This document shows positions 1 through 64,000 of a stretch of DNA of 64,000 nt, piece by piece. Every line of letters starts with the position of its first letter. Within the stretch, counting starts at the first letter, position 1. The notes under the pieces are model-generated. The model worked only from the letters and a program-made list of their open reading frames with translations. It was not told where the DNA came from and did not search any database. The DNA lies in sequence record OR050627.1; one strand, written 5' to 3'. The translations under genes and the position numbers were made by a program.

Positions 1-1215
1 TCTGACAAATACAAATTTGACATTCTAGCCAAAGGTGGCAAAAAATGTGCAATGGGTGTTTATGACAAAACTAAAAAGATTGCAATATTGGATGTTAATG
101 ATGAACATAAAGGAACTTCATTACTTGAGGCTAAAATGATCAATGAGAGCGCAGGCATTGAAAACTTCTTTGCATCTATGGGCGCTACGTTCAGCAAAGA
201 GTTACGTACAGATGGCACTTACAAATACCAAGTCACTGGCTTAGTAGGTTATGCTAATGAGGCTACTGAAGTGCCTAACACTGCCGATCTAATTGCATTT
301 GAGATTCTTAAACTATACGGAAACTTCAAAGAAGCTACAAGGCTTTCACGTTCAGTAGTTAAGCAAGCATTACGTAACGTTATTGACACGTTGAAAGTTG
401 ACGACTCTTGGTTAACTGACGAATCAAAGTTTATTTCGCTTTTTGAAGCTATCGACACTATGAGAGTAGACTTTGGCCTAATTGACGAATCAATACCTCA
501 GCAAGAAGCTAAAATTGCCGGAACTAAAGCTAAGATAGCAGAAATTAAATCAGAAGCTAAGGCTGCTTCAGCTAACGCATCTTCTAAAATTTCTACAGAA
601 AAGGCTAAGCTTGCAAATGCTAAAGCTACTTTGAAAAACCTTAAAAAGTCAAAGTCGTTAAATGAATCTAAAGCACCTCAAGGTGTAGGCGGAAATGTTT
701 ACGTAGTACCAAACTCGTCTTTCCAAAATCCTTGGCTGACTCATAAACTTGAAACGTCACAAGGCATGAGAGGATATCAGTTTGCAAATCAATTTAAGTC
801 TAACATAGTTAACGCAGACATTATGGTTGACTATTATTTGCCTAAAGATGACAATGTTGTTAATGAAGTTGGTATGGATACGGAAGGAACTTCAAAACCG
901 CAAAAATCTGAAATTATAGCTACGCCAGTTTCAATTTACATTAACGAAAACAACGTACTTTGTTTCAATGAAAATCCGATCCCTTCTGAAATTGCAGAAA
1001 ACGGTCAAATTGGCTCAGTTGCACAATTCAAGGAATATGCTAAATACATTCTTGGAGGAGGCATTCCTGGTGCAGAATCTGCATGCGAAGAAGGCCCAGT
1101 AACTGAAGAGGATATTGCAAAAATTGACATTATTTGTGATGCATGCGGTGAAAACTATGGCGCTATGATGGGTAAATTTGATGATTATCTTAGTCAGAAA
1201 GCTTCCAATTGCTAA
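1..1215 (+). CDS. Hypothetical protein, 5'-truncated by window edge; possible virion/internal head protein
   Basis: Frame is open from position 1 (SDKYKFDILAKGGKKCA precedes the ATG at 52); coiled-coil K/A-rich middle; several (I/L)NES motifs. Confidence 0.7.
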   Translation, partial: SDKYKFDILAKGGKKCAMGVYDKTKKIAILDVNDEHKGTSLLEAKMINESAGIENFFASMGATFSKELRTDGTYKYQVTGLVGYANEATEVPNTADLIAFEILKLYGNFKEATRLSRSVVKQALRNVIDTLKVDDSWLTDESKFISLFEAIDTMRVDFGLIDESIPQQEAKIAGTKAKIAEIKSEAKAASANASSKISTEKAKLANAKATLKNLKKSKSLNESKAPQGVGGNVYVVPNSSFQNPWLTHKLETSQGMRGYQFANQFKSNIVNADIMVDYYLPKDDNVVNEVGMDTEGTSKPQKSEIIATPVSIYINENNVLCFNENPIPSEIAENGQIGSVAQFKEYAKYILGGGIPGAESACEEGPVTEEDIAKIDIICDACGENYGAMMGKFDDYLSQKASNC

Positions 1216-1248
1216 CAAAACGTTAAGCATAAATAACGTAACGACTAC

Positions 1249-1281
1249 AAAAGCCTGAACTAACATAACGTTCAGGCTTTT
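1249..1281 (+). terminator. Rho-independent terminator
   Basis: AAAAGCCTGAAC...GTTCAGGCTTTT inverted repeat just after the stop codon. Confidence 0.75.
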
Positions 1282-1395
1282 AAAACGTTCTACAACATTT
1301 TGCAAAAGCTTTACTTACGTTAAACCTTACTTACGTTAAGCTACATTTAGCAAAAGCCTAACAAAACGTATACATACTAAAACATAACAAATACA

Positions 1396-2697
1396 ATGTC
1401 AAATTACATAAATGAAGCAATGTCACTTAATGGCAAAGTGGCATATAACGAAGGCCAAGTAGCTTTCAAAACTAACACTGCGTTCTCCATCATACAGCAT
1501 TTAGCTTGGCAATACAACGACACTTACGTTGGTAGTGTTAAGACGATAAAAATGCCTTACGAAATTAAAGCCAAAGCAGTTAAGCAACTTTCATTAAATG
1601 GAACTCCTTGCATTTTTAGAGAACTTGGTGAACTTGAAACATTCCAGTCTGTAGGTGAATTTGACTTCCTACAAATGGTTTATATGTTCACTGACAAGCC
1701 TGAATTGCTACAATACATTGACCAGTCATACGTAGAATTTGGAATTTTCTTACAAAATGGCACATGGTGGTTTGTTGAAAAGCAGAACAACGCTAAGCTT
1801 TTTGAAGAAATTGACGAACTTAACGTTGGCTACTACAACCTAGATTTGCCAACAGCTAAGCTGCCAAAAACAATTTCTATGATTGATTCTGTTAGTCAAG
1901 GCAAAACTGCATTACGTACATATGCAAAAGACAATGCACTTACTGATTTTGTTATATCTACGTTTACTACGCCAATGGCAGTACAACTTAATGCGTATCC
2001 ATCAATAGCTAAATTTGCATCATTTGCTCCAGATGCTAACGAATTTACTAACCAACTAATTTCTGTAGTTTTAAAAGAAGAAACGGAAGTTCCTTACTTA
2101 CTTGACAAAACTTCCGAGCATATGGTATTGTTAATATGTGTAGATGGCGTAAACAAATGGTTCAAAATTTCAGCATCAGACGTTCTTGCTGCAATTAGCA
2201 AAAATCAACAAAACTTTTTTGTAGATAGCGTTAAGAACTCACTAGAATCTAGCAGATTAAATGCTGGATTAAAATCAGATGACTTGTATGCAGCAATTAA
2301 ACGTTTACGTGCGGTAGCATTATTCAACAATTTGCTACAAGATACTGGTTACTCTGGCTATTATTACGTTAAGAACAACTCACATACACTAAAGGCTGAT
2401 GCTTTCAACAAATTCAGCATTAATTCTCAAGGTTATGTTAACCAGATTTTTAATGACAAGGACTTAGTGCTTTACAAGGACACTATAATTTCATATAGCG
2501 TCGATCTTAAAGCAGGCATCGTAGTTATTGGCTATCCTGCGTTAAACCATACTTGCTATATAACGTCAATTGATCAGTTGCCAGAATTGCAAAATGAATT
2601 CCTGGATGGCAATGCTAAACTGGACACAGTAGTTTCAATTTCCGACATCTACTTTAAGGACAACGGTTCCAAGAAAGGCGATGGCGGTAAAAAATAA
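1396..2697 (+). CDS. Hypothetical protein (433 aa)
   Basis: Long ORF with A-rich leader; N-terminal MSNYINE-A motif. Confidence 0.75.
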   Translation: MSNYINEAMSLNGKVAYNEGQVAFKTNTAFSIIQHLAWQYNDTYVGSVKTIKMPYEIKAKAVKQLSLNGTPCIFRELGELETFQSVGEFDFLQMVYMFTDKPELLQYIDQSYVEFGIFLQNGTWWFVEKQNNAKLFEEIDELNVGYYNLDLPTAKLPKTISMIDSVSQGKTALRTYAKDNALTDFVISTFTTPMAVQLNAYPSIAKFASFAPDANEFTNQLISVVLKEETEVPYLLDKTSEHMVLLICVDGVNKWFKISASDVLAAISKNQQNFFVDSVKNSLESSRLNAGLKSDDLYAAIKRLRAVALFNNLLQDTGYSGYYYVKNNSHTLKADAFNKFSINSQGYVNQIFNDKDLVLYKDTIISYSVDLKAGIVVIGYPALNHTCYITSIDQLPELQNEFLDGNAKLDTVVSISDIYFKDNGSKKGDGGKK

Positions 2698-2760
2698 ACA
2701 GTAATTTAATATGCCGAATATGCTTAGACTTCGCACAAATCATTCGGTTTTCTTAAATCA

Positions 2761-2783
2761 AAGCAGGCTTCGGCCTGCTTTTT
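2761..2783 (+). terminator. Rho-independent terminator with UUCG tetraloop
   Basis: AAGCAGGC-TTCG-GCCTGCTT followed by a T run. Confidence 0.85.
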
Positions 2784-2795
2784 AAAGCTTAAAGC

Positions 2796-3014
2796 ATGAC
2801 ACATATACACATAACAGATTCCTGGATAATTAAAAACGTTAACAATCCAGAGTTAGTATTAGAACGTTTTGAAGCGTCTGAAGTAGTTTATGCTACAACT
2901 AAACTTACGCAAAGCATAGATAACGTAATTGCTAACAAAACGTTATTACGTAAAGACGTTATACATACAATATCAAACATAATCAAACAATACCACAAAG
3001 AACTGTACTCATAA
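2796..3014 (+). CDS. Hypothetical protein
   Basis: 72-aa ORF packed against the next gene. Confidence 0.55.
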   Translation: MTHIHITDSWIIKNVNNPELVLERFEASEVVYATTKLTQSIDNVIANKTLLRKDVIHTISNIIKQYHKELYS

Positions 3015-3015
3015 T

Positions 3016-3861
3016 ATGCTAAATACATTTACAAATATGACGTCCGCCAATAACAATGAATTCTTAAATGAATGTGTTATTGCTGCTAAGAAATTCGATG
3101 GCCACTTTATTATTGCAAAAAATCGTGACCGTCCGTACGATCCATCATTAACGTTAATCCACGAAATTATTGACGGTATTGAAACTGTGTGGATGGTTGA
3201 TGAAGATACTGACTGGTCAGAAGGTATGAATGAATTTGGCATTAGCATAGTTAATTCGGCGCTTATGGTTGCTAGAGATGAGGCTGAAAAGAAAACTGCC
3301 AAGAAAGAAGGCAAAAAGTTTTTGAAGGACGGCACAATAATTCGTGAAGCGCTAAAGCATTCTGATGTTGAAAAGATCATTGACATTATCATAAGCAAAG
3401 ACGGCGGGCTTAAAGGTCATACTTTCGTTTGTACAAAAGATGAACTTTATGCAGTTGAATTGACTTCTAAACATCAGCCAGAAGTTCAAAACATTTCTGA
3501 TTCTGACAATGAAGTTAGGACTAACCACGGAATCAAACATACTTCTGCAGGTTACCAAAAAGGCTTGTCATTCAAGTCATCTGCAATTCGTAAAAATTCT
3601 GCAATTGCTCAGATTAGTAAAGCTAATACGCCTGAGGAAGTTCTGCAAAGAATGCGTAAACGTCTTTATAAAAAGGATTCTATGCTTAATATGAAACGTG
3701 ATACTAAAAAGCTTTGGACATCTTCGCAACTTATGATGGACCCGACAAATCTGACCATTAAGCTAGTAGCATTTTCTGACAAAACTCAGGATTTGAAAAT
3801 TGACAACAGATTGCCAGAAGGTTATGTGCCTAAAATCAAACTTGAATTGCAAGTTATATAA
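3016..3861 (+). CDS. Ntn-hydrolase-like protein (peptidase C45/NRDE-like fold)
   Basis: CVIAAKKFDGHFIIAKNRD start motif (Cys nucleophile plus KNRD), then W-x-EGMNE-x-GI-x-I-x-NS and RTNHG, typical of Cys-Ntn hydrolases. Confidence 0.65.
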   Translation: MLNTFTNMTSANNNEFLNECVIAAKKFDGHFIIAKNRDRPYDPSLTLIHEIIDGIETVWMVDEDTDWSEGMNEFGISIVNSALMVARDEAEKKTAKKEGKKFLKDGTIIREALKHSDVEKIIDIIISKDGGLKGHTFVCTKDELYAVELTSKHQPEVQNISDSDNEVRTNHGIKHTSAGYQKGLSFKSSAIRKNSAIAQISKANTPEEVLQRMRKRLYKKDSMLNMKRDTKKLWTSSQLMMDPTNLTIKLVAFSDKTQDLKIDNRLPEGYVPKIKLELQVI

Positions 3862-3864
3862 AAA

Positions 3865-3910
3865 TAGTTGACATAAAATTTTCAAATGTCAAATAATTTT
3901 TATATATTTG
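3865..3910 (+). promoter_or_regulatory. Conserved phage promoter (TAGTTG-N15-ATGTC-N12-TATATTTG)
   Basis: Bacteroidota -7 box TAnnTTTG at 3903-3910, ATGTC at 3886, TAGTTG at 3865; the motif recurs at least 10 times. Confidence 0.75.
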
Positions 3911-3941
3911 CATTAATAAATAATCAAACAACATACACAAT

Positions 3942-4982
3942 ATGAACTTTAACAAAAATGAGGCCTACGGAATTGGAGGCGAAAAATTAACTTATAAGGG
4001 CCAGACTTCTACAGCCAATAAAGTATACCATGCATTCGTTAACGAATCAGGAAGTAATGTTTTCTTAACTGCTGAGCAGATTAACGAAGCCACAAACGGT
4101 TCTGCCGACGAAGAAGTTTACAATCAATGGGCCGAACTTTTACTTCAGCATATTGGCGTTACAAGAGCTAAAAAGTATCTTAATGCTAACGACATCAACA
4201 AAGAACTTAAAGCTATGCTTGATGCTAATCATGACATGGAGTCTGACATTCTTTACGATAAAGCAATGAACGCTAAGCTTATTGCTGCAGTAAGCAGACG
4301 TAGAAAGGCTGCAGGCTATGTTAATGAAAACGAATCTAGCGGCTTCATTAATTTCATTAACGAGCATTTTGAGCGTAGACGTTTTGGTTCGCCAAACTTT
4401 GAAGTTACTGACAGATTAGATAGTCAGCTTGATGGCGATGAAGTTATGGCAATTGCAGAAAAATATTGGAAAGGAGTTTCAAAATCTATCAGCTATCAGA
4501 ACAACGTAGCATATGATGCTCAGAAAAAATTGGCAAAATATTTTAACGATAACAGGGCATCTATTGACAAAGCAGATTTTGATGTTTTTGCATCTGAATA
4601 TATTGCTGCATCTAAACGTAAATTAGATAATAAGCCTGCGTATACGCCGCCACCTGCAAACAGAATGGAGACTTATGCAGATTTCATTACTAAAAACTTC
4701 CCAGTTTTCAAAGGATTTAGGTTTCCGGAAGTCAAGGGCGACAAGCAATTCGAAGACACTCTTTATGTAAAAGTTAAGCCTGCAGATTATGGCGCATTAG
4801 CACCGCTATTTAAAGATATTACTGCATACATTTACATTCAAATAAATTCAAATGGTTCTGGTGATGTATCTTATGGACTTAAAGGTACTACAGTTCAAAC
4901 TGGCAAAGAAAAACAGATTTACAAAGCTGGTTGGAATACTAAAGATGGAGGCAAAACCTTCAAAACTTTAGGTTGGGACTAA
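3942..4982 (+). CDS. Hypothetical protein, candidate processed head protein
   Basis: 346-aa ORF with several (V/I)NE motifs; C-terminus resembles the downstream interrupted ORF (DGGK[T/N]FK). Confidence 0.75.
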   Translation: MNFNKNEAYGIGGEKLTYKGQTSTANKVYHAFVNESGSNVFLTAEQINEATNGSADEEVYNQWAELLLQHIGVTRAKKYLNANDINKELKAMLDANHDMESDILYDKAMNAKLIAAVSRRRKAAGYVNENESSGFINFINEHFERRRFGSPNFEVTDRLDSQLDGDEVMAIAEKYWKGVSKSISYQNNVAYDAQKKLAKYFNDNRASIDKADFDVFASEYIAASKRKLDNKPAYTPPPANRMETYADFITKNFPVFKGFRFPEVKGDKQFEDTLYVKVKPADYGALAPLFKDITAYIYIQINSNGSGDVSYGLKGTTVQTGKEKQIYKAGWNTKDGGKTFKTLGWD

Positions 4983-5001
4983 CATAAATACATTAAGCAG
5001 C

Positions 5002-5343
5002 ATGAAAGGATTTTTTATTAACGAAGCTACTGAAAGCTTCGATTCTAAAGATACGGTAGCATTTATTAACAAAACATTCCCAGGAATTTCAACAAAATTC
5101 TTGCCGGCTAACTTCATGACTAAAATGAAGTACGAAAACAGTAACATTATTGCTGACAAGGAAATGTGAATTTTCTCAGCAGTATTAGCTGATTGTATCA
5201 GCAAACTGACTGTTAGAACTTTTGGAGTTAATGAAGTTGAGATATTATTTGACTTAAGCTATGAACTTAAAAACCGTAAAAGCAATGGAATGTCAGTTTC
5301 TTACACATCTAGCGATGGCGGTAAGAACTTCAAAATTCAATAA
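5002..5343 (+). pseudogene. Small INE-motif protein interrupted by an in-frame TGA (not in the ORF track)
   Basis: ATG 5002 MKGFFINEATES...KEM, TGA at 5167-5169, same frame continues IFSAVL...SDGGKNFKIQ to TAA 5341-5343, followed by a terminator. Confidence 0.65.
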
Positions 5344-5360
5344 GCATACTTTAAAATAGC

Positions 5361-5393
5361 AATGCCTAGCACTTTAGAGTGCTAGGCATTTTT
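5361..5393 (+). terminator. Rho-independent terminator
   Basis: AATGCCTAGCACT-ttag-AGTGCTAGGCATT plus T run. Confidence 0.85.
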
Positions 5394-5443
5394 GTACATT
5401 TAAGCTAGCCGAATAAATAATAAAACTAAACAAATTTTTTATA

Positions 5444-5842
5444 ATGGCATTTGACTTTAAAGATATTTTGTACGACAGAGTCAGATTTGAAACGCCAGGA
5501 ATTCCAGGTAATGTAGTTATTGAGGACGGTTTGGTACGTCAAACGCAAATGCCTGATGGCGACATCGACAATCTTTTTAAGTACATTTACATTTATGCAG
5601 GTGATGGCACGCCTAGAAAAATACCAGCTACTTCAATTGCTAGTGTTTATTATGCTGATGGTCAGCTATCATCAAACAGAACAATAGACACTAACGGATT
5701 TACTTTTGCAATATCCGGACTAACTAAACAAACAACCAATCTAAGTAACTACACAGTAATGCTACAGGATGGCAATGCTAATATGCATGTAGCAGATGCT
5801 AGTGAATTTGTTAACAACGTATATACAGAAACTGATTGGTAA
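5444..5842 (+). CDS. Putative tail/structural protein
   Basis: First gene of the fibre module; C-terminal T/N-rich fibre-like segment. Confidence 0.6.
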   Translation: MAFDFKDILYDRVRFETPGIPGNVVIEDGLVRQTQMPDGDIDNLFKYIYIYAGDGTPRKIPATSIASVYYADGQLSSNRTIDTNGFTFAISGLTKQTTNLSNYTVMLQDGNANMHVADASEFVNNVYTETDW

Positions 5843-5902
5843 CAAAACACGACTTGACCTAAAAGACTACATAAAAATCTAACATATAACAAAACAACAC
5901 TA

Positions 5903-6826
5903 ATGGCAAACAAGGCTGTAGGGATGTTATGGAAGACCGCACTACCGGCTGTAGCGGACTTACTCCCAAATTCAATTTATTTTATTAAACCGGCTACTGG
6001 TGTAAAACCAGGAGTATTCGTTACGAACAATGATGCTTCACAGGTTATGCAAATTAACCCTGATACTATTGTCGGGGACTTTGTTGCCAAAATTAACGGC
6101 ATAGCGCCAACAGACGGTAATGTTAATTTGGACATTGCGTTTAACGCTACTACTGGAGTGCTTACATTTACTGGAGGAGCTAACCAAGTTAACCTTGACG
6201 CTAGGTACGTTAAGAAGGCAGATTTTGCACCTTGGCAGTCTACTACAGATAATAGACTTACTGCATTAGAAGCGTTAGCTGCTACAGGACTAAAAACTCC
6301 AGTTGCATTCGATGCATCAGCCAATGCAACGTTCCCTACACAAGCACAAGGTTTTACGTACAAAGTTACTGTAGCAGGTACAACTTCAGGAGTACTACTT
6401 GAAGTAGGAGATACAATTATTTACGACAAGCCAGGAAATACTAACACACCTTATGTCGTTCAGGCAAACATTGATGCCGCAACTACAACAGTAAAAGGTA
6501 TCATCAGAATAGCTACACAAACTGAAGTTAACAACAAAGTAGTAGGTTCGTTAGTAGGCGATGCTTCCGTAACGCCACTTACGCTTTACTACAAACTAAA
6601 TGCTTGGCTAGCAGATATTACTGCATCTCAGACTGACGTAAACGCCGGAACTCGTAATGATGTTTTCGTTACTCCTGCTACTTTAAAAGTTAGGCTAGAC
6701 ACTATCGTAGCTAGTTTACATACCCACACCAACAAAACTCAGCTAGATAAAATAGGAGAGGATGCTGGCGGTAATATGACTTATGGTGGCAAGCCAGTTT
6801 ACACTCTGCAAATTTCCGAGTGGTAG
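5903..6826 (+). CDS. Tail-fibre protein with T4 gp34/gp12-like repeats
   Basis: KGIIRIATQTEV...VTP and ASQTDVNAG...VTPATL repeats; HTH metal-binding fibre motif near the C-terminus. Confidence 0.7.
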   Translation: MANKAVGMLWKTALPAVADLLPNSIYFIKPATGVKPGVFVTNNDASQVMQINPDTIVGDFVAKINGIAPTDGNVNLDIAFNATTGVLTFTGGANQVNLDARYVKKADFAPWQSTTDNRLTALEALAATGLKTPVAFDASANATFPTQAQGFTYKVTVAGTTSGVLLEVGDTIIYDKPGNTNTPYVVQANIDAATTTVKGIIRIATQTEVNNKVVGSLVGDASVTPLTLYYKLNAWLADITASQTDVNAGTRNDVFVTPATLKVRLDTIVASLHTHTNKTQLDKIGEDAGGNMTYGGKPVYTLQISEW

Positions 6827-6843
6827 TGTAAATTAAAACTTTT

Positions 6844-6895
6844 AACGACAACAAATTCAAGCCTAGTACTTTTAAAAGTGCTGGGCATTTGTCGT
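6844..6895 (+). terminator. Long hairpin/terminator
   Basis: AACGACAACAAAT..GCCTAGTACT-TTTAAA-AGTGCTGGGC ATTTGTCGTT imperfect inverted repeat. Confidence 0.6.
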
Positions 6896-6936
6896 TGACT
6901 ATATACATACTTAAAATATAACATAACTTTTCGACG

Positions 6937-9900
6937 ATGCTATACAAATACACAACACTCCCGGCAGATACTTCAGCGTTACCAGTAGGCGCTTTGATTC
7001 TTACAAAGAGTGGTGACGGTTACATTCTTGACAATAATAAAGTTGCGGTGCCTTTCAAAGGTAATGTACTTACTACTACGCTAATAAACAATTGGAATGA
7101 CGCTTACACTAAAGCGCATGTGCATGCTAACAAAGATACGTTGGACCTTATTAGCTTACTTTCAATTCAAAAATGGGATGAGGCTTACTCACTAAAGCAC
7201 TCGCATACTAACCTGGCAACGTTAGAAACTATAACTCCTTCTAAAATTGCTGAGTGGAACAGTGCAATGAAGTTTATAAAAACATTGTCTACTGAGGACT
7301 TAGATACTGTAATTACTAACGGAATCTATACTCAGCCATCTAATGCCAACGCGACAACAGCAAATCACTATCCAATTGGTTACGCCGGAACGTTAACAGT
7401 GCTAGGCAATGGTACTAACCACATTGTTCAGGAATATGTTAGGCTTGCGTCAGGTGCTACTGGCAACGTAAAATATCGCAGATACTACTATGTTTCATCA
7501 GGATGGTCTAACTGGCAAAAATCGTTAGATGATCGTGATATTACTCAGGCAATGATTGATTCTTGGAATCTTGCAGTGTCTTGGGGTAACCACGCATCGG
7601 CTGGATATTTAACTAGCACTACTGGTGACGCTAGGTATCTAAAACTTACTGGAGGCACATTAACTGGTGATGTTGCAGTAACTGGAGGTAAAACATTTAC
7701 ATTCACTGCTACCGATGGCAAAACTTATGAAGTTAACGGTTCAGGCACTAAGCATACTTCTGGAGCTAACGTTTTCAGCACTAACTTTATTAACGCTACA
7801 ACGTATGGGCTGACTCATGGTACTCAGCAAATGCTAACCAAGGACATTACTAACAACATACTAAAAATTGGTAATGACACTGCACCTGCACAATTAAGAT
7901 TAAAATCTGCAGTAGGTCCAAATCCTACATCAACAGTACTTACTGATAGCAATGGTGACGTTTCTATAGTTCCTGCTTTACCGCTATTTACGAACTATCT
8001 TGAACCGCAACTAATTGCTAATGCTGATAGCGCAACAACAAAAGGCATAGAGCTTAACTACTTAGACTCTACTTCACTAAACAAACCTACTACATTAGCT
8101 AACGGAACGTTAATGTCGTTGAACATAAACAGTTCAGGAGGCTCGCAATTAGCAATATCAACATCAACTGATCCTGCAGTTTATTTCAGAACTAGATCAA
8201 ACACTACATTCGGTGGATGGACTAGGTTAGCTACAACTAACGATCTTACTGCAATTGGCAATGACTATATTAGCAAAACTACTAACGACTTACCTGCTAA
8301 TTCGGCTTGGTATGTTAAGAAAGGAACTTCTGGAATTGGTGTAGTAGATACTAACTTTATTGGATTGTTTGATGCTTCTACAAAAGCTTACGTTACTGGC
8401 GGAGTGCTAAAAATTGTTAATGGGGGTGTAGAAACTAATGCATTATCTACATTTAACGGAACGACTACGTTCAACAACAACACTACTTATGTTAACGCTA
8501 GTACGTTATTTATGTTAGGCGTGCATAACGCTACGCTAGGTATGCAAGGCAACGGCAGACTTTCCGTAACGTCTGGAAGTGCTAACAAAACCGGTAGTAT
8601 AATTGTTGAAGGAGATTCACCAATTATTGCAAGACCTGAAACTATAGTTAATTCTGATACTGTACTTGCAAACTTACCTGTAGGTACTCATGGTGCAGGT
8701 ACTAGCATAGGAGGCGTTAATGCATCATTCATAACTTTTGGTAGCCCAGTTACTGGAACTAAAACAAACTTGCTTGGCTCTACTACAGGCTTCTTGAAAT
8801 TCAGATCATCGTCAGGTGCTACTTTTAACGATTGGAAGTCTTTAGTTTCTTTTGAAGACTTACAATTAGCTACTACAGAAACTTCAGTTAGCTTAACGTT
8901 CAATGGCGTAACAAAGACTGCGCCAATAACTACCGGAACGTTAACTGGCGTAATGTACACAAACAACTGGACATTACCATTTGGTACAACTAAAGGTTAT
9001 ATTGATATTGAAATGCCGACGTCTACTACCGGTGACATAGTACTTACGTTAGTAGGCTACTGGGGTAACGAACGACAATCAGGTTCTGTTAAGTATCAAA
9101 TTGGATTTGGCGCAAATACTACTCAGATTTACGATCAGTATGCAAATATAGTTTCGGTTACAGGAGGTCAAGTTTTGTTAGATAGCTATGCAGTTAATTT
9201 ATCTGCGGCTATAGTGCTAGTTAATGCTAAGCCTTGTTTACGTATTTGGTGTATGCGTGATGGCATTTCACAAACTAACACAGTTAGGGCTTTCTTACAA
9301 ATAAAAACTAGACAAGGTACTCCGTTTACATCATTGGCTGATGTTAAGCCGTTAGCTTTCGTAGCAGAGCCTAACATACCAACATTTATGGACCTTGACC
9401 AGGCGCCTAAGTCAGTTTCATTTAATCAGATTGCAGTAAGATCATCTGCGCAAAATGATGACAACGCCGCAATTAAGCTTAAAACTGCTAGAATTTCAAC
9501 ATCGCCAACAAATACAAATGGTATTCGTGTAGTAGGTACATCAAATACTGCAGCAGGTTATCTTTATTTAGGTTCAGGTAACAATAGACTAGGAGTTGAT
9601 GACGGCTCAGCAAATTCGCCTTTGCTTTATAACTCATCACCAGTAGTTACAAGAGACTATGCTATAGCAAATGGTTTTATATTTTCAGAAGGCAATGCCA
9701 GAGGTACTATAAATGGAGTTTCTGCTGAAGTAGGACTTCCTGCTAACTCATTTAAACCAGTAAAATCAGGATTCTACAGAGCTAATGGCGAAAACAACTG
9801 GGGCGCATTATCGCTAAACATTGCACACCCATCGCAATCTAATGGAGGATTTATGGCAGGTATTGCTTTTGATTATTCGGGAGCTAATGCATACTTAACG

Positions 9901-12900
9901 GGTAATGATTCGGCAGGTAACAAACTTCCTAACAAGAAAATTTTAACATCTGCAGATATCGACATATCTAAGTATTGGGAGAAATGGACCGATGGCACTA
10001 ATGTAGGATTTAATAATGTTACACCTTACTACTTCCTAGGCGCAGATGCTAACACTGCACAGAAAGTTTATACTGGCGGATTACTTGCATCAAACAGCTT
10101 CAGTGATGGTACTAAAATTCCTACTTTTGGATTATATTCAAAGGGTGACATTGCATTTGACGGCAATTTAAACAGGTTATCAGGCGAATTAAACATTCAA
10201 CGTACAGGCATTAATAAGCTTAGAACTAACGGGCCATCTACAATTTTATCTGCCGAAGCGACTAACACTACATCAGGTGCTTTTATTAGACCTTTAGGTG
10301 ATAACAATACTGCAGGGCAAACTATATTTGCTAAAGACATCGTACGTTACAACACAAAAGCTAGACAATTTAGTAGTGTATCTAACGTAACTAAATATGA
10401 AAACTTGGCAGCAGTATCGTTGGCACATAACGGCCCTAGTACAATAAAAGTTATGTTCCCTCATAGTTTGAATACTATAATGTGGAACATTAAGCTTACT
10501 GTAGTTTCATATACTGGCGCAAACAATACTAACGTTAACCAGCTGCCAATGGAACTAACAATTTCAGGTTATGGCTCGGCGCCTACAACACCGTCGACTA
10601 ATACTGGTGCTTCTGTAGTGAACGCGTTTCCTGCGTTCACTGGAGTTAAAATTGGTTTAGATGATGCTACTGGCTTTAAAACGTTAATGCTTAATTTTAG
10701 TGCGCCTTTAGCATATCCAAAAGTCATAATCGACCAAGTAATTTATCATCACTCTGGGCTAACGCCGACAATTACTGACTTAGATAATGACTATGTTATT
10801 ACACAAACTGCTGACGAAACTGGATTTACTGCACAAACTGATATTCCGTTAACGCAATTTAAAGGTTATTTTGACATTGCTAAGGCTAGCACAGCATTTC
10901 CTACTAACATAGCTAATGCTAACCAAGCATCAGCAATAAACCAGGATATGAACACATTGCCTAGCGGTAACTACGTTGGCGGTGTAAGTGTATCTGCACA
11001 AAATTTGCCGATTCCTGTAGGCACTGGCAATCCAGGAGGCTTAATATCTTTTGGTAGCGGTTCACAGACGACTAGAATTCTAGGCGCTAGTGATGGTTCT
11101 GATAATCTTTGGTTTAATTCAGGTACTTCTACAAAATGGTATCAGCTAGCTTCAAGAGATTACGTAACTACGCAATTAGCAAACTACATACCAACGTCAC
11201 AGAAAGGCGTAGCTAATGGGGTTGCTACGTTAGATGCTAATGGTACTGTACCTTCTACGCAACTGCCTTCTTACGTTGATGATGTTTTAGAATTTGCATC
11301 GTTATCGGCATTCCCAGCAGTAGGTGAATCTGGTAAAATTTATATTGCTATTGATACTAATTTACAGTATAGATGGTCTGGTTCAGTTTACGTACCTATT
11401 ATGAGTTCCGGAGGTGTAATATCCGTAAATGGTAAAACTGGCATAGTTACTTTAGATAAAACTGACATTGGTTTAGGAAATGTAGACAATACTGCAGATA
11501 ACGTAAAGAACGTACTTAGCGCCACTAAGTGGACTACGCCAAGAACATTTACGTTAAATGGTGACATTTCTGCTATAGGTACAGTTGATGGCTCGGCTAA
11601 CGTAACGTTCGCAACTACTTTGCCAAACATTGTAACTGCAGGAACTTATAAAATTACTACAGTCAATGCTAAAGGCCAAGTTACTGGAGGTTCAAATCCT
11701 ACAACTTTAGCAGGCTTTGGCATTACTGATGCTATGTCAACATCGCATCCAGCTAATGTGATTACTTCAACTGACATTGCTAACTGGAATGCTCAAGTAG
11801 CAGTAGGCAATTTTAGAACTTATGGTTTAGGAACATACAATGCACAAACTATATCTGATTTTAATACGTTACAGACGCAACTTGAAAATGTAACTAGATT
11901 CTATGGTTCAGTTAATGCTGCAGTTACTAATGGGCCTGCCGGAATTGATTATCCTGGAGGTGTTTTTAATAGTATAAGTAATGCAGTACAATCTGCATTA
12001 GTTTTTGGAGGTCATGGCAATAACAATGGTTTAGCATACAGAAACAAAACTGGTACTAATGCATGGGGTAACTGGATATACGCTTGGACAGACAAGCATT
12101 TTAGCCAAACTAACATAAACAATTGGAATGCCGCGTTTGGTTGGGGTAACCACTCAACTCAAGGCTACTTAAAGGCTGCAGATTTAACAGGATTAGTTAA
12201 GAAATCTGGCGATACTATGTCAGGTATGCTTACGATAAACTCAACATCGCAACCATTAGCACTTAAAGGCGCATCTGCAAATACTAACTACACTACTTAC
12301 ATTAAACATGATGGCAGCGGTAATATTGGATTTATTGGTTCAAATGGCGGTGGTGCTATTGGTGATGGCGGAACTGGTGACCGATTTGTAATTCGCGGAA
12401 CTGCAGGTCTTGATCTTTATAATGATGCTGGTGCAATTACTGCTAATGGTGGCGCAATTTGGAGCACTATGCATTTTTCAAGCACTGATTTAGAAAGTTT
12501 CTTTGAAGCTTATAATAACAGCATTTCAGGCGGAACTATGACACCTACACAGCTACAGCTTACAAGAACAGGGTCCACTCCAATTAACATTGCTATACCG
12601 ACGTTCAACCAAAATACTACAGGCAATGCAGGTTCTGCAACTAAATTGCAAACTGCAAGGACTATAAAAATTGGTGAGCAATCAGGAGCTTTTGATGGTA
12701 CTGGAAACTTAACTTTCGGTCACAACGAAATGAAAGTTACTATGTGCGGTGTTAAGACATATGGCGAATCTTGGAACTCAGTAGTAGTGCTAGATACTAG
12801 AAATGCCAGCCCATTACCATCGACAGATTTACAATCAGCAGTTACATTTGACTTTAAGCAGTCATCTGCAATTGGACTAAATAGCATTCCTGGAGTTTCT

Positions 12901-14058
12901 ACATATGCAAGTGCTATTACTATGGCGCCATTCGTTAACGACTCCGGTAATAATAATTCTGCATTTACACTAGCTCAATCTAATGGTGTTTTAGCATTTA
13001 AAAATTATGTTAATGGCGCATGGGGTTCATGGATTAAATTGTTAACATCTGCAGATATTTCTACAGCGTCAATTAACAACTGGAACCAGGCATATTCTTG
13101 GGGTAACCATGCAAATGCAGGCTATATGTCCAAGTCTACGCAGATGGGAATATTAAGTTTTAACAGTTTATCTGGAACTGGTGCTAACGGAATTTATCGT
13201 TCTGATGCTGACCCAACTACAGCAAATGGCGTTAAGAACAAGTATTCGCCAATGTTGCATATGGGCGCTTCTGATACAATGACGCAATTGTCCATAGCTT
13301 ACCAAACTGGTGAACTTTCATTCAGAGGAGGCTACAATAATAGCTGGCAAGATTGGCGTACTGCTTGGGATAACGTTAATTTACCTCAGCCAGTAACAAG
13401 AAACACTGCACAAACTATTACGGCAGATAAAACTCACACAGAGAACATTTTGCTTAATGGTAACAACATGATTAAGTTTTTTGGTACTGCGTCAACAAGA
13501 GTAATGATACTATCTGCTGATAGAATTACTGGTTGGACTGGTATCTCTGATGACCAAGATCGTAAAGTTGCAGGTATTGACTATGGTTCAGGTAACTATA
13601 CGTTAGGTGAAATGATCTATGTTAGGAAGACTAACAATGGCACTGGTAATGTAGGTATTAGATCAACTCCGCATGCAACATATCCAGTTTACTTAAATGG
13701 TGACACTGCATGTACTGGTAACTTCATTGGTGTAGGATTCTATGAGTCTTCACGTAGGGCACTGAAAACTAACATTAAAGCTTTTGAGAAATCAGGACTT
13801 GACTTAGTTAATGAACTTGACATTGTAACGTTTGACCGTAAGGACAACGAGGAAATTAAAGATAAAATCGGAGTTATCATAGATGACACACCATCCGAAT
13901 TTGCTTCAATTTCAGGTGATGAGGTTGACTTATACAAAACAACCTTCATTCAAGCCAAGGCTATTCAGGAACTTTCTGCAACTGTTGAGAAGCAATCTGC
14001 CGAAATTGAAGAGCTAAAGAAAATGGTAAATATATTACTAAAAGGTACGAATGGATAA
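6937..14058 (+). CDS. Long tail fibre / receptor-binding protein with multiple knob modules and C-terminal peptidase S74 intramolecular chaperone
   Basis: 2373 aa, G/T/N/S-rich; pyocin-knob-like modules ending in W-x-x-W; HxH motifs; three WGNH repeats; C-terminal YESSRRALKTNI...IGVI...KAIQEL plus coiled coil. Confidence 0.9.
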   Translation: MLYKYTTLPADTSALPVGALILTKSGDGYILDNNKVAVPFKGNVLTTTLINNWNDAYTKAHVHANKDTLDLISLLSIQKWDEAYSLKHSHTNLATLETITPSKIAEWNSAMKFIKTLSTEDLDTVITNGIYTQPSNANATTANHYPIGYAGTLTVLGNGTNHIVQEYVRLASGATGNVKYRRYYYVSSGWSNWQKSLDDRDITQAMIDSWNLAVSWGNHASAGYLTSTTGDARYLKLTGGTLTGDVAVTGGKTFTFTATDGKTYEVNGSGTKHTSGANVFSTNFINATTYGLTHGTQQMLTKDITNNILKIGNDTAPAQLRLKSAVGPNPTSTVLTDSNGDVSIVPALPLFTNYLEPQLIANADSATTKGIELNYLDSTSLNKPTTLANGTLMSLNINSSGGSQLAISTSTDPAVYFRTRSNTTFGGWTRLATTNDLTAIGNDYISKTTNDLPANSAWYVKKGTSGIGVVDTNFIGLFDASTKAYVTGGVLKIVNGGVETNALSTFNGTTTFNNNTTYVNASTLFMLGVHNATLGMQGNGRLSVTSGSANKTGSIIVEGDSPIIARPETIVNSDTVLANLPVGTHGAGTSIGGVNASFITFGSPVTGTKTNLLGSTTGFLKFRSSSGATFNDWKSLVSFEDLQLATTETSVSLTFNGVTKTAPITTGTLTGVMYTNNWTLPFGTTKGYIDIEMPTSTTGDIVLTLVGYWGNERQSGSVKYQIGFGANTTQIYDQYANIVSVTGGQVLLDSYAVNLSAAIVLVNAKPCLRIWCMRDGISQTNTVRAFLQIKTRQGTPFTSLADVKPLAFVAEPNIPTFMDLDQAPKSVSFNQIAVRSSAQNDDNAAIKLKTARISTSPTNTNGIRVVGTSNTAAGYLYLGSGNNRLGVDDGSANSPLLYNSSPVVTRDYAIANGFIFSEGNARGTINGVSAEVGLPANSFKPVKSGFYRANGENNWGALSLNIAHPSQSNGGFMAGIAFDYSGANAYLTGNDSAGNKLPNKKILTSADIDISKYWEKWTDGTNVGFNNVTPYYFLGADANTAQKVYTGGLLASNSFSDGTKIPTFGLYSKGDIAFDGNLNRLSGELNIQRTGINKLRTNGPSTILSAEATNTTSGAFIRPLGDNNTAGQTIFAKDIVRYNTKARQFSSVSNVTKYENLAAVSLAHNGPSTIKVMFPHSLNTIMWNIKLTVVSYTGANNTNVNQLPMELTISGYGSAPTTPSTNTGASVVNAFPAFTGVKIGLDDATGFKTLMLNFSAPLAYPKVIIDQVIYHHSGLTPTITDLDNDYVITQTADETGFTAQTDIPLTQFKGYFDIAKASTAFPTNIANANQASAINQDMNTLPSGNYVGGVSVSAQNLPIPVGTGNPGGLISFGSGSQTTRILGASDGSDNLWFNSGTSTKWYQLASRDYVTTQLANYIPTSQKGVANGVATLDANGTVPSTQLPSYVDDVLEFASLSAFPAVGESGKIYIAIDTNLQYRWSGSVYVPIMSSGGVISVNGKTGIVTLDKTDIGLGNVDNTADNVKNVLSATKWTTPRTFTLNGDISAIGTVDGSANVTFATTLPNIVTAGTYKITTVNAKGQVTGGSNPTTLAGFGITDAMSTSHPANVITSTDIANWNAQVAVGNFRTYGLGTYNAQTISDFNTLQTQLENVTRFYGSVNAAVTNGPAGIDYPGGVFNSISNAVQSALVFGGHGNNNGLAYRNKTGTNAWGNWIYAWTDKHFSQTNINNWNAAFGWGNHSTQGYLKAADLTGLVKKSGDTMSGMLTINSTSQPLALKGASANTNYTTYIKHDGSGNIGFIGSNGGGAIGDGGTGDRFVIRGTAGLDLYNDAGAITANGGAIWSTMHFSSTDLESFFEAYNNSISGGTMTPTQLQLTRTGSTPINIAIPTFNQNTTGNAGSATKLQTARTIKIGEQSGAFDGTGNLTFGHNEMKVTMCGVKTYGESWNSVVVLDTRNASPLPSTDLQSAVTFDFKQSSAIGLNSIPGVSTYASAITMAPFVNDSGNNNSAFTLAQSNGVLAFKNYVNGAWGSWIKLLTSADISTASINNWNQAYSWGNHANAGYMSKSTQMGILSFNSLSGTGANGIYRSDADPTTANGVKNKYSPMLHMGASDTMTQLSIAYQTGELSFRGGYNNSWQDWRTAWDNVNLPQPVTRNTAQTITADKTHTENILLNGNNMIKFFGTASTRVMILSADRITGWTGISDDQDRKVAGIDYGSGNYTLGEMIYVRKTNNGTGNVGIRSTPHATYPVYLNGDTACTGNFIGVGFYESSRRALKTNIKAFEKSGLDLVNELDIVTFDRKDNEEIKDKIGVIIDDTPSEFASISGDEVDLYKTTFIQAKAIQELSATVEKQSAEIEELKKMVNILLKGTNG

Positions 14059-14953
14059 AATTATAACTTTTGAATATGCTGCAGCTAACCTTGCAGCATT
14101 TCAATTGCAACCAATACCAAATACCAAGAAAGGTATGACTAAGGACGAGGTCAACGCTTACATTAGCGTTGACCAAGTTCCGTTAGCTTCATATGTAGGT
14201 AACCGTTTAGTACCTATTAGCAAAGTTATTGGAGTTACTAAAGTGCCTGCTGATTTAACTTATTACATAATGGGCTCAATGTATAACGAGCAAGGTAATT
14301 ACAATGAGTCTTATGTTTGGAACAACGGATATTCAGAATACCGTAACTTTTCAACATTGGCTAATGACGACATGGTAGTTAATGTAGTTGCTTATTTTCA
14401 AAAAGTCTATAGACGTTCAAATTCCGACCCATCGTTTAATGCAGAATTTGCTTTGAATTTTAGAGAACCTCTTAATGCTATATTGGAAGATGTCTTTAAC
14501 TTGGCAGGATTTGCACTTAATGCAAACAATATAGAAATGTCGAGGACTATGTTACAGATGATAGGATGGCCTGCTGCAGATTATGGTGATCAGATTTACA
14601 AAGAAAATGGCACTGACATTACTAAGTCTACTACATACCAAAAAATGTTTACGTCATCACCGCCACTAGTTAATCCATCAACAAACTTAGGAATTATGAC
14701 TTATGGTGAATCCGACTTGCCGAATACTAACGCACACAATAAAGTTAGGGATAGGGAACTGCTTAAAATTAATGTAGGCCCTTCCGGACAGAATGAAATT
14801 TTACCTCAAATGACCAGGGATACGCTTAACACTAACACTAATGGTTATTGGGACGTTCAGTTTAGTCTTAATCCATTTGAATGTTCTTATGTAATTAAAC
14901 GATTGACTGGAGGTGACGCTAAGTTTGCAGTTAAATATTTTGCACCTTTATAA
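14051..14953 (+). CDS. Tail-fibre-associated hypothetical protein
   Basis: Overlaps the fibre stop codon; 300 aa. Confidence 0.7.
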   Translation: MDKIITFEYAAANLAAFQLQPIPNTKKGMTKDEVNAYISVDQVPLASYVGNRLVPISKVIGVTKVPADLTYYIMGSMYNEQGNYNESYVWNNGYSEYRNFSTLANDDMVVNVVAYFQKVYRRSNSDPSFNAEFALNFREPLNAILEDVFNLAGFALNANNIEMSRTMLQMIGWPAADYGDQIYKENGTDITKSTTYQKMFTSSPPLVNPSTNLGIMTYGESDLPNTNAHNKVRDRELLKINVGPSGQNEILPQMTRDTLNTNTNGYWDVQFSLNPFECSYVIKRLTGGDAKFAVKYFAPL

Positions 14954-14964
14954 ACCAATAGCGC

Positions 14965-15330
14965 ATGAAAAATATTGAATTAACAAAGGAAAATGCGTTA
15001 GTATCGAAAGTGGTCGAGATAGCTGAATACAACAATTTCAGTGCGTTTCTTGTTGGTTCACAGCTTGACGACAGTAAACAATCAAAGGATATAAATATCA
15101 TAGGCGTTATGGAAAACCAAGACTTTATTGATAAGTTCGGCTTTCCATACACCGAAATATTCAGGCGTTTAATGCAATCAGACTATTCTGACTTGCGTAC
15201 AATACGTTACATAAGCATAAGTAACCGAATTAAAATTGAATTGCGATTTACTACAGCAATGAACGTTACTTTTATTCTAATGGATGTCGAAAGCTTTGAC
15301 TACGACTTACCTTACAAACAAATACACTAA
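14965..15330 (+). CDS. Hypothetical protein
   Basis: Tightly packed 121-aa ORF. Confidence 0.65.
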   Translation: MKNIELTKENALVSKVVEIAEYNNFSAFLVGSQLDDSKQSKDINIIGVMENQDFIDKFGFPYTEIFRRLMQSDYSDLRTIRYISISNRIKIELRFTTAMNVTFILMDVESFDYDLPYKQIH

Positions 15331-15341
15331 ACAAAACAAAA

Positions 15342-16448
15342 ATGAGCATAAAATACGGCTTAAATCAATTTAAAAATACTGCAGACAATAGTACTGAAGT
15401 AGTCATTGACAATGGTTTACTTTATGAAATTGGCATACCAATTGGCGAAGTTAACGAAGCTACAAACAACATTTACGTAACTGATGCTTCTGGCAAAAAG
15501 ATAAGAGTGCCTATACATGATGCAATAATTCAGTCAATTCAGCTAATGTCTGATGACGTTAAAAGCCAATTTAAGTCTAGCGTTTTTGGCGAAATAGACT
15601 TATTGCCAGCATCAATTTCAGGAGCTATGCCATTCATGCTAACTTCGGCAGATTTTGGCAAGTCGATAGACGTCATAATTTACGGCAAAAATATGAATAT
15701 GCACGACACTGCAAATACTAAAGTTGCGTTAGTCGACAAAAATTCAGGTGCCGAGATAGTAGCGACTACTTGGAATACATTGAACGTCAACCAAATGCAG
15801 GCCACTTTTAAAATCCCTGCTAAATGCAAAGCTACTGCGTTTTTAGTTGCAGTGACTTATGGTGACATCGCAGCACAATCTACTGCAGAAATTATCGTTA
15901 ACACTTCGGTAACTTTTGAACCTGTAGAGCTTAACTTTACAAAATTTGGTGAAGAATATTGCATAGCAACTACACCAAAATCTATAACATTTTCGCCACT
16001 TTTTAACAACAATATTGGTGCAGATTCAGTGTCAGTTACTTCCGAAGCTATCGACTGTACAAAGAATTTTGTTTTGTCGGCAGACTTGGCAATAAATACT
16101 AAATCCGGAGCTTCACTTAACGCTATTGACTTGACTAGGTCAGGCTTTGGTTTAGGCTTTGCAGGACAGCCTGGAGAAGTTAGGTTTGACGGCGTTAACA
16201 TGGACTTACGTGACTTTAAGCCAAGGTTCAACACATTCCTAACTAAGGAACCTATAAAGCATGTAAAATTCATAAAGCAAGGTAACTCAATTTATAAGCT
16301 GCTATATTCAGATAATAGCGTGTATACATTCAAAACTATACTTAGTATAGATGATGACATAGCCATATGCGCATCTATGCAAAGACTTGATGATAGCGGA
16401 AGTATCATTAATGTATCATACAACAATATAACTTTAAAAACATTCTAA
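15342..16448 (+). CDS. Putative structural protein (Ig/IPT-like plus beta-sandwich)
   Basis: V-I-I-Y-G-K-N-M Ig/IPT-like segment, beta-rich C-terminus; N-terminus resembles the fibre N-termini. Confidence 0.55.
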   Translation: MSIKYGLNQFKNTADNSTEVVIDNGLLYEIGIPIGEVNEATNNIYVTDASGKKIRVPIHDAIIQSIQLMSDDVKSQFKSSVFGEIDLLPASISGAMPFMLTSADFGKSIDVIIYGKNMNMHDTANTKVALVDKNSGAEIVATTWNTLNVNQMQATFKIPAKCKATAFLVAVTYGDIAAQSTAEIIVNTSVTFEPVELNFTKFGEEYCIATTPKSITFSPLFNNNIGADSVSVTSEAIDCTKNFVLSADLAINTKSGASLNAIDLTRSGFGLGFAGQPGEVRFDGVNMDLRDFKPRFNTFLTKEPIKHVKFIKQGNSIYKLLYSDNSVYTFKTILSIDDDIAICASMQRLDDSGSIINVSYNNITLKTF

Positions 16449-16450
16449 AA

Positions 16451-16873
16451 ATGGCAAATTTCTTAATTGCATACAAAAAGACAGGAGGCTTTGAAGGCGG
16501 CTGGAACCACATAAAAGGAGATACTGGAGGAGAAACATATTGCGGAATTGCAAGAAACTATTGGCCTAAATGGGCTGGCTGGGCAATCATAGATTCTAAA
16601 AAGCCAATTAAAACAGGTACAATTTTTAAAGACAACGCTAAACTTGAAGATTTAGTGCATGCGTTTTACAAAACTAATTTCTGGGACGTTGTCGGTGGAG
16701 ATGACATCGAGGACCAAACTATAGCTAACACGCTTTATGATTTTGGGGTTAACGCCGGAACGTCAAGATCAGTTAAGCAAATTCAGGGCGCTTTAGGCTT
16801 AGCACAAACTGGTAAAGTAGACAAAGCTTTAGTTGAAGCTATCAACAATCCATCCAAAAACTTACTTAAATAA
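16451..16873 (+). CDS. Endolysin, glycoside hydrolase family 108 catalytic part (lacks C-terminal PG_binding_3 segment)
   Basis: FEGGW, DTGGETYCGI, FY..NFW, YDFGVNAG motifs of GH108; stops at 140 aa after ...ALVEAINN. Confidence 0.9.
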   Translation: MANFLIAYKKTGGFEGGWNHIKGDTGGETYCGIARNYWPKWAGWAIIDSKKPIKTGTIFKDNAKLEDLVHAFYKTNFWDVVGGDDIEDQTIANTLYDFGVNAGTSRSVKQIQGALGLAQTGKVDKALVEAINNPSKNLLK

Positions 16874-16877
16874 CAAA

Positions 16878-17546
16878 ATGAAGAACATATTTTTTAGTAT
16901 GATGTTAGGGCTTTTTGCTTTAACATCATGCAACAACAAAAATGCTAGTAACGTTAAGAATGACGTTGACTCATTAACACTAGTAGACACTGCGTTTATC
17001 GTAGTAGACTCAGCAACTAGAGATTCAGTTCCAATTTACATCGAACAGGAAGCTTACGACAATAAAGCACAGATTGCTAAAGAAGAGTTTAGCAGACTTA
17101 AAAAATCGGCCGACTCACTTTACAATATTACGTTATCACTTAAGCATCTGGAAGGTCAGTATGCCAATATAATCGCAACAGGCAAAGCAGACTACAAAAG
17201 CTTAGACGCTAAAAAGATTAAGTTAGCACAATATAAAGCTAAACTTAAAGCTAACTTAGAACGTAAAATTGTTAAAAAGTCATTTGACGATGAAGTCATA
17301 GCTTCACCAATATTTACTGAGGCAGACTCTGCAAAAGACAAATTTGTAGTATATCTTGGTGTTATAGAAAAAATTGAGACTGAGATCATACCTACATTAA
17401 AAGAACAAGAACTTGACATTAGTCGATCTACATTGCATAAAAAGTTAGTAGTTGCAAATGCACAATATTACTTAAACATCACATTACGTAATCCAAGCCA
17501 GGACAAATTCTTGAAAGGTTGGACACGAAGAGCCTGGTCTCAGTAA
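16878..17546 (+). CDS. Lipoprotein carrying the GH108-type C-terminal PG_binding_3 motif
   Basis: ATG 16878 MKNIFFSMMLGLFALTSC (lipobox Cys18), helical stalk, ends QYYLNITLRNPSQDKFLKGWTRRA. Confidence 0.8.
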   Translation: MKNIFFSMMLGLFALTSCNNKNASNVKNDVDSLTLVDTAFIVVDSATRDSVPIYIEQEAYDNKAQIAKEEFSRLKKSADSLYNITLSLKHLEGQYANIIATGKADYKSLDAKKIKLAQYKAKLKANLERKIVKKSFDDEVIASPIFTEADSAKDKFVVYLGVIEKIETEIIPTLKEQELDISRSTLHKKLVVANAQYYLNITLRNPSQDKFLKGWTRRAWSQ

Positions 17547-17549
17547 CAA

Positions 17550-17557
17550 TATAAATA
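17550..17557 (+). promoter_or_regulatory. Possible T4-type late promoter TATAAATA
   Basis: Exact TATAAATA 37 nt upstream of the PAS gene; another exact copy at 37707, near-copies at 4983 and 5412; could arise by chance in AT-rich DNA. Confidence 0.35.
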
Positions 17558-17593
17558 CTAAAATTTAAAAAACAAAATCCAGAATAAAACCAA

Positions 17594-18208
17594 ATGACTA
17601 TGTCTATACTACAAGACTACAGCGTAGTTATAGGAAGCATTCTAGTTATTGTCGCTACATTTTTGAAAAAAGGTAATGTTCAACAACTAAACCAGTATAT
17701 TAACACAATTAATATGCTGAGAGTTGACTTATTAGCACTCAAAAAGGACAATGCAGATATTGCATCCGACATACGTAAGTTACAGGCCGAATTGCACGAC
17801 AAGGATCGTTTGGTTGCATTATTGGAAGCGACTTCTTGGGACTTACCGTTTCCTTATTGGCTTAAGGACATGCAACATAACATGGTGTACATTAATGCTA
17901 AATATGAAAAAACGTTTAACGTTAGGTCCATTGATTATGTTGGCAAAAAAGATAGCGACATCTGGCCTGTAGAAATTGCCGAAAAGTTCAAAGCTAATGA
18001 CCAAAAGATGATTGACGGTGACGACGAGTTTATAATTTCACAAACAGAAGTTGACGGCTTTGTAGTCATAAAATGGAAACGTTGGGCTGGTAGCATTTTA
18101 ATTGGCGTTGCAGGAATGTGTATACCAATTAATGTATTTCATAATTTTACGCAAGATGTCTTAAACGTAGTTAATCAGAATAACAGCAATGAGCGAACAC
18201 GAAACTAA
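17594..18208 (+). CDS. Membrane-anchored coiled-coil plus PAS-domain protein (holin/lysis-regulator candidate)
   Basis: N-terminal TM (YSVVIGSILVIVATF), coiled coil, then LPFPYWLKD...YINAKYE...VGKKDSDIWP...F.AND..M PAS_4-like fold. Confidence 0.75.
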   Translation: MTMSILQDYSVVIGSILVIVATFLKKGNVQQLNQYINTINMLRVDLLALKKDNADIASDIRKLQAELHDKDRLVALLEATSWDLPFPYWLKDMQHNMVYINAKYEKTFNVRSIDYVGKKDSDIWPVEIAEKFKANDQKMIDGDDEFIISQTEVDGFVVIKWKRWAGSILIGVAGMCIPINVFHNFTQDVLNVVNQNNSNERTRN

Positions 18209-18587
18209 CACAGAATATACAATGCCGCAAGAGGAAACTACAGCAGGCGGCATCTTAAACAACATGGAGCTTGCTCAAAAAAATCCTAGTTTATGGCTTT
18301 GGATTGGAATTATAATAGCAATAGTAGCCATTTTTGGCTATTTTACAAGGTCGCAAGAGCTTAGAATCGATGAGGTTAAGGCTGAACGTGATACTTGGAA
18401 GAGTAAATTTGAGGAAGTGTCTAAAGCTTACAATGAATTATTGATGAGTCGATACTACGGAAACGTTACTACTATGCCAGGAGTTCCTCAAGTTCCTCAT
18501 GATTCAGTTGGCAAATTCCAAAACCAGGATGCAATAAGACCAAAAGAACTAGAAGACAAAACAAAAACAAATACTGACAATGATTAA
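18189..18587 (+). CDS. Single-TM membrane protein with coiled coil (holin/antiholin or spanin-associated candidate)
   Basis: TM LWLWIGIIIAIVAIFGYF followed by a coiled coil; overlaps both neighbours. Confidence 0.65.
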   Translation: MSEHETNTEYTMPQEETTAGGILNNMELAQKNPSLWLWIGIIIAIVAIFGYFTRSQELRIDEVKAERDTWKSKFEEVSKAYNELLMSRYYGNVTTMPGVPQVPHDSVGKFQNQDAIRPKELEDKTKTNTDND

Positions 18588-19212
18588 AACAATTAAAAGC
18601 GCTATAGTTATTACAACAATTGCGCTTTTTGCGTTTGGATGCGGTGCACGTAAAGTCGATCTTTCAAAACATAAGGAAGTTGAAACTACTGAATATGCCA
18701 AAGAAAACGTAAAGCAAACAGAAAGTAACGTACAGACTAACGTTACGCAGAGCGAAAAGAACGTAACTACTAAGCAAACAGAAGCTACGAAGAGCGAAAA
18801 GGCTGATAATACTGAGCTAAACATAACAATTGAACCTTCAGGAAAAGGTGAAGTTGCTGAGTATGAATTTGTATTTGGTGACAAAGTTTTCAAAGGCAAA
18901 ACGTCAGGTAAGCTAATAGTTTCCAACAAAACTGGAACTAACGTTAAGGACGAAAAGAACGTTAGTAACGAAAATGCTAACAACGAAAAGAACGCTAGCG
19001 ACAATAGCGTAAGTAACGTAAAAGCTTCAGAAGCAAACAAAGAGTCTGGCTCTAGCGAAAATAAAGTAGAAGACAAAACTAAAAACACTGACAAAAAGGA
19101 ACCGTTTATTTTCAATTTCATGTCAGGCCTAGCCATTGTAGCAGGTGTTGCTATACTAGGATTCCTTGTCTACTTAGTATTACTTAGATTTGGATTGATT
19201 AAAAGAACATAG
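18580..19212 (+). CDS. Unimolecular spanin (u-spanin) candidate
   Basis: N-terminal lipobox LFAFGC, polar T/N/K/E/S-rich linker, C-terminal TM plus basic tail; lies in the lysis module. Confidence 0.75.
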   Translation: MIKTIKSAIVITTIALFAFGCGARKVDLSKHKEVETTEYAKENVKQTESNVQTNVTQSEKNVTTKQTEATKSEKADNTELNITIEPSGKGEVAEYEFVFGDKVFKGKTSGKLIVSNKTGTNVKDEKNVSNENANNEKNASDNSVSNVKASEANKESGSSENKVEDKTKNTDKKEPFIFNFMSGLAIVAGVAILGFLVYLVLLRFGLIKRT

Positions 19213-19277
19213 TATAAATTAAAGTAAATATGCGGTCATATATGTATAATAAATTCACAATATAAAACAAATATATT

Positions 19278-19793
19278 ATGAGCAATACATTAGCCTTACC
19301 GGATAGCAAGCGGTTTGCAGACAACAAAATCATTCATTCATTATTCCGTAACTATATCGGAATATATCATTACAGTGGCCCTTCGCCAAAATCTCCAGAT
19401 GCTAAACAAACTAAAAAGTTTAGTGAACATGGCTATCAAATGGTAAACAGAGAGGACGGCAAACCTTCACATTTTTACATTTTTGACCCTACAGATGATC
19501 CTAATAATTATTTCAGACTGCAGATAATTTGGGCCTTTGATACAATTAATCGCATACTTAAACATTATGACCTGTCAGTAACTTTTGAATTTATTGACGT
19601 AGACTTTTGGCAATTCTTTTATTCTGAGTTTTTGAATAAACCTGCAGCTGAATCTAAACGATATAAATTTGTGGAAGGTTTAAGAGGTTTTGCATCGCAA
19701 ACACGAGGATTAGCATCTTACGGTTATACAATTAATGATGTTTTAGCTTTTGAAAAAGTACAATTATCAAAATACAGACTTAATAAAAGATAA
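19278..19793 (+). CDS. Hypothetical protein
   Basis: 171-aa ORF with A-rich leader. Confidence 0.7.
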   Translation: MSNTLALPDSKRFADNKIIHSLFRNYIGIYHYSGPSPKSPDAKQTKKFSEHGYQMVNREDGKPSHFYIFDPTDDPNNYFRLQIIWAFDTINRILKHYDLSVTFEFIDVDFWQFFYSEFLNKPAAESKRYKFVEGLRGFASQTRGLASYGYTINDVLAFEKVQLSKYRLNKR

Positions 19794-19890
19794 CCGGCCC
19801 CGCTAAGCGTTGATTTGGAATTATGCCTTATCTGTAATACGCCTTAGCCGAGCAATCTTGGCAGGTAGGTACCACTGGGCCAAGCGTTAT
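19794..19890 (+). ncRNA. Candidate structured RNA element
   Basis: GC-richer non-coding island with nested complementary segments (GGCCC/GGGCC, GCTAAG/CTTAGC, CTTGGC with GCCGAG or GCCAAG). Confidence 0.3.
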
Positions 19891-19895
19891 TTATA

Positions 19896-19926
19896 AGCCT
19901 AGCACTCAAAAAGTGCTAGGCTTTTT
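19896..19926 (+). terminator. Rho-independent terminator
   Basis: AAGCCTAGCACT-caaaa-AGTGCTAGGCTT plus T run. Confidence 0.85.
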
Positions 19927-19945
19927 GCGTTAAAAATGTTGAAAA

Positions 19946-19991
19946 TAGTTGCATAAAAATTTTCAGATGTCAAATAATTGTTATATATTTG
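19946..19991 (+). promoter_or_regulatory. Conserved phage promoter
   Basis: TAGTTG 19946, ATGTC 19967, TATATTTG 19984. Confidence 0.75.
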
Positions 19992-20062
19992 TATTATAAA
20001 ATTAAGGTAATAACATACAATTGATAAAATCATAAACAACTAATTTTTAAAACATTCATAAA

Positions 20063-20926
20063 ATGAACAAATTCACAGAAAGCCTAGATAAATTCAGGCT
20101 TAACCCAGAACAACTACAAAACCTAATTTGGGCGTTAAACAAAAGATATGACGCGGAACCTGCAGTAAACAATCCTAAACAAATGACTACTGTCGACGTC
20201 GGCATGCTGTATGGAAATTATGCATTTACTAGCAACTACAGACGTATGGCAAATGCTTTAATAAAAGATGCTAAAATTGTAGGCGACTATCCTCACTTCT
20301 TTACTGAAATTGATGATTCCAGGGAGTTCTTTACTACGCATTTAACGTCTAAACTTTCGCATCGTAGCTGCAAAGCTAACGCGACTATCGTAGACAAAGA
20401 TTACCTTGAAGATGTATACTTCATAGAGTTAAAACGACTTTACACTGCGCTTTTCGTAAAATCATTTGTAGATGGGCGACTTGAAGTTGATTTGAATGGA
20501 TTTAAGGAATTGTACATTGCATTGCATTTACACTTAGAAGACTTCAAGCAATATGACGAATTGCGTAAAACTAACACTGCATATATGGCTAGGTATATTA
20601 TGAATGCATTTTACGGAGTTATTTGCGGCAAAGCCAATGCAAAAGTATTCCAAATTTCAGGACATACTCAACCAATATTCTACGACTTCTACAAAAAGCT
20701 TAATGAAATTGTACCAACCGAAAAGCTAATTATGCTTTCTACTGACGATTTATGGCTGCCGCAAACAAATGAATCATTGGAAATTCTTAAAAAAATGATT
20801 ACGTTATGCGAAGACTACGGTGTACACATGGACTTTAGCAAACTTAGACATTACAAAGTTGAACGTAACATTCTACGTAGAACTTTAGGAATTCCTGCAA
20901 ACAGACCTAACAAAAACACCAGATAA
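20063..20926 (+). CDS. Degenerate family-B DNA polymerase palm/fingers-like protein
   Basis: Ordered motifs VDVGMLYG (cf. DxxSLYP), RYIMNAFYG (cf. KxxxNSxYG), LSTDD (cf. DTDS); no exonuclease or thumb. Confidence 0.55.
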   Translation: MNKFTESLDKFRLNPEQLQNLIWALNKRYDAEPAVNNPKQMTTVDVGMLYGNYAFTSNYRRMANALIKDAKIVGDYPHFFTEIDDSREFFTTHLTSKLSHRSCKANATIVDKDYLEDVYFIELKRLYTALFVKSFVDGRLEVDLNGFKELYIALHLHLEDFKQYDELRKTNTAYMARYIMNAFYGVICGKANAKVFQISGHTQPIFYDFYKKLNEIVPTEKLIMLSTDDLWLPQTNESLEILKKMITLCEDYGVHMDFSKLRHYKVERNILRRTLGIPANRPNKNTR

Positions 20927-20930
20927 TATC

Positions 20931-21809
20931 ATGACAAAGAATATCGAACTTTTACAAAAAGAGGCTAAATCATGTCCAAGACTAATTAAGCCGTTTACTA
21001 CCGTACATAATGCATTAAAGCAAGCATTGTTTGCTGGCCATAAGAAATTCAAACTTTACAAAGTCGAAGCATTCGACATTTACAAAAATAACCTTGCTGA
21101 CGATGACTATGAAGTTATGATTGACAATTTGGCTAACAATGCGTCGACTAATTGTGACAACTGGGATAACTACGCATCTTATGTTACTAAACAATCAGTT
21201 ATTAGGGCAATTTCGACAAGAGTTATTGCGTTTACTAAAGCAGAGCCTCATAGATTGCCTTACGTTACTGGTGTTCTTGGAGGCAAAAGCGTAACGTTAG
21301 CTAACGTAACAGCATATGTACGCAAGCATATTGAAGAGGTTGACATGTCCAAAGTTACACTTAATGTTGCCGAAGAAAACAAAGATACTGCTTACGAAAA
21401 ATGCAACAAAATTTTAGCATCCGGCGAATATGGCTTAATTGCTTTGGGCACTACTACATTTGCAATAGTTAAACGTCTAAAAGGTGGAAAATTCGATGTA
21501 GCGTACAATGTTAACGTAATATTCAATCCTGTAGCTGAAATTTACGCAGTAATGGTACAAACTCCTGAACAATTTAAAGAATCTAGCGATGAATACTTAT
21601 TTGCATTTACATCTGAAGAGCCTACTGCTTTGCTAACTATACTTAACATTTACTACGTTAAGCCTTCCATTGAATTAAAAAGTCATTCATGTATCTGCGG
21701 ATTTAAGCCGGAACGTACTACGTTAGAAACGTTCTACCGCATAACGCAAGGACTGCTTGAACATACTTTGATTAACTTTGGAAATGTTGAATATGGATCG
21801 CTATCATAG
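20931..21809 (+). CDS. Hypothetical protein
   Basis: 292-aa ORF in operon. Confidence 0.7.
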   Translation: MTKNIELLQKEAKSCPRLIKPFTTVHNALKQALFAGHKKFKLYKVEAFDIYKNNLADDDYEVMIDNLANNASTNCDNWDNYASYVTKQSVIRAISTRVIAFTKAEPHRLPYVTGVLGGKSVTLANVTAYVRKHIEEVDMSKVTLNVAEENKDTAYEKCNKILASGEYGLIALGTTTFAIVKRLKGGKFDVAYNVNVIFNPVAEIYAVMVQTPEQFKESSDEYLFAFTSEEPTALLTILNIYYVKPSIELKSHSCICGFKPERTTLETFYRITQGLLEHTLINFGNVEYGSLS

Positions 21810-22524
21810 ACAAACATACGACAGCCTGGCGGAACGCACTACAACGTACCGCCAGGCTAAATATAAAGCTTTTACGTCACTTAGCCAAACTGACTTAACG
21901 TTATGGGCGTTATACAAACAAGACGTAAACGCTTTTAGATTGTATAGCTTTGAAATGGCTGGACATAAATATTTTGTAACACATGACGATAATAGCAACT
22001 TAGAGTTGTTACGTCAACAATGTATTGCATATGGACTTATGTACTTTCATGCAGCTTGGCTACACAGTACGTTACGTAGAGAAGGTTTTACGTTAACTGA
22101 GTTAACGCCGGATAACTACAAACTAACAGGAACTAAATTGTTTGACTCTACATTAGCTAAGTCAGATGTCGCTGATATTATCGTACAAAATTCAGCATTG
22201 CGTCTTATTAGAGCTAGTTCGGCTAATGGAAGTTTTGCGCATAGCATAAACATTTACAACAAAAAGGTTATCATAACGTCACGCTATCATACGTCAAATG
22301 TTTATGACTTTGAATGCTTTATGCATATGATGCTTTTTATGGCTCGCTATGAAACGTTTTATGCTTTAAGCTTTATAAAAAATATGAAGAATTTTGGTAG
22401 ACGATTTATAGCAGATCGTGATAACGTCATAGATTTTTTGACATATGGCGATGTAGTAATAGATCACCTCAACAAATCCAAAATTTCATACAAAACACTA
22501 CAAAACAATGTCGACACAATATAA
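21778..22524 (+). CDS. Hypothetical protein (start may be ATG 21793)
   Basis: 248-aa ORF overlapping neighbours. Confidence 0.7.
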   Translation: MEMLNMDRYHRQTYDSLAERTTTYRQAKYKAFTSLSQTDLTLWALYKQDVNAFRLYSFEMAGHKYFVTHDDNSNLELLRQQCIAYGLMYFHAAWLHSTLRREGFTLTELTPDNYKLTGTKLFDSTLAKSDVADIIVQNSALRLIRASSANGSFAHSINIYNKKVIITSRYHTSNVYDFECFMHMMLFMARYETFYALSFIKNMKNFGRRFIADRDNVIDFLTYGDVVIDHLNKSKISYKTLQNNVDTI

Positions 22525-23053
22525 AGTAATTTGCGGTACTGGCCACAGACCAGACAAGCTAGGAGGTTATGACAACCAAGCAGCACACGACTGCCTAGTG
22601 CATTTGTTAATTGATGCTTTACGTGAAATAGAACCTGAATTAGTAATTGTTGGCATGGCTCAAGGTTTTGACCAAGCATTAGCCGAAGCTGCATATGAAT
22701 TAGACATTCCGTTTATTGCAGCACTACCATACAAAGGTCAGGAGTTACGTTGGCCACAAAAAGCTCAACGGCATTATAACTATTTGCTAAGTTTAGCAAA
22801 AGCTATAACAATTGTTAATGAAGGCGACTATAAACCATGGTTCATGCAAACTAGAAATAAATTTATGGTAGACAATAGCCAGGCAGTTTTGACAATTTGG
22901 GATGGCACGTCTGGCGGAACTTGCAATACAATTGAGTATGCCTCTGGCATGCACAAAAACAATGATTTTGTGTATACTAAACAAAATGAAAAACCAATAA
23001 TCAACATATACGACAAATGGAAAACCAAATACAACTCAAAAACCGGACATTAA
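22508..23053 (+). CDS. SLOG-superfamily protein, YspA/DUF1273-like
   Basis: TGHRP, GMAQGFD, PYKGQE.RW, RNKFMVD, WDG..GGT.NT motifs. Confidence 0.85.
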   Translation: MSTQYKVICGTGHRPDKLGGYDNQAAHDCLVHLLIDALREIEPELVIVGMAQGFDQALAEAAYELDIPFIAALPYKGQELRWPQKAQRHYNYLLSLAKAITIVNEGDYKPWFMQTRNKFMVDNSQAVLTIWDGTSGGTCNTIEYASGMHKNNDFVYTKQNEKPIINIYDKWKTKYNSKTGH

Positions 23054-23592
23054 ACGCTTTCGTAAACAAATCTGCTAAACGACAAGATCACGAATACATT
23101 ACATCGGATTGCCTTTATTTAGGTAGTATCACATCATCTACAATAGATTTATGGCTAGGCTTCGACTACAAAGACCCATCTGGATTAGTAGGATTTGCTA
23201 CATTAAATGCCGATGACGAAGCTTTTCAAGTACGTATAGATCATGACGATTCTGAGTATGGCACGTTAGCCGATGAGCACGAATATATAGCGCTTACTGA
23301 AATTCGTAAGCGTGCAGTAGCGCTTAACTTAATTAGCGAAGAGTATTTGAAACTTAACGTTAAGATACATGCAACAAAGGCTGTATGGCTAAAACAAAAT
23401 GGCTGGATTAGAATTGGCGACTATTGGTCGTTACAATATACTAATGGTCCAGGTAGACCGCCGCAGTACGGAACTGATCAAGCATATTACGTTGCAGTGT
23501 TGTCAAGGATTAAACTTGATAATGAAATTCGTTCAACGTTACGAAAGCAAATAGAGGACCAACAAGAACAGTACAAAAAACAAACAAAATAG
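23017..23592 (+). CDS. Hypothetical protein
   Basis: 191-aa ORF. Confidence 0.7.
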   Translation: MENQIQLKNRTLNAFVNKSAKRQDHEYITSDCLYLGSITSSTIDLWLGFDYKDPSGLVGFATLNADDEAFQVRIDHDDSEYGTLADEHEYIALTEIRKRAVALNLISEEYLKLNVKIHATKAVWLKQNGWIRIGDYWSLQYTNGPGRPPQYGTDQAYYVAVLSRIKLDNEIRSTLRKQIEDQQEQYKKQTK

Positions 23593-23604
23593 TACAATAG
23601 CAAC

Positions 23605-24108
23605 ATGACAAAACAACAACAATTAGAAAAGCTAGAATGCAAAGTTATCGAATGGGCAGATGCTCGTAATATGTTTGACAAAGACAACGGAGGCACGATA
23701 ACAACACAATTATTCAAATTAGTAGAGGAACAGGGCGAAGCATTTTCAGCAAAACTTAAAAACAAGCAGGATTTATTAAAGGACGGTACTGGTGACCAGA
23801 AAGTATGTCTCATAAATATGAAAAAGTTATTTGAGGAATTTGGCCTTGGCCAGGTTGACAGACTTGAACTTTGGGAAAAGTTAAGACTACTTCAATTAGC
23901 TACAATAGGTAAAATTGCAGAAAGTATTTTGACTGACGACAACATTGGTGTAAGCGAGGGTATCAATTCACTTGATGATATTCTAAAAGACTTGGCTGAG
24001 GCTGATGGCCTTGACTTCCTTGAATGCCTTGGTATAGCTTACGACGAAATTAAAAATCGTAAAGGCAAGATGGTTAACCGAACTTTTGTTAAAGAATCTG
24101 ACCTTTAG
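23605..24108 (+). CDS. MazG-like all-alpha NTP pyrophosphohydrolase
   Basis: WADARN, QLFKLVEEQGE, KDGTGD, ECL..AYDEIK.RKGKMVN..FVKESD pattern of phage MazG-like proteins. Confidence 0.8.
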   Translation: MTKQQQLEKLECKVIEWADARNMFDKDNGGTITTQLFKLVEEQGEAFSAKLKNKQDLLKDGTGDQKVCLINMKKLFEEFGLGQVDRLELWEKLRLLQLATIGKIAESILTDDNIGVSEGINSLDDILKDLAEADGLDFLECLGIAYDEIKNRKGKMVNRTFVKESDL

Positions 24109-24132
24109 CAACCTTATTTAAAATGAATATAA

Positions 24133-24198
24133 ATTGCAACTATTTTCAAAAATAGTTGCAATTTTGTTTTTATATGTCATAAAAATTGATTAATTTTA
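24133..24198 (+). promoter_or_regulatory. Hairpin plus conserved phage promoter
   Basis: TTGCAACTATTTT/AAATAGTTGCAA hairpin containing TAGTTG 24153; ATGTC 24174; TAATTTTA 24191. Confidence 0.7.
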
Positions 24199-24240
24199 TA
24201 CTATCAAAATAAAACAATAACAATTTAAAACTTTAAAACA

Positions 24241-24651
24241 ATGGCAAAATTAAGATTTATCGCAATGGGAAGAGACCCACTTAATGTATTAGGAGGTTAT
24301 TATAACCAGGAGGCTGCCAAGAATCTTTGTAAATCGGCAAAGATTATGAACGAAGGTTCACAAACATATGGCCATAAAGAATTGGCTGACAACAAAAAGT
24401 CATACTTCTACGATCATACAACTAATGTACATTTATTGACTAACGATGGTGTAGCTATAGAGTTCTCAACGTTAACAACAACTTACGTTAATACATCACA
24501 GAAGTTACCGTTAGGCCCAAGAACTTCACTAAAAGAAGCTTCATTGAAAATTGATGGCATTCCTGTAGAGGCATTACCTCATGAATTGTTTCTGAACAAC
24601 AGAGATAGTTTAGTGCATTTAATTGAAAACTTAGTAAAATTAACAAAATAA
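24241..24651 (+). CDS. Hypothetical protein
   Basis: 136-aa ORF behind promoter. Confidence 0.7.
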   Translation: MAKLRFIAMGRDPLNVLGGYYNQEAAKNLCKSAKIMNEGSQTYGHKELADNKKSYFYDHTTNVHLLTNDGVAIEFSTLTTTYVNTSQKLPLGPRTSLKEASLKIDGIPVEALPHELFLNNRDSLVHLIENLVKLTK

Positions 24652-24657
24652 ACAACA

Positions 24658-24690
24658 AAAAGCCAGAACATTACTAACGTTCTGGCTTTT
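24658..24690 (+). terminator. Rho-independent terminator
   Basis: AAAAGCCAGAAC...GTTCTGGCTTTT. Confidence 0.75.
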
Positions 24691-24703
24691 AAATGCAAAG
24701 CAT

Positions 24704-25159
24704 ATGGAAGCTACAAACAACATAGCGTTCGACTACAATTACGTAAGTACGTTACTAACGCCATACTATGATAAGCCAGGCAAACTAACTATGCCAGCAT
24801 CAGATACTACAGGACTGCAACTTGGAATAAACCAAGGAGGTCACACTAAATTTTTTGTACATGATAACAAAATTTCATTTATTCATAACGGAACAAATTA
24901 CGCTGCGGTACAGGATTTTGAGTATATGCTAAACAAAACTACGCAGAATTTGTTGAAAATATCTTGTCTAGACTATAACAAATTGGACCCTGAAAAATTT
25001 AAGGGCATACATAGTGGCTACAATGCTTTGCGTGATGGATTGCTTGAATATTTTAGCATACAACTATGTGCAATTTATTTTGACGACATTAAGTCAATGG
25101 AGGTTAGCCAAGAAGGCTTTGTAGTTAATGATGTTCAATTTAAACTTTCTAAAAAATAG
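24704..25159 (+). CDS. Hypothetical protein
   Basis: 151-aa ORF. Confidence 0.7.
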   Translation: MEATNNIAFDYNYVSTLLTPYYDKPGKLTMPASDTTGLQLGINQGGHTKFFVHDNKISFIHNGTNYAAVQDFEYMLNKTTQNLLKISCLDYNKLDPEKFKGIHSGYNALRDGLLEYFSIQLCAIYFDDIKSMEVSQEGFVVNDVQFKLSKK

Positions 25160-25202
25160 TTGCCAAAATATTTTCATATGTCGTTTATTTTGATTAATTT
25201 TA
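25157..25202 (+). promoter_or_regulatory. Conserved phage promoter
   Basis: TAGTTG 25157, ATGTC 25178, TAATTTTA 25195. Confidence 0.7.
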
Positions 25203-25254
25203 CTATAACAAAATAACAATATACACAAAGTGTAATTGCTAAAGCATAAAAATT

Positions 25255-25503
25255 ATGATTAACGAAGAACTTACAACAGATCACTTTAAAGGACTTCCAA
25301 AATTTGGAACTTGTAAAGTAGGAATGCGAATTGAATGTTTAGATACATTTGGTGACCCAATAAAGGAAATTTCAGGAGTTATACTTGAACTTTCAGAAGA
25401 CAAAAAAGAAGCTTTAATTCAGTCAAGCTATGGCTTTGGAAAGCTACGTACATCTAAAATGCTGTACAACAGAATCAAACAAATTAACCAACAAGAATAT
25501 TAG
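25255..25503 (+). CDS. Hypothetical protein
   Basis: 82-aa ORF behind promoter. Confidence 0.65.
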   Translation: MINEELTTDHFKGLPKFGTCKVGMRIECLDTFGDPIKEISGVILELSEDKKEALIQSSYGFGKLRTSKMLYNRIKQINQQEY

Positions 25504-25507
25504 TATT

Positions 25508-26623
25508 ATGTTTATCTACCCGCTACACGAAGACCCTAAGCAGTCAGTTAAATATTTAACCGACTTCCATATAAAGAAACACGTTAAGTCAGTAACTAAG
25601 CTTTTGTTAGCGCACTTAGTAGCTAACGAAAGTGAAATTTACGATGAGGTTCCTGCACATTTGAAATTTTTTAAGTTTGAAAAGGAAATTAACAAAACTG
25701 AGGAATGGCTTAACGAAAGCATGGCTAACGTACATTGGTTGCTAATTTATGGCACAGCAATGTTCGATGAGTACAAATTTAGATTTGGCAAAGACTATAA
25801 ATACTTGAAAATTTGGTCTGAATTAATGTCGTTAGTTTATGGTGCTGCAATGAAGCATTACAAAGACTTGATATACGAAGACCATACGTCATTCCTGCTA
25901 ACAATTCCGGATATGTATGTCGTTTACGAAGAACCTGTTGATTGTTACAGATACTTCTATGTTCATGCAAGACTTTCTGGTGATAAAAGCGTTAAGTGGA
26001 CAAAAGGTACTCCGCCAGACTTCCTAGATCAAACAAAATACACTCAGGAAATCGACTCTTTTGAAGGAGGTACTAAATTGGCTAAGATGGTTGCTAAATA
26101 CAAAGATTCTGCAGTATCTGCCGAGGAAAAGGACATGATTCTAGGCTTTATACAAAAAGAAGCTGACAAGTTAAGAATGCCAGTAGAACGACTAATTTAT
26201 GATAAATTTGAAAAACGTAAATGGCATTTTTTCAGATGGTATACACAATTAGACAGTCAGCTGCTGACAAAATTAGCACTGCATTTATTTGGCGATATTC
26301 CTCAATACTATGGTTCACATAACAAAAAAGTTAAGGAATGGAAGTTCAAATTGACTGACATTGAAGCCATTAAACTTCGCGAATACTACGACTTCCATAG
26401 AGCTAAACTTTGGCAAGAATTCAAAAAGGTAGAGGATTCTATGGCTACTGCATATGCCGCAGCACAAGGCTTGGATATTAGTGAAAATGTAGACATTGAT
26501 TACGCTAACGATGACGACGATTACAAATCTAAGTCTACATCATTTTATGATCATGCTACTGCAGCCGGATTAACTATGGGTATGGAAAAACATACGTATA
26601 CTAAAACTTTAGGTAACAAGTAA
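25508..26623 (+). CDS. Divergent pyrimidine-dimer-glycosylase-like domain fused to a C-terminal helical domain
   Basis: Likely start ATG 25508; MFIYPLHEDPKQSVKYLTDFHIKKHV aligns with the 28139 N-terminus; EYKFRFGK.Y and CYRYFY also shared. Confidence 0.6.
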   Translation: MFIYPLHEDPKQSVKYLTDFHIKKHVKSVTKLLLAHLVANESEIYDEVPAHLKFFKFEKEINKTEEWLNESMANVHWLLIYGTAMFDEYKFRFGKDYKYLKIWSELMSLVYGAAMKHYKDLIYEDHTSFLLTIPDMYVVYEEPVDCYRYFYVHARLSGDKSVKWTKGTPPDFLDQTKYTQEIDSFEGGTKLAKMVAKYKDSAVSAEEKDMILGFIQKEADKLRMPVERLIYDKFEKRKWHFFRWYTQLDSQLLTKLALHLFGDIPQYYGSHNKKVKEWKFKLTDIEAIKLREYYDFHRAKLWQEFKKVEDSMATAYAAAQGLDISENVDIDYANDDDDYKSKSTSFYDHATAAGLTMGMEKHTYTKTLGNK

Positions 26624-26705
26624 AACTAACACCATTTTAAATGGTGTATGTAAAAACACGTACAAATTGCTAGCAATTTGTGTAAATAAACAAATTACAA
26701 CAACA

Positions 26706-27005
26706 ATGAAAACATTTTTCAACTTCGTTAACGAATCTATAACAAATTATCCTAAAGTAGCGTCTACTGCAGATTTAGTTGCTGCATTACCAGGATTAGT
26801 TGCAGAAAAATCAAAAGTTCAAGAGGGCAAACTATATAACACTTTATTAGCCAAAAACAATGGCAGCGTAATTATAGAATTGCAAACTTCCAATGGCGCT
26901 GTTAAGGATGCTACTACTGAGGTTCTTGAATTTTATGCAAAAGTAAAATCATTCAAGTCGTATGAATATGACAGTAAAATGGGCATATTTATTGTACAAT
27001 TCTAA
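26706..27005 (+). CDS. Small candidate internal head protein
   Basis: Start ATG 26706; MKTFFNFVNES leader typical of protease-processed head proteins. Confidence 0.6.
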   Translation: MKTFFNFVNESITNYPKVASTADLVAALPGLVAEKSKVQEGKLYNTLLAKNNGSVIIELQTSNGAVKDATTEVLEFYAKVKSFKSYEYDSKMGIFIVQF

Positions 27006-27028
27006 CAACTTAAAAATCTAAAAATAAA

Positions 27029-27406
27029 ATGACATTTACCGAAATTTTCAGCGAAGAGATTATTGCGGAATTCAGAGCAGAATTGGCTAAAATTAAAAAA
27101 TCACAAAGCGTTAATATGTTCACCGAACCAGTTATTGATGCATACGAGGACATTCTGGAATGCATTGAAAATGGGTCAATAAATGATATTGACGAATTGG
27201 AGGACTACATAGACATTCATTACGGAAGTACTGAGGAGGACGACAATGAATATTTTATAATTTGCTCACTTACGCAATATGCTGATGGCGACTTCGACGA
27301 TGTTCACCAAATTTTCAAACAGGCCACATTATCCAAAAAGAAAATTAACCTTGAGGAGTTGTTAGCTGAAGAAGGTGATACGTTCGCATATGAAGACGAA
27401 TTCTAG
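27029..27406 (+). CDS. Hypothetical acidic protein
   Basis: 125-aa, D/E-rich ORF. Confidence 0.65.
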   Translation: MTFTEIFSEEIIAEFRAELAKIKKSQSVNMFTEPVIDAYEDILECIENGSINDIDELEDYIDIHYGSTEEDDNEYFIICSLTQYADGDFDDVHQIFKQATLSKKKINLEELLAEEGDTFAYEDEF

Positions 27407-27425
27407 GTAGCATAAAACCAAACAC

Positions 27426-27680
27426 ATGGCAGAGTTAAATACAAACGACACAATAATACTTTATGACATTTATGATTATAACGTAGTACCAATTGAAGTA
27501 GTCATGCAGATAAACGAAAATTATACTGCATGCATAAACCGATCAACAGATACACCAATAAAAATTTACAACAAACGTTTACTTGAGCTTTACACTAGCA
27601 AACGTGATGCGCTGGAAGCTTTACGTGAGCTTTTGTTGGCAAAGCTACAAGAAACTTTAGGACATATAAACGAACTTTAG
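27426..27680 (+). CDS. Hypothetical protein
   Basis: 84-aa ORF. Confidence 0.6.
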   Translation: MAELNTNDTIILYDIYDYNVVPIEVVMQINENYTACINRSTDTPIKIYNKRLLELYTSKRDALEALRELLLAKLQETLGHINEL

Positions 27681-27688
27681 AACAAACA

Positions 27689-27967
27689 ATGAAGATTTTA
27701 AAATTTTACGCTGATTGGTGCGGACCATGTAAAGCGTTAAGCAACGCACTAGCTGGAATTGAAGGCGACTTAGCAGAAAGAAATGTAAAGCTAGAAAACA
27801 TAAATGCTGATGACAAGGATGAACTTGCAGCAGATTTTGGCGTACGAGGATTGCCTACAACTTTAATCATTGCAGAAGATGGTGAAACTGTACTTTTCAG
27901 AAAGCCTGGAATGTATAGCAAAGAGGACCTTTTGGCAATTATAGATGAACTGCAAAAACCAAAATAA
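27689..27967 (+). CDS. trxA: Thioredoxin
   Basis: FYADWCGPCK active site and GLPT cis-Pro loop. Confidence 0.95.
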   Translation: MKILKFYADWCGPCKALSNALAGIEGDLAERNVKLENINADDKDELAADFGVRGLPTTLIIAEDGETVLFRKPGMYSKEDLLAIIDELQKPK

Positions 27968-28087
27968 CTTAACATACTATGAAAAGAGACGTTATCGTAA
28001 TTGGTAGTGAAACTACTGAAGGATTTGCCAATGAATACTATTGGGGAATCTAAAATTTTTTAAAAATAAATTCCCAAATGTTTTCAC

Positions 28088-28112
28088 GTTTGGGAATTTT
28101 TGTTTATATTTG
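28088..28112 (+). promoter_or_regulatory. Promoter variant (GTTTG-N12-TATATTTG)
   Basis: TATATTTG at 28105 with GTTTG in the ATGTC position; embedded in an AATTCCCAAA/TTTGGGAATT hairpin. Confidence 0.6.
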
Positions 28113-28138
28113 TAATAACAAATTAAACAATAAAAGCT

Positions 28139-28633
28139 ATGAATATTTTTGTATTAGATGAACATCCAGTTAAAGCTGCACAAATGCAATGTAATAAGCA
28201 TGTAGTAAAAATGATAGTAGAAACTGCACAAATGCTTTCTACATATGCAAGAAAACATGAATTGCCTGGTAGTGATATGCTTTACAAAGCGACACATAAA
28301 AATCATCCATGTACATTATGGCTAGATGAATCTGTTAATAACGTACATTGGTTAGCTTTGCACGGCTTAGCATTAATTAAAGAATATTATCGTAGATATG
28401 GCAAACGACATAAAACTACTGATGTAATGTTGAATTTTTATAGCGTAGCATATAAAGAATTAATGCATGCAGATTTTAGCAAGCATACTAAATTTGCATT
28501 AGCTATGCCAGAGGAATACATTACTGATGATGCAATAAATAGCTATAGAGCATATTATGCTAACGCCAAGAAAGATTTGTTGATTTACACTAACAGAGAA
28601 ATGCCTGAATGGATATCTTACTTTACTAAATAA
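28139..28633 (+). CDS. Pyrimidine dimer DNA glycosylase / endonuclease V family protein
   Basis: MNIFVLD..P..AAQ..CNKHVVKM..ETAQML, H.NHPC..W, EY..RYGK.H, AMP, YR.YY motifs. Confidence 0.85.
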   Translation: MNIFVLDEHPVKAAQMQCNKHVVKMIVETAQMLSTYARKHELPGSDMLYKATHKNHPCTLWLDESVNNVHWLALHGLALIKEYYRRYGKRHKTTDVMLNFYSVAYKELMHADFSKHTKFALAMPEEYITDDAINSYRAYYANAKKDLLIYTNREMPEWISYFTK

Positions 28634-28725
28634 AGTTGCATTAAAATTTTTACATGCCATAAATGTTTATGAAAAATTTAATAAATTTTTAACATTTTAA
28701 ATTTTACTACGTAGTAAAATTTTAA

Positions 28726-28733
28726 TATATTTG
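28726..28733 (+). promoter_or_regulatory. Bacteroidota-type -7 promoter box
   Basis: TATATTTG upstream of the topoisomerase gene; a degenerate AGTTG-N15-ATGCC copy lies at 28634-28658. Confidence 0.55.
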
Positions 28734-28767
28734 TATTATAAAATTAATCAAACAATAAAATTACATA

Positions 28768-30747
28768 ATGTCAGACGAACAAAATTACCAAGAAGTACAC
28801 CAAAATGCGGATATCGAAAATAAGTACAAGAAACTTACAGATATTGAGCATGTACTTATTAGGCCTACAATTTACATAGGTTCAGTTATAGCAGAAAAAT
28901 TTGTAACTGAAAAATACGTAACATTTCCAGATTCTGATGAAAAACCAAAAATCGTAACAGCAGAACTTACTTATAGTAAAGGCATCATTACGTTATTCAA
29001 TGAGTTAGTCAATAACTCTTACGATGAGTACATCAGAACATTGAAAATGCGTCCAGCCGAAAGACTTACAGAATTACGTGTTACTATCAAAAGAAAGTCA
29101 GGAATTCTGGAAGTTGGCGATAACGGCGGTATTCCAGTAGTTTTGCATAAGGGTGAAAATATGCTATTGCCTACAATGTTATTTGGTCACTTACGTTCAG
29201 GTTCAAACTACGACGATAGTAGAGGAGATGTTTCTGGAACTAATGGTGTCGGAGCATCTTTGGTTAACGTAATGTCTAAGTCATTCAAAGTAGAAACTTG
29301 CGATGGCAAAAACGTTTACGAAGGTAAGTGGTCAAACAATATGCAAACGTTCGAAGGCGATAATGTAACTAAAGCTAAACGTGACAACTCAAAAGGCACA
29401 ACAATTTCTGCAGAATTAGATTTTGCCAGATTAGGAATGGAAGGCTTTACGCAGGATTTGGTTGACAAATTTAGAACCAGAACTTTAGAAGTTGCAGCTA
29501 TGGCGGCATCCAAAGATAAGCCTATGAAAGTTATTTTCACTGTACTTAATGAAGAATCAAACTTAGCTGATTCAAGTGAAGAATTTTTGTTCCATAGTTT
29601 CCAGGATTATGCAAGACTTTACGAAGGCGTTGACGAAAACTTCAATGGATTTACTTTGGAAAAAATGGACTTCTTAGTAGGACCTTCCACTTCCGATAGT
29701 TTAGAATCTTCGGCTTTATTGAACTCAATCAGATGTGACTATGGTACGCATATTGATACTTTGGCTGACAGAATAGTAGGACATATAAGATGGTTCATTA
29801 ACAAAAAGCATAAAATTGATTTGAAGCCAAAACAAATCAAGGATAGACTTAGGTTTATTTCAAAATGGTCAGTACCTCAACCATCGTTTAACAACCAAAC
29901 TAAGGATGCTTTAGTAACTCCACCAAAAGACTTTGGATATGATGTTACTGAATTACCTTTGAAATTCTGCGGATGGCTTGACAAATCTGAAATCGTTGCC
30001 AGACTTTTAGACTTCCACAAAAACAAACAACAAGAGGAGGAAAACGCTGCAGTACGTAGAGCAACAAAAGTCAAAGTTAATCACCAAAAGATCGACAAAT
30101 TACTAGATGCTTCATCGCGTAACCAACGTAACAAATGTGAAATATTCTTGGCCGAAGGGGACTCTGCTATGAATGGTGTTCGTAGATGTAGGAATGCAGA
30201 ATATCAAGGTGCCTTTGGACTTGGTGGTAAATTCTCAAATGTTTTCTATGCCAAACCTGCCGATATTATCAAAGTTAGAGGTAAGGAAACTGCGTCTAAA
30301 GCTAAAAACTTAATGGACGCTACAGGTTTACAATTTGGAGTTAATGCTTTGGAAACTCTACGTTGGAACAGAATTAACATTATGACTGACGCTGACTACG
30401 ATGGATACGCTATCGCATGCCAATTAGTTTTGTTCTTTAGAAAGTTCTGGCCTGAGTTGATTGAAGCTGGTAAGATAGCCAGAGTACTTTCGCCAATCAT
30501 GGTTGCTAGAAAAGACAAAGATGTTAAAGTTTACTACACAATGGAAGACTATCAAAAAGATGAGGCTTGGTTAAACAAAAACAAATACCAATCAAAGCAT
30601 ATCAAAGGACTTGCAGCATTAAGACCTGAGGAATATGCAGATGTTATCAAAAATCCAGTGTTACAAAAAATCACTGAGGATTCAGAAGACTGGGCATCAT
30701 TAGAACAATGGTTCGGAGATAATGCCGATGCAAGAAAAGTATTTTAA
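28768..30747 (+). CDS. DNA topoisomerase II ATPase/TOPRIM subunit (T4 gp39+gp60-like)
   Basis: EHVLIRP..YIGS, E..NN..D, GSNYDD, G.NGVGA (GHKL); AEGDSA and MTDADYDG (TOPRIM); KGLA. Confidence 0.95.
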   Translation: MSDEQNYQEVHQNADIENKYKKLTDIEHVLIRPTIYIGSVIAEKFVTEKYVTFPDSDEKPKIVTAELTYSKGIITLFNELVNNSYDEYIRTLKMRPAERLTELRVTIKRKSGILEVGDNGGIPVVLHKGENMLLPTMLFGHLRSGSNYDDSRGDVSGTNGVGASLVNVMSKSFKVETCDGKNVYEGKWSNNMQTFEGDNVTKAKRDNSKGTTISAELDFARLGMEGFTQDLVDKFRTRTLEVAAMAASKDKPMKVIFTVLNEESNLADSSEEFLFHSFQDYARLYEGVDENFNGFTLEKMDFLVGPSTSDSLESSALLNSIRCDYGTHIDTLADRIVGHIRWFINKKHKIDLKPKQIKDRLRFISKWSVPQPSFNNQTKDALVTPPKDFGYDVTELPLKFCGWLDKSEIVARLLDFHKNKQQEEENAAVRRATKVKVNHQKIDKLLDASSRNQRNKCEIFLAEGDSAMNGVRRCRNAEYQGAFGLGGKFSNVFYAKPADIIKVRGKETASKAKNLMDATGLQFGVNALETLRWNRINIMTDADYDGYAIACQLVLFFRKFWPELIEAGKIARVLSPIMVARKDKDVKVYYTMEDYQKDEAWLNKNKYQSKHIKGLAALRPEEYADVIKNPVLQKITEDSEDWASLEQWFGDNADARKVF

Positions 30748-30766
30748 AAGTAAATGACAATACAAT

Positions 30767-30798
30767 AAAAACGAGGTACCAAAAAGTACCTCGTTTTT
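30767..30798 (+). terminator. Rho-independent terminator
   Basis: AAAAACGAGGTAC...GTACCTCGTTTTT. Confidence 0.85.
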
Positions 30799-31033
30799 TC
30801 GTTTAATATTTAACCAAAATAAAATTTTTTATGGCCTTAGAATGTCTGATTTGGTATATGCACGTTTTATGAATTGAATAATAAAATGTATATTATGATA
30901 GATATGCCAATGCAAGAAATTTGGCAAGCCAAACAAAGTTTACAAAGTCAAGGCTTTGATGAAACTAAAAAGATCATTACAAACCTGATGGTACTTTAGG
31001 CTGGGAAGACATTCCGCAAAATCCATAACGCTA

Positions 31034-31061
31034 AAAAGACACTGCAATTGCAGTGTCTTTT
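31034..31061. terminator. Perfect 28-bp palindrome / terminator
   Basis: AAAAGACACTGCAATTGCAGTGTCTTTT. Confidence 0.7.
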
Positions 31062-31087
31062 GTATTTTAAACAAAACATTAAATATC

Positions 31088-31354
31088 ATGGCAGACTACA
31101 AAATCAAAAGAACTGGCGAAATGTTAAGCCTAAAAGACATTATGAAATCGCACATTGACGGTAACGTTGCCGAAAACGCACGATTTGAAAGTACTGATGG
31201 CAAATTTACAATCAGCAATAGCTACTCGCTAGGCTTAACTTACATTAAAAATGATGATAAGTCGAATCCTCGTAAAATTTACCTTAAGCCATCTACTGAA
31301 TATGTTACGCTATCTAAGCTAACGTTTGAAAAAGTTTTTGTAAATTGGCATTAA
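31088..31354 (+). CDS. Hypothetical protein
   Basis: 88-aa ORF. Confidence 0.65.
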   Translation: MADYKIKRTGEMLSLKDIMKSHIDGNVAENARFESTDGKFTISNSYSLGLTYIKNDDKSNPRKIYLKPSTEYVTLSKLTFEKVFVNWH

Positions 31355-31356
31355 AA

Positions 31357-31402
31357 TAGTTGTAAAAATATTTTTTAGTTTGATAAAAAATTCTTATATT
31401 TG
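31357..31402 (+). promoter_or_regulatory. Promoter variant (TAGTTG-N15-GTTTG-N12-TATATTTG)
   Basis: Same spacing as the other copies. Confidence 0.7.
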
Positions 31403-31422
31403 TACTATAAAATTTAACAATT

Positions 31423-31647
31423 ATGGACATTTTTTTAATTAAAGCAGCATATAAAGTCGGTTACGATAGCTTTGACAGCCATGTAATTGCAGCAAATTCC
31501 AAATTTGAAGTTGTAGAACTAGCAATTGATACATGCGCAGATGAAGGCGAGCATGCATGGTTAGTAACTAACGTAATACGCTTAGGTACTTATGAAGGTA
31601 ATAAAAGTGAACCTTTTGTTATAATTTCATCATTTAATGCAGGATAA
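31423..31647 (+). CDS. Hypothetical protein
   Basis: 74-aa ORF between two promoters. Confidence 0.65.
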   Translation: MDIFLIKAAYKVGYDSFDSHVIAANSKFEVVELAIDTCADEGEHAWLVTNVIRLGTYEGNKSEPFVIISSFNAG

Positions 31648-31656
31648 AATTTTCAC

Positions 31657-31681
31657 ATGTCAAATATTTTTCTTATATTTG
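31657..31681 (+). promoter_or_regulatory. Conserved phage promoter
   Basis: ATGTC 31657, TATATTTG 31674. Confidence 0.75.
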
Positions 31682-31753
31682 TATTATACAAATGGTAATA
31701 ATTACCATTTTTGAATTGGTCAACAACCTATAAATTATAACAATCAATAACAC

Positions 31754-33223
31754 ATGGCAAAACGTAAAAATGTAGCGGAAGCATCTGAATTTGAACTAAC
31801 TGAGTTTAACGACCAGATCAACATCACTACTTTACTTAACACTGATTATAAGGCTTATGCAGGATATACTGTATTTAACAGGGCAATTCCATCATTAGCC
31901 GACGGATTCAAAACTGTACAACGAAAAATTATGTACACTGCTTTAGGCGAACTTAAAGGCAACAAACCAATTAAGGTAGCTGCATTAGGAGGATTCGTAA
32001 TGGCAAAATCACATTACGCTCACGGTGATGCTTCGCTAGAATCTGCTATCGTAACAATGGGCCAAGGATTTAAACAATCGCTGCCTTATTTCTTACCTGA
32101 TGGTGACTTTGGTGAAATTTATACACCTCAAGCTGGTGCGGCAAGGTATATTTCAATGTACAAATCTGATGTTTTCGATTTGTTGATGAAAGATTCCAAC
32201 CAGCTTGTTAAGCAATATTCAGAAGGTGATGAAATTGAACCTACTCATTACTTACCAATTATTCCAACAGTACTTATCAATTCAACTGAAGGTATGGCTG
32301 TAGGATATTCATCAAACATCATTAACAAAAACCCGCTTGGCTTAATTGATGCTTGTATCGAATATGTTAAGTCAGGAAAATTGGACGATTCGTTAGAGTT
32401 GATTCCTTACTTCCAAGGAGCTATAGGACGTTACGTTAACTATACCAATCATATTGGTGAGTCCAGATTTGAACATTACGGACTTTGGGAACAAGTTAAT
32501 CCTAAAATGCTTAGAGTTACAGGACTTCCTGCAGGAACTACATTAGAAAAGTTTGAAGATCACTTAAACTCATTGATTGACGCAGGTCAAATTTTCGACT
32601 GGGTTAACCGATCAGAAAACAACAAAATTAACTACGAGGTTCACTTTGACAAAAACGTACTTGCAGACATTATCAAAAAAGGAACAGTGCTTAACGTTCT
32701 AAAATTGTTCACAAGACTTCAAGTTGATAACTTAACAATGCTGGATATTGATGGAAAAGTTAAAAGATTTGATAATGTTGCACAAGTTATCCGTAGATTT
32801 ATCGATTGGAGAATGCCGTACGTAGAAACTCGTAGACAGCTAAAAATTGATGAAATTGCCAAAAAGATCAAGGCTGCAAATGACAAACTAAAATTCATTC
32901 AGCTTGTTCAGGAAGGTAAAATTGATGTTAAGTCATTCGTTTCAAGAGCCAATGCTGCAGAAAAACTTAGCAAATTCGACTTACCTGTTGAAATGGTAGA
33001 CATCAAAATTTATTCAATATCCAAGGAGGAAGTTGAAAAACTAAAGAAAAGTATTGCAGACTTAGAAAAAGAGCTTAGCTACTATGAAAAGCTGACTGCA
33101 AAGAAAATGTACCTAACAGATTTAACTGACTTACTTAAAGCAGTAGAAGCAAAAGGTTATCAAAGAGACGAATGCGAATACATTGTAGATAAAGTATGGC
33201 AAGCACAACTGGCTCAACAATAA
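31754..33223 (+). CDS. DNA topoisomerase II breakage-reunion subunit (T4 gp52-like)
   Basis: RAIPSLADGFK..QRK, HYAHGDASL, AARY catalytic Tyr, LPIIP..L.N..EG..VGY. Confidence 0.95.
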   Translation: MAKRKNVAEASEFELTEFNDQINITTLLNTDYKAYAGYTVFNRAIPSLADGFKTVQRKIMYTALGELKGNKPIKVAALGGFVMAKSHYAHGDASLESAIVTMGQGFKQSLPYFLPDGDFGEIYTPQAGAARYISMYKSDVFDLLMKDSNQLVKQYSEGDEIEPTHYLPIIPTVLINSTEGMAVGYSSNIINKNPLGLIDACIEYVKSGKLDDSLELIPYFQGAIGRYVNYTNHIGESRFEHYGLWEQVNPKMLRVTGLPAGTTLEKFEDHLNSLIDAGQIFDWVNRSENNKINYEVHFDKNVLADIIKKGTVLNVLKLFTRLQVDNLTMLDIDGKVKRFDNVAQVIRRFIDWRMPYVETRRQLKIDEIAKKIKAANDKLKFIQLVQEGKIDVKSFVSRANAAEKLSKFDLPVEMVDIKIYSISKEEVEKLKKSIADLEKELSYYEKLTAKKMYLTDLTDLLKAVEAKGYQRDECEYIVDKVWQAQLAQQ

Positions 33224-33450
33224 CAATAAAGTTCCAAAAAGGAGTATATGCTTTCCAGCGTGAATTAACGCTGGAAATGTATCTCCACTTACTAAAGGAA
33301 AATCCGCAACCATTGATCGACGATATTCAAAAGATCAGGGCAGATATTGACAGAATGCCGGAATCACACTCTGGAAACTGTAGATGCGCATGTTGTTATG
33401 CACATCATAAAGACGACTTACCGCCAACAGTAGACCCAATAATTATTTAA
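33196..33450 (+). CDS. Hypothetical protein
   Basis: 84-aa ORF with Cys/His cluster, overlaps the gp52 end. Confidence 0.5.
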   Translation: MASTTGSTITIKFQKGVYAFQRELTLEMYLHLLKENPQPLIDDIQKIRADIDRMPESHSGNCRCACCYAHHKDDLPPTVDPIII

Positions 33451-33455
33451 AAACT

Positions 33456-33794
33456 ATGAAATTACCACAACAAGTAGATTCAGAATCTACAGAAGCTAAA
33501 CTAGCTGAAAAGCTTGAAGAAGTAAAAACAGAAATCAAAATTTTGTTATTGCATACTGCGCTATTATTCGTACACGTTACTATAATCTGGCTAATATACA
33601 GCTGGATTGCCCCAAAAATTGTACAGTTCAGCCTACCAGAATTTTCATGGACGGAATTTGCATTTGCACTTATTCTTGGTAGATTTTTGTATGCAGGAAT
33701 ATCAGTAAAAATTGAGGCTAGGAAAGCATACAACAAATACAAAGAACGTGAAGCTAAACGAAAGAATGAAGAAGTTACGACTTGGTTAGATTAA
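33456..33794 (+). CDS. Membrane protein (two TM segments)
   Basis: Two hydrophobic stretches. Confidence 0.65.
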   Translation: MKLPQQVDSESTEAKLAEKLEEVKTEIKILLLHTALLFVHVTIIWLIYSWIAPKIVQFSLPEFSWTEFAFALILGRFLYAGISVKIEARKAYNKYKEREAKRKNEEVTTWLD

Positions 33795-33843
33795 CAGCCA
33801 ACTTTCTAAGCAACATAGTATAATAAAAACATAATACAAGACA

Positions 33844-34164
33844 ATGCAAAATACACAACAAGAAGATAACGTAGCTGACGTACAAATCGACAGTAAAGAA
33901 TTACTTAATGAACTTGAACAACTTACTGGACAACGAATAGTTTCTGAGGAATACCAAAAGGACCAGGCTCAGCTTATGGAGTACATGGAGCAAAACAAAT
34001 TATACAATAGGTCTTCAATGAACAGACAACAAAAACGTAACCACTTCTTAAAAGCCGATCTTGGCGGAGATAAGTCTAACCAACAAAGAGCTCAGGCTAA
34101 AAAGATTGCCAAAGTAAAAGCTAAATCCAAAGCCGCTAAGAAAGCTAGGAAAAAGCAAAGATAA
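33844..34164 (+). CDS. Hypothetical protein with highly basic C-terminus
   Basis: MNRQQKR motif and KAKSKAAKKARKKQR tail; possible nucleic-acid binder. Confidence 0.65.
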   Translation: MQNTQQEDNVADVQIDSKELLNELEQLTGQRIVSEEYQKDQAQLMEYMEQNKLYNRSSMNRQQKRNHFLKADLGGDKSNQQRAQAKKIAKVKAKSKAAKKARKKQR

Positions 34165-34200
34165 CGACCATGATTTTTGATTTTTAATATTATTGATTTT

Positions 34201-34234
34201 ATCCCAAGTGTCTTAATTGATACTTGGGATTTTT
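34201..34234 (+). terminator. Rho-independent terminator
   Basis: ATCCCAAGT...ACTTGGGAT plus T run. Confidence 0.7.
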
Positions 34235-34278
34235 GCATTTATTAATGCTTAATACATAAAATCTAAAAATTATAAAAT

Positions 34279-34560
34279 ATGGCTAACGACACATTTGAAT
34301 GGAAAACACCTGCAGAAGCATTGCCTAAAATAGGCGAAGTAATTATTGTAGAATTAATGCCTGCATCAGGTGAACCTAACAGTAACGTTATTAGGTTCAA
34401 TGGACAATATGTTAATGTATTTTCTGACAATGCTACGTTCAATCACAAAAATTACTTTTTTGACATTGACCAAAAACATGATGAAAAAACTTTTACGGTT
34501 GACAAAGTTAAGCAATGGTCGCCTTGGTTCGAAGGTTGGGAAACTGCATCAGTAGATTAA
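34279..34560 (+). CDS. DUF551-like protein (paralog 1)
   Basis: W....E.LP..GE..IV and V.QWSPWFEGW. Confidence 0.6.
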   Translation: MANDTFEWKTPAEALPKIGEVIIVELMPASGEPNSNVIRFNGQYVNVFSDNATFNHKNYFFDIDQKHDEKTFTVDKVKQWSPWFEGWETASVD

Positions 34561-34570
34561 GTTAACAAAC

Positions 34571-34601
34571 AAAACTCCTATACTTTTTGTTTAGGAGTTT
34601 T
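34571..34601 (+). terminator. Rho-independent terminator
   Basis: AAAACTCCTA...TAGGAGTTTT. Confidence 0.7.
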
Positions 34602-34648
34602 GTTTTATACGTTTATACATACATTAATTATACAAATTAAAATTACAT

Positions 34649-34969
34649 ATGGCAACAATAACTTGGAAGCAAGTTTCCGCAGAAAAGCCGGAACCAAACA
34701 CAAAAATACTAATCAAAGCTAAATTTACTCAATACGAATCTTGGAATGACGTAAAAATTGGTAACAATAACTGTCAGACTATAGTAGCTAAAGATTTTGA
34801 AGAGCCACTAGAGGCTGTACTATCAGGAGAATATAACGACAATGCAACACTAACCAATTTTACTCCGCTTTGGAAATTATTCAAAGCCAGACACGGAGTA
34901 TCTGCATTTGAATTTGACAAAATTACAGAGTGGGCTGAGTGGTTCCCTGGATGGGATTTAGAAGACTAA
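34649..34969 (+). CDS. DUF551-like protein (paralog 2)
   Basis: WKQVSAEKPEP...ILIKAKF and ITEWAEWFPGW. Confidence 0.65.
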   Translation: MATITWKQVSAEKPEPNTKILIKAKFTQYESWNDVKIGNNNCQTIVAKDFEEPLEAVLSGEYNDNATLTNFTPLWKLFKARHGVSAFEFDKITEWAEWFPGWDLED

Positions 34970-35002
34970 GATTAAACCAAAAACTTTTTAAAATATTTTA
35001 AT

Positions 35003-35278
35003 ATGGCCGAAATAAAATGGATTAGCACTAAGGACCGTATGCCTAAAAAAGACACTACTGTGCTAATAAAAGCAGTGTTTTATACTAATGAAGGCATGCC
35101 ATATGAAAGAATTGTAGAAGCTAAGCTTATTGACAAACTTAACGATCATGGCTCAGTAGCATGGAACACAACTACTTTATGGCAAATGCCTAGAGGCTTG
35201 GCTGGCGTAAATGCTTTTGAATATTACAAAATTTTAGAATGGGCTGAGTGGTTCAAAGATTGGCAAAATACAAACTAA
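35003..35278 (+). CDS. DUF551-like protein (paralog 3)
   Basis: WISTKDRMP..DTTVLI and ILEWAEWFKDW. Confidence 0.7.
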   Translation: MAEIKWISTKDRMPKKDTTVLIKAVFYTNEGMPYERIVEAKLIDKLNDHGSVAWNTTTLWQMPRGLAGVNAFEYYKILEWAEWFKDWQNTN

Positions 35279-35292
35279 CAACAAATTTTAAT

Positions 35293-35634
35293 ATGGCAAC
35301 AAAATATAACGTTAACGATAGACTACCGCAAGAAAATCGTTTAGTAAGCATAACTTACACTGATGAGTACGGAAAGACTCGTACACGTAACGCTTACATG
35401 GGTAGAAGCTACCAAAATGTAGGCAAAGATTCTTATACAATTCAATGGTTCTTTAAACCGCAATTTGACTTTGTATCTGGCGCTTTATTAGCTGACACTG
35501 AATGGTCGTTTTTACCAGGTGATGAGGACAAAGAATGGTTTGCACTATCTAGCAAAGATGGCTCTTTCTTAACATTCAAGGATGTATCAGGAGGCGAATG
35601 TTTGCTAGTACAAGCAGAAGTTCCTGCGCCTTAA
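35293..35634 (+). CDS. DUF551-like protein (paralog 4)
   Basis: Start ATG 35293; YNVNDRLPQENRLVSI. Confidence 0.55.
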   Translation: MATKYNVNDRLPQENRLVSITYTDEYGKTRTRNAYMGRSYQNVGKDSYTIQWFFKPQFDFVSGALLADTEWSFLPGDEDKEWFALSSKDGSFLTFKDVSGGECLLVQAEVPAP

Positions 35635-35676
35635 CAATTTTTACAAAACACAAAAACAAACAAATTTATTTTTATT

Positions 35677-36108
35677 ATGGCTGACGAAACTTTAAACAAA
35701 TTGCCAGTTGACCAATTACCTGCAGCTACTAGTGCTACAGGAATTAATGTAGTAGTTCATAAAGACGGCGTACTTATGCAATCTGCTGTTAGCGTTATTA
35801 CGTCTGCAGTTAATGCAGAAATTACGACAATAAAGGCTGACGTTGCTACTGCAAAAGCTGATGCTAGTGCTGCTAAGGGCGATCTTGACGTTTTTAAACA
35901 AAACGAATTTGCTCCAGTTAAAGCAGAATCCGCTGCTACTAAAACACTGGCTAATACTAACAAAACTGACATTGCTACGTTAAAAACTAATAACACAGCA
36001 AACAAAGCAGATATTGCTACATTAAAAACTACATTAACTAAAGATGGCAAAATTGTAGTTTTGTCATTTGAAGCTGACGGTACTGTTAAGTGGGCTGCAG
36101 GAACGTAA
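35677..36108 (+). CDS. Coiled-coil fibrous protein (whisker/fibritin-like)
   Basis: Heptad repeats, duplicated NK(T/A)DIATLKT. Confidence 0.6.
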   Translation: MADETLNKLPVDQLPAATSATGINVVVHKDGVLMQSAVSVITSAVNAEITTIKADVATAKADASAAKGDLDVFKQNEFAPVKAESAATKTLANTNKTDIATLKTNNTANKADIATLKTTLTKDGKIVVLSFEADGTVKWAAGT

Positions 36109-36134
36109 ATAACCAATAACGTCAACAACAAATT

Positions 36135-36166
36135 AAGCCAGGGCGTCCTGAACGTCCTGGCTTTTT
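36135..36166 (+). terminator. Rho-independent terminator
   Basis: AAGCCAGGGCGT...ACGTCCTGGCTT plus T run. Confidence 0.75.
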
Positions 36167-36230
36167 ACATTAAACATGACATTAATATCATTGCAAATAG
36201 AACGAACTGCATGTACGTAAAACTTAAAAT

Positions 36231-37655
36231 ATGCTAAACGAATATAATGACAGCCATAAGTGTAATGTAGCGCTTATTGATGCTGATGCTAAATGGGAAA
36301 CTAACGACAAGTTTCCTGAAAATTTTCAAAGAGTCTACATTAAATGGAAATATCCAAATGCTGAGGAAGTTAATACAGCTTATGCGTATTTTTGGCGGGC
36401 TTACGGCGAAGGTGTAGGATATCATTTTAAGCATAGATTTTGGCTAGTATGCCCAGTAGATGAAATGAAATCTGTGCCTATGGAATGGGTTACTGGCTGG
36501 ACTACTGGCGAAAAAGACGAAGATAATAATGTAGGCAAAGTTATTGGTACTATTTACGATCTTACAGATTTTTCTGACAGATCTTTATTTTCGCTTAGAT
36601 TTGGCGATGTTAATACATCCGAAGGCACTCTAAAATTTGACCTTGGAGGTAACAACTTGGTGCAATTTAAACGATATACTGGATTTGTAAATTGTACTTA
36701 CACTATAGTAGTTGAAAATTTAGGCAAGCTTAGATTTTATTTGCAAGGTGATTTTTATGATACTGAAACTAACAAGTCTACTAACACATCCATAATGCTA
36801 GACCATGAAATGTGGGATGGCATGAACCTTAGAGGTTTTGGCTTGTGGGAGACGCTTGAAAAACTGCCTGACGAGCTAATGGGTAAAACTGACAACTGGG
36901 AAATAACTCTAAAATTTAGTTATGCTGGCATAAAACTTACTTACAAACATTTAGGTACAGGTCAAATTTTTGAACGTTATAGCGGGCCTAACTTATGTTC
37001 AAATGCGCATTATTTTTCAGTAGGATCATCATGGTCAACTACTACAGACTATGCTACAGTTAAGCAGATTAAGCTTGATGCTGATGATGTACTTAGTAGA
37101 ACGTTAGTCATTGCAGATGCTTCTGGAATAGGTACTGATAGTAATGATGGATTGACAGGTACTGGCTGGGCTAGCAATTTCGGCGGCTTACTTTATGGCG
37201 GCGCAGTAGCTACCAACATGGACATTATAAAATTGTTGCCTGAAATAAATGAGTTTATTAAGCCTACAAAAATTATTTTTGCAGCAGGTAGTTATCCAAG
37301 TGCATTAACAATGACTGCAGCAGAAGCGTCTGAGGCTGTACATAATGCAATAGGATTGGTTCAGACAGTTAGGCAATACGGCGTATGTACTATGCCAGTT
37401 TACGAAGCGACTAATGCAAATTGCGCATTCCAGTTTAAAGTAACTAATTTGCTACGTAACTTACCTGATAACAAATATAAATTATACAATGACATAGACA
37501 TTTGGAACTCTTTAGCAGACAAAACAAATATAGATGCTCCAGTATTGCAATCGACGTATGCATCCGGCAGAAACAGTAAGTTCTGGGGAACTTTATCTGA
37601 TACGGGTAATAATGAAATTGCAAATTTACTAAGCTCATCAAATTCACCTGCTTAA
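36231..37655 (+). CDS. Multidomain protein: DUF551-like N-terminus, beta-sandwich middle, degenerate SGNH-like C-terminus
   Basis: KWETNDKFPE..RVYI...VTGW; C-terminal alpha/beta domain ending ...HL/TLSD.GN..IA.LL-like. Confidence 0.55.
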   Translation: MLNEYNDSHKCNVALIDADAKWETNDKFPENFQRVYIKWKYPNAEEVNTAYAYFWRAYGEGVGYHFKHRFWLVCPVDEMKSVPMEWVTGWTTGEKDEDNNVGKVIGTIYDLTDFSDRSLFSLRFGDVNTSEGTLKFDLGGNNLVQFKRYTGFVNCTYTIVVENLGKLRFYLQGDFYDTETNKSTNTSIMLDHEMWDGMNLRGFGLWETLEKLPDELMGKTDNWEITLKFSYAGIKLTYKHLGTGQIFERYSGPNLCSNAHYFSVGSSWSTTTDYATVKQIKLDADDVLSRTLVIADASGIGTDSNDGLTGTGWASNFGGLLYGGAVATNMDIIKLLPEINEFIKPTKIIFAAGSYPSALTMTAAEASEAVHNAIGLVQTVRQYGVCTMPVYEATNANCAFQFKVTNLLRNLPDNKYKLYNDIDIWNSLADKTNIDAPVLQSTYASGRNSKFWGTLSDTGNNEIANLLSSSNSPA

Positions 37656-37661
37656 AGCTTT

Positions 37662-37695
37662 AAAGCCTGAACGTTACGAACGTTCAGGCTTTTTG
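37662..37695 (+). terminator. Rho-independent terminator
   Basis: AAAGCCTGAACG...CGTTCAGGCTTT; same stem as 1249. Confidence 0.8.
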
Positions 37696-37734
37696 TTGTT
37701 CAACGTTATAAATAAACTACAAATATTTCCAAAC

Positions 37735-39279
37735 ATGGCATTTAACGTAATTACGTTGATGGACGCTAACGTTCTTGTTGAGAAAACGCGAAACATCGAC
37801 ATACTTTCAGATAATAAACTTTACAAATTAAATACTACTCATGGCGAACAAGTTTGGTCGTCTAATAAAGCTACAAACAATTCAGAAGCTTCTACGTTCA
37901 CAAGGGAGTATATTAGACCTGTTTTAGTTGGCAAAAATTCAGATGGATTCAGGCCAGTAGCACCTACTGAAATTGTAGCAGATGGTAATGCTCAGCTACT
38001 TTGTAGCATACATAACATTTTTATTTCGTCATTTGACTTTAAAACGTTGTATGCTAACGCGTACTCAGCTACTTTGGAAATCTACCAAGTTTATGGCGGC
38101 AAAGAAATTATACTAAGCTCAAATGTTTTGGCCTTAATGGACTTCAGGCTTTCAAAATTTGACTTGGAATATGCTAATCGTTTTTATAGCACTTATTGCC
38201 CAGTTCAGGTAGTTGACTTAACTTCAATGCTACTGTCCAAAAATCCTGACCATATTGAGTTAGTTTCGCAAATTATTGATGTTCCTAGCAGCCAAATTAA
38301 CGAGGCTTTACTTAGCAATATCCATTACAGATTCGCGTATATTGACGAATCTACAATAACAGTTCCGCCGACTACACCATACTTTGAATTTGACATTACT
38401 GAAATTGTAAGTAGACCAGAAAGTCCTGCATCTTGGGCACTTGAAGGTGATTTAAATGTGTTAGTTACTAGGTCAGGTCGCAGAATACAAATTGGCTTAG
38501 ATCAGTCAAATCCTGACCTAATGAACACGCTAACGCAAATAGTTGATAGCGTTGAGTTGCTAAGCATAACGTACGACATAACGTTTACGTCTTACAAAAG
38601 CACAGTAGACCCAAATGATTTTGAATATCAGGGTGTGCATTATGAAGAGATTGGTAAATATAGCATTACTTGTGCTAATACTTTCGAGCCTGTAGAGCCT
38701 GTTACGTTATTACCAGACATTGCAGATAATGCAGACCTACTAAGCGTTAACGTCCTAATGCAAATAACGTCATCACGTAATACAATTTCTTTAAGCAAAA
38801 CGTACAACCAATTATTCCTTGGCGAGGACTTAGCTGCATTAAAGAACATAGTTTACAATATTCAGGCTGAGCAATTTAGAATAAACAACGTTATAGAAAC
38901 TACACAAAACGTTGTTACGTTCAACAACACTAGCGGAGTTAACACAATAGCTCAACGTAATAGCTTACAATTTGTAACGTTAAAAGCTGTACATATTAAT
39001 GACTTTGATAGTGGTCAGCTTTCTACAGATGCTACAGAAACTACGCTTTACTTACGCACTACACCTATGATGTTTGCTGTTAAGTTTATTTCCGATGTAG
39101 ACTTCGACTTACGCAAGTACGAGGCTATTGAAATTACTTATAACGCTAGGTCACAAAAACCGACAAAAATTGAAAAAGACGTACTATATTTCCAACTAGG
39201 CTGGCAAGATGCTACCGAAATTGCCGTTGTTATAAACGGAGTCGTAGCTACTGTGCTAGGCGCACAAAAAGCATTTTAA
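37735..39279 (+). CDS. Hypothetical protein, possibly structural
   Basis: Likely start ATG 37735, about 20 nt downstream of TATAAATA (37707). Confidence 0.7.
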   Translation: MAFNVITLMDANVLVEKTRNIDILSDNKLYKLNTTHGEQVWSSNKATNNSEASTFTREYIRPVLVGKNSDGFRPVAPTEIVADGNAQLLCSIHNIFISSFDFKTLYANAYSATLEIYQVYGGKEIILSSNVLALMDFRLSKFDLEYANRFYSTYCPVQVVDLTSMLLSKNPDHIELVSQIIDVPSSQINEALLSNIHYRFAYIDESTITVPPTTPYFEFDITEIVSRPESPASWALEGDLNVLVTRSGRRIQIGLDQSNPDLMNTLTQIVDSVELLSITYDITFTSYKSTVDPNDFEYQGVHYEEIGKYSITCANTFEPVEPVTLLPDIADNADLLSVNVLMQITSSRNTISLSKTYNQLFLGEDLAALKNIVYNIQAEQFRINNVIETTQNVVTFNNTSGVNTIAQRNSLQFVTLKAVHINDFDSGQLSTDATETTLYLRTTPMMFAVKFISDVDFDLRKYEAIEITYNARSQKPTKIEKDVLYFQLGWQDATEIAVVINGVVATVLGAQKAF

Positions 39280-39281
39280 CT

Positions 39282-39512
39282 ATGACAACACTTATTCTAA
39301 CAAACAACGACAAATTAATTCTTAAAGCAATAAAGCCTGAATATTGCGTTAGCTCAGCAGGCGAGGCTAAACATCGAAACGTAGCCAACGGTTACTTCAT
39401 TGACGCTATACTAGACGAGCGTTTTGATGAGGCTAGGCAATACTTACATTTGCTAACTAAAGACTTCAGAGAAGTAATTGTTACAAAATTTCCAAACTTA
39501 CTTGATATTTGA
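39282..39512 (+). CDS. Hypothetical protein
   Basis: 76-aa ORF ending in TGA before a terminator. Confidence 0.6.
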   Translation: MTTLILTNNDKLILKAIKPEYCVSSAGEAKHRNVANGYFIDAILDERFDEARQYLHLLTKDFREVIVTKFPNLLDI

Positions 39513-39515
39513 AAC

Positions 39516-39582
39516 AAGGCCAAAACTTTTAAAAAGTTTTGGCCTTTTTATTTTTACATGTCAAAAATAATTCTTATATTTG
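39516..39582 (+). promoter_or_regulatory. Hairpin terminator plus conserved phage promoter
   Basis: AAGGCCAAAACTTTT/AAAAGTTTTGGCCTT; ATGTC 39558; TATATTTG 39575. Confidence 0.75.
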
Positions 39583-39610
39583 TAATAACAATAATAAAAA
39601 ATAAAACATC

Positions 39611-40186
39611 ATGGCTACATTAACATTAGAGCATCTTAAAACATCAAAGTTTTTATCAAGCATAAAAGGTCCGGTATCTTACTCTATCGCAGACATCTTT
39701 ATACGTTATGATGACTTACTTACCGTAGACTTCGACATTATGCTAGATAGCGGAATTCCTTTACAGCGTCCACAAGTCTGGACATTGGAACAAAAGCAAG
39801 AATTGATTAAGTCCATTTTGTTTGAACAATTTGTACCTCCAATTTCCATGATAATCTATAAATCTGAACCTGGTCAGGGCGCTAAAACTATTGAAACTTA
39901 CAAAATTGTTGACGGCAAACAAAGACTTTTAGCATGCAAGCAATTCATTAACAACGAATTTAGTATAGAAATCAATGGTGAGTCTTTTTACTTCAAAGAC
40001 TTCGACAAAATGGCAACATACAGACTAATTTATTCGTTTTCATTCGATTGCAAAGTATACTACGAGTACGATGATTGTAGACTATCAGATGCTCAGCTAA
40101 TAGAATGGTTCGAGTTCGTAAATTTTAGCGGAACTCCTCAGGAGGCTTCGCATCTTAACAACCTTAAAAAATCAATAACAAAATAA
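39611..40186 (+). CDS. DUF262 (ParB/Srx-like, GmrSD N-terminal) domain protein
   Basis: QRPQVW..EQKQELI.SI....PP and IVDGKQRL motifs. Confidence 0.85.
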   Translation: MATLTLEHLKTSKFLSSIKGPVSYSIADIFIRYDDLLTVDFDIMLDSGIPLQRPQVWTLEQKQELIKSILFEQFVPPISMIIYKSEPGQGAKTIETYKIVDGKQRLLACKQFINNEFSIEINGESFYFKDFDKMATYRLIYSFSFDCKVYYEYDDCRLSDAQLIEWFEFVNFSGTPQEASHLNNLKKSITK

Positions 40187-40187
40187 C

Positions 40188-40916
40188 ATGACACAAGAAA
40201 CATACACAGTCATAACTGACGAAGCTAAACTAAAAGAGTTTATTGCATCATTGCCTGACAGTCATAACAGAGACTTAGTCTATTACGTCTGCCTGTTCGC
40301 TAGGTCAAAGTACTTAAGCGAAGATAACAAAAATAGCATAACGCACATTAAGTCCGACAAAGCTCAGCTTAAACGTTTTGTAGCTACTAAAGCTAATTTG
40401 CTAACAAAAATTAAGCAATTAGAATGCCCTCTAGGTTCGTATATGCAATACAAAACTAATGTGCCAGACAATACAGTACCTCAGGAAAGCTTGGCGCTAT
40501 ACATGACAATTAATCCAAGATCACTAAAGAAGGCTACAAAAAATTCGGCTAAAAAGTTTTTGGATATGTTGCTAGATAATCCTGGCGATCCATTCAATCC
40601 TAGCAACTTTGCAATGTCCGAAATTCAAAGAAGTAGAGGCCGTACAGACTATATAGTGTTTGATCTTGATAGCAAAGTACATGCTAAAGCTTGGCTACGT
40701 GGAAAGCTTAAGGAAATTGTCGGCGATGCAGAGAACCAATTTAGAATACTGGAAACTCGAGGAGGTTATCATATTTTAGTCAATCCTGATGGATTAGTTG
40801 GCAATTGGTTCAACAAAGTTCAAAAAATGCTAGGCGTTGACTTAGACCAATCTGGTGACATTATGATTCCGATACCTGGCACTCACCAAGGAGGCTGGAC
40901 ACCTAGATTCGTTTAA
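40188..40916 (+). CDS. AEP/Prim-Pol-like protein
   Basis: IVFDLD (motif I), ETRGGYH (motif II), D..GD.MIPIPGT. Confidence 0.5.
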   Translation: MTQETYTVITDEAKLKEFIASLPDSHNRDLVYYVCLFARSKYLSEDNKNSITHIKSDKAQLKRFVATKANLLTKIKQLECPLGSYMQYKTNVPDNTVPQESLALYMTINPRSLKKATKNSAKKFLDMLLDNPGDPFNPSNFAMSEIQRSRGRTDYIVFDLDSKVHAKAWLRGKLKEIVGDAENQFRILETRGGYHILVNPDGLVGNWFNKVQKMLGVDLDQSGDIMIPIPGTHQGGWTPRFV

Positions 40917-40994
40917 ACCTTAATGAAACAAGTATATAAGACCGGCTACAATGCCGGTTTTGTTGTATAATAAATACAAATCAAAAAATAATAA

Positions 40995-43900
40995 ATGTCG
41001 TTAAAAGATGTAAAAATCCTGTTGAATGCTGGCTACGCGGCTAACAAACTTATAGGAGAAACTAATGGTGACGAGTTGTTTGAGTTAATCAAAAGCTCAG
41101 CTTATGGTAGCGACTTACCAAAAGAACGTAGACCTACAATATCGCAGTCATCTACAAATCATAGACCTTTAAACGATACTAACGAATACCTTGGATGGAA
41201 CGGGCTTCAGCCAATTGACATTGACATACGTAACAAAACTTGCGCGACGTTAGTCAAAAAGATTTTGGAGAAAACGTTGTACAAATATCACTGGTGCCAT
41301 TCTATTGCACTTTCAACATCCGGGTCAGGTCTTCACGTTTATACGTATACTGAACCAATCTCAACCTTTACTGCCGAAGCGTCCATGGCTGCATCAATGT
41401 TACGTGAGTATTACTTAGATGCTTACGAATACAAGCTTATGGTTTTATGGAAAGCTTTGCATTTGGCATATGACGTTATGTTGGAACTTGGTGTTGACGA
41501 AGAGGTTGCTAAATGCTGTCATCCTATAGATCATGGACATGTAGATGCTGCAGGAAAACCTTTGGATGTTTTGGACGTTACGTCTTCAAGAATATCACAG
41601 CCGCTAATTATTACAGCAGACCCTACAATTTCAAAAAACGAGGACAACTTTGTTTTCATGGACTTGATGTTACCGGACGTTCTTACATTTTATGCAGGAG
41701 TTGACGAAAAGTATCGAATGAACATACTTAAAGAACAATTTGACAGGATTCGTAACCGTTATGGAGTTTCATTAGTCAATGGTAAAGTAGTTTATGCAGA
41801 TAACCATGAATTCGACAATTCATTCAAGGACAAAATTAAGTTTGAAGAAGGCGAAATTAAAGATTTGTACAACCAGGCTAATCCAATGTACTACGACAAC
41901 ACTAAACGTTATCGTATGGCATATACATTGGCTTATCTTTTTGATGTCAAAGAATACAATTCTGATAGATACAACCAAGTAGAAGGCATTTTCCTTAAGC
42001 TTTGTTCAGGTAACCCTAAGTTCCAACGTGAAAAATACCAATATTCAAATGTTTTTAAGTCTGCAGTAGATCGTAACATTCGTGGAAATTGTCCATGCAT
42101 TTGGTCGGCAGTTAAGGAATTGCGAGATCAACACGGATTCAACATTGTCATTGAAGTTAATGAAGAGGAGGTTAGAGAACAAATAGAATCTGCAAACACT
42201 ACTGACTTAATTACCGAGTACATTCTGGAACCAGTTAAGTACAATGACTTCTTTAAACTTAAATATACTCATGAATATCACTTAAAAAACAATGAGTACA
42301 TCGGAACATACAAAGATTCGTTACTTAGCATACTGAAACATGGCATTAATATGCTTGACGCGCCTCCAGGATTTGGTAAAACTGAGTTTATCAAGGAAGC
42401 TTCAAAGGAAAAGCGTATAATGTTAGTAGTTCCATATACTTCGATTCTACAATCAAAAATTGAACCATCGGATCTTGGATTTGAATGTTTCTATGGAGAT
42501 AAGCCGGTTAATTTTGCAGGTGCGAACCATGTAGCCCTGACTTTCGATAAGTTCACAAAAATTGACATTGACGAAGTTTCAATGATGTTCGATATAGTAG
42601 CAATTGATGAATGTCACTTGCTAACAATGTCTTCATATCGTGGAGTAGTTCCTGCAGATGTTATTGATAAAGCAAATGCTTTGAAGACTATTACAATTAT
42701 CATGACAGGTACTCATATATCTGAGCATTTGTTTATGAACTTGCAAACTGCAATACGTTTTACAAGACCAGCGTCTACTCGTAACAAAAACATGAACTTT
42801 GTAATGTGTATGTCAAATGGCGACAAATTGACAAAAATTGCCATGCATATTGCTAATGCTTTGAAGTCCGGCAAAAAGATTTTATTTCCGACAAACAAAG
42901 GTACTGAATATCAGGAGAGACTTACTGCAGCAACTAGAGCATTTTATGGTTCGCAAATTAAGTCAAGATATTACAAACGCGAGAATCACTTGGCTGACTT
43001 TGTTGATGACATTAACTTGAAAGGAACTACTACCGACGTAGATTTGCTGTTCTGCTCAAACTATCTTTCAGTTGGTGTAGATATCAACGACACTACAGAA
43101 TTCGACGTTATTTATGATGAGCAATTTACTGCACAAGAAATTGAGCAGTTCAACTGTAGGTTACGTAAATTAGACATTGAGTCTTACTATTATTTCTCAA
43201 AAGTCGATGCTTCAGGAATGCCAAAGAACATTACATTGTACGAGGACCTTTCATTAGACTTAACACAAGATGAGGCTTTGTCATTCAACGATATTCAGCA
43301 ATTACATTTACAAACTGACGTTAACGCAAATCTTTGGGACTTCTTTAAGTATGCGTTCACAATGCCCTACTTCATAAAGGACCATGTTTCCGGAGAAGTT
43401 CACGTTCACAATACTTGTTTCAGATTGCATAAATTTGAAGAAAAATGGAGAGAATGGGCTATACAACTTAATGTAGTAGCTACGTTTTTAAGTTACTACG
43501 GATATACTTGTGATGTGGTTCAGAATATTTCAGAAAATGAAGATGCTATACAAACTGCAGTCGCTGCAGCTAAGGAAGCTGCAGGCGAATATCGTAAAAA
43601 GCGTAATGACTTAACTGCACAATTCTTAAAGTTAGCAAAGTCTAATGACAAAACATTCGCGTTCATTATGGATGTTAAGTTTGAGGATATTGTAGACTCT
43701 GATACGTTCGACATTGTTAAACGTAAAGGTAAGCCAACGTTACTTATTGCAGACTCTAGCATTTTTACAAACTGGCGTAGAATTATGCGATTGCTTTCAC
43801 GTTATTACGTACGCGAGACTATATTCGACATTATTGAACATTATTGTTATGATGGTGAAGTTTACAATATTTCGGCGTCAAACAGACTTATTGATGCTTT

Positions 43901-44639
43901 ACGAGTTATTCAAAATACTGAGGATGAAAACTTGGTAGAGTCTAACATTTTCATTGTTGACAAAATTATCAACAAAACTTTCCAAGGTGACGTTAATTAT
44001 GAAGTTTACATGGAAAAGTCTGAAGTAGATTTTGTTTGTATGGAAATTGCAGGAATGTACTTAAAGCATCAGGCAGAATTTGCGCAATCATTGCAATTCA
44101 GAATGAAAATTGAACAGTTAGCATCAAGGATATTTAAAGCATTGGTTGTAAAATCGGAAAAACATACATACAAATTAGTAGAATTGCCACCATTCGATGC
44201 ACCTCATGCACTTCAACGTAACAAAACGCTTTCGACCGTTATGGCTTTATTTGGTGAATCTGCATCATTATTAGAAGCTGAAATTTCTAAAAATGCTTTA
44301 GGTAAGTCATTAGCAGACTCAGTTAAAGGAATTATGGGAAGTTTAGAAGTTGTAACTGGTGATGCTATTGAGGATAACAACGTTATCATGAAGTCTGGCA
44401 TGAACATAGGAACGTCCGGCTACAATAACGTTATAGCAGAAATTGCTGAATCTGTTAGGGAAATTGATGACTCTGACTATCGTTTCGCTAAAGCAATTAG
44501 ACTACAAAACGAACGCATAGCAGCTGAACAATCTAAGCTTGATGAAGCTATGAACCAAGTACAATCGCAATCCGAATTAATTTCACCAGACTTAACAGAT
44601 GCACTTAATGCAGCGTTGGACGACTTATTTGGCGAATAA
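40995..44639 (+). CDS. Primase-helicase: N-terminal AEP primase, central SF2 (DExH, origin-binding-like) helicase
   Basis: PIDID, STSGSGLH (AEP); DAPPGFGKT Walker A, IDECH, MTGT, SVGVDI, QFNCRLR helicase motifs. Confidence 0.8.
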   Translation: MSLKDVKILLNAGYAANKLIGETNGDELFELIKSSAYGSDLPKERRPTISQSSTNHRPLNDTNEYLGWNGLQPIDIDIRNKTCATLVKKILEKTLYKYHWCHSIALSTSGSGLHVYTYTEPISTFTAEASMAASMLREYYLDAYEYKLMVLWKALHLAYDVMLELGVDEEVAKCCHPIDHGHVDAAGKPLDVLDVTSSRISQPLIITADPTISKNEDNFVFMDLMLPDVLTFYAGVDEKYRMNILKEQFDRIRNRYGVSLVNGKVVYADNHEFDNSFKDKIKFEEGEIKDLYNQANPMYYDNTKRYRMAYTLAYLFDVKEYNSDRYNQVEGIFLKLCSGNPKFQREKYQYSNVFKSAVDRNIRGNCPCIWSAVKELRDQHGFNIVIEVNEEEVREQIESANTTDLITEYILEPVKYNDFFKLKYTHEYHLKNNEYIGTYKDSLLSILKHGINMLDAPPGFGKTEFIKEASKEKRIMLVVPYTSILQSKIEPSDLGFECFYGDKPVNFAGANHVALTFDKFTKIDIDEVSMMFDIVAIDECHLLTMSSYRGVVPADVIDKANALKTITIIMTGTHISEHLFMNLQTAIRFTRPASTRNKNMNFVMCMSNGDKLTKIAMHIANALKSGKKILFPTNKGTEYQERLTAATRAFYGSQIKSRYYKRENHLADFVDDINLKGTTTDVDLLFCSNYLSVGVDINDTTEFDVIYDEQFTAQEIEQFNCRLRKLDIESYYYFSKVDASGMPKNITLYEDLSLDLTQDEALSFNDIQQLHLQTDVNANLWDFFKYAFTMPYFIKDHVSGEVHVHNTCFRLHKFEEKWREWAIQLNVVATFLSYYGYTCDVVQNISENEDAIQTAVAAAKEAAGEYRKKRNDLTAQFLKLAKSNDKTFAFIMDVKFEDIVDSDTFDIVKRKGKPTLLIADSSIFTNWRRIMRLLSRYYVRETIFDIIEHYCYDGEVYNISASNRLIDALRVIQNTEDENLVESNIFIVDKIINKTFQGDVNYEVYMEKSEVDFVCMEIAGMYLKHQAEFAQSLQFRMKIEQLASRIFKALVVKSEKHTYKLVELPPFDAPHALQRNKTLSTVMALFGESASLLEAEISKNALGKSLADSVKGIMGSLEVVTGDAIEDNNVIMKSGMNIGTSGYNNVIAEIAESVREIDDSDYRFAKAIRLQNERIAAEQSKLDEAMNQVQSQSELISPDLTDALNAALDDLFGE

Positions 44640-44715
44640 TAGATAAATTATCTAGGAACTGTACATTCTGTATATATTTTTTATCAAAACACAAAACTAA
44701 ACACTAATTATTTCC

Positions 44716-45228
44716 ATGCTATTACAAGAAAACATTTTGCTTAATGAATTCGCTACTGAGTGGATTGTTTGCAAAGTTTTGGAGTCTGCGGAACGTTACC
44801 AAATGAACTATGCTTTAACGTCTAACATACTAACGTTACTTAGTGCAGAGGCTGTCCTAGAATCCAACAAAACAAACAACGCGCTACTGCCAGCAAATTC
44901 CATTGAGTTAAAACATGCATTCAAAAGATGCGCTACAGTCAAAGTATTTAACGACTCTGTATATCCTGCAATAATGTATACTGCACATAACAACCTAGAT
45001 TATGCAAAACTAGTTATGCATTATGTGCAATACAAATGCAAGCAATTAGATTGCAGAGTACTTAGCATGGACATATTAATGACTCAAATTTTGTCATACA
45101 AAACCTGGCATCTTGGCATGCTAAAACAGATTTGGGAATCTCAAAAAATTGATAATATAAATGTGCATTCAGAGAATTTAGTAGACTATATGTCTGCTGC
45201 AGGCTCATTGCAATTTGATACTCCGTAA
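44716..45228 (+). CDS. Hypothetical protein
   Basis: 170-aa ORF. Confidence 0.6.
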   Translation: MLLQENILLNEFATEWIVCKVLESAERYQMNYALTSNILTLLSAEAVLESNKTNNALLPANSIELKHAFKRCATVKVFNDSVYPAIMYTAHNNLDYAKLVMHYVQYKCKQLDCRVLSMDILMTQILSYKTWHLGMLKQIWESQKIDNINVHSENLVDYMSAAGSLQFDTP

Positions 45229-45236
45229 AAACAAAC

Positions 45237-46145
45237 ATGAAGAACTTTTTTGCATCAAACAACATAAAAATTCTAGTAGCCGGTGACATTATGCTACATG
45301 AGCCTCAGCTAAAATACTTCAATACGTTACGTAAAGCATGCAATGACGACATTGACATTATGACTAAGTATTTGTTTAACAAAGACTTACGTTCACTGTT
45401 AACATCATCTAATGTAGTAATTGGTAACTTAGAAACTGTTACTAATGACGTACTAGCATACCAGGGCTATCCAAGGTTTAATGCACCAACGTTATTGCTA
45501 CAAATTGTTAAACGTTTAGGCTTTACTGACTTAGTAGTTTCAAACAATCATTCAAAAGATCATGATTATGAAACTTGGCTAGAAACTGTAGAATCGCTTA
45601 AAGCATTAGGCATACGAACGCATGGGGATGTTGAGGAGGCTAAGTCGCTTAAAAATTTACAGACTGTTAAAGTAATTGCAGGGTCTGACAGATTCAATAA
45701 AGAATTTGACGACATTGTAGACTCTGCTTTAGCTAACAAATACTACAAACCACTAAACAAACAACAATTCATTACGTTAAACCAAGCGTTTACTGGCTAT
45801 CCAAGGCTGCTTTACTTCCATGCAGGCAAGGAATATTATGAAGGAATTTCTGAAGACCAAGCTGACATTCTTAAAGCTATTGGTAATGACTCAAAAATCC
45901 TAGCTACATTACTTACACATTCACATGTATTAGGAGAAGCGTATAAACGTAACAAACATGAAACTAAACTTGAGAATGGCTTAGGTAACTTCACATCTAT
46001 GCAAGAAAAACTCGAACGCCAGATTGGCGGAATTGTTGAATATTCGTACAATCCAAAAACTAACGAATTTACTTTCGTTAAACGACATATAGTAGAAACT
46101 GTACTTAACAGTGACGGTTCCTGGCAAACTAGGCTTATAGCTTAA
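45237..46145 (+). CDS. CapA/PGA_cap family metallophosphoesterase
   Basis: AGDIMLH, GNLET, FNAP, NNHSKD, HAGKEY, HSHV, GLGNF motifs. Confidence 0.85.
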   Translation: MKNFFASNNIKILVAGDIMLHEPQLKYFNTLRKACNDDIDIMTKYLFNKDLRSLLTSSNVVIGNLETVTNDVLAYQGYPRFNAPTLLLQIVKRLGFTDLVVSNNHSKDHDYETWLETVESLKALGIRTHGDVEEAKSLKNLQTVKVIAGSDRFNKEFDDIVDSALANKYYKPLNKQQFITLNQAFTGYPRLLYFHAGKEYYEGISEDQADILKAIGNDSKILATLLTHSHVLGEAYKRNKHETKLENGLGNFTSMQEKLERQIGGIVEYSYNPKTNEFTFVKRHIVETVLNSDGSWQTRLIA

Positions 46146-46147
46146 TT

Positions 46148-46216
46148 AAAAATGGCAAAACTTTTAAAAGTTTTGCCATTTTTGTTTTCATATGTCATAA
46201 ATTTTTTATATATTTG
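46148..46216 (+). promoter_or_regulatory. 36-bp perfect palindrome plus conserved phage promoter
   Basis: AAAAATGGCAAAACTTTTAAAAGTTTTGCCATTTTT; ATGTC 46192; TATATTTG 46209. Confidence 0.75.
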
Positions 46217-46246
46217 TACTATAATTATTTAACAAAACAATCATAC

Positions 46247-47371
46247 ATGGAAAAATTCTCAATAAACGACATCAAGATCATGAACAGAGACGGTAAGCTC
46301 GATAACAAATCAAAGTTTGTATGTGTCCAAGGCAACAAGGCACATGTAATAATGTTAGTGCTAGTAGATACTGTTTATGGACACGACATTCATAAATTGA
46401 AAGAATGGCAAGTTAGTTCTGACGGCACTGCATCTATGATGCGTGATCTTTTTGACCCGGCGTCAACTTATCATGACAATTCACCTGATGAAGTAAAATG
46501 TTTTAGTAAAGTCGATGCTAACTGGGAGCTGCCAAGAACTTATACAATTGCAGAAATTCATTCATTTTTTATACATGGCCAACTTAATGAAGCAGTATAT
46601 TTTGAAAGTACTGAACGTAGGCACAAAGGAGAGCGTTTAGTAGTATTTGTAGAATCTGTAGACATAGGAATGCAAAATGCAGGTTATGAATTGCGTTATG
46701 AACTTACAGATTTTAGAGGCCAATTGATTCATGGTAGCACTGCACCTGCTAATGTAAACGATCCTATACTAAAAGATTTAACTTTCAAAAGGCAAGGAGA
46801 GCTTAATGAAGCTAAAACGCTAACAACAAATAACGTTAGTAACGTAATTGCTAATAGCGTAACGAACGTAATTGCTAATAACGTAACGAACGTAGTTACG
46901 CCAATAAAGCATAACGTTCGTAGAGTAGACAGCAAAATTGATGCTTTCGTAAACATAGCTCAGCAAATTGCTAGCTTATCAACGTCATCTAGGCTTAAAG
47001 TTGGATGTATCGTATTCAAAAAGGACTTCTCAAAAATTGCAGCTATTGGTTATAACGGATCATATCCTAATGCACCAATTTTTGAAGAAACTGGTACCGA
47101 GGAGGAATCTCTGGAACCAGGAATGTCAGGATTTGTACATGCAGAGATTAACGCAGTAACTAAATTCAATGGTCATTCGCCAGAAAAATATATTGTCTTA
47201 GTTACACATAGCCCATGTGCACATTGTACAAAAGTGCTAGTAAACGCAGGATTCCGCGACATTTTTTGGATTGACGAATACCGTGCATGCGGCCATTTAG
47301 CCGACATTTTTAGTAGGGTTGGAGTTAACCACGGTAATGTAGATGCTTTAAAAGAATTGTATGCTAAGTAA
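46247..47371 (+). CDS. dCMP deaminase fused to an unknown N-terminal domain
   Basis: Likely start ATG 46247; C-terminal VGC, GYNG, HAEINA, HSPCAHC zinc-deaminase motifs. Confidence 0.85.
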   Translation: MEKFSINDIKIMNRDGKLDNKSKFVCVQGNKAHVIMLVLVDTVYGHDIHKLKEWQVSSDGTASMMRDLFDPASTYHDNSPDEVKCFSKVDANWELPRTYTIAEIHSFFIHGQLNEAVYFESTERRHKGERLVVFVESVDIGMQNAGYELRYELTDFRGQLIHGSTAPANVNDPILKDLTFKRQGELNEAKTLTTNNVSNVIANSVTNVIANNVTNVVTPIKHNVRRVDSKIDAFVNIAQQIASLSTSSRLKVGCIVFKKDFSKIAAIGYNGSYPNAPIFEETGTEEESLEPGMSGFVHAEINAVTKFNGHSPEKYIVLVTHSPCAHCTKVLVNAGFRDIFWIDEYRACGHLADIFSRVGVNHGNVDALKELYAK

Positions 47372-47747
47372 AAAGGAACAGACGCAAAAACTAGGAGTCT
47401 GCGTTGAGGAGACTCCTTACTACCAGGCGCTTTGGGATTTTTGGCAAAGTATAGCAGATTTGGCTGCATACAAACGTGAGCTACTACATGCAGAATGCTT
47501 AGCATTGCGTTCAACTGAAATATTCTCAAATGATGAAATTAACATTAGCTACTACATAGTGCTAAACAAACATGGAGTTTATCCAGTTAAGCTTAGATTT
47601 ATAGTAGGCAATGACATTACACATTGTGAACCTATAGTAGTTAATAAAGTGTTGCAGCCGTCTTTATTTGTTAAGTTAATGGTTGGCGCTACGCATAGAC
47701 TAATTTATAAACATACAAAATTATATTCGGATGAAAAAGGTAATTGA
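47361..47747 (+). CDS. Hypothetical protein
   Basis: Overlapping operonic ORF. Confidence 0.6.
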   Translation: MLSKKEQTQKLGVCVEETPYYQALWDFWQSIADLAAYKRELLHAECLALRSTEIFSNDEINISYYIVLNKHGVYPVKLRFIVGNDITHCEPIVVNKVLQPSLFVKLMVGATHRLIYKHTKLYSDEKGN

Positions 47748-47937
47748 CATTGGCTTCGTACGTTGCGAAAACTACGTACCTAAGCTATACACGTACGTTA
47801 AGTTTAATGATGGTAAGTTTATGTGGTACCAAGGTTGGCATGACATAAACAGCATTCACTTAGCAAAACTAGTTACTGCCAGTAAAGTAACTGACGCACT
47901 TACAAAATTGTACAATGAAAACGAATCGAAATTTTAG
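47731..47937 (+). CDS. Hypothetical protein
   Basis: 68-aa operonic ORF. Confidence 0.55.
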   Translation: MKKVIDIGFVRCENYVPKLYTYVKFNDGKFMWYQGWHDINSIHLAKLVTASKVTDALTKLYNENESKF

Positions 47938-48334
47938 AACTATGTCAAACGTTAACATACACATACATAAAGGTAAGACTTGCCCAATTAAATTTGAACC
48001 GCTAGAATACTGGGCTGCACAAGGAATTGTGCCTGACGAAATTTACGAAGGTTATAGAATTGATACAGATTCTGGTACAATTCCGACAATCAAAAAAGTC
48101 TGGACAAAGCTACATTGCGGGACTATGCATAATCCAGGAGGCGTAAATCATCACCTAGTATGGGCTTGGCATGGCGACTATAAACCAGATTTTTCTTGCA
48201 ATCATGGCGACTGGATTACGTTAAGCGAAGATGTAGCTAAAGAAAAGTTGATCGAAATTCTAAACCTTGCTTTGCTTGAAATAGAAGCAGAAGTTAACAA
48301 AATAGAACAACTTTTACCGACATTGTATAGATAA
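47915..48334 (+). CDS. Hypothetical protein (start may be 47942)
   Basis: Operonic ORF. Confidence 0.6.
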   Translation: MKTNRNFRTMSNVNIHIHKGKTCPIKFEPLEYWAAQGIVPDEIYEGYRIDTDSGTIPTIKKVWTKLHCGTMHNPGGVNHHLVWAWHGDYKPDFSCNHGDWITLSEDVAKEKLIEILNLALLEIEAEVNKIEQLLPTLYR

Positions 48335-48401
48335 ATAACCGGCAAATTGCCAGCATCTATGTATACTAACAACATAATATTTTAAATACACTACAAACAA
48401 T

Positions 48402-49346
48402 ATGACATTAGCAAAAAGTGCAATTTGGACCGAACGTTACAGACCTAATGACGTTGAGTCAATGGTATTACCTGAACGTGTTAAAAAACTTTTCAGGAAG
48501 CCAACGATAACTCAGCATTATTTGTTCACTGGACAGCAAGGTACAGGAAAATCTACATTAGCCAAAATTCTTCAAGCTAGAGGCAATTCACTTTGGTTAA
48601 ACGCATCAATGGACAATAACGTTGATACTGTTAGAGGTAGCATAGACAATTATTGTTCTTTGCAATCTTTGGATGACGACGGAATGAAAACTGTTTTCTT
48701 GGACGAGTCTGATTTACTTACAAAACCGGCACAAGGTATTCTTCGTGGTACTATAGAAACTTATGTAGATCATGCAAGGTTTATCTTTACTTGTAACTAT
48801 CCGGAACGTTTGATTGACCCAATTAAGTCAAGATTGGAAGTTATCAATTTTGAATTCACCGCACCTGACGAAATCAAGGAAATTACAACACAGGCATTAA
48901 CGTTACTTTACAATATTGCTACCGAAAACGGAATGACTTTGACAAGAGACGCGTACATGGAAATTTTCAGAAGATGCTATCCTGACATCAGGTCAATGGT
49001 TAAAACTTTACAAGGACTTCATGATTCTGGCATTATGAATGTTGGCATTGCTGATCTTAACAAAGCAGTAGCTTTAAAAAATGAAGAGTTCTTCAAATTC
49101 ATTTGTTCAAAGCCGCAAATTCCAGTACTGTACACTATGGTTTCTACTTTCAAAGGTCGTGAAAATGCAATAATCAAGGACATTTCAATGAACTTCCTGC
49201 CTTACATTAGCAATGACCCTAAGTACTTACCGAAGCTTGGAGACTTAGCTATCAGGATTCATAAATATGGTTACGAATCATCTGGTTCACTAGATAGTTT
49301 CGTAACACTAATGGCATTATGCACAGAAATTGTAGCATTAATGTAA
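48402..49346 (+). CDS. Sliding-clamp loader AAA+ subunit (T4 gp44/RFC-small-like)
   Basis: WTERYRP, GQQGTGKST Walker A, LDESD Walker B, SR motif (IKSRL), YPD.R. Confidence 0.92.
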   Translation: MTLAKSAIWTERYRPNDVESMVLPERVKKLFRKPTITQHYLFTGQQGTGKSTLAKILQARGNSLWLNASMDNNVDTVRGSIDNYCSLQSLDDDGMKTVFLDESDLLTKPAQGILRGTIETYVDHARFIFTCNYPERLIDPIKSRLEVINFEFTAPDEIKEITTQALTLLYNIATENGMTLTRDAYMEIFRRCYPDIRSMVKTLQGLHDSGIMNVGIADLNKAVALKNEEFFKFICSKPQIPVLYTMVSTFKGRENAIIKDISMNFLPYISNDPKYLPKLGDLAIRIHKYGYESSGSLDSFVTLMALCTEIVALM

Positions 49347-49370
49347 TACTATAACTTTTAAAACAAAATC

Positions 49371-50834
49371 ATGACGCATATACAAAACGACACAGTAAAA
49401 TTAGAACTTGGCCAAATTATACACGAACAACTCGGTCAGTATGAACTTAAATCACAAGATTATGGTCCTAGCTGGAGAGCATTCAGGCCGCTAAGCTTAG
49501 TTGACCAAATGTACAACAAAACTAAACGTTTACGTACACTACAGCAACCAGGTTATGTAGCCAAAGTTAACGAATCGCAAAGGGATTGCTTCCAGGCGCT
49601 TTACAATTACGCAATTTTTGCTATGATTAATCAAAAGCTAGATATAGTCGACGATGTAACTAATGAAAACACGGGCACATTGCTACAGGAATACATTACA
49701 TCGCAGACAATAGCTGAGCAAATTATGCAATCTAAAAATGCAGACTATGGCGCAGCATGGCTTGATCTTTCGGTGCCTACTATAACTGACTTAATTCATG
49801 TTAAGTTGTTGAGAGCTAGGCAAATTCTGGCTAACGATGGTAATGTTGTAGCATCCGAAGGTTTAATGGGCACTTACGTAGATATTGTAAATTATGCAAC
49901 GTTTGCTTTGTACCACATTAACATTGCTGAGTATGGCAGTAAAAGCTTTGCTTTAAGTACTGAGCAAATGTCTAATATATTGCCTAATCGAACAATTTTT
50001 GCAGGTCCGGATTTTAGGACTAACACACCGCAAAACTTATGGCAGCAAGCATATGGCTGGAATAACACAAACCAACCATTTATTCCATTTGGCACTACTA
50101 CTTCTGATCTTAATCAAAATGTTATATCTGACCAAAAAGCTGTAGGCGTAAGCAATGCTGCATTCATGCAGCATAACAATAAGTTAGTAAACCGCCCAGA
50201 TTTTATGCTTACTTATGCAGACTTAAGTAAGCCGCTTACTGATGAAGAACTTGCAATAGTCTCTGCAGAGTTTAAACAACCTATTGCAAATTTAATTGAT
50301 GTCGAAAAAAGCCCTGAACAGGTAGCTAAAGATTTGCAGAAATGGTACAATGCGACAGCTGCAACTGAATTGTCTGGACCTAAATTAACTTCTGCAGACT
50401 TCCAAGTATCTGAAAAAGATCAGTTGGCTATGCATGCAGGAATACTTAAGGAAGTTCAAGGTAACGCATCTAATTCTGCAGAAGTATTTTCGTCAATATT
50501 GGATAGTAGTGAAGAACGGCAACATAGTAATATGATTTATTGGTCTAATCATCTGGTTGCTAGTAGAGGTTTTACTGCACTTGCAGGTACTGACGCTAAT
50601 GGAAACAAAACATTTAGTAAGGAAGTGACTACTTATATTCCTGGCTCTGAAAAGCAAGTAAACATTTCTAGTAGAATTAAGTTCGTTTTCAATCCTAAGC
50701 TAATGGATGGCGGTACGCTTACAATAATTGTATCAAAACATGGCGGCCAGCATTCTACGCACAGCTTTGAAGGAATTAAGCGGGTTAAAGATTTTGACAA
50801 GCATATTTCTGACATTTTTGAATTCAACAAATAA
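49371..50834 (+). CDS. Tandem DUF1599 (nucleotide-modification-associated) protein with long C-terminal extension
   Basis: Two repeats: K..DYG.(S/A)W ... K..R ... D/E....NYA.FA. Confidence 0.75.
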   Translation: MTHIQNDTVKLELGQIIHEQLGQYELKSQDYGPSWRAFRPLSLVDQMYNKTKRLRTLQQPGYVAKVNESQRDCFQALYNYAIFAMINQKLDIVDDVTNENTGTLLQEYITSQTIAEQIMQSKNADYGAAWLDLSVPTITDLIHVKLLRARQILANDGNVVASEGLMGTYVDIVNYATFALYHINIAEYGSKSFALSTEQMSNILPNRTIFAGPDFRTNTPQNLWQQAYGWNNTNQPFIPFGTTTSDLNQNVISDQKAVGVSNAAFMQHNNKLVNRPDFMLTYADLSKPLTDEELAIVSAEFKQPIANLIDVEKSPEQVAKDLQKWYNATAATELSGPKLTSADFQVSEKDQLAMHAGILKEVQGNASNSAEVFSSILDSSEERQHSNMIYWSNHLVASRGFTALAGTDANGNKTFSKEVTTYIPGSEKQVNISSRIKFVFNPKLMDGGTLTIIVSKHGGQHSTHSFEGIKRVKDFDKHISDIFEFNK

Positions 50835-50841
50835 CATTATA

Positions 50842-50907
50842 AAAGGCAACTATTTTAAAAATAGTTGCCTTTATATTTTTACATGTCGTAAAATTTTAAT
50901 ATATTTG
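50842..50907 (+). promoter_or_regulatory. Hairpin plus conserved phage promoter
   Basis: AAAGGCAACTATTTT/AAAATAGTTGCCTTT containing TAGTTG 50862; ATGTC 50883; TATATTTG 50900. Confidence 0.75.
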
Positions 50908-50930
50908 TATTAATAAAAAATGATAAAATT

Positions 50931-51257
50931 ATGATAGACAAAACAAAACGACCTAACGACAAAGTTAACTTTGCAATATTTTACATAGCATTAATATGCT
51001 TAGCTATGGGCGCAATGTGGTATGGTTTAAGCAAAATGAAAAATAAATTTGCTGAACGTAACGAACGTTCTAACGCTAAGACGTTAGAACGTATTTATGT
51101 AGTTACGTACAACAATGGTGACGTAGATACGCTAAAAGTTACTAGCTATGATGTAATACTAGATCAAGGTGACTTTATTGGCAGAACTATTACTACAAAT
51201 ACTACTTACGCTTCTAACGTTAGAACGTACAAGCAATTAACCGCAAACAACAAATAG
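50931..51257 (+). CDS. Membrane-anchored protein
   Basis: N-terminal TM; Y.NGD.DT motif shared with the next gene. Confidence 0.65.
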   Translation: MIDKTKRPNDKVNFAIFYIALICLAMGAMWYGLSKMKNKFAERNERSNAKTLERIYVVTYNNGDVDTLKVTSYDVILDQGDFIGRTITTNTTYASNVRTYKQLTANNK

Positions 51258-51260
51258 CAT

Positions 51261-51548
51261 ATGAAACGTTTAGCAATATTAGCAATAGCAATTATTACAT
51301 TAACATCTTGTGAGTATGTTCCGCCGCAACGAGAACCTGAATACGATTTTACTTTGCTAATCAAAAATTATGACAACACAAAGGACACTATAAAATGCAG
51401 AGGCAATTACATTACAAAAAGTAACCAAGAACTTACTGCGGTAGGCCGCAATGGCTGGGTACAGATAGCATATGGCGTTAAGAACTTTAGCATCATAGAA
51501 CGTCAGGAAGTACAAACAAAACAAAATTTGAGCAATGAGAAACAATAA
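51261..51548 (+). CDS. Lipoprotein
   Basis: MKRLAILAIAIITLTSC lipobox. Confidence 0.75.
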   Translation: MKRLAILAIAIITLTSCEYVPPQREPEYDFTLLIKNYDNTKDTIKCRGNYITKSNQELTAVGRNGWVQIAYGVKNFSIIERQEVQTKQNLSNEKQ

Positions 51549-51921
51549 AACACATAGACTGCAAGTCGTAAAAACTGAAACTAAAATAGTTACATACGCA
51601 CAGGATGGCGAGACTATAATTAAGCCTAGCAAATGGAATGAAGGCCTTCATGGCGTAATTGTGCATGGCAATGTTTATGCAGTAACTGAGGACGGTTCAA
51701 AGGGCGGACTTATTGGTGATAATTTTACTACTGATGAGGCCGAAGCTGCAACAGGTTCAGTAGCTATGCTTATGGACGATATGCTAAATGCAATTCAGCC
51801 TAATGCAGCCTCTTTGGCCAAAGCTTTGTATATTAGACTAACTAAGGATTTAAAAATACAGCCAGGTTCAGGCTACGAATCTGCATTAGAAGATGCATTC
51901 AAAATCCTGGCAAAAATGTAA
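51535..51921 (+). CDS. Hypothetical protein
   Basis: 128-aa ORF. Confidence 0.6.
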   Translation: MRNNKTHRLQVVKTETKIVTYAQDGETIIKPSKWNEGLHGVIVHGNVYAVTEDGSKGGLIGDNFTTDEAEAATGSVAMLMDDMLNAIQPNAASLAKALYIRLTKDLKIQPGSGYESALEDAFKILAKM

Positions 51922-51964
51922 AATAGTATCAAAGTAAATTATTCGACAGAATTATAGCATAACA

Positions 51965-53197
51965 ATGGACAGCATTCAAATAAACAAAGCAGCAAAATTT
52001 GTAGTAGACGGCCACTGGTTTTCCAGGTCAAGATTCTCAGTTATCGGAATTGAAAACAAGGACTTTACGTTCACAGATAACTTAGCAAGGGACAGAAAAC
52101 TTTTTATGTCAAAACTAACTATGGACCTTTTTGCCGAACTTAGGAACTTAGGACCGTTAGTAGACCAAGTAGTCATTGTTTCTGACTATATTTCCTGGAG
52201 AAAGCGAGTAAATTTCCTTAAAGCGCCTTGGGATGCTCCCGTACTTGGAGAGGACCCGTCATACAAATCGCAAAGAACTTATGACAGCGAAGTTAACTGG
52301 GGCGAAATGCACAAATGTTTTAGTGACTGGGCTACTTTGATGCAACAACATTTTAACATTCCTTATCAAAGATCGTTAGGTTGCGAAGGTGATGATTGGG
52401 CATACATTATTTCAGACATTTATATGCAGGCCAAGCAGAACGTTATATTGTTCTCAACAGATGGTGACATGGGCCAACTTTGCAGAACTAACGACAACGG
52501 AAACTATACTGCGTTATACAAAAAGAAACGTAAAAAAGTTCCAGGAGGTTGGAAGTCTGAAAATCACTTAATTGCAACAGACGAAACTATACAGGCAATC
52601 AACAATACGCATAGCCAAGTTGATGTATTTAGCTATGACCCTTCGTTTGTAGCGCCATACGAACATTTTCCTAAACATTTTCAGGAGTTTCATGATATTT
52701 TACCTGCAGCGTTCTTACTTCACAAAATTATTGAAGGCGATGGTAAGGATAACGTTTCTCCGCTTATGGTACGTAAAACTGCCAAGACTACACAAAGGCC
52801 AAAGTCACCGCAAATTCATGAAGCATTAAAAGAAATTGGTTTAGATTGGAACACTGTAACATTCGATCACTTCTATCGCGAAGACTTCATTAACCACATG
52901 ACTACTTCTATGCATAACAAAGTTATGAAGATGGTTACATTGCCAGAAGACTATGCTACATTCTACAAAAACAAATGGGTAGAAAACAGGAACTTACTTC
53001 ACTTATCCAACAAAGAAATTCCGGTTAACGTTTATGACGCTGCAAGAAAAGAAATTCAAACTAATGCTAAGCTTTTCGGTGAAAAAACTAACATCTTATC
53101 AAGTGGGCATTACAAAGATGTCTTGGCAATCATAGGTGTCGAGGAACAAACTACAACAGCCGGTGGTACTGACCCGTTTGCAGGACTTGGATTCTAA
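51965..53197 (+). CDS. rnh: RNase H / 5'-3' exonuclease (T4 rnh, FEN family)
   Basis: VDG, SD..SWRK, YK..R, EGDD, STDGD..QL, GD.KDNV acidic motifs. Confidence 0.85.
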   Translation: MDSIQINKAAKFVVDGHWFSRSRFSVIGIENKDFTFTDNLARDRKLFMSKLTMDLFAELRNLGPLVDQVVIVSDYISWRKRVNFLKAPWDAPVLGEDPSYKSQRTYDSEVNWGEMHKCFSDWATLMQQHFNIPYQRSLGCEGDDWAYIISDIYMQAKQNVILFSTDGDMGQLCRTNDNGNYTALYKKKRKKVPGGWKSENHLIATDETIQAINNTHSQVDVFSYDPSFVAPYEHFPKHFQEFHDILPAAFLLHKIIEGDGKDNVSPLMVRKTAKTTQRPKSPQIHEALKEIGLDWNTVTFDHFYREDFINHMTTSMHNKVMKMVTLPEDYATFYKNKWVENRNLLHLSNKEIPVNVYDAARKEIQTNAKLFGEKTNILSSGHYKDVLAIIGVEEQTTTAGGTDPFAGLGF

Positions 53198-53213
53198 ACA
53201 AAACAACAATTAT

Positions 53214-53573
53214 ATGAAAAATAACATTAAACGTAAATGGTACCATACTTTTGCACTAGCATGCACGTATGCCAACATTTTAGCATTACCAGTACTTGGT
53301 TATAACATTTACAAATGGGACAAATCTACTAAACGCTTTAAAGAAGCAACTATTGAAGTTAAAGCAATGTCACAAGTATTTGCTGCAGATGGCTACTTAC
53401 TTGCAGTTAAGCACTTCCTTGAATGTAAAGATGATTTAAAGCATTTGCCAAATATTTATCAAAACACATTAACTAACTACCAGGAAACTGGCATAATCAT
53501 TACAAAATACCCTAAAGAATGGACAGCAAAACAAATGACAAATCAAACTGGACAGTCCCAGGAGCATCCGTAG
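53214..53573 (+). CDS. Membrane-associated hypothetical protein
   Basis: Likely start ATG 53214; N-terminal hydrophobic segment. Confidence 0.55.
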   Translation: MKNNIKRKWYHTFALACTYANILALPVLGYNIYKWDKSTKRFKEATIEVKAMSQVFAADGYLLAVKHFLECKDDLKHLPNIYQNTLTNYQETGIIITKYPKEWTAKQMTNQTGQSQEHP

Positions 53574-53806
53574 ACTACTTAAAAATTGTAGCATCTTCAA
53601 ATGTTCAAGACTCTACAAAGCACATATTACACCAAACTAACATCGACTTCAAAGTAGTCAGACAAACTAAGCCAGCCGAGTCAATTTATGAACTAAGAAT
53701 TAAACAGCCGCTTTTCATTGGTTCAATAGAGGCATGCCTAGCATTTGTAAACGCTTCGCATTCTGGCATTCTAGTACGCTCTGCAGAAAATAGCATTATC
53801 GACTAG
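53519..53806 (+). CDS. Hypothetical protein
   Basis: 95-aa ORF. Confidence 0.5.
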   Translation: MDSKTNDKSNWTVPGASVDYLKIVASSNVQDSTKHILHQTNIDFKVVRQTKPAESIYELRIKQPLFIGSIEACLAFVNASHSGILVRSAENSIID

Positions 53807-53906
53807 TAGCAAACAAGTTGCAGCAAAAGTTGCTGCAACTTTATGTGCATACAACACGCACAAAACTTAAGTTTTGTGTATACTAACAAAATATTTTAAA
53901 TCATTC

Positions 53907-54413
53907 ATGGAAAACAAAAACAACAATATCTTTGGCTCTGCAGAAGTTATAACTACGGTCGATCTTTTTGGATTCGTAAAAGCTTTACTTACTGACAAAG
54001 TTATGTATGCAAAATTTACTTCCCAAGTCAAAGCTCAGCATTTTTTCATGACGCAACGTATGTTGTCTAAACAATATCCTAGGCAAATGCAAAAAGCAAA
54101 TGTACAAGGAATTGACCCAGTAGCAATCTTAGATTCTTATCACTTTAGGTTATGCAATCATGGACAAAGACCTCCTCAATGGCTTTATGCAAAGGGCGGT
54201 AAAGAGGAAGTTGCTACAAAAGAACAAGTGCTTTACAATAAAATAACAGAAGACAAAGCAGTTTTCGATTATTTGCTAACGCAATGGCAGATTGAACCAA
54301 AATCTGTAGAGCAACTCATTGAATTGCGTTACGACCAGGTTGCAAAGGACTATGACGACGCTATGATAGCTATAGTTGGTCAGATGAAACGTAAGCGAGG
54401 CAGAGCATCGTAA
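53907..54413 (+). CDS. Possible clamp-loader A subunit (T4 gp62-like)
   Basis: Start ATG 53907; LF.F...L..K...FFM..R.LS...N..ID...P.W pattern resembles gp62; gp44 and rnh nearby. Confidence 0.45.
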   Translation: MENKNNNIFGSAEVITTVDLFGFVKALLTDKVMYAKFTSQVKAQHFFMTQRMLSKQYPRQMQKANVQGIDPVAILDSYHFRLCNHGQRPPQWLYAKGGKEEVATKEQVLYNKITEDKAVFDYLLTQWQIEPKSVEQLIELRYDQVAKDYDDAMIAIVGQMKRKRGRAS

Positions 54414-54447
54414 CAAAAACTGGACATATTTTAAAATTCAACATAAA

Positions 54448-55437
54448 ATGAGTAAACCAACTTACAAAGCTGATATTGCTAAGGAGTATATCGCAAAATT
54501 TCCAGATAGCACGACTGCTGCTATTTCAAGGAAAATGTACGAGGACTACCCAACCTACTGGGCAACTCCTGAATCAGCAAGATCAATTGTACGTACGTAC
54601 CGCGACGGCTTAGGCGGCAAACAAGAATCTGTTAGAACTGAAGCCGAAAAGAAACATGCCATGGCACATTTCGCAATTCCTCAAACAGACTACAAAGAGT
54701 TAGAAGTTTTCAGAATTCCGTTAGAGCATAACAGGCCATTGTTACTTTCCGATGTTCATGTACCTTACCATTCAATAGAAGCAGTTGAAGCTGCTTTGGC
54801 TTATGGCGAAAAGCATGAAATGAACGCAATCTACCTTAACGGTGATTTTATGGATTGCTACGGAATTTCAAGGTTCGTTAGAGACAGACGTCTTAGAGAC
54901 ATGGCTGGAGAATTGGATATGGTCCAAGAATTCCTACACACGCTTAAAGAAAGATACCAACTACCAATCTACTACAAGCTTGGTAACCACGAAGACAGAT
55001 GGGAAATATTCATGAGAACTCAAGCTCCTGAATTACTTAACATACCCGAGTTCAGACTAGAGGAAGTCCTACACTTCGATGAGTTTAATGTAACCGAGGT
55101 AAAATCAAAACAAATTGCTAAAGCTGGTAAGCTTAATGTTTTGCATGGCCATGAATTTGGACATTCAGTATTTAGCCCAGTTAACCCGGCAAGAGGATTA
55201 TATATGAGAGCCAAAGAAAGCTCAATTATTGGACATCACCACCAAACATCTGAACATTCAGAAAAGTCTTTGAATGACAAAGTTGTTACTTGCTATTCGA
55301 CAGGTGCGTTATGCGGGCTTAAGCCTGACTATATGCCGCACAACAAATGGAATCATGGTTTTGCTATGGTTGAATTTGACGCCGAAGGTAACTTCTCTGT
55401 AGACAACAAACGAATCATTGATGGTTTAGTTAGGTAG
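54448..55437 (+). CDS. Calcineurin-like metallophosphoesterase with N-terminal helical domain
   Basis: SDVH, NGD..D, GNHE, HGHE, GHHH motifs. Confidence 0.9.
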   Translation: MSKPTYKADIAKEYIAKFPDSTTAAISRKMYEDYPTYWATPESARSIVRTYRDGLGGKQESVRTEAEKKHAMAHFAIPQTDYKELEVFRIPLEHNRPLLLSDVHVPYHSIEAVEAALAYGEKHEMNAIYLNGDFMDCYGISRFVRDRRLRDMAGELDMVQEFLHTLKERYQLPIYYKLGNHEDRWEIFMRTQAPELLNIPEFRLEEVLHFDEFNVTEVKSKQIAKAGKLNVLHGHEFGHSVFSPVNPARGLYMRAKESSIIGHHHQTSEHSEKSLNDKVVTCYSTGALCGLKPDYMPHNKWNHGFAMVEFDAEGNFSVDNKRIIDGLVR

Positions 55438-55543
55438 GCACATGCACTAATGCTTAACATAATCACTTGAATTTTAAAATGCCACTTTGCATTAGTTTAG
55501 CATAAACGTTAAACTTTTGTTAAAGTGGCATTTTTATTTTAAC

Positions 55544-55568
55544 ATGTCGAAAATTTTGATTAAATTTA
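55544..55568 (+). promoter_or_regulatory. Conserved phage promoter
   Basis: ATGTC 55544, TAAATTTA 55561; upstream AAGTGG lies in an AAAATGCCACTTT/AAAGTGGCATTTT hairpin. Confidence 0.65.
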
Positions 55569-55594
55569 CATTATAATTAAAAATCAAAAACATT

Positions 55595-56056
55595 ATGAAA
55601 ATCAAAATCGCATCGGCAAATTTCAAAAAATATCACGAATTAAACGGAATGCAGAAACTTGATAGTTTCTTTACTAACCCAGAAATTTACGAAGGTGAAG
55701 AAATGACAGTTTATCATCATACTGTAGATGACTGGAGAAGACTTCCTGTAGTAGATAACGGCCGACACATAGGTGAAATTAAAGTTTCTTGTGACGGTGC
55801 ATACGCTGCATTTCTTGGAAACGATGGTTCTGTAAAATTAGCAAAATCTCCTTACCAACTTTATGACAGATGGCTTAAGGCTGGTTCAAACAGAATAATG
55901 TTAGCTAACTACAAAGCTTCAGAATTTAGAAATGACTCATACGGTGCTCCTTGTGAAGAACCTGCATGGATTGCTGAAGGTTACTGGGAACTTAAAGGTA
56001 GAGGAAAACAAATCGTAATTACTAAATTTCAAGAAACAGAGGCTATCTTTGCATAG
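55595..56056 (+). CDS. Hypothetical protein
   Basis: 153-aa ORF behind promoter. Confidence 0.7.
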   Translation: MKIKIASANFKKYHELNGMQKLDSFFTNPEIYEGEEMTVYHHTVDDWRRLPVVDNGRHIGEIKVSCDGAYAAFLGNDGSVKLAKSPYQLYDRWLKAGSNRIMLANYKASEFRNDSYGAPCEEPAWIAEGYWELKGRGKQIVITKFQETEAIFA

Positions 56057-56076
56057 CCTCTAAAAATAAAAAGATC

Positions 56077-56316
56077 ATGGCAAAAAGACAAGAAACTGGA
56101 CAATTCCAAAATAGACTTACACCATTTGTCGCGACAGTATTTGGCAAAAACAGACAGCCGCTTTACTACACTAACGTAAATGACAAGGCATCTTTAGAAA
56201 AACAATTCTGCGAGCCTAACCAAGTGCATTTTTCTGAACTTAGATTCAAGGATAACGATGACGCATTCTACGTTGTAGTTCATGAAATAGCTAACAAAAA
56301 ATACTTACAGAACTAA
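56077..56316 (+). CDS. Hypothetical protein
   Basis: 79-aa ORF. Confidence 0.6.
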   Translation: MAKRQETGQFQNRLTPFVATVFGKNRQPLYYTNVNDKASLEKQFCEPNQVHFSELRFKDNDDAFYVVVHEIANKKYLQN

Positions 56317-56594
56317 TGAACTTAGAAGTTACAAAAGCCATTGTATATTTAGCATGTTATATGCTAGCAATATTTCAATATGCAGTAATTGTACTATGCA
56401 AAATAATATACAACAAATCACATGACGGCGAACTACTACACTATCGTAATCGCAAAGAGTTCTGGCTAGATATGATTCCGCTATATGCAATATACACATT
56501 TTGTAAGGAATACAAGCCTTTTGCCGGAATGTTCAAGTGGTACAACGACATCAAAAACAACGAAACTAAAAACTGCAAAACAGATGAAAATTAA
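56316..56594 (+). CDS. Membrane-associated hypothetical protein
   Basis: N-terminal TM; TAATG stop/start overlap. Confidence 0.6.
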   Translation: MNLEVTKAIVYLACYMLAIFQYAVIVLCKIIYNKSHDGELLHYRNRKEFWLDMIPLYAIYTFCKEYKPFAGMFKWYNDIKNNETKNCKTDEN

Positions 56595-56952
56595 TAGTAA
56601 CGCGCTAAACTTACCAGATACTCTAGACTTCAAAGCATTTGACTGCAAAAGAAAAGCTTACGTTGATAGCTTTGAAATTTTGATTAATGTAACTCCTGGA
56701 GAAGCTACTACTATCAAAGCAATTCCAAATGGTGAGGAATATTTCGGAGACGAATGCATGCAAGATGGTTGGGTTGACAATAATCATCGATTTATCATTG
56801 ACGTTTTTGAAAGTAGAGGTACTATGGAAATTGAACATGTTAAGCTTTATGAAAAGATGGAGCGCAATTCAAATTATCATGCGACGCATAATCTTACTGG
56901 TAACAAGTACAGTTACTTAGGCGCAAATTCTACTGTTAACAATAAAGACTAA
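56584..56952 (+). CDS. Hypothetical protein
   Basis: Likely start ATG 56584. Confidence 0.6.
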   Translation: MKINSNALNLPDTLDFKAFDCKRKAYVDSFEILINVTPGEATTIKAIPNGEEYFGDECMQDGWVDNNHRFIIDVFESRGTMEIEHVKLYEKMERNSNYHATHNLTGNKYSYLGANSTVNNKD

Positions 56953-56955
56953 ATT

Positions 56956-57306
56956 ATGTCGAAACGTACAGAACGCATTAACGCTAACAAAGCTTGGCGT
57001 AAATACCAAGAAGCTAAAGCTTACATAAAAGCTTTTGAATATAATCAGAAGCAAAAGCAGGATGCCAGAAGGCATAACAGAAATTATAGCAATTTTGGTA
57101 GTCCGGAAGAACTTAGAAAATGTAGACAAATGCGATTGCTATGCGATTCTAAAGAATACGCAGAACTTAAATTTTTAGTAGATCACCATGACAAGCAAAA
57201 ACTTGATGAAGCTACTATAGCGTTCTACAAACGGCATTTAGCTACATTATTAGAAAGTATTAACAATTACCGCGAGGTTTTAAGAAAAACAAATTTACAT
57301 GAATAA
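56956..57306 (+). CDS. Hypothetical protein
   Basis: 116-aa basic helical ORF. Confidence 0.6.
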   Translation: MSKRTERINANKAWRKYQEAKAYIKAFEYNQKQKQDARRHNRNYSNFGSPEELRKCRQMRLLCDSKEYAELKFLVDHHDKQKLDEATIAFYKRHLATLLESINNYREVLRKTNLHE

Positions 57307-57517
57307 TCTAACAAACTTAATTAAGCCTAACGTAGAGTTGGCAGTTACGCCTCTTAAAGACTTCCATCCTGATGCAAAGGACACTATTACGTTGAATAGC
57401 TCTGATGTTAAACGTTACAGAGGCACTGGCTATGGATGCGTTATTGAACTTGAAAACGGATTCACTTGGTCAGTTTCAGACGATTGGGATATCGTTGATG
57501 GTGCATGGTCTATTTAA
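57299..57517 (+). CDS. Hypothetical protein
   Basis: 72-aa ORF. Confidence 0.6.
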   Translation: MNNLTNLIKPNVELAVTPLKDFHPDAKDTITLNSSDVKRYRGTGYGCVIELENGFTWSVSDDWDIVDGAWSI

Positions 57518-57632
57518 AAATCAATATGCTAAAGCAAACAATTATTTATAATTGTTATAAATTGCAACTGTTTATGAAAATAGTTGCAATTTTATGCATA
57601 GCAAGTAAAACTTTAACGTTTTATATTTTCAT

Positions 57633-57657
57633 ATGTCGTTTTATTTTCTTAAATTTA
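57633..57657 (+). promoter_or_regulatory. Conserved phage promoter
   Basis: ATGTC 57633, TAAATTTA 57650; a TTGCAACT/TAGTTGCAA hairpin lies upstream. Confidence 0.65.
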
Positions 57658-57691
57658 CTATATCAAAATAAAACAATAACATATTAAGATT

Positions 57692-57880
57692 ATGGACCAA
57701 TTAACATTACTTAGAAAGACTTATTTAGGAAACGTTTATTCCGATGTTAACACAGGAGAACGCGTAAAAGTTATAGCTTGCGAAGATACATGTATGCTTA
57801 AATACAAAAATCGCGATAAAAAAATCGGCTATATGTTTTTCAAGAAGTTCGACCAAGAGTTCATTAAAGTGCAATCGTAA
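57692..57880 (+). CDS. Hypothetical protein
   Basis: 62-aa ORF behind promoter. Confidence 0.6.
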   Translation: MDQLTLLRKTYLGNVYSDVNTGERVKVIACEDTCMLKYKNRDKKIGYMFFKKFDQEFIKVQS

Positions 57881-57895
57881 AAAATCAAAAACATA

Positions 57896-58129
57896 ATGAA
57901 TAAATTAGCACAACTATTAGGCAGATTATTTGCAGGACCTGAACCAATCAATCCTTATTCAGAAGTCAAAACAGTAAACGTGGATGCTACGGTACATCCA
58001 GAAAATAACGTAACTGTTGGAGAGCATAAAGGCATTAACTATGCAGGTACTATGCATGACATTCACTGGAACAACCTTAAAGGAGACTTCCGTACAACTT
58101 CACCAAACGAAATGCTATTCAAATATTGA
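57896..58129 (+). CDS. Hypothetical protein
   Basis: 77-aa ORF. Confidence 0.55.
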   Translation: MNKLAQLLGRLFAGPEPINPYSEVKTVNVDATVHPENNVTVGEHKGINYAGTMHDIHWNNLKGDFRTTSPNEMLFKY

Positions 58130-58196
58130 TTTTTACAAAAATCAAAATGTTAGCACATACAAAACACTACTTATTAACAAACTAAACATACAAACA

Positions 58197-58496
58197 ATGG
58201 GAAATATTTTATATCACGTAACTAAACAGCCAGTAGAGGCTAGAAAACTTACAATTGACAAATTACAGCTAACTAATATTGCCGATGTAGCCGAGCTACT
58301 AAAAGACTCCGATAAGCCTGGCAAGGACGTTAAAGTACGATTTGCTAGAGAAGGCGAAACGTTCAAAACACTAAAGCATATGGATGTTTCGGATTTTGAT
58401 GACGAAGGTTTTGCTTGGTATTACCCCTTACCTGAATGGATTGTAAAGAAACATTTTTCAAAAGCAGTTTACAAATTTTATTGTAGAACAAACTAG
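58197..58496 (+). CDS. Hypothetical protein
   Basis: Likely start ATG 58197. Confidence 0.6.
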   Translation: MGNILYHVTKQPVEARKLTIDKLQLTNIADVAELLKDSDKPGKDVKVRFAREGETFKTLKHMDVSDFDDEGFAWYYPLPEWIVKKHFSKAVYKFYCRTN

Positions 58497-58498
58497 TT

Positions 58499-58807
58499 AT
58501 GGAAGATCAAATGTTTTTCTTTATAACAAGAGGCGCTAAGCATTCAAGAATTTTTGACATTAGAAATGTTAAGATGCTAACTAAAGCTAATGTAGTTGAA
58601 GAGCTTAGAAGCTATGAACAACAAGCTATCGTAACGTTACGCTTTGTAACGCCTGGCAATACTATACAACGTACAGATGCTATGACATTACTACAATTCC
58701 AAGAAGTATTTGGATTGTATAGACATTCAGGACTTACAGAAAAACAAATTAAAACATACTTTTCCAAGGAAGTTTACAAAGCTTGGAAAGCCGCACAAAC
58801 AAGATAA
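58499..58807 (+). CDS. Hypothetical protein
   Basis: Shares FSK.VYK tail with the previous ORF. Confidence 0.6.
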   Translation: MEDQMFFFITRGAKHSRIFDIRNVKMLTKANVVEELRSYEQQAIVTLRFVTPGNTIQRTDAMTLLQFQEVFGLYRHSGLTEKQIKTYFSKEVYKAWKAAQTR

Positions 58808-58816
58808 TCAACAATT

Positions 58817-59317
58817 ATGAAATTACTAATCATTGGACATGCACAACACGGTAAAGATACTGTAGCTGATATTATGGCAGCTAAACTAGGACTTTCTGCA
58901 ACGTCATCATCTATAACAGCAATTAACCACTGGATTTTTAAGAATCACGGAGAACGACTAGGATTTAGCTCACCAGAGGATATGTACGAACGCAGAGGCG
59001 AAATGCGTAAATTCCTTTTTGACGAAATTGTAGCATTCTGCTCACCTAATTTAGCCGCACTAGCCGAAGTACTTTTTGAAAAGCATGACATTTATGTTGG
59101 CTGCAGAAATGCTGATGAAGTCAAGGAAATTCAAAACAAAGGCTTAGTAGACTTAATCATTTACGTAGATGCTAGTGAACGTAAGCCTATGGAAAGCAAA
59201 GAGTCTTGTAACATTACAAAAGACTTAGCAGACATTATCATTGACAACAACGGTAGCTTGGCAGAGCTTAGATTCCGTTTAGCTAGCCTTTGCTACTTAC
59301 TACGCTACAATAGCTAA
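58817..59317 (+). CDS. Deoxynucleoside monophosphate kinase-like P-loop protein
   Basis: IIGHAQHGKDTVA P-loop, G.RN..E, DNNG motifs. Confidence 0.75.
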   Translation: MKLLIIGHAQHGKDTVADIMAAKLGLSATSSSITAINHWIFKNHGERLGFSSPEDMYERRGEMRKFLFDEIVAFCSPNLAALAEVLFEKHDIYVGCRNADEVKEIQNKGLVDLIIYVDASERKPMESKESCNITKDLADIIIDNNGSLAELRFRLASLCYLLRYNS

Positions 59318-59349
59318 CATAACGTTAAACCTCAACAACAAACAACATC

Positions 59350-59598
59350 ATGAACTTTAATAAAGACAAACAACCCAACGAATTTTACGTAAAGCTTAAA
59401 CAAGCTTTGGTAGTCATAACGTTATTAGTAGTTACGTTCTTACTAATAGGAGCTTTCCAGGAAGGAACGTTTAGCATATCCGAATGGAACAAAACGACTA
59501 AATTCTACATTAATGCAGGGACGTTAATTTCTATTATTTGGGTTGTTTTGTTTTTCACAAAGGGCGACGACAATCAAAACGGTCCGCAAGGAACTTAA
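59350..59598 (+). CDS. Membrane protein (two TM segments)
   Basis: Two hydrophobic stretches. Confidence 0.65.
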   Translation: MNFNKDKQPNEFYVKLKQALVVITLLVVTFLLIGAFQEGTFSISEWNKTTKFYINAGTLISIIWVVLFFTKGDDNQNGPQGT

Positions 59599-59613
59599 AA
59601 ATATACAAACATT

Positions 59614-60330
59614 ATGGGATGTCATACTTGGGTCTATGCTAACAGAAGACCTTACGATAAACAAAAAGTACAAGAACTTGCTGCAGCTGCAGCAATTCGC
59701 CAAAATGCAGAATGTATTTTGATAAATAAGTTTATAGACAAATGTACTACAGATAACACTTATTTAGCTAATGTTAAGTCTTTATTAGAATTTGTTTTTG
59801 ATTTGCATAAAGCCGCGTTTACGTGTAAAAAGTCTGAGCATAAAGTAGCAATTGCTAAAGTTCACGACTACATAGAAAGCTTTGAAGACAAAGATCTAAG
59901 TATGTGCATAAAGCTAGTATTTTATAATTCAGGCATTTATGAACGTACTGATATTTCATCAGGTATTTTCTTATGTAAATTCAAAACTTTTATAAATGGC
60001 TGCAAACAGCATTATACTGCAGAGAATTTTTTTGATCAGGCAGTAGTCGAGTCTTTAGGACTTTCTGCAACCGCACAATATGCTATAGATTATGACAATT
60101 GCACTATCGCTTTACAAGTCGAATATTATGACCCTTTCAGATTCCATGACTACAATGCGCCCACATTCTTTTCTCGTGAAGCTTTAATAGCGTACATTAA
60201 GCAAAAACCTAATATGCTTTACTTCTATAGCGCACCTAAAGCTACAGAAGCTGAACGTTTTGCGTTACTTAATGCTAAGCTTGACGAAATGTATGCAAAA
60301 TATCCTGACTTAATAATTGAATTTGGGTAA
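59614..60330 (+). CDS. Hypothetical protein
   Basis: MGCHTW start, IIEFG end; 238 aa. Confidence 0.7.
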   Translation: MGCHTWVYANRRPYDKQKVQELAAAAAIRQNAECILINKFIDKCTTDNTYLANVKSLLEFVFDLHKAAFTCKKSEHKVAIAKVHDYIESFEDKDLSMCIKLVFYNSGIYERTDISSGIFLCKFKTFINGCKQHYTAENFFDQAVVESLGLSATAQYAIDYDNCTIALQVEYYDPFRFHDYNAPTFFSREALIAYIKQKPNMLYFYSAPKATEAERFALLNAKLDEMYAKYPDLIIEFG

Positions 60331-60337
60331 CATACAG

Positions 60338-60363
60338 ACCTTTATTTTAACCTAAATAAAGGT
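60338..60363 (+). terminator. Hairpin
   Basis: ACCTTTATTT...AAATAAAGGT. Confidence 0.45.
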
Positions 60364-60376
60364 ATAATATTAAAAA

Positions 60377-61285
60377 TTGAACATGACAAAAACAGATAAA
60401 CTAAGGGCCTTAGTATCAACGCAGGACCTAGATAAAGAACGTTTAGAATTGCTAGAAAAATTGTACGACTTAGTAGATTCTTCGATAATTTACGAAATGT
60501 CGGAATACTTTACTATGCCAATAGACGTACTTTATACAGTAGTTCAGGATGCTATTGAATATGACCATCAAGCAGTAATGGCAGGTGAACTTGATTCAAA
60601 ATCATTTATTGTAGAATATGACGGCTTAATAGACCAGGACGTTACTAATAACAATAGTGTCATTAGTCTTATAGAATCGCAAATTGCAAGTCTAGGAATG
60701 TTTGCACCTACGCACTTGGCAGAAGCTTTGGCGTCATGCAAAGTGGACGTAATTTACAGAGCTGTTTGGATTAACGTAACTGGTAAAGTCAAGTTGATTG
60801 TTTGGTTTAACGATGATGCTTCGCTAAAAGAAATTAGATTTTATGGAGTTTCGGATGTTAACAGATCGGATGAGTCTTTTGAACTAGCGTCATACATTTA
60901 CATTAACCGACATTCAATTTTTGACGATGGCACTATGAATGGCATAAAAGCATGGCATACTATGATGTGGGAAAATGACAAAAAACTTATGTCATACATG
61001 CCAATGGTTGTAGATAATTTACAGTTTTTTGCAGACAACGGTGTTTCACAAAGAGTGCTTAATAAAGTTACGCATTCTGGTGAACTTAACTATGGTATGT
61101 ACATGAATATTTTAACACCGGATTCTATTGGTGAAGCTATGAACGGCGCGCATTTTAGAAAGCATCCACTTAACAAACTTAACATCAAAGGAACTTACAT
61201 ATCGTATTTGCATGAACTTGCATTACACGTTATAGTTCACCGATACAAACTAACAGCAAAATCAAAAGACGAAGATGCTAATTAA
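60377..61285 (+). CDS. Hypothetical protein (start likely ATG 60383)
   Basis: About 300-aa ORF. Confidence 0.7.
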   Translation: MNMTKTDKLRALVSTQDLDKERLELLEKLYDLVDSSIIYEMSEYFTMPIDVLYTVVQDAIEYDHQAVMAGELDSKSFIVEYDGLIDQDVTNNNSVISLIESQIASLGMFAPTHLAEALASCKVDVIYRAVWINVTGKVKLIVWFNDDASLKEIRFYGVSDVNRSDESFELASYIYINRHSIFDDGTMNGIKAWHTMMWENDKKLMSYMPMVVDNLQFFADNGVSQRVLNKVTHSGELNYGMYMNILTPDSIGEAMNGAHFRKHPLNKLNIKGTYISYLHELALHVIVHRYKLTAKSKDEDAN

Positions 61286-61661
61286 GCCAAACGACTTAGT
61301 AAAACAAGCTTTTCATAAACGAACAAATATAGCTTCGGACTACCTAACTAACTTACGTGATACAAACATTTACGTAAGTTTAGTAGCCTTAGCAAACGAC
61401 AAATGCCGAGAACATGAAAATGTATCTTGGCATTGTGCTTTTTGCATTGGCGAAATGACTATAAATTGTTCGGACTTTTCAGCACTAAAATTTGAAGACT
61501 TTCTATGCGACAAATGCGTCGAGATTCCAAAATCTGACGCATTGTGCATGAATGTTATAAAGTCGTCGAATAACCTGTTCATTAACTTACAGAACAGGAT
61601 TCGACATAATTTTAAAGGAACTGAGTTACCTACTATTAGTGTTAAACGTACATATCGCTAG
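61275..61661 (+). CDS. Hypothetical zinc-ribbon protein
   Basis: CAFC...CDKC. Confidence 0.6.
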   Translation: MLIKPNDLVKQAFHKRTNIASDYLTNLRDTNIYVSLVALANDKCREHENVSWHCAFCIGEMTINCSDFSALKFEDFLCDKCVEIPKSDALCMNVIKSSNNLFINLQNRIRHNFKGTELPTISVKRTYR

Positions 61662-61668
61662 GTGATTG

Positions 61669-63612
61669 CTACCCAACCCACTCATCAAAGCCATCACCAT
61701 AAAAATCATCAACTTCCTTACCTCCTAGCTCAAATAAAGCCTCCATGGCATCCTCAATAAATGATACATAATTGTCATTGGCTTTGTCAATATAAGCACA
61801 AAGGTTAACTAATGTCATTACAGTATCATCCTTAAAGCCATCTGCGGCACCGTATGAATTTTTGATCTTACCAAAATATTTAAGCTGGTCTATCGTAATT
61901 AATTCGTTAACTACTATACGACCAGATTCAAGGTCAGACTTAGCATTCGGTACGTACATGGCTTTTGTTGCTGAGCTAAGGTGAACTCCTGCCTTAGATT
62001 TGTCGCCTACTTGTGTACGTGCGAAGTTCTCAACTTCAATTGGAACTATACGGCCAACTGACTCTGTACGTAAGTAATTCAAAAATGCTTCGCCATATTT
62101 GTTGTACTCTACAGAAATTCTATAACGATCTTCCGACATCATTTTTGTACAGAAAGAACGTAGCCAGTATGCTGTAGCTTTTGGCGTCGCATTATTGCCA
62201 ATCATTATTGCTACCTGCCCCCAATAAATGTCATAATCTTCAAAAAGATCATCGCCCATTTGGAAATCGTCATCACCATCTACCATGTAGTCTAGTGAGT
62301 CTGACGGGTTTAGTAGATTGTTGTAGTAGTCATCGACACTCTGCTTTTTAGGCGCAGCTTCAATCTTTTCGACTTTTGGCCTAGCCATAAGCTTAAAGAA
62401 ATTGAACACCGTGTCATCGGCGCCAATGCCTTCAGCAATATCGCAAGTTACTATAAAGAAGTCTTTCTTCCAGTCTATAGTAATGTCCTTTCTAACCTTG
62501 AAATTTTTGATTGGCTCAACTTGGTCAAGCATTTTACGACCTGTTGCATTAAGAATATCAAACGCAAATGGTAATACATGGAATTGCTCGGCATCGTCAA
62601 ATAGTCGTTCATAAGGTACGTAAACAGACTGATCACGTTCAAGTTGAGAAATAAAGTCCTCATTGAAAATTGTCTGTGTAGATGAAAGGAACTTACAATT
62701 GAACTGAGTGTTAAACGCATCCTTACCATATGTTCCAAGCATTTCTTGCTTCCATGCCAAGTCTCTACCAGGCACCTCCCACCAATTTACTTTTATAGGA
62801 AAGAATTTATTTCTGCCTTCCATTGCACCATAGAAAAGCGTTTTAAAAATTCCGCCTACTGAAGGTGTTGATGAAAATATAGCCTGCCCAGTTTTTACTG
62901 CGGCGATTGTAGGTAGTGCATATTCCACTAGCTCCTGTGATTGGTTAGCTAGTGGAATATCAAGTTCGTCAATATACAAACACGTCAAAGTCTTACCTAC
63001 AAGTGCAGATTTTTTACAAGGTCCAGTAAATACTTTTGAACCGTTGTCCAGAAGTACTGAACCCCCATTCCATACAACTATACCAGGCTTCAAAAAGAAT
63101 GGTAAGTTGATAAGGATCGACTTCATTTTGTTCAAGTTTTCCCCTGCAGTAGCAGCCTTGTCACCTAGTAATGCTATTGATTCTTGGCGATGGAAAATCA
63201 GTTTCCATAGTAGGAAAATTGCAGTTGTTGTAGTCTTACCAATCTGACGACCTGAAAGAATGATAACGTATTTCTTTGTTTGCATAGCACGTAGCAAACG
63301 TTTCTGGTACTTACGCAACGTAATGTTGTTAGTCATACCAGTATCATCTACAAGCTTACAATACTTGTTAGCAAAATAAATTATGTCTTCTTTACAGCGT
63401 AGGAACTCTTCAACTTCGTCGCCCATCCAGCCCCAGTTTAGGTCGGCTTTACGTAATTCGATGTTGTTGTTAAAAAATGGAGATGCACCTTTTTTCAAAG
63501 GAAGACCATTAGCTATGGCATCCAACGCCCATTGTACGTTGGTGCTATTCCATGAAACCTTCGCCGATTCTTGTTCTTCTGCGGAGGCGAATTGGACTCG
63601 AGGATCAAACAT
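61669..63612 (-). CDS. terL: Terminase large subunit (T4 gp17-like)
   Basis: LRKYQ adenine-binding, SGRQIGKTT Walker A, LYIDE Walker B, SSTP, FNTQFNC.F, TCDIAEG.G.D nuclease, DDTVM. Confidence 0.95.
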   Translation of the reverse strand: MFDPRVQFASAEEQESAKVSWNSTNVQWALDAIANGLPLKKGASPFFNNNIELRKADLNWGWMGDEVEEFLRCKEDIIYFANKYCKLVDDTGMTNNITLRKYQKRLLRAMQTKKYVIILSGRQIGKTTTTAIFLLWKLIFHRQESIALLGDKAATAGENLNKMKSILINLPFFLKPGIVVWNGGSVLLDNGSKVFTGPCKKSALVGKTLTCLYIDELDIPLANQSQELVEYALPTIAAVKTGQAIFSSTPSVGGIFKTLFYGAMEGRNKFFPIKVNWWEVPGRDLAWKQEMLGTYGKDAFNTQFNCKFLSSTQTIFNEDFISQLERDQSVYVPYERLFDDAEQFHVLPFAFDILNATGRKMLDQVEPIKNFKVRKDITIDWKKDFFIVTCDIAEGIGADDTVFNFFKLMARPKVEKIEAAPKKQSVDDYYNNLLNPSDSLDYMVDGDDDFQMGDDLFEDYDIYWGQVAIMIGNNATPKATAYWLRSFCTKMMSEDRYRISVEYNKYGEAFLNYLRTESVGRIVPIEVENFARTQVGDKSKAGVHLSSATKAMYVPNAKSDLESGRIVVNELITIDQLKYFGKIKNSYGAADGFKDDTVMTLVNLCAYIDKANDNYVSFIEDAMEALFELGGKEVDDFYGDGFDEWVG

Positions 63613-64000
63613 TGCTTTCGTTTATGTTATGGCTTACCGTATGTTTCATTCGGTTTAGCGCCGTTATTAATTTTCTAGTTTCGACATTGACTTTATAAAC
63701 TTTTACTTCGGCATCAGGTTCTACTAACAATCCTGCTACATGGCTATGGTGCCCATCTGCAATATGAAAGTCATCTGAACAAATGAATTTTAAAGAGCTG
63801 CAGTCAATATCTGTCATTTTAGCTTTTATTTTGTCAACGTTAACTTCACATTGCGTAGGCAATAGCTTAGCTAACGGTAACGTTACGACATCTACGCCAT
63901 ACAGACGTTCTAAGTCAGCAATAGTGTCGTCAAAATGTTCATCAAATATTTGTGGCATTTGTGAACGCTTCAAGCCAATTGACTTTCTGAAATACTTATC
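63605..64000 (-). CDS. ParB/Srx-like protein, 5'-truncated by window edge
   Basis: Frame open to 64000 (DKYFRKSIGLKRSQMPQI); L.PTQ.E...DK and S.D.HIADGHH motifs. Confidence 0.75.
   Translation of the reverse strand, partial: DKYFRKSIGLKRSQMPQIFDEHFDDTIADLERLYGVDVVTLPLAKLLPTQCEVNVDKIKAKMTDIDCSSLKFICSDDFHIADGHHSHVAGLLVEPDAEVKVYKVNVETRKLITALNRMKHTVSHNINESNV

What the first reader, a model, noticed from the sequence alone, without database searches (positions are those of the whole stretch)
16451..17546. Split GH108 endolysin: catalytic half and PG-binding tail on separate genes, the tail carried by a lipoprotein
Seen: ORF 16451-16873 has the GH108 catalytic motifs (FEGGW, DxGGETxxGI, FDFGVNAG) but stops at ...ALVEAINNPSKNLLK. 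The next gene (ATG 16878) starts with a lipoprotein signal (LFALTSC), runs about 170 aa of helical stalk, and ends in QYYLNITLRNPSQDKFLKGWTRR. Known: GH108 lysozymes are normally one chain, and the C-terminal PG_binding_3 segment 'YY..l...p.q.kFl.GW.nR' follows directly at the point where ORF1 stops. Inference: a lipoprotein cassette has been inserted in the endolysin, giving a two-part enzyme. The signal-less catalytic half may become active only after holin release, when it meets the membrane-tethered tail in the periplasm. That would be an unusual built-in lysis safety lock, or a way to aim the muramidase at the envelope.
Basis: partly seen in the sequence, partly recalled or inferred. Interest (0 to 1): 0.88.

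Follow-up and report, generated by a model that had tools for sequence, protein, structure and literature searches.

The report
Phage lysozyme split across two genes
This Chryseobacterium jumbo phage, many other Bacteroidota phages and the prototype crAssphage encode their GH108 cell-wall lysozyme as two proteins, a cytoplasmic catalytic chain and a separately exported, usually lipid-anchored protein carrying the last two helices of the substrate cleft, so the enzyme can probably form only in the periplasm.

Summary
The window is Chryseobacterium phage MA9V-1. ORF1 (16451-16873, 140 aa) is a GH108 muramidase fragment with its catalytic Glu/Asp/Thr but without the last two helices. ORF2 (16878-17546, 222 aa) has a lipoprotein signal, a mostly helical stalk, and a tail scoring as the second half of PG_binding_3. 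One endolysin profile maps ORF1 to positions 333-448 and the ORF2 tail to 450-484.

It is not an artefact or a one-off. Of 46 distinct short-GH108 loci with enough flank, 44 carry an exported tail gene, usually with a 4-nt start/stop overlap. In crAssphage the tail gene lies upstream with another gene between. Both genes are under strong purifying selection.

By alignment to solved SagA and TtsA structures, the tail carries groove residues that contact peptidoglycan (Gln208, Phe211, Trp215). It is therefore part of the active-site cleft, not only a binding tag.

Best reading (about 0.6) is a compartment-split endolysin that reassembles in the periplasm after holin release. Reassembly is inferred, not shown. 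The main rival is that ORF1 works alone and ORF2 is a separate envelope-acting lysis protein. I found no published description. I rate it a new variant of a known kind.

The parts
16451..16873 (+). ORF1 (MA9V1_191), 140 aa. It is the signal-less catalytic chain of a GH108 muramidase, covering helices alpha1-alpha7 and stopping at the alpha7/alpha8 boundary.
   Evidence: Pfam PF05838, profile 4-85 of 85, E 1.7e-17. PHROG 315 positions 333-448. Aligns to residues 15-122 of SagA chain 7dnp_A. No hydrophobic segment. dN/dS 0.06 against MA9V-2.
16493..16537 (+). Catalytic triad stretch: Glu15, Asp24 and Thr29.
   Evidence: The alignment to 7dnp_A puts E15, D24 and T29 opposite SagA Glu17, Asp26 and Thr31. 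Their roles are taken from PMC8334348. E15, D24 and T29 are invariant across 97 relatives.
16808..16831 (+). Residues 120-127 (TGKVDKAL). This is where one-piece enzymes carry the DG.iG..T diaminopimelate pocket, and it is altered here.
   Evidence: Column counts: Asp 98%, Gly 95% and Thr 90% in one-piece forms, against Thr 84% and Leu 95% in split forms. Pocket residues come from SagA and TtsA. One split lineage, L141, keeps the motif.
16874..16877 (.). Four-base spacer between ORF1's stop and ORF2's start. Most relatives have a 4-nt overlap instead.
   Evidence: Of the 43 tail genes found downstream of the catalytic gene, 31 overlap its stop by 4 nt.
16878..17546 (+). ORF2 (MA9V1_192), 222 aa. 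It is an exported lipoprotein that carries the missing end of the enzyme.
   Evidence: dN/dS 0.035 against MA9V-2, the lowest of eight neighbouring genes.
16878..16931 (+). Signal peptide with lipobox L-T-S-C; Cys18 is the predicted lipidated residue.
   Evidence: Read from the sequence. The same kind of N-terminus occurs in relatives P0001-P0006 and in most surveyed loci. No dedicated signal-peptide predictor was available.
16932..17423 (+). Stalk, residues 19-182. It is variable and mostly helical, with about 100 residues more than the 124-aa prophage versions.
   Evidence: Alignment A5. Low-confidence AF2 secondary structure. No Pfam or PDB match.
17424..17543 (+). Tail, residues 183-222. 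It corresponds to helices alpha8-alpha9 of the GH108 C-terminal lobe, with groove residues Gln208, Phe211 and Trp215.
   Evidence: Pfam PF09374 positions 40-75 of 76, 27.0 bits. PHROG 315 positions 450-484. Aligned with one-piece tails. SagA Phe151/Trp155 and TtsA N166/F169 contact peptidoglycan. 16 nucleotide differences but no amino-acid difference against MA9V-2.
17600..18208 (+). Neighbour MA9V1_193: a membrane protein with a PAS-like fold. It may be a lysis-cassette member; its role is unknown.
   Evidence: Two hydrophobic segments. Pfam PAS_4, E 1.6e-6. Annotated start taken.
18189..18587 (+). Neighbour MA9V1_194: 132 aa with one transmembrane segment. It is a holin candidate by architecture only.
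   Evidence: Its ends overlap both flanking genes.
18580..19212 (+). Neighbour MA9V1_195: 210 aa with an N-terminal lipobox (F-G-C, Cys21) and a C-terminal transmembrane segment. This is the architecture of a unimolecular spanin.
   Evidence: Similar genes lie downstream of the pair in L068, L138 and crAssphage L168. No family hit.

Best explanation
ORF1 and ORF2 are the two halves of one GH108 muramidase, the phage's endolysin, encoded as separate polypeptides that go to different compartments.

ORF1 has no signal and stays in the cytoplasm. It carries the catalytic Glu15/Asp24/Thr29 and helices alpha1-alpha7. ORF2 is exported by the Sec/lipoprotein pathway and sits on a membrane facing the periplasm. 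Its last 40 residues are helices alpha8-alpha9, which in the one-piece enzyme complete the C-terminal helix bundle and form one wall of the substrate groove.

When a holin opens the inner membrane, ORF1 reaches the periplasm. The tail docks onto it and a complete, membrane-tethered muramidase forms and cuts the wall.

Shown here: the homology of both pieces, the exact break point, the export signal, the conservation of the pair, and the purifying selection. Inferred: docking, the dependence of activity on docking, and the order of events.
For: 1. The two pieces are contiguous on one endolysin profile and on one-piece relatives.
2. The missing part matters for function. In SagA the groove is lined by the start of alpha9; Phe151 and Trp155 bind MurNAc and alpha8 leucines touch the stem peptide. 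The profile-to-7dnp alignment places Phe151/Trp155 on the FLKGW motif, which is ORF2 Phe211/Trp215. In TtsA, N166D abolishes function, and N166 and F169 crosslink to peptidoglycan; these correspond to ORF2 Gln208 and Phe211.
3. The residues invariant in one-piece tails (Gln, Phe, Trp, Arg) stay conserved, as Gln/Asn, Phe/Tyr, Trp and Arg, in all three tail flavours of the split family, while the rest of ORF2 is unalignable.
4. The pair is conserved. 44 of 46 distinct short-form loci have an exported tail gene within 4 kb, and 31 of the 43 downstream ones overlap the catalytic gene's stop by 4 nt. A profile of the tail protein finds 327 clusters at 50% identity, and the top 150 are all 48-222 aa with the match at their C-terminal end.
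5. dN/dS is 0.06 for ORF1 and 0.035 for ORF2. The tail has 16 silent differences and no amino-acid change.
6. Hydrophobicity along alpha5-alpha7 is unchanged between split and one-piece forms (r 0.83, mean shift -0.04). The surface that alpha8-alpha9 would cover has therefore not become polar.
7. AF2 of a natural in-frame fusion (P0044) gives pLDDT about 96 for the catalytic part, below 50 for the embedded signal and linker, 75-95 for the tail, and pTM 0.77. Foldseek alignments to SagA and NMB1012 that include the tail score higher, with target-normalised TM 0.61-0.66, than those covering the N-terminal part only, 0.53.
8. Context: the pair sits after the tail-fibre genes and before membrane proteins and a spanin-like gene.
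Against: There is no direct evidence that the two proteins bind or that ORF1 needs ORF2. The fusion model used an alignment containing one-piece enzymes, so it tests compatibility with the fold, not complex formation.

Two related Chitinophagaceae loci (L022, L024) have a short GH108 and no tail gene within 4 kb, so a truncated enzyme may work alone.

The diaminopimelate-pocket motif is lost in most split forms, although its Asp is essential in TtsA. This shows the C-terminal lobe has changed in ways I cannot explain.

No advantage of splitting is evident, because a cytoplasmic endolysin is harmless anyway. The phage also has an 822-aa 'lysozyme RrrD' protein that its authors took as the lysin.

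The membrane that ORF2 is sorted to is unknown.
Confidence: 0.6

Rival explanations
1. ORF1 is a self-sufficient, shortened endolysin. ORF2 is an independent envelope-acting lysis protein, spanin-like or outer-membrane-disrupting, that merely inherited the cationic, aromatic end of the old endolysin and uses it on the membrane or wall without docking to ORF1.
For: ORF2 lies where spanin genes usually lie and is a lipoprotein. Its tail is rich in Lys, Arg, Trp and Phe. Two loci have a short GH108 with no tail gene. One relative's signal peptide weakly hits an Rz-like spanin family. From my own knowledge, C-terminal amphipathic regions of some Gram-negative lysins act on membranes; a paper title seen (PMC8972805) points the same way.
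Against: The residues kept are the specific groove residues of the one-piece enzyme (Gln/Asn, Phe/Tyr, Gly, Trp, Arg), not just charge and amphipathicity. ORF1 lacks two helices of a five-helix bundle and shows no re-polarised surface. ORF2 has no C-terminal transmembrane segment and no spanin family hit. A separate gene with unimolecular-spanin architecture sits downstream here and in other loci.
Confidence: 0.22
2. ORF2 binds ORF1 but acts as a regulator or retention device. It holds or limits the muramidase at the membrane, affecting timing or confinement to the lysing cell, rather than being needed for catalysis.
For: It has the same docking-compatible features as the best explanation. Brucella SagA is itself thought to be confined by a membrane anchor. 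The stalk length varies widely, from 74 to 222 aa, as expected of a tether.
Against: The tail carries residues that touch the substrate in SagA and TtsA, so docking should complete the groove rather than block it. 14 of the 43 downstream tail proteins lack a clear lipobox and may be soluble.
Confidence: 0.1
3. The split is not real at the protein level. It is an assembly error or a recent pseudogene, or a single chain is restored by an intron, a frameshift or readthrough.
For: One metagenomic contig (L007, P0044) encodes the two parts in one frame.
Against: The same split occurs in two independently isolated phages that are 87.5% identical in DNA and in 44 further distinct loci. Selection on both genes is strong. 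No Rfam intron is found in 15000-20000. The frame offset between the two genes differs between this phage (4-nt spacer) and most relatives (4-nt overlap). One or two other genes lie between the parts in L009/L010, crAssphage and cr110_1, and in the crAss-type order the tail gene comes first.
Confidence: 0.02
4. The pair is not a lysis module. ORF2 would be, for example, a superinfection-exclusion lipoprotein or a virion-associated factor, and ORF1 an entry enzyme.
For: The pair follows the tail-fibre genes. One relative's signal peptide weakly hits a Cor exclusion family. The phage's authors assigned lysis to another gene.
Against: The best family match is endolysin. Holin-like, membrane and spanin-like genes are neighbours here and in relatives, including a Phage_holin_4_1 hit next to the pair in L007. 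The weak hits cover only the signal peptides.
Confidence: 0.04

Closest known systems
One-piece GH108 / PG_binding_3 muramidases (phage endolysins; Brucella SagA, PDB 7DNP; Salmonella TtsA, 6V40; Neisseria NMB1012, 2IKB)
   Same: Same fold and catalytic triad. They share the groove residues Gln/Asn, Phe and Trp. ORF1 and the ORF2 tail together cover the whole profile.
   Different: Those are single chains of about 165-195 aa. Here the chain is cut at the alpha7/alpha8 boundary and the second piece has its own export signal. Most split forms have also lost the diaminopimelate-pocket motif.
crAssphage (Carjivirus communis) gp80 'putative lysozyme' and gp82 'putative membrane protein, contains peptidoglycan-binding domain'
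   Same: Same split family. gp80 is a 142-aa GH108 fragment (PF05838, profile 4-85 of 85). gp82 is a 116-aa protein with a hydrophobic N-terminus, a lipobox and a PG_binding_3 tail (profile 28-75 of 76).
   Different: The gene order is reversed, with the tail gene first and a 65-aa gene between, and the stalk is short. The public annotation names the two genes separately and does not link them.
PlyC of streptococcal phage C1, a multimeric endolysin from two genes
   Same: A phage lysin built from products of two separate genes (my own knowledge; papers seen, e.g. PMC10604209).
   Different: The PlyC subunits are complete, independently folded domains, one catalytic and one wall-binding, made in one compartment of a Gram-positive host. 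Here a single domain is cut in two and the halves are sent to different compartments.
'Two-component' endolysins from one gene with an internal start (e.g. LysIME-EF1, PMC7098653)
   Same: An extra polypeptide carrying the C-terminal part joins the full-length enzyme.
   Different: In those cases the catalytic chain is already complete and the extra chains are additional copies of a whole binding domain. No export signal is involved.
SAR (signal-anchor-release) endolysins
   Same: Endolysin activity is controlled by membrane topology and compartment (my own knowledge of the P1 Lyz / R21 class).
   Different: SAR enzymes are single chains, exported and held inactive in the membrane by their own N-terminus. 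ORF1 has no hydrophobic N-terminus, and here it is the non-catalytic piece that is exported.
Spanins (the Rz/Rz1 pair; unimolecular spanins such as T1 gp11)
   Same: ORF2 is a lipoprotein gene beside the endolysin gene, often overlapping its neighbour.
   Different: ORF2 has no C-terminal transmembrane segment, no spanin family hit and no embedded partner gene. A separate spanin-like gene lies at 18580-19212.

Membership tests
GH108 muramidase (Pfam PF05838) | Profile match above the curated cut-off | tested here: met
   ORF1 scores 64.2 bits against a cut-off of 21.2, covering profile 4-85 of 85.
GH108 muramidase (Pfam PF05838) | Catalytic Glu/Asp/Thr triad and the hydrophobic-Asn motif | tested here: met
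   E15, D24, T29 and N101 align with SagA Glu17, Asp26, Thr31 and His92 (roles from PMC8334348).
GH108 muramidase (Pfam PF05838) | Complete two-lobed fold, including alpha8-alpha9, in one chain | tested here: not met
   ORF1 ends opposite residue 122-133 of chains that are 167-195 aa long. The rest is found in ORF2.
GH108 muramidase (Pfam PF05838) | Muramidase activity | not testable with these tools
PG_binding_3 (Pfam PF09374) | Profile match above the cut-off over the whole domain | tested here: inconclusive
   The ORF2 tail scores 27.0 bits against a cut-off of 24.6 but covers only positions 40-75 of 76. The first half lies in ORF1, where only a weak PG_binding_1 match appears (19.1 bits, below the cut-off of 23).
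PG_binding_3 (Pfam PF09374) | Diaminopimelate pocket (Asp and Thr of the DG.iG..T motif) | tested here: not met
   ORF1 has TGKVDKAL at this site. In split forms the columns are Thr 84% and Leu 95%, against Asp 98% and Thr 90% in one-piece forms.
Bacterial lipoprotein (signal peptidase II substrate) | Basic N-terminus, hydrophobic core and a lipobox ending in Cys | tested here: met
   ORF2 has M-K-N, then a hydrophobic run, then L15-T16-S17-C18. 29 of the 43 downstream relatives have a similar lipobox. This is a pattern test only; no dedicated predictor was used and lipidation cannot be tested.
Unimolecular spanin | N-terminal lipobox plus a C-terminal transmembrane segment | tested here: not met
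   ORF2 has no hydrophobic segment outside its signal peptide. The neighbour at 18580-19212 does meet this feature.
Two-component spanin (outer-membrane subunit) | Small lipoprotein with a partner inner-membrane subunit gene, and a family match | tested here: not met
   ORF2 has no PHROG spanin hit and no embedded or overlapping partner. Its best hit is endolysin.
SAR endolysin | Weakly hydrophobic N-terminal signal-anchor on the catalytic chain | tested here: not met
   ORF1 has no hydrophobic segment.
Intron- or frameshift-interrupted endolysin gene | A self-splicing intron or a conserved frameshift geometry that restores one chain | tested here: not met
   No Rfam family is found in 15000-20000. 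The frame offset and gene order vary between relatives, and other genes can lie between the two parts.
PlyC-type multimeric endolysin | Separate genes, each encoding a complete, independently folding subunit | tested here: not met
   The break falls inside one helix bundle. ORF2 modelled alone is low confidence (pLDDT 45), though its alignment was shallow.

The most novel reading that the evidence does not exclude
A natural compartment-split enzyme. The active-site groove of the endolysin exists only after a cytoplasmic catalytic fragment, released by the holin, meets a Sec-exported, membrane-anchored fragment in the periplasm. Wall degradation would then need two independent export events. 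The arrangement is ancient and widespread in Bacteroidota phages, including the prototype crAssphage.
Probability: 0.5. Interest if true: 0.85.

Novelty: new variant of a known kind. Interest (0 to 1): 0.78.

Why it matters
Endolysins are textbook single-chain enzymes or, rarely, assemblies of complete domains. A lysin whose catalytic groove is divided between a cytoplasmic chain and an exported chain would be a new way of controlling or localising lysis.

It would also be a natural case of protein-fragment complementation across a membrane. Because the family includes crAssphage and many Bacteroidota prophages, it bears on how major gut and environmental phages lyse their hosts, which is poorly understood.

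There is a practical consequence for annotation and for mining lysins. The 135-142-aa 'GH108 lysozymes' of these phages are probably incomplete on their own, and the small 'hypothetical' or 'peptidoglycan-binding' lipoproteins beside them belong to the same enzyme.

Tried and rejected
- Assembly artefact or pseudogene: rejected. Two phage isolates and 44 further loci share the split, and selection on both genes is strong.
- Intron: no Rfam match.
- Programmed frameshift or readthrough: rejected. The frame offset and gene order are not conserved, and genes intervene in L009/L010, crAssphage and cr110_1.
- ORF2 as a spanin: no C-terminal transmembrane segment and no family hit; a separate spanin-like gene exists.
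- ORF2 against solved structures by sequence: only chance-level hits.
- ORF2 modelled alone: pLDDT 45, too poor for a fold search.
- Sigma-70 promoter and terminator scan: no more sites than in shuffled sequence, and Bacteroidota promoters are not covered by the tool.
- My first motif rescan of the apparent exceptions used a wrong pattern. It was redone, which moved L141 from 'no tail' to 'tail gene upstream'.
- A Helicobacter prophage record with the GH108 gene annotated in two short pieces looks like decay, not this arrangement.
- Escherichia phage hits that seemed to span two features are ordinary one-piece endolysins.
- Literature searches found no description of this split. The library does not hold most subscription journals, so absence is not proof.
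Full report
**Identity of the window.** The region is 100% identical to Chryseobacterium phage MA9V-1 (OR050627.1, 213.5 kb). Window base 16451 is record base 165958. The sister phage MA9V-2 is 87.5% identical over 15300-18300. Both genes are 'hypothetical' in MA9V-1. In MA9V-2 only the first is named, as a GH108 family protein. The two phage papers do not discuss the pair and assign lysis to an 822-aa 'lysozyme RrrD' gene outside this window.

**The observation.** ORF1 (16451-16873, 140 aa) matches Pfam Glyco_hydro_108 over the whole profile (E 1.7e-17). ORF2 (16878-17546, 222 aa) begins with a lipoprotein signal (lipobox L15-T16-S17-C18). Its residues 184-219 match the second half of PG_binding_3, above the curated cut-off. 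On the PHROG endolysin profile 315, ORF1 covers positions 333-448 and the ORF2 tail covers 450-484. One-piece relatives run straight through the break point. The window has one fragment of each kind, and so does the whole phage record.

**Not a one-off.**
- The closest ORF2 relatives are MA9V-2 (95%), a 222-aa protein on a metagenomic contig (40%), and 124-aa lipoproteins of Chryseobacterium prophages. Each lies directly after a 137-139-aa GH108 gene.
- About 70 clusters of 132-152-aa GH108 proteins are closer to ORF1 than any one-piece (about 180 aa) form.
- I fetched 160 loci from genome and viral collections and classified them.
- There are 50 distinct short-form loci, of which 46 have enough flank to judge. 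44 of these carry a gene for a small protein (74-222 aa) whose C-terminus is the missing tail.
- In 43 of the 44 the tail gene lies downstream. Among these, 31 overlap the catalytic gene's stop by 4 nt, 42 have a hydrophobic N-terminus and 29 have a lipobox. The rest have ordinary signal peptides ending in Gln.
- In L141 the tail gene lies upstream.
- Only two related Chitinophagaceae loci (L022, L024) lack a tail gene within 4 kb.
- A profile of the tail protein finds 327 clusters at 50% identity. The best 150 are all 48-222 aa, with the match at their C-terminal end.
- All genome hits with the split are Bacteroidota: Chryseobacterium, Flavobacteriales, Paludibacter, Prolixibacteraceae, and unclassified Bacteroidia and Bacteroidetes bins.

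**crAssphage.** The prototype crAssphage has the same split in another order. gp82 is annotated 'putative membrane protein, contains peptidoglycan-binding domain'. It has a hydrophobic N-terminus, a lipobox, and a PG_binding_3 match at positions 28-75 of 76. It is followed by a 65-aa gene and then by gp80, a 142-aa 'putative lysozyme' matching GH108 at 4-85 of 85. A related crAss-like phage has two small genes between the parts.

**What the missing piece is.**
- The SagA structure paper (PMC8334348) describes an N-terminal catalytic lobe and a five-helix C-terminal lobe (alpha5-alpha9).
- The substrate groove lies between the lobes, lined by the alpha1-alpha2 loop and the start of alpha9.
- Phe151 and Trp155 of alpha9 bind the MurNAc acetyl group, and alpha8 leucines touch the stem peptide.
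- A profile of one-piece relatives aligns to chain 7dnp_A so that Phe151 and Trp155 fall on the F-x-x-x-W motif. In ORF2 this motif is Phe211...Trp215.
- In TtsA (PMC6996933), N166D abolishes function, and N166 and F169 crosslink to peptidoglycan. By the same alignment these are ORF2 Gln208 and Phe211.
- ORF1 keeps Glu15, Asp24, Thr29 and Asn101, the counterparts of SagA Glu17, Asp26, Thr31 and His92.
- So the catalytic residues are on one chain and one wall of the groove is on the other.

**Evidence that both chains are in use.**
- Between the two phages, dN/dS is 0.06 for ORF1 and 0.035 for ORF2. The 42-residue tail has 16 nucleotide differences and no amino-acid change.
- Across the family the stalk is unalignable, but the tail keeps the residues that are invariant in one-piece enzymes.
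- The hydrophobicity profile of alpha5-alpha7 is the same in split and one-piece forms (r 0.83, mean shift -0.04).

**Structure models.**
- One contig encodes a natural in-frame fusion, P0044. It was modelled as it stands, with an alignment of short and one-piece relatives.
- The catalytic part has pLDDT about 96. The embedded signal and linker are below 50. The tail is 75-95. pTM is 0.77.
- Foldseek's best match is SagA. Alignments that include the tail have higher target-normalised TM-scores (0.61-0.66) than alignments of the N-terminal part alone (0.53).
- This shows compatibility with the ancestral fold, not binding, because the alignment contained one-piece enzymes.
- ORF2 modelled alone is low confidence.

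**Evolution.**
- In a neighbour-joining tree of the catalytic part, the downstream-tail forms make one contiguous group nested among one-piece forms. The fusion P0044 lies inside that group.
- L141 is 45% identical to crAssphage gp80 and, like it, has the tail gene upstream. It branches elsewhere in the tree. There may therefore have been one split followed by rearrangement, or two splits.
- Most split forms have replaced the diaminopimelate-pocket motif (Asp 98%, Gly 95%, Thr 90% in one-piece forms) by Thr-Gly-x-Ile-x-x-x-Leu. L141 keeps the motif. I cannot explain this change.

**Mechanism.** The best-supported reading is a compartment-split endolysin. ORF1 waits in the cytoplasm and ORF2 is exported and anchored. 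After the holin opens the membrane, the tail completes ORF1's helix bundle and groove. The neighbouring genes fit a lysis cassette: a one-transmembrane protein, a membrane protein with a PAS-like fold, and a gene with unimolecular-spanin architecture. Docking, dependence of activity on docking, and the benefit of the arrangement are all inferred. The rival readings are given with their weights in the Rival explanations section.

**Novelty.** Eight literature searches and the papers opened from them found two-gene or two-chain endolysins only in Gram-positive systems (PlyC; internal-start isoforms). Nothing described a GH108 enzyme divided between a cytoplasmic and an exported chain. The crAssphage annotation notes a peptidoglycan-binding domain in gp82 but does not connect it to gp80. 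I rate this a new variant of a known kind.

Noticed in passing
L168 946-1929 (Carjivirus communis BK010471.1, gp82-gp80); L170 (cr110_1): The prototype crAssphage and a related crAss-like phage carry the same split GH108. Here the tail lipoprotein gene lies upstream of the catalytic gene, with one or two small genes between. The public annotation does not link the two genes.
   Followed up: partly
window 18580-19212: A 210-aa protein has an N-terminal lipobox (Cys21) and a C-terminal transmembrane segment, the architecture of a unimolecular spanin. It hits no family. Similar genes follow the pair in L068, L138 and crAssphage.
   Followed up: partly
window 17600-18208: A membrane protein with two hydrophobic segments and a PAS-like fold (Pfam PAS_4, E 1.6e-6) sits inside the putative lysis cluster. 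It is annotated 'regulatory protein' in MA9V-2. A sensor domain among lysis genes is unusual.
   Followed up: no
window 16808-16831 and alignment columns: Most split-form GH108 chains have lost the DG.iG..T diaminopimelate-pocket motif, whose Asp is essential in TtsA. One split lineage, L141, keeps it. The meaning for substrate recognition is unknown.
   Followed up: partly
L007 1469-2194 (protein P0044): One metagenomic contig encodes the catalytic part and the tail protein as a single 241-aa reading frame, with the signal peptide embedded in the middle. It is seen in one sample only and could be a rare variant or an assembly error.
   Followed up: partly
L022 and L024 (Chitinophagaceae / Hanamia genomes): These loci have short GH108 genes with no detectable tail gene within 4 kb on either side. 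They are the only exceptions among 46 loci.
   Followed up: partly
L009/L089 and L010/L091, between the two genes: A conserved 65-66-aa gene of unknown function lies between the catalytic gene and the tail gene. crAssphage also has a 65-aa gene between its two parts.
   Followed up: no
window 6937-14058: A 2373-aa fibre-like protein ends in a Peptidase_S74 intramolecular chaperone domain (E 1.8e-6). This suggests a self-cleaving tail fibre or spike just upstream of the lysis genes.
   Followed up: partly
L171 (Helicobacter cinaedi prophage BK070092.1): The GH108 gene is annotated as two short pieces in this record but as one gene in sister records. It looks like gene decay, not the split described here.
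   Followed up: no

Follow-up and report, generated by a model that had tools for sequence, protein, structure and literature searches.

We find that a membrane-anchored PAS-domain protein of Chryseobacterium phage MA9V-1 very likely acts on the timing of host lysis, either by forming the membrane hole or by controlling it, because it belongs to a phage-specific family that adjoins a cell-wall-cutting enzyme in many unrelated Bacteroidota phages. We rate it as a lysis-control membrane protein with a cytoplasmic sensor domain, representing an undescribed phage-specific family; by Pfam and PHROG it belongs to no described holin, antiholin or spanin family, and no description of a PAS protein in a lysis cassette came up in our literature searches. 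As to its exact role, our tentative first choice is that it is a dedicated holin-step lysis protein that itself forms the hole, a "sensor holin" with a single transmembrane (TM) helix and a cytoplasmic regulatory domain.

The PAS-protein gene and its surroundings in MA9V-1

The window, by which we mean the whole 64-kb stretch of DNA analysed, is the last 64 kb of MA9V-1 (OR050627.1), a 213.5-kb jumbo myovirus infecting C. indologenes MA9. The gene and the parts of its product lie as follows.

17594..18208, plus strand: PAS-protein gene (MA9V1_193), 204 aa; from the ORF call, with 100% identity to OR050627.1 and a conserved family
17618..17665, plus strand: TM helix, codons 9-24, the sole N-terminal TM; KD17 2.06, with an uncharged/acidic N-tail before it and KK after it
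17681..17833, plus strand: coiled coil, codons ~30-80, ~7 heptads; from AF2 helix 4-80 and heptads read from the sequence
17840..18127, plus strand: PAS domain, codons 83-178; from Pfam, AF2, Foldseek, PDB sequence search and alignment

GenBank starts MA9V1_193 6 nt later, at Met3, and labels it hypothetical. The 97%-identical gene of the sister phage MA9V-2 is annotated "regulatory protein ... PAS", and gp089 of Cellulophaga phage phi14:2 is annotated just as "PAS domain-containing protein".

From its N-terminus the protein has a short acidic tail, a single TM helix rich in Gly, ~7 heptads of coiled coil and then a canonical PAS domain, which opens with the family motif DxPxPxWLKD. Pfam PAS_4 (PF08448) matches residues 84-145 with 28.8 bits (gathering threshold 23.1, E 1.6e-6), and relatives cover positions 4-108 of the 110 in the model, with up to 41.7 bits and E down to 1.5e-10. 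The AF2 model, computed from an 86-sequence alignment, has a mean pLDDT of 85.7, with 10-residue block means of 84-94 across residues 81-180. In it a single continuous helix (4-80) leads into a PAS core of five strands (88-178), which a C-terminal helix (179-202) follows; the strands at 88-92, 97-100, 146-149, 156-165 and 168-178, with helices between them, make up a five-stranded antiparallel sheet. All of the best 50 Foldseek matches in the PDB are PAS domains (50/50, probability 1.00). The a/d residues of the coiled coil (L32 Y35 I39 L42 L46 L49 N53 I56 I60 L63 L67 K70 V74 L77) keep an unbroken heptad pattern over residues 32-77, with Asn53 in an "a" position; in GCN4-type zippers, Asn at "a" favours parallel dimers. 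Searches of Pfam and NCBIfam found no kinase or other output domain, and there is no HTH domain, the chain ending ~25 residues past the PAS domain. The ORF lies on the plus strand exactly at the positions given in the first-pass annotation, 17594-18208, and the reading of the product there as one N-terminal TM, a coiled coil and a PAS_4-like domain with no output domain agrees with all of these results. Residues 166-180 were also considered as a second TM helix and rejected, since this hydrophobic stretch is the last PAS strand in the AF2 model.

The neighbouring features are listed below.

16451..16873, plus strand: GH108 muramidase protein, 140 aa; Pfam GH108 E 1.7e-17, PHROG endolysin, no signal peptide or hydrophobic segment
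16878..17546, plus strand: lipoprotein, 222 aa, ending in the C-terminal half of PG_binding_3 (last ~35 residues); from profile matches and alignment
18189..18587, plus strand: single-TM protein, 132 aa, with acidic N-tail, helical region and charged tail; weak PHROG Rz-like matches only
18580..19212, plus strand: u-spanin-like protein, 210 aa, with N-terminal lipobox and C-terminal TM; from sequence features
19895..19923, plus strand: terminator-like hairpin, 12-bp stem and T-run; from a sequence scan

The GH108 protein, at position -2 relative to the PAS gene, is probably the endolysin of this cassette, and the u-spanin-like gene lies at +2. The gene had been placed, from the sequence alone, between endolysin halves and a spanin; the GH108, PG_binding_3 lipoprotein and u-spanin-like neighbours bear this out, with an extra TM gene before the spanin. 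This extra gene starts within the PAS gene, overlapping it by 20 nt. Homologues of its 132-aa product occur in two metagenomic relatives (L004 and L005), which keep the MA9V-1 cassette order at 64-67% identity; a homologue search with the protein returned nothing beyond MA9V-2. It is a candidate partner of the PAS protein, either a holin or i-spanin-like, and the two probably work together in MA9V-1. One further ORF separates the u-spanin-like gene from the strong terminator-like hairpin, which would close a tail-plus-lysis transcription unit. A sigma-70 promoter scan gave 25 matches against 24 expected, which is chance level, and the consensus does not suit Bacteroidota.

The published analysis of MA9V-1 (PMC10537231) named ORF144, "lysozyme RrrD", as the endolysin and identified no holin. 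ORF144, the only other lysozyme of this phage, is an 822-aa protein encoded among head-assembly genes (L076:11284-13752, that is 119283-121751 of the MA9V-1 record, outside the window), and this fits a virion-associated lysin rather than a lysis endolysin. For lysis from within, we infer that the cassette ending the tail operon (16451-19212) is a better candidate than ORF144. This corrects the published lysis annotation, which names ORF144 and leaves the 16451-19212 cassette as hypothetical proteins.

Two further observations concern the genes upstream. The endolysin appears split: in the intact GH108+PG_binding_3 lysin of L028 (180 aa), residues 62-115 align to the 140-aa GH108 ORF and residues 143-176 to the last ~35 residues of the 16878-17546 ORF, which is otherwise a lipoprotein with a helical region; the split is common to MA9V-2, L004 and L005. 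Directly upstream of the cassette region lies a 2373-aa tail-fibre-like ORF (6937-14058), whose C-terminal ~120 residues we take to resemble an intramolecular chaperone of the Peptidase_S74 type.

A phage family linked to lysins

Nearly all members of the family come from phage or metagenome DNA. When 5.8 billion proteins were searched with a profile, 86 clusters at 90% identity emerged, every one of 164-229 aa, and HMMER run exhaustively over 1.84 billion representatives gave 379 at E<=1e-30; among the best 150 of these 379, ~95 are full-length proteins of ~190-230 aa and the others are long multi-PAS proteins that match in the PAS part only. Family loci number 19 in IMG/VR and 37 in metagenomes. 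Among 185,579 prokaryotic species genomes (one genome per species) there are 3, one of them at a prophage end in Maribacter, and among deposited phages (50,697 genomes) clear members are limited to phi14:2, MA9V-1 and MA9V-2. Across the family P85, W89, K91 and N101 are invariant or nearly so, followed in conservation by E78, D83, P87, L90, D92, Y115, D120, D136, K160, R163, I170, G171 and G174; Y104 and F132 are also conserved. The PAS protein has no significant PHROG family, no holin match in Pfam or PHROG and no spanin match. In the precomputed annotation of two members (P0023 and P0034), the Pfam accession PF27605 is placed ahead of PAS_4.

The PAS proteins were clustered at 60% identity into 37 lineages; counts for the following gene (+1) cover 35 of them and counts for the preceding one (-1) all 37. 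The +1 gene encodes a recognised peptidoglycan hydrolase in 12 of the 35 lineages, and these hydrolases come from six unrelated families: GH19 (1), GH24 (2), GH108 (2), Peptidase_M15_3 (3), Peptidase_M15_4 (2) and Amidase_2 (2). Two further lineages of the 35 have a lysin candidate, DUF5675, in this place, which would make a seventh family. The -1 gene is a hydrolase in 1-2 of 37 lineages, a directional bias (Fisher p = 4.6e-4) that also stands far above a 2% background (binomial p = 2e-12). In most cases the start of the +1 gene overlaps the PAS stop codon by 1-17 nt. The association spans podo-, myo- and P2-like genomes. It is well illustrated by two PAS proteins that share at least 60% identity: that of the crAss-like phage phi14:2 is encoded immediately upstream of a GH19 lysin and that of the Maribacter prophage immediately upstream of a lambda-R/Gifsy-type GH24 lysozyme, two unrelated enzymes. 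Elsewhere the gene immediately downstream encodes Peptidase_M15_3, an intact GH108+PG_binding_3 protein, Amidase_2, Peptidase_M15_4 or DUF5675, and in L023 the PAS gene is two genes from a Peptidase_M23. Holin-endolysin cassettes are classically mosaic in just this way, the membrane gene staying constant as the lysin is exchanged. That homologues would be linked to lysis genes, as the first-pass annotation expected, is thus borne out by +1 hydrolases of six families in unrelated phages.

No signal or SAR sequence was found in the adjacent lysins, and all of them should therefore need a holin. Spanin-like genes follow the PAS gene in several cassettes: a protein with lipobox and C-terminal TM in MA9V-1, L008, L017/L057 and L042, LysC in L033, and a recurrent gp087-like protein in the crAss-like cassettes. 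A lysin at +1, overlap with the stop codon and spanin-like genes after it are the signature of a holin-step lysis gene.

We consider it quite unlikely that the protein is a moron or other membrane sensor that merely sits beside lysis genes and acts in superinfection exclusion, host signalling or anti-defence. The borders of lysis modules are common moron sites, ~40% of lineages have no recognised lysin beside the PAS gene (e.g. L007, L009 and L012), and some copies sit between capsid or portal genes. Such a role is difficult to reconcile with translational coupling to the lysin and with a directional +1 association that holds for six lysin families in podo-, myo- and P2-like genomes. Moreover, PADLOC returned no match for the window proteins, the MA9V-1 PAS protein among them, or for phi14:2 gp089, and only a sub-threshold coiled-coil match to JetC (E 0.009) for P0012, and in the window no terminator-like hairpin separates the PAS gene from its cassette neighbours.

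Several other features of these neighbourhoods are worth recording. A protein of ~190-245 aa recurs beside the PAS gene in crAss-like and marine cassettes (L018:7138-7713, L031:6100-6753, L026:7529-8119, L025:7418-7996 and L009:6569-7300). It has an N-terminal TM or lipobox, and its C-terminus resembles ...GYD...IKF, the last residue being aromatic as it is in beta-signals of the outer membrane; no Pfam or NCBIfam family matches it, and it may be an undescribed spanin-like envelope protein. DUF5675 occupies the endolysin slot after the PAS gene at L031:5678-6097, L019:6557-6970 and L066:4582-4995. These proteins share an invariant His...Gly-Cys (H85, G95, C96) reminiscent of L,D-transpeptidase/C82 peptidases, and a 2026 preprint calls DUF5675 C82-peptidase-like; we count them as candidate lysins because of the cassette slot, the conserved motif and this preprint. 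The AF2 model of DUF5675 was poor (pLDDT 53), Foldseek gave no match at E<=0.001 and the PDB sequence search was empty. Finally, HNH/Endonuclease_7-like genes are inserted between the lysin and the spanin-like gene at L026:7013-7507 and L033:5953-6522.

Membrane topology and the holin step

In 85 of 86 family members a hydrophobic segment begins at about residue 5-8. The N-flank of this segment carries mean charges of +0.19/-0.88, the 15 residues after it carry a mean of +2.9 and include the conserved motif YKLGNRKQD, and the C-flank is the more positive in 84 of 85 members. Because the N-tail lacks positive charge and is followed by a strongly basic flank, the positive-inside rule predicts an N-out/C-in topology, which would leave the coiled coil and PAS domain in the cytoplasm; a topology prediction had been among the follow-ups proposed for this gene. 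The same charge pattern bears on the idea of an i-spanin-like envelope protein, in which an N-in/C-out orientation would place the coiled coil and PAS domain in the periplasm to pair with neighbouring lipoproteins. A TM followed by a coiled coil beside lipoprotein genes does resemble Rz, and the cassettes of L029/L030 and L023 have a lone lipoprotein without an obvious i-spanin. We nevertheless find this reading highly improbable: the N-tail is almost free of positive charge while 84 of 85 members have a strongly basic YKLGNRKQD motif, the PAS domain belongs with canonical cytoplasmic ones and has the VqmA PAS and the ArcB linker-PAS as nearest relatives, many cassettes already have a u-spanin-like gene, and the PAS protein has no PHROG spanin match.

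The TM helix itself is 47% G/A/S/T with a mean of 3.5 Gly. The mean majority-residue fraction is 0.54 in the TM and 0.68 in the juxtamembrane segment, and TM conservation equals that of the coiled coil; judged from the alignment, a passive anchor would not be expected to show such conservation. Of 48 distinct N-termini, 6 have a second Met within 6 residues of the first, as in a dual-start motif, including those of phi14:2 gp089 (Met-Lys-Met, start L018:5962-5970) and the MA9V-1 protein (Met-Thr-Met). Among these the phi14:2 MKM is the only one that adds a positive charge, and a lambda-like dual start was rejected as a family feature.

What else the cassettes encode bears on whether the protein makes the hole or governs another protein that does so. 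Within -3..+5 genes, 9-10 of 18 lysin-linked cassettes encode no further TM protein that is small and not a lipoprotein (phi14:2, the Maribacter prophage, L026, L031, L029/L030, L036, L042 and L073). The remaining ~8 of 18 also encode classical-looking small TM proteins, which are 65-83 aa long at -1 in L057, L060 and L065, 73 and 76 aa in L033, and 132 aa in MA9V-1. In addition, two divergent members on contigs of 51-56% GC (L023:1849-2322 and L024:5860-6312) have the coiled coil and PAS domain but no TM, and their genes have as neighbours a lipoprotein gene, an M23 peptidase gene and separate genes for small TM proteins. We therefore take seriously, without thinking it probable, the alternative that the PAS protein is an antiholin or lysis-timing regulator that forms no holes and binds a separate holin through its TM and coiled coil, the PAS state blocking or licensing that holin; in MA9V-1 this would be the 132-aa protein (18189-18587). 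Linkage to the lysis cassette applies equally to this role, and PAS domains are typical sensor and regulator modules. The TM-less members beside separate small TM proteins fit it well, as do the small TM proteins in ~8 of 18 lysin-linked cassettes, including the overlapping one in MA9V-1. On the other side stand the 9-10 of 18 cassettes with soluble endolysins and no other holin candidate nearby, and the constancy with which the PAS gene stays directly 5' of the lysin even as the enzyme there switches from one family to another. Antiholins tend to be accessory genes of patchy occurrence, which we also count against this alternative.

Our preference for the PAS protein as the hole-forming component is based on the lysin at +1, the soluble endolysins that need a holin, the 9-10 of 18 cassettes without another candidate, the conserved TM and juxtamembrane segments, the phage-only distribution, the spanin-like genes that follow and the virion-lysin-like nature of ORF144. 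Weighing against it are the TM-less L023 and L024 members beside separate small TM proteins, the ~8 of 18 cassettes with small TM proteins, the ~40% of lineages without a recognised lysin and the rarity of the lambda-like dual start (6/48). Known holins also rarely bear a folded cytoplasmic domain of ~100 residues, a further point against. The presence of a second small TM protein in part of the cassettes means that holin and antiholin roles are not separable in silico. Of the original suggestion of a holin or lysis-timing regulator, membership of the lysis cassette is thus supported by comparative genomics.

If the PAS protein does form the hole, it would be made from the late operon along with the soluble GH108 endolysin and the spanin-like protein, and would insert in the inner membrane with its ~8-residue N-tail outside and the remainder in the cytoplasm. 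It may dimerise via the ~7-heptad coiled coil, and the Gly-rich TM helices would be kept harmless up to the point at which the cytoplasmic PAS dimer switches, on gaining or losing a ligand or on altering its oligomerisation. The TM helices could then assemble into lesions through which the endolysin reaches the wall, and the spanin would disrupt the outer membrane.

Possible ligands and comparison with known systems

What might the PAS domain sense? The 86-member family alignment contains no conserved Cys column and only two His-rich columns, position 81 in the pre-PAS linker (63/86) and position 135 in PAS helix 126-141 (45/86); neither is invariant, and the MA9V-1 protein has Ser and Asn there. 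With no conserved Cys and no invariant His, heme, LOV or ArcB-type redox sensing finds no support. Nor did any of our analyses lend support to the first-pass suggestion that lysis is coupled to the metabolic state of the host. The PDB sequence profile search placed three VqmA entries first (6ugl, 6kju and 6ide; E 7e-5), followed by an HD-GYP PAS domain (E 1.7e-3), and hhalign against VqmA-Phage (vibriophage VP882 gp56) gave E 1.8e-4 over 88 columns. Pocket residues of VqmA, including F67, F99 and K101, have been tested by Huang et al. (bioRxiv 10.1101/2019.12.19.881847). VqmA residues correspond to the family as follows.

VqmA K23: family K91, 86/86
VqmA Y36: family Y104, 74 Y and 11 F of 86
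VqmA F67: family F132, 72 F and 8 Y of 86
VqmA D71: family D136, 85/86
VqmA K101: family K160, 84/86
VqmA F99: family position 158, aliphatic (V/I/L)

This correspondence suggests a conserved small-molecule pocket in the PAS domain, with a similarity to VqmA that is modest (25 bits), and the kinship is only a lead towards ligand binding rather than redox sensing. A more specific version of the hole-forming role, which we think unlikely, is a ligand-gated holin whose VqmA-like cytoplasmic pocket would bind a small molecule from the host, for example a pyrazine of the autoinducer kind or some other metabolite, and directly gate assembly of the Gly-rich TM helices via the coiled coil. If this were true, Bacteroidota phages including marine Crassvirales would gain a post-translational lysis-timing switch that responds to cell density or host state, and the holin of these phages would be identified.

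Lysis timing is a central life-history trait of phages, and in the usual view the holin sets it by the clock of its own accumulation. To our knowledge, T4 lysis inhibition, with its action in the periplasm, is the only external input to it that is well understood. A protein with a sensor domain, conserved in the holin position, would be a new route for cytoplasmic information into the lysis decision. It would also give Bacteroidota phages, marine crAss-like ones among them, a strong candidate for holin or antiholin, and with three cultured phages carrying the gene (phi14:2, MA9V-1 and MA9V-2) the idea is directly testable.

Among known holins there is a parallel with T4 T, a class III holin of about 218 aa with the antiholins RI and RIII. 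Both proteins are of about 200-220 aa, with one TM, a large folded soluble domain and a soluble endolysin partner, and the soluble domain of T carries regulatory input for lysis timing; at 204 aa the PAS protein is at the upper end of the holin class. There is, however, no sequence match between them, and a T4-type holin from Proteus phage phiP4-3 is a very weak structural match (rank 50, E 0.59, TM 0.38). The orientations also differ: T is N-in/C-out with a periplasmic regulatory domain, whereas the PAS protein is predicted to be N-out/C-in, with a cytoplasmic PAS fold preceded by a coiled coil. The S-R-Rz order of lambda, with S105/S107, offers another parallel, as the PAS gene lies directly 5' of the endolysin gene, often with overlapping stop and start, the N-terminus would be outside, the Maribacter prophage copy precedes a lambda-R/Gifsy-type lysozyme, and the MKM of gp089 recalls S107. 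Unlike S, the PAS protein has one TM rather than three and a predicted cytoplasmic part of ~180 residues comprising the coiled coil and PAS domain, and the dual start is not general.

Outside the holins, no solved structure is closer to the PAS domain in sequence than that of the DPO receptor VqmA/VqmA-Phage, and in VP882 the timing of phage lysis is likewise decided by such a PAS domain. As a soluble transcription factor, VqmA ends in a LuxR-type HTH, whereas the present family has a TM and coiled coil, no DNA-binding domain and a location in the lysis cassette. The membrane-proximal module of ArcB has the same order of TM, leucine zipper and PAS, and NCBIfam gives a weak local match to it, confined to model positions 107-248 (16-29 bits, where the cutoff is 838; P0023 has E 2e-7, the MA9V-1 protein E 3e-3). 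ArcB differs in having two TMs rather than one, in its kinase, receiver and HPt domains, and in the quinone-sensing Cys180/Cys241, to which no conserved Cys of the family corresponds. Read from its sequence, the PAS protein has the architecture of a sensor module that comes without its kinase.
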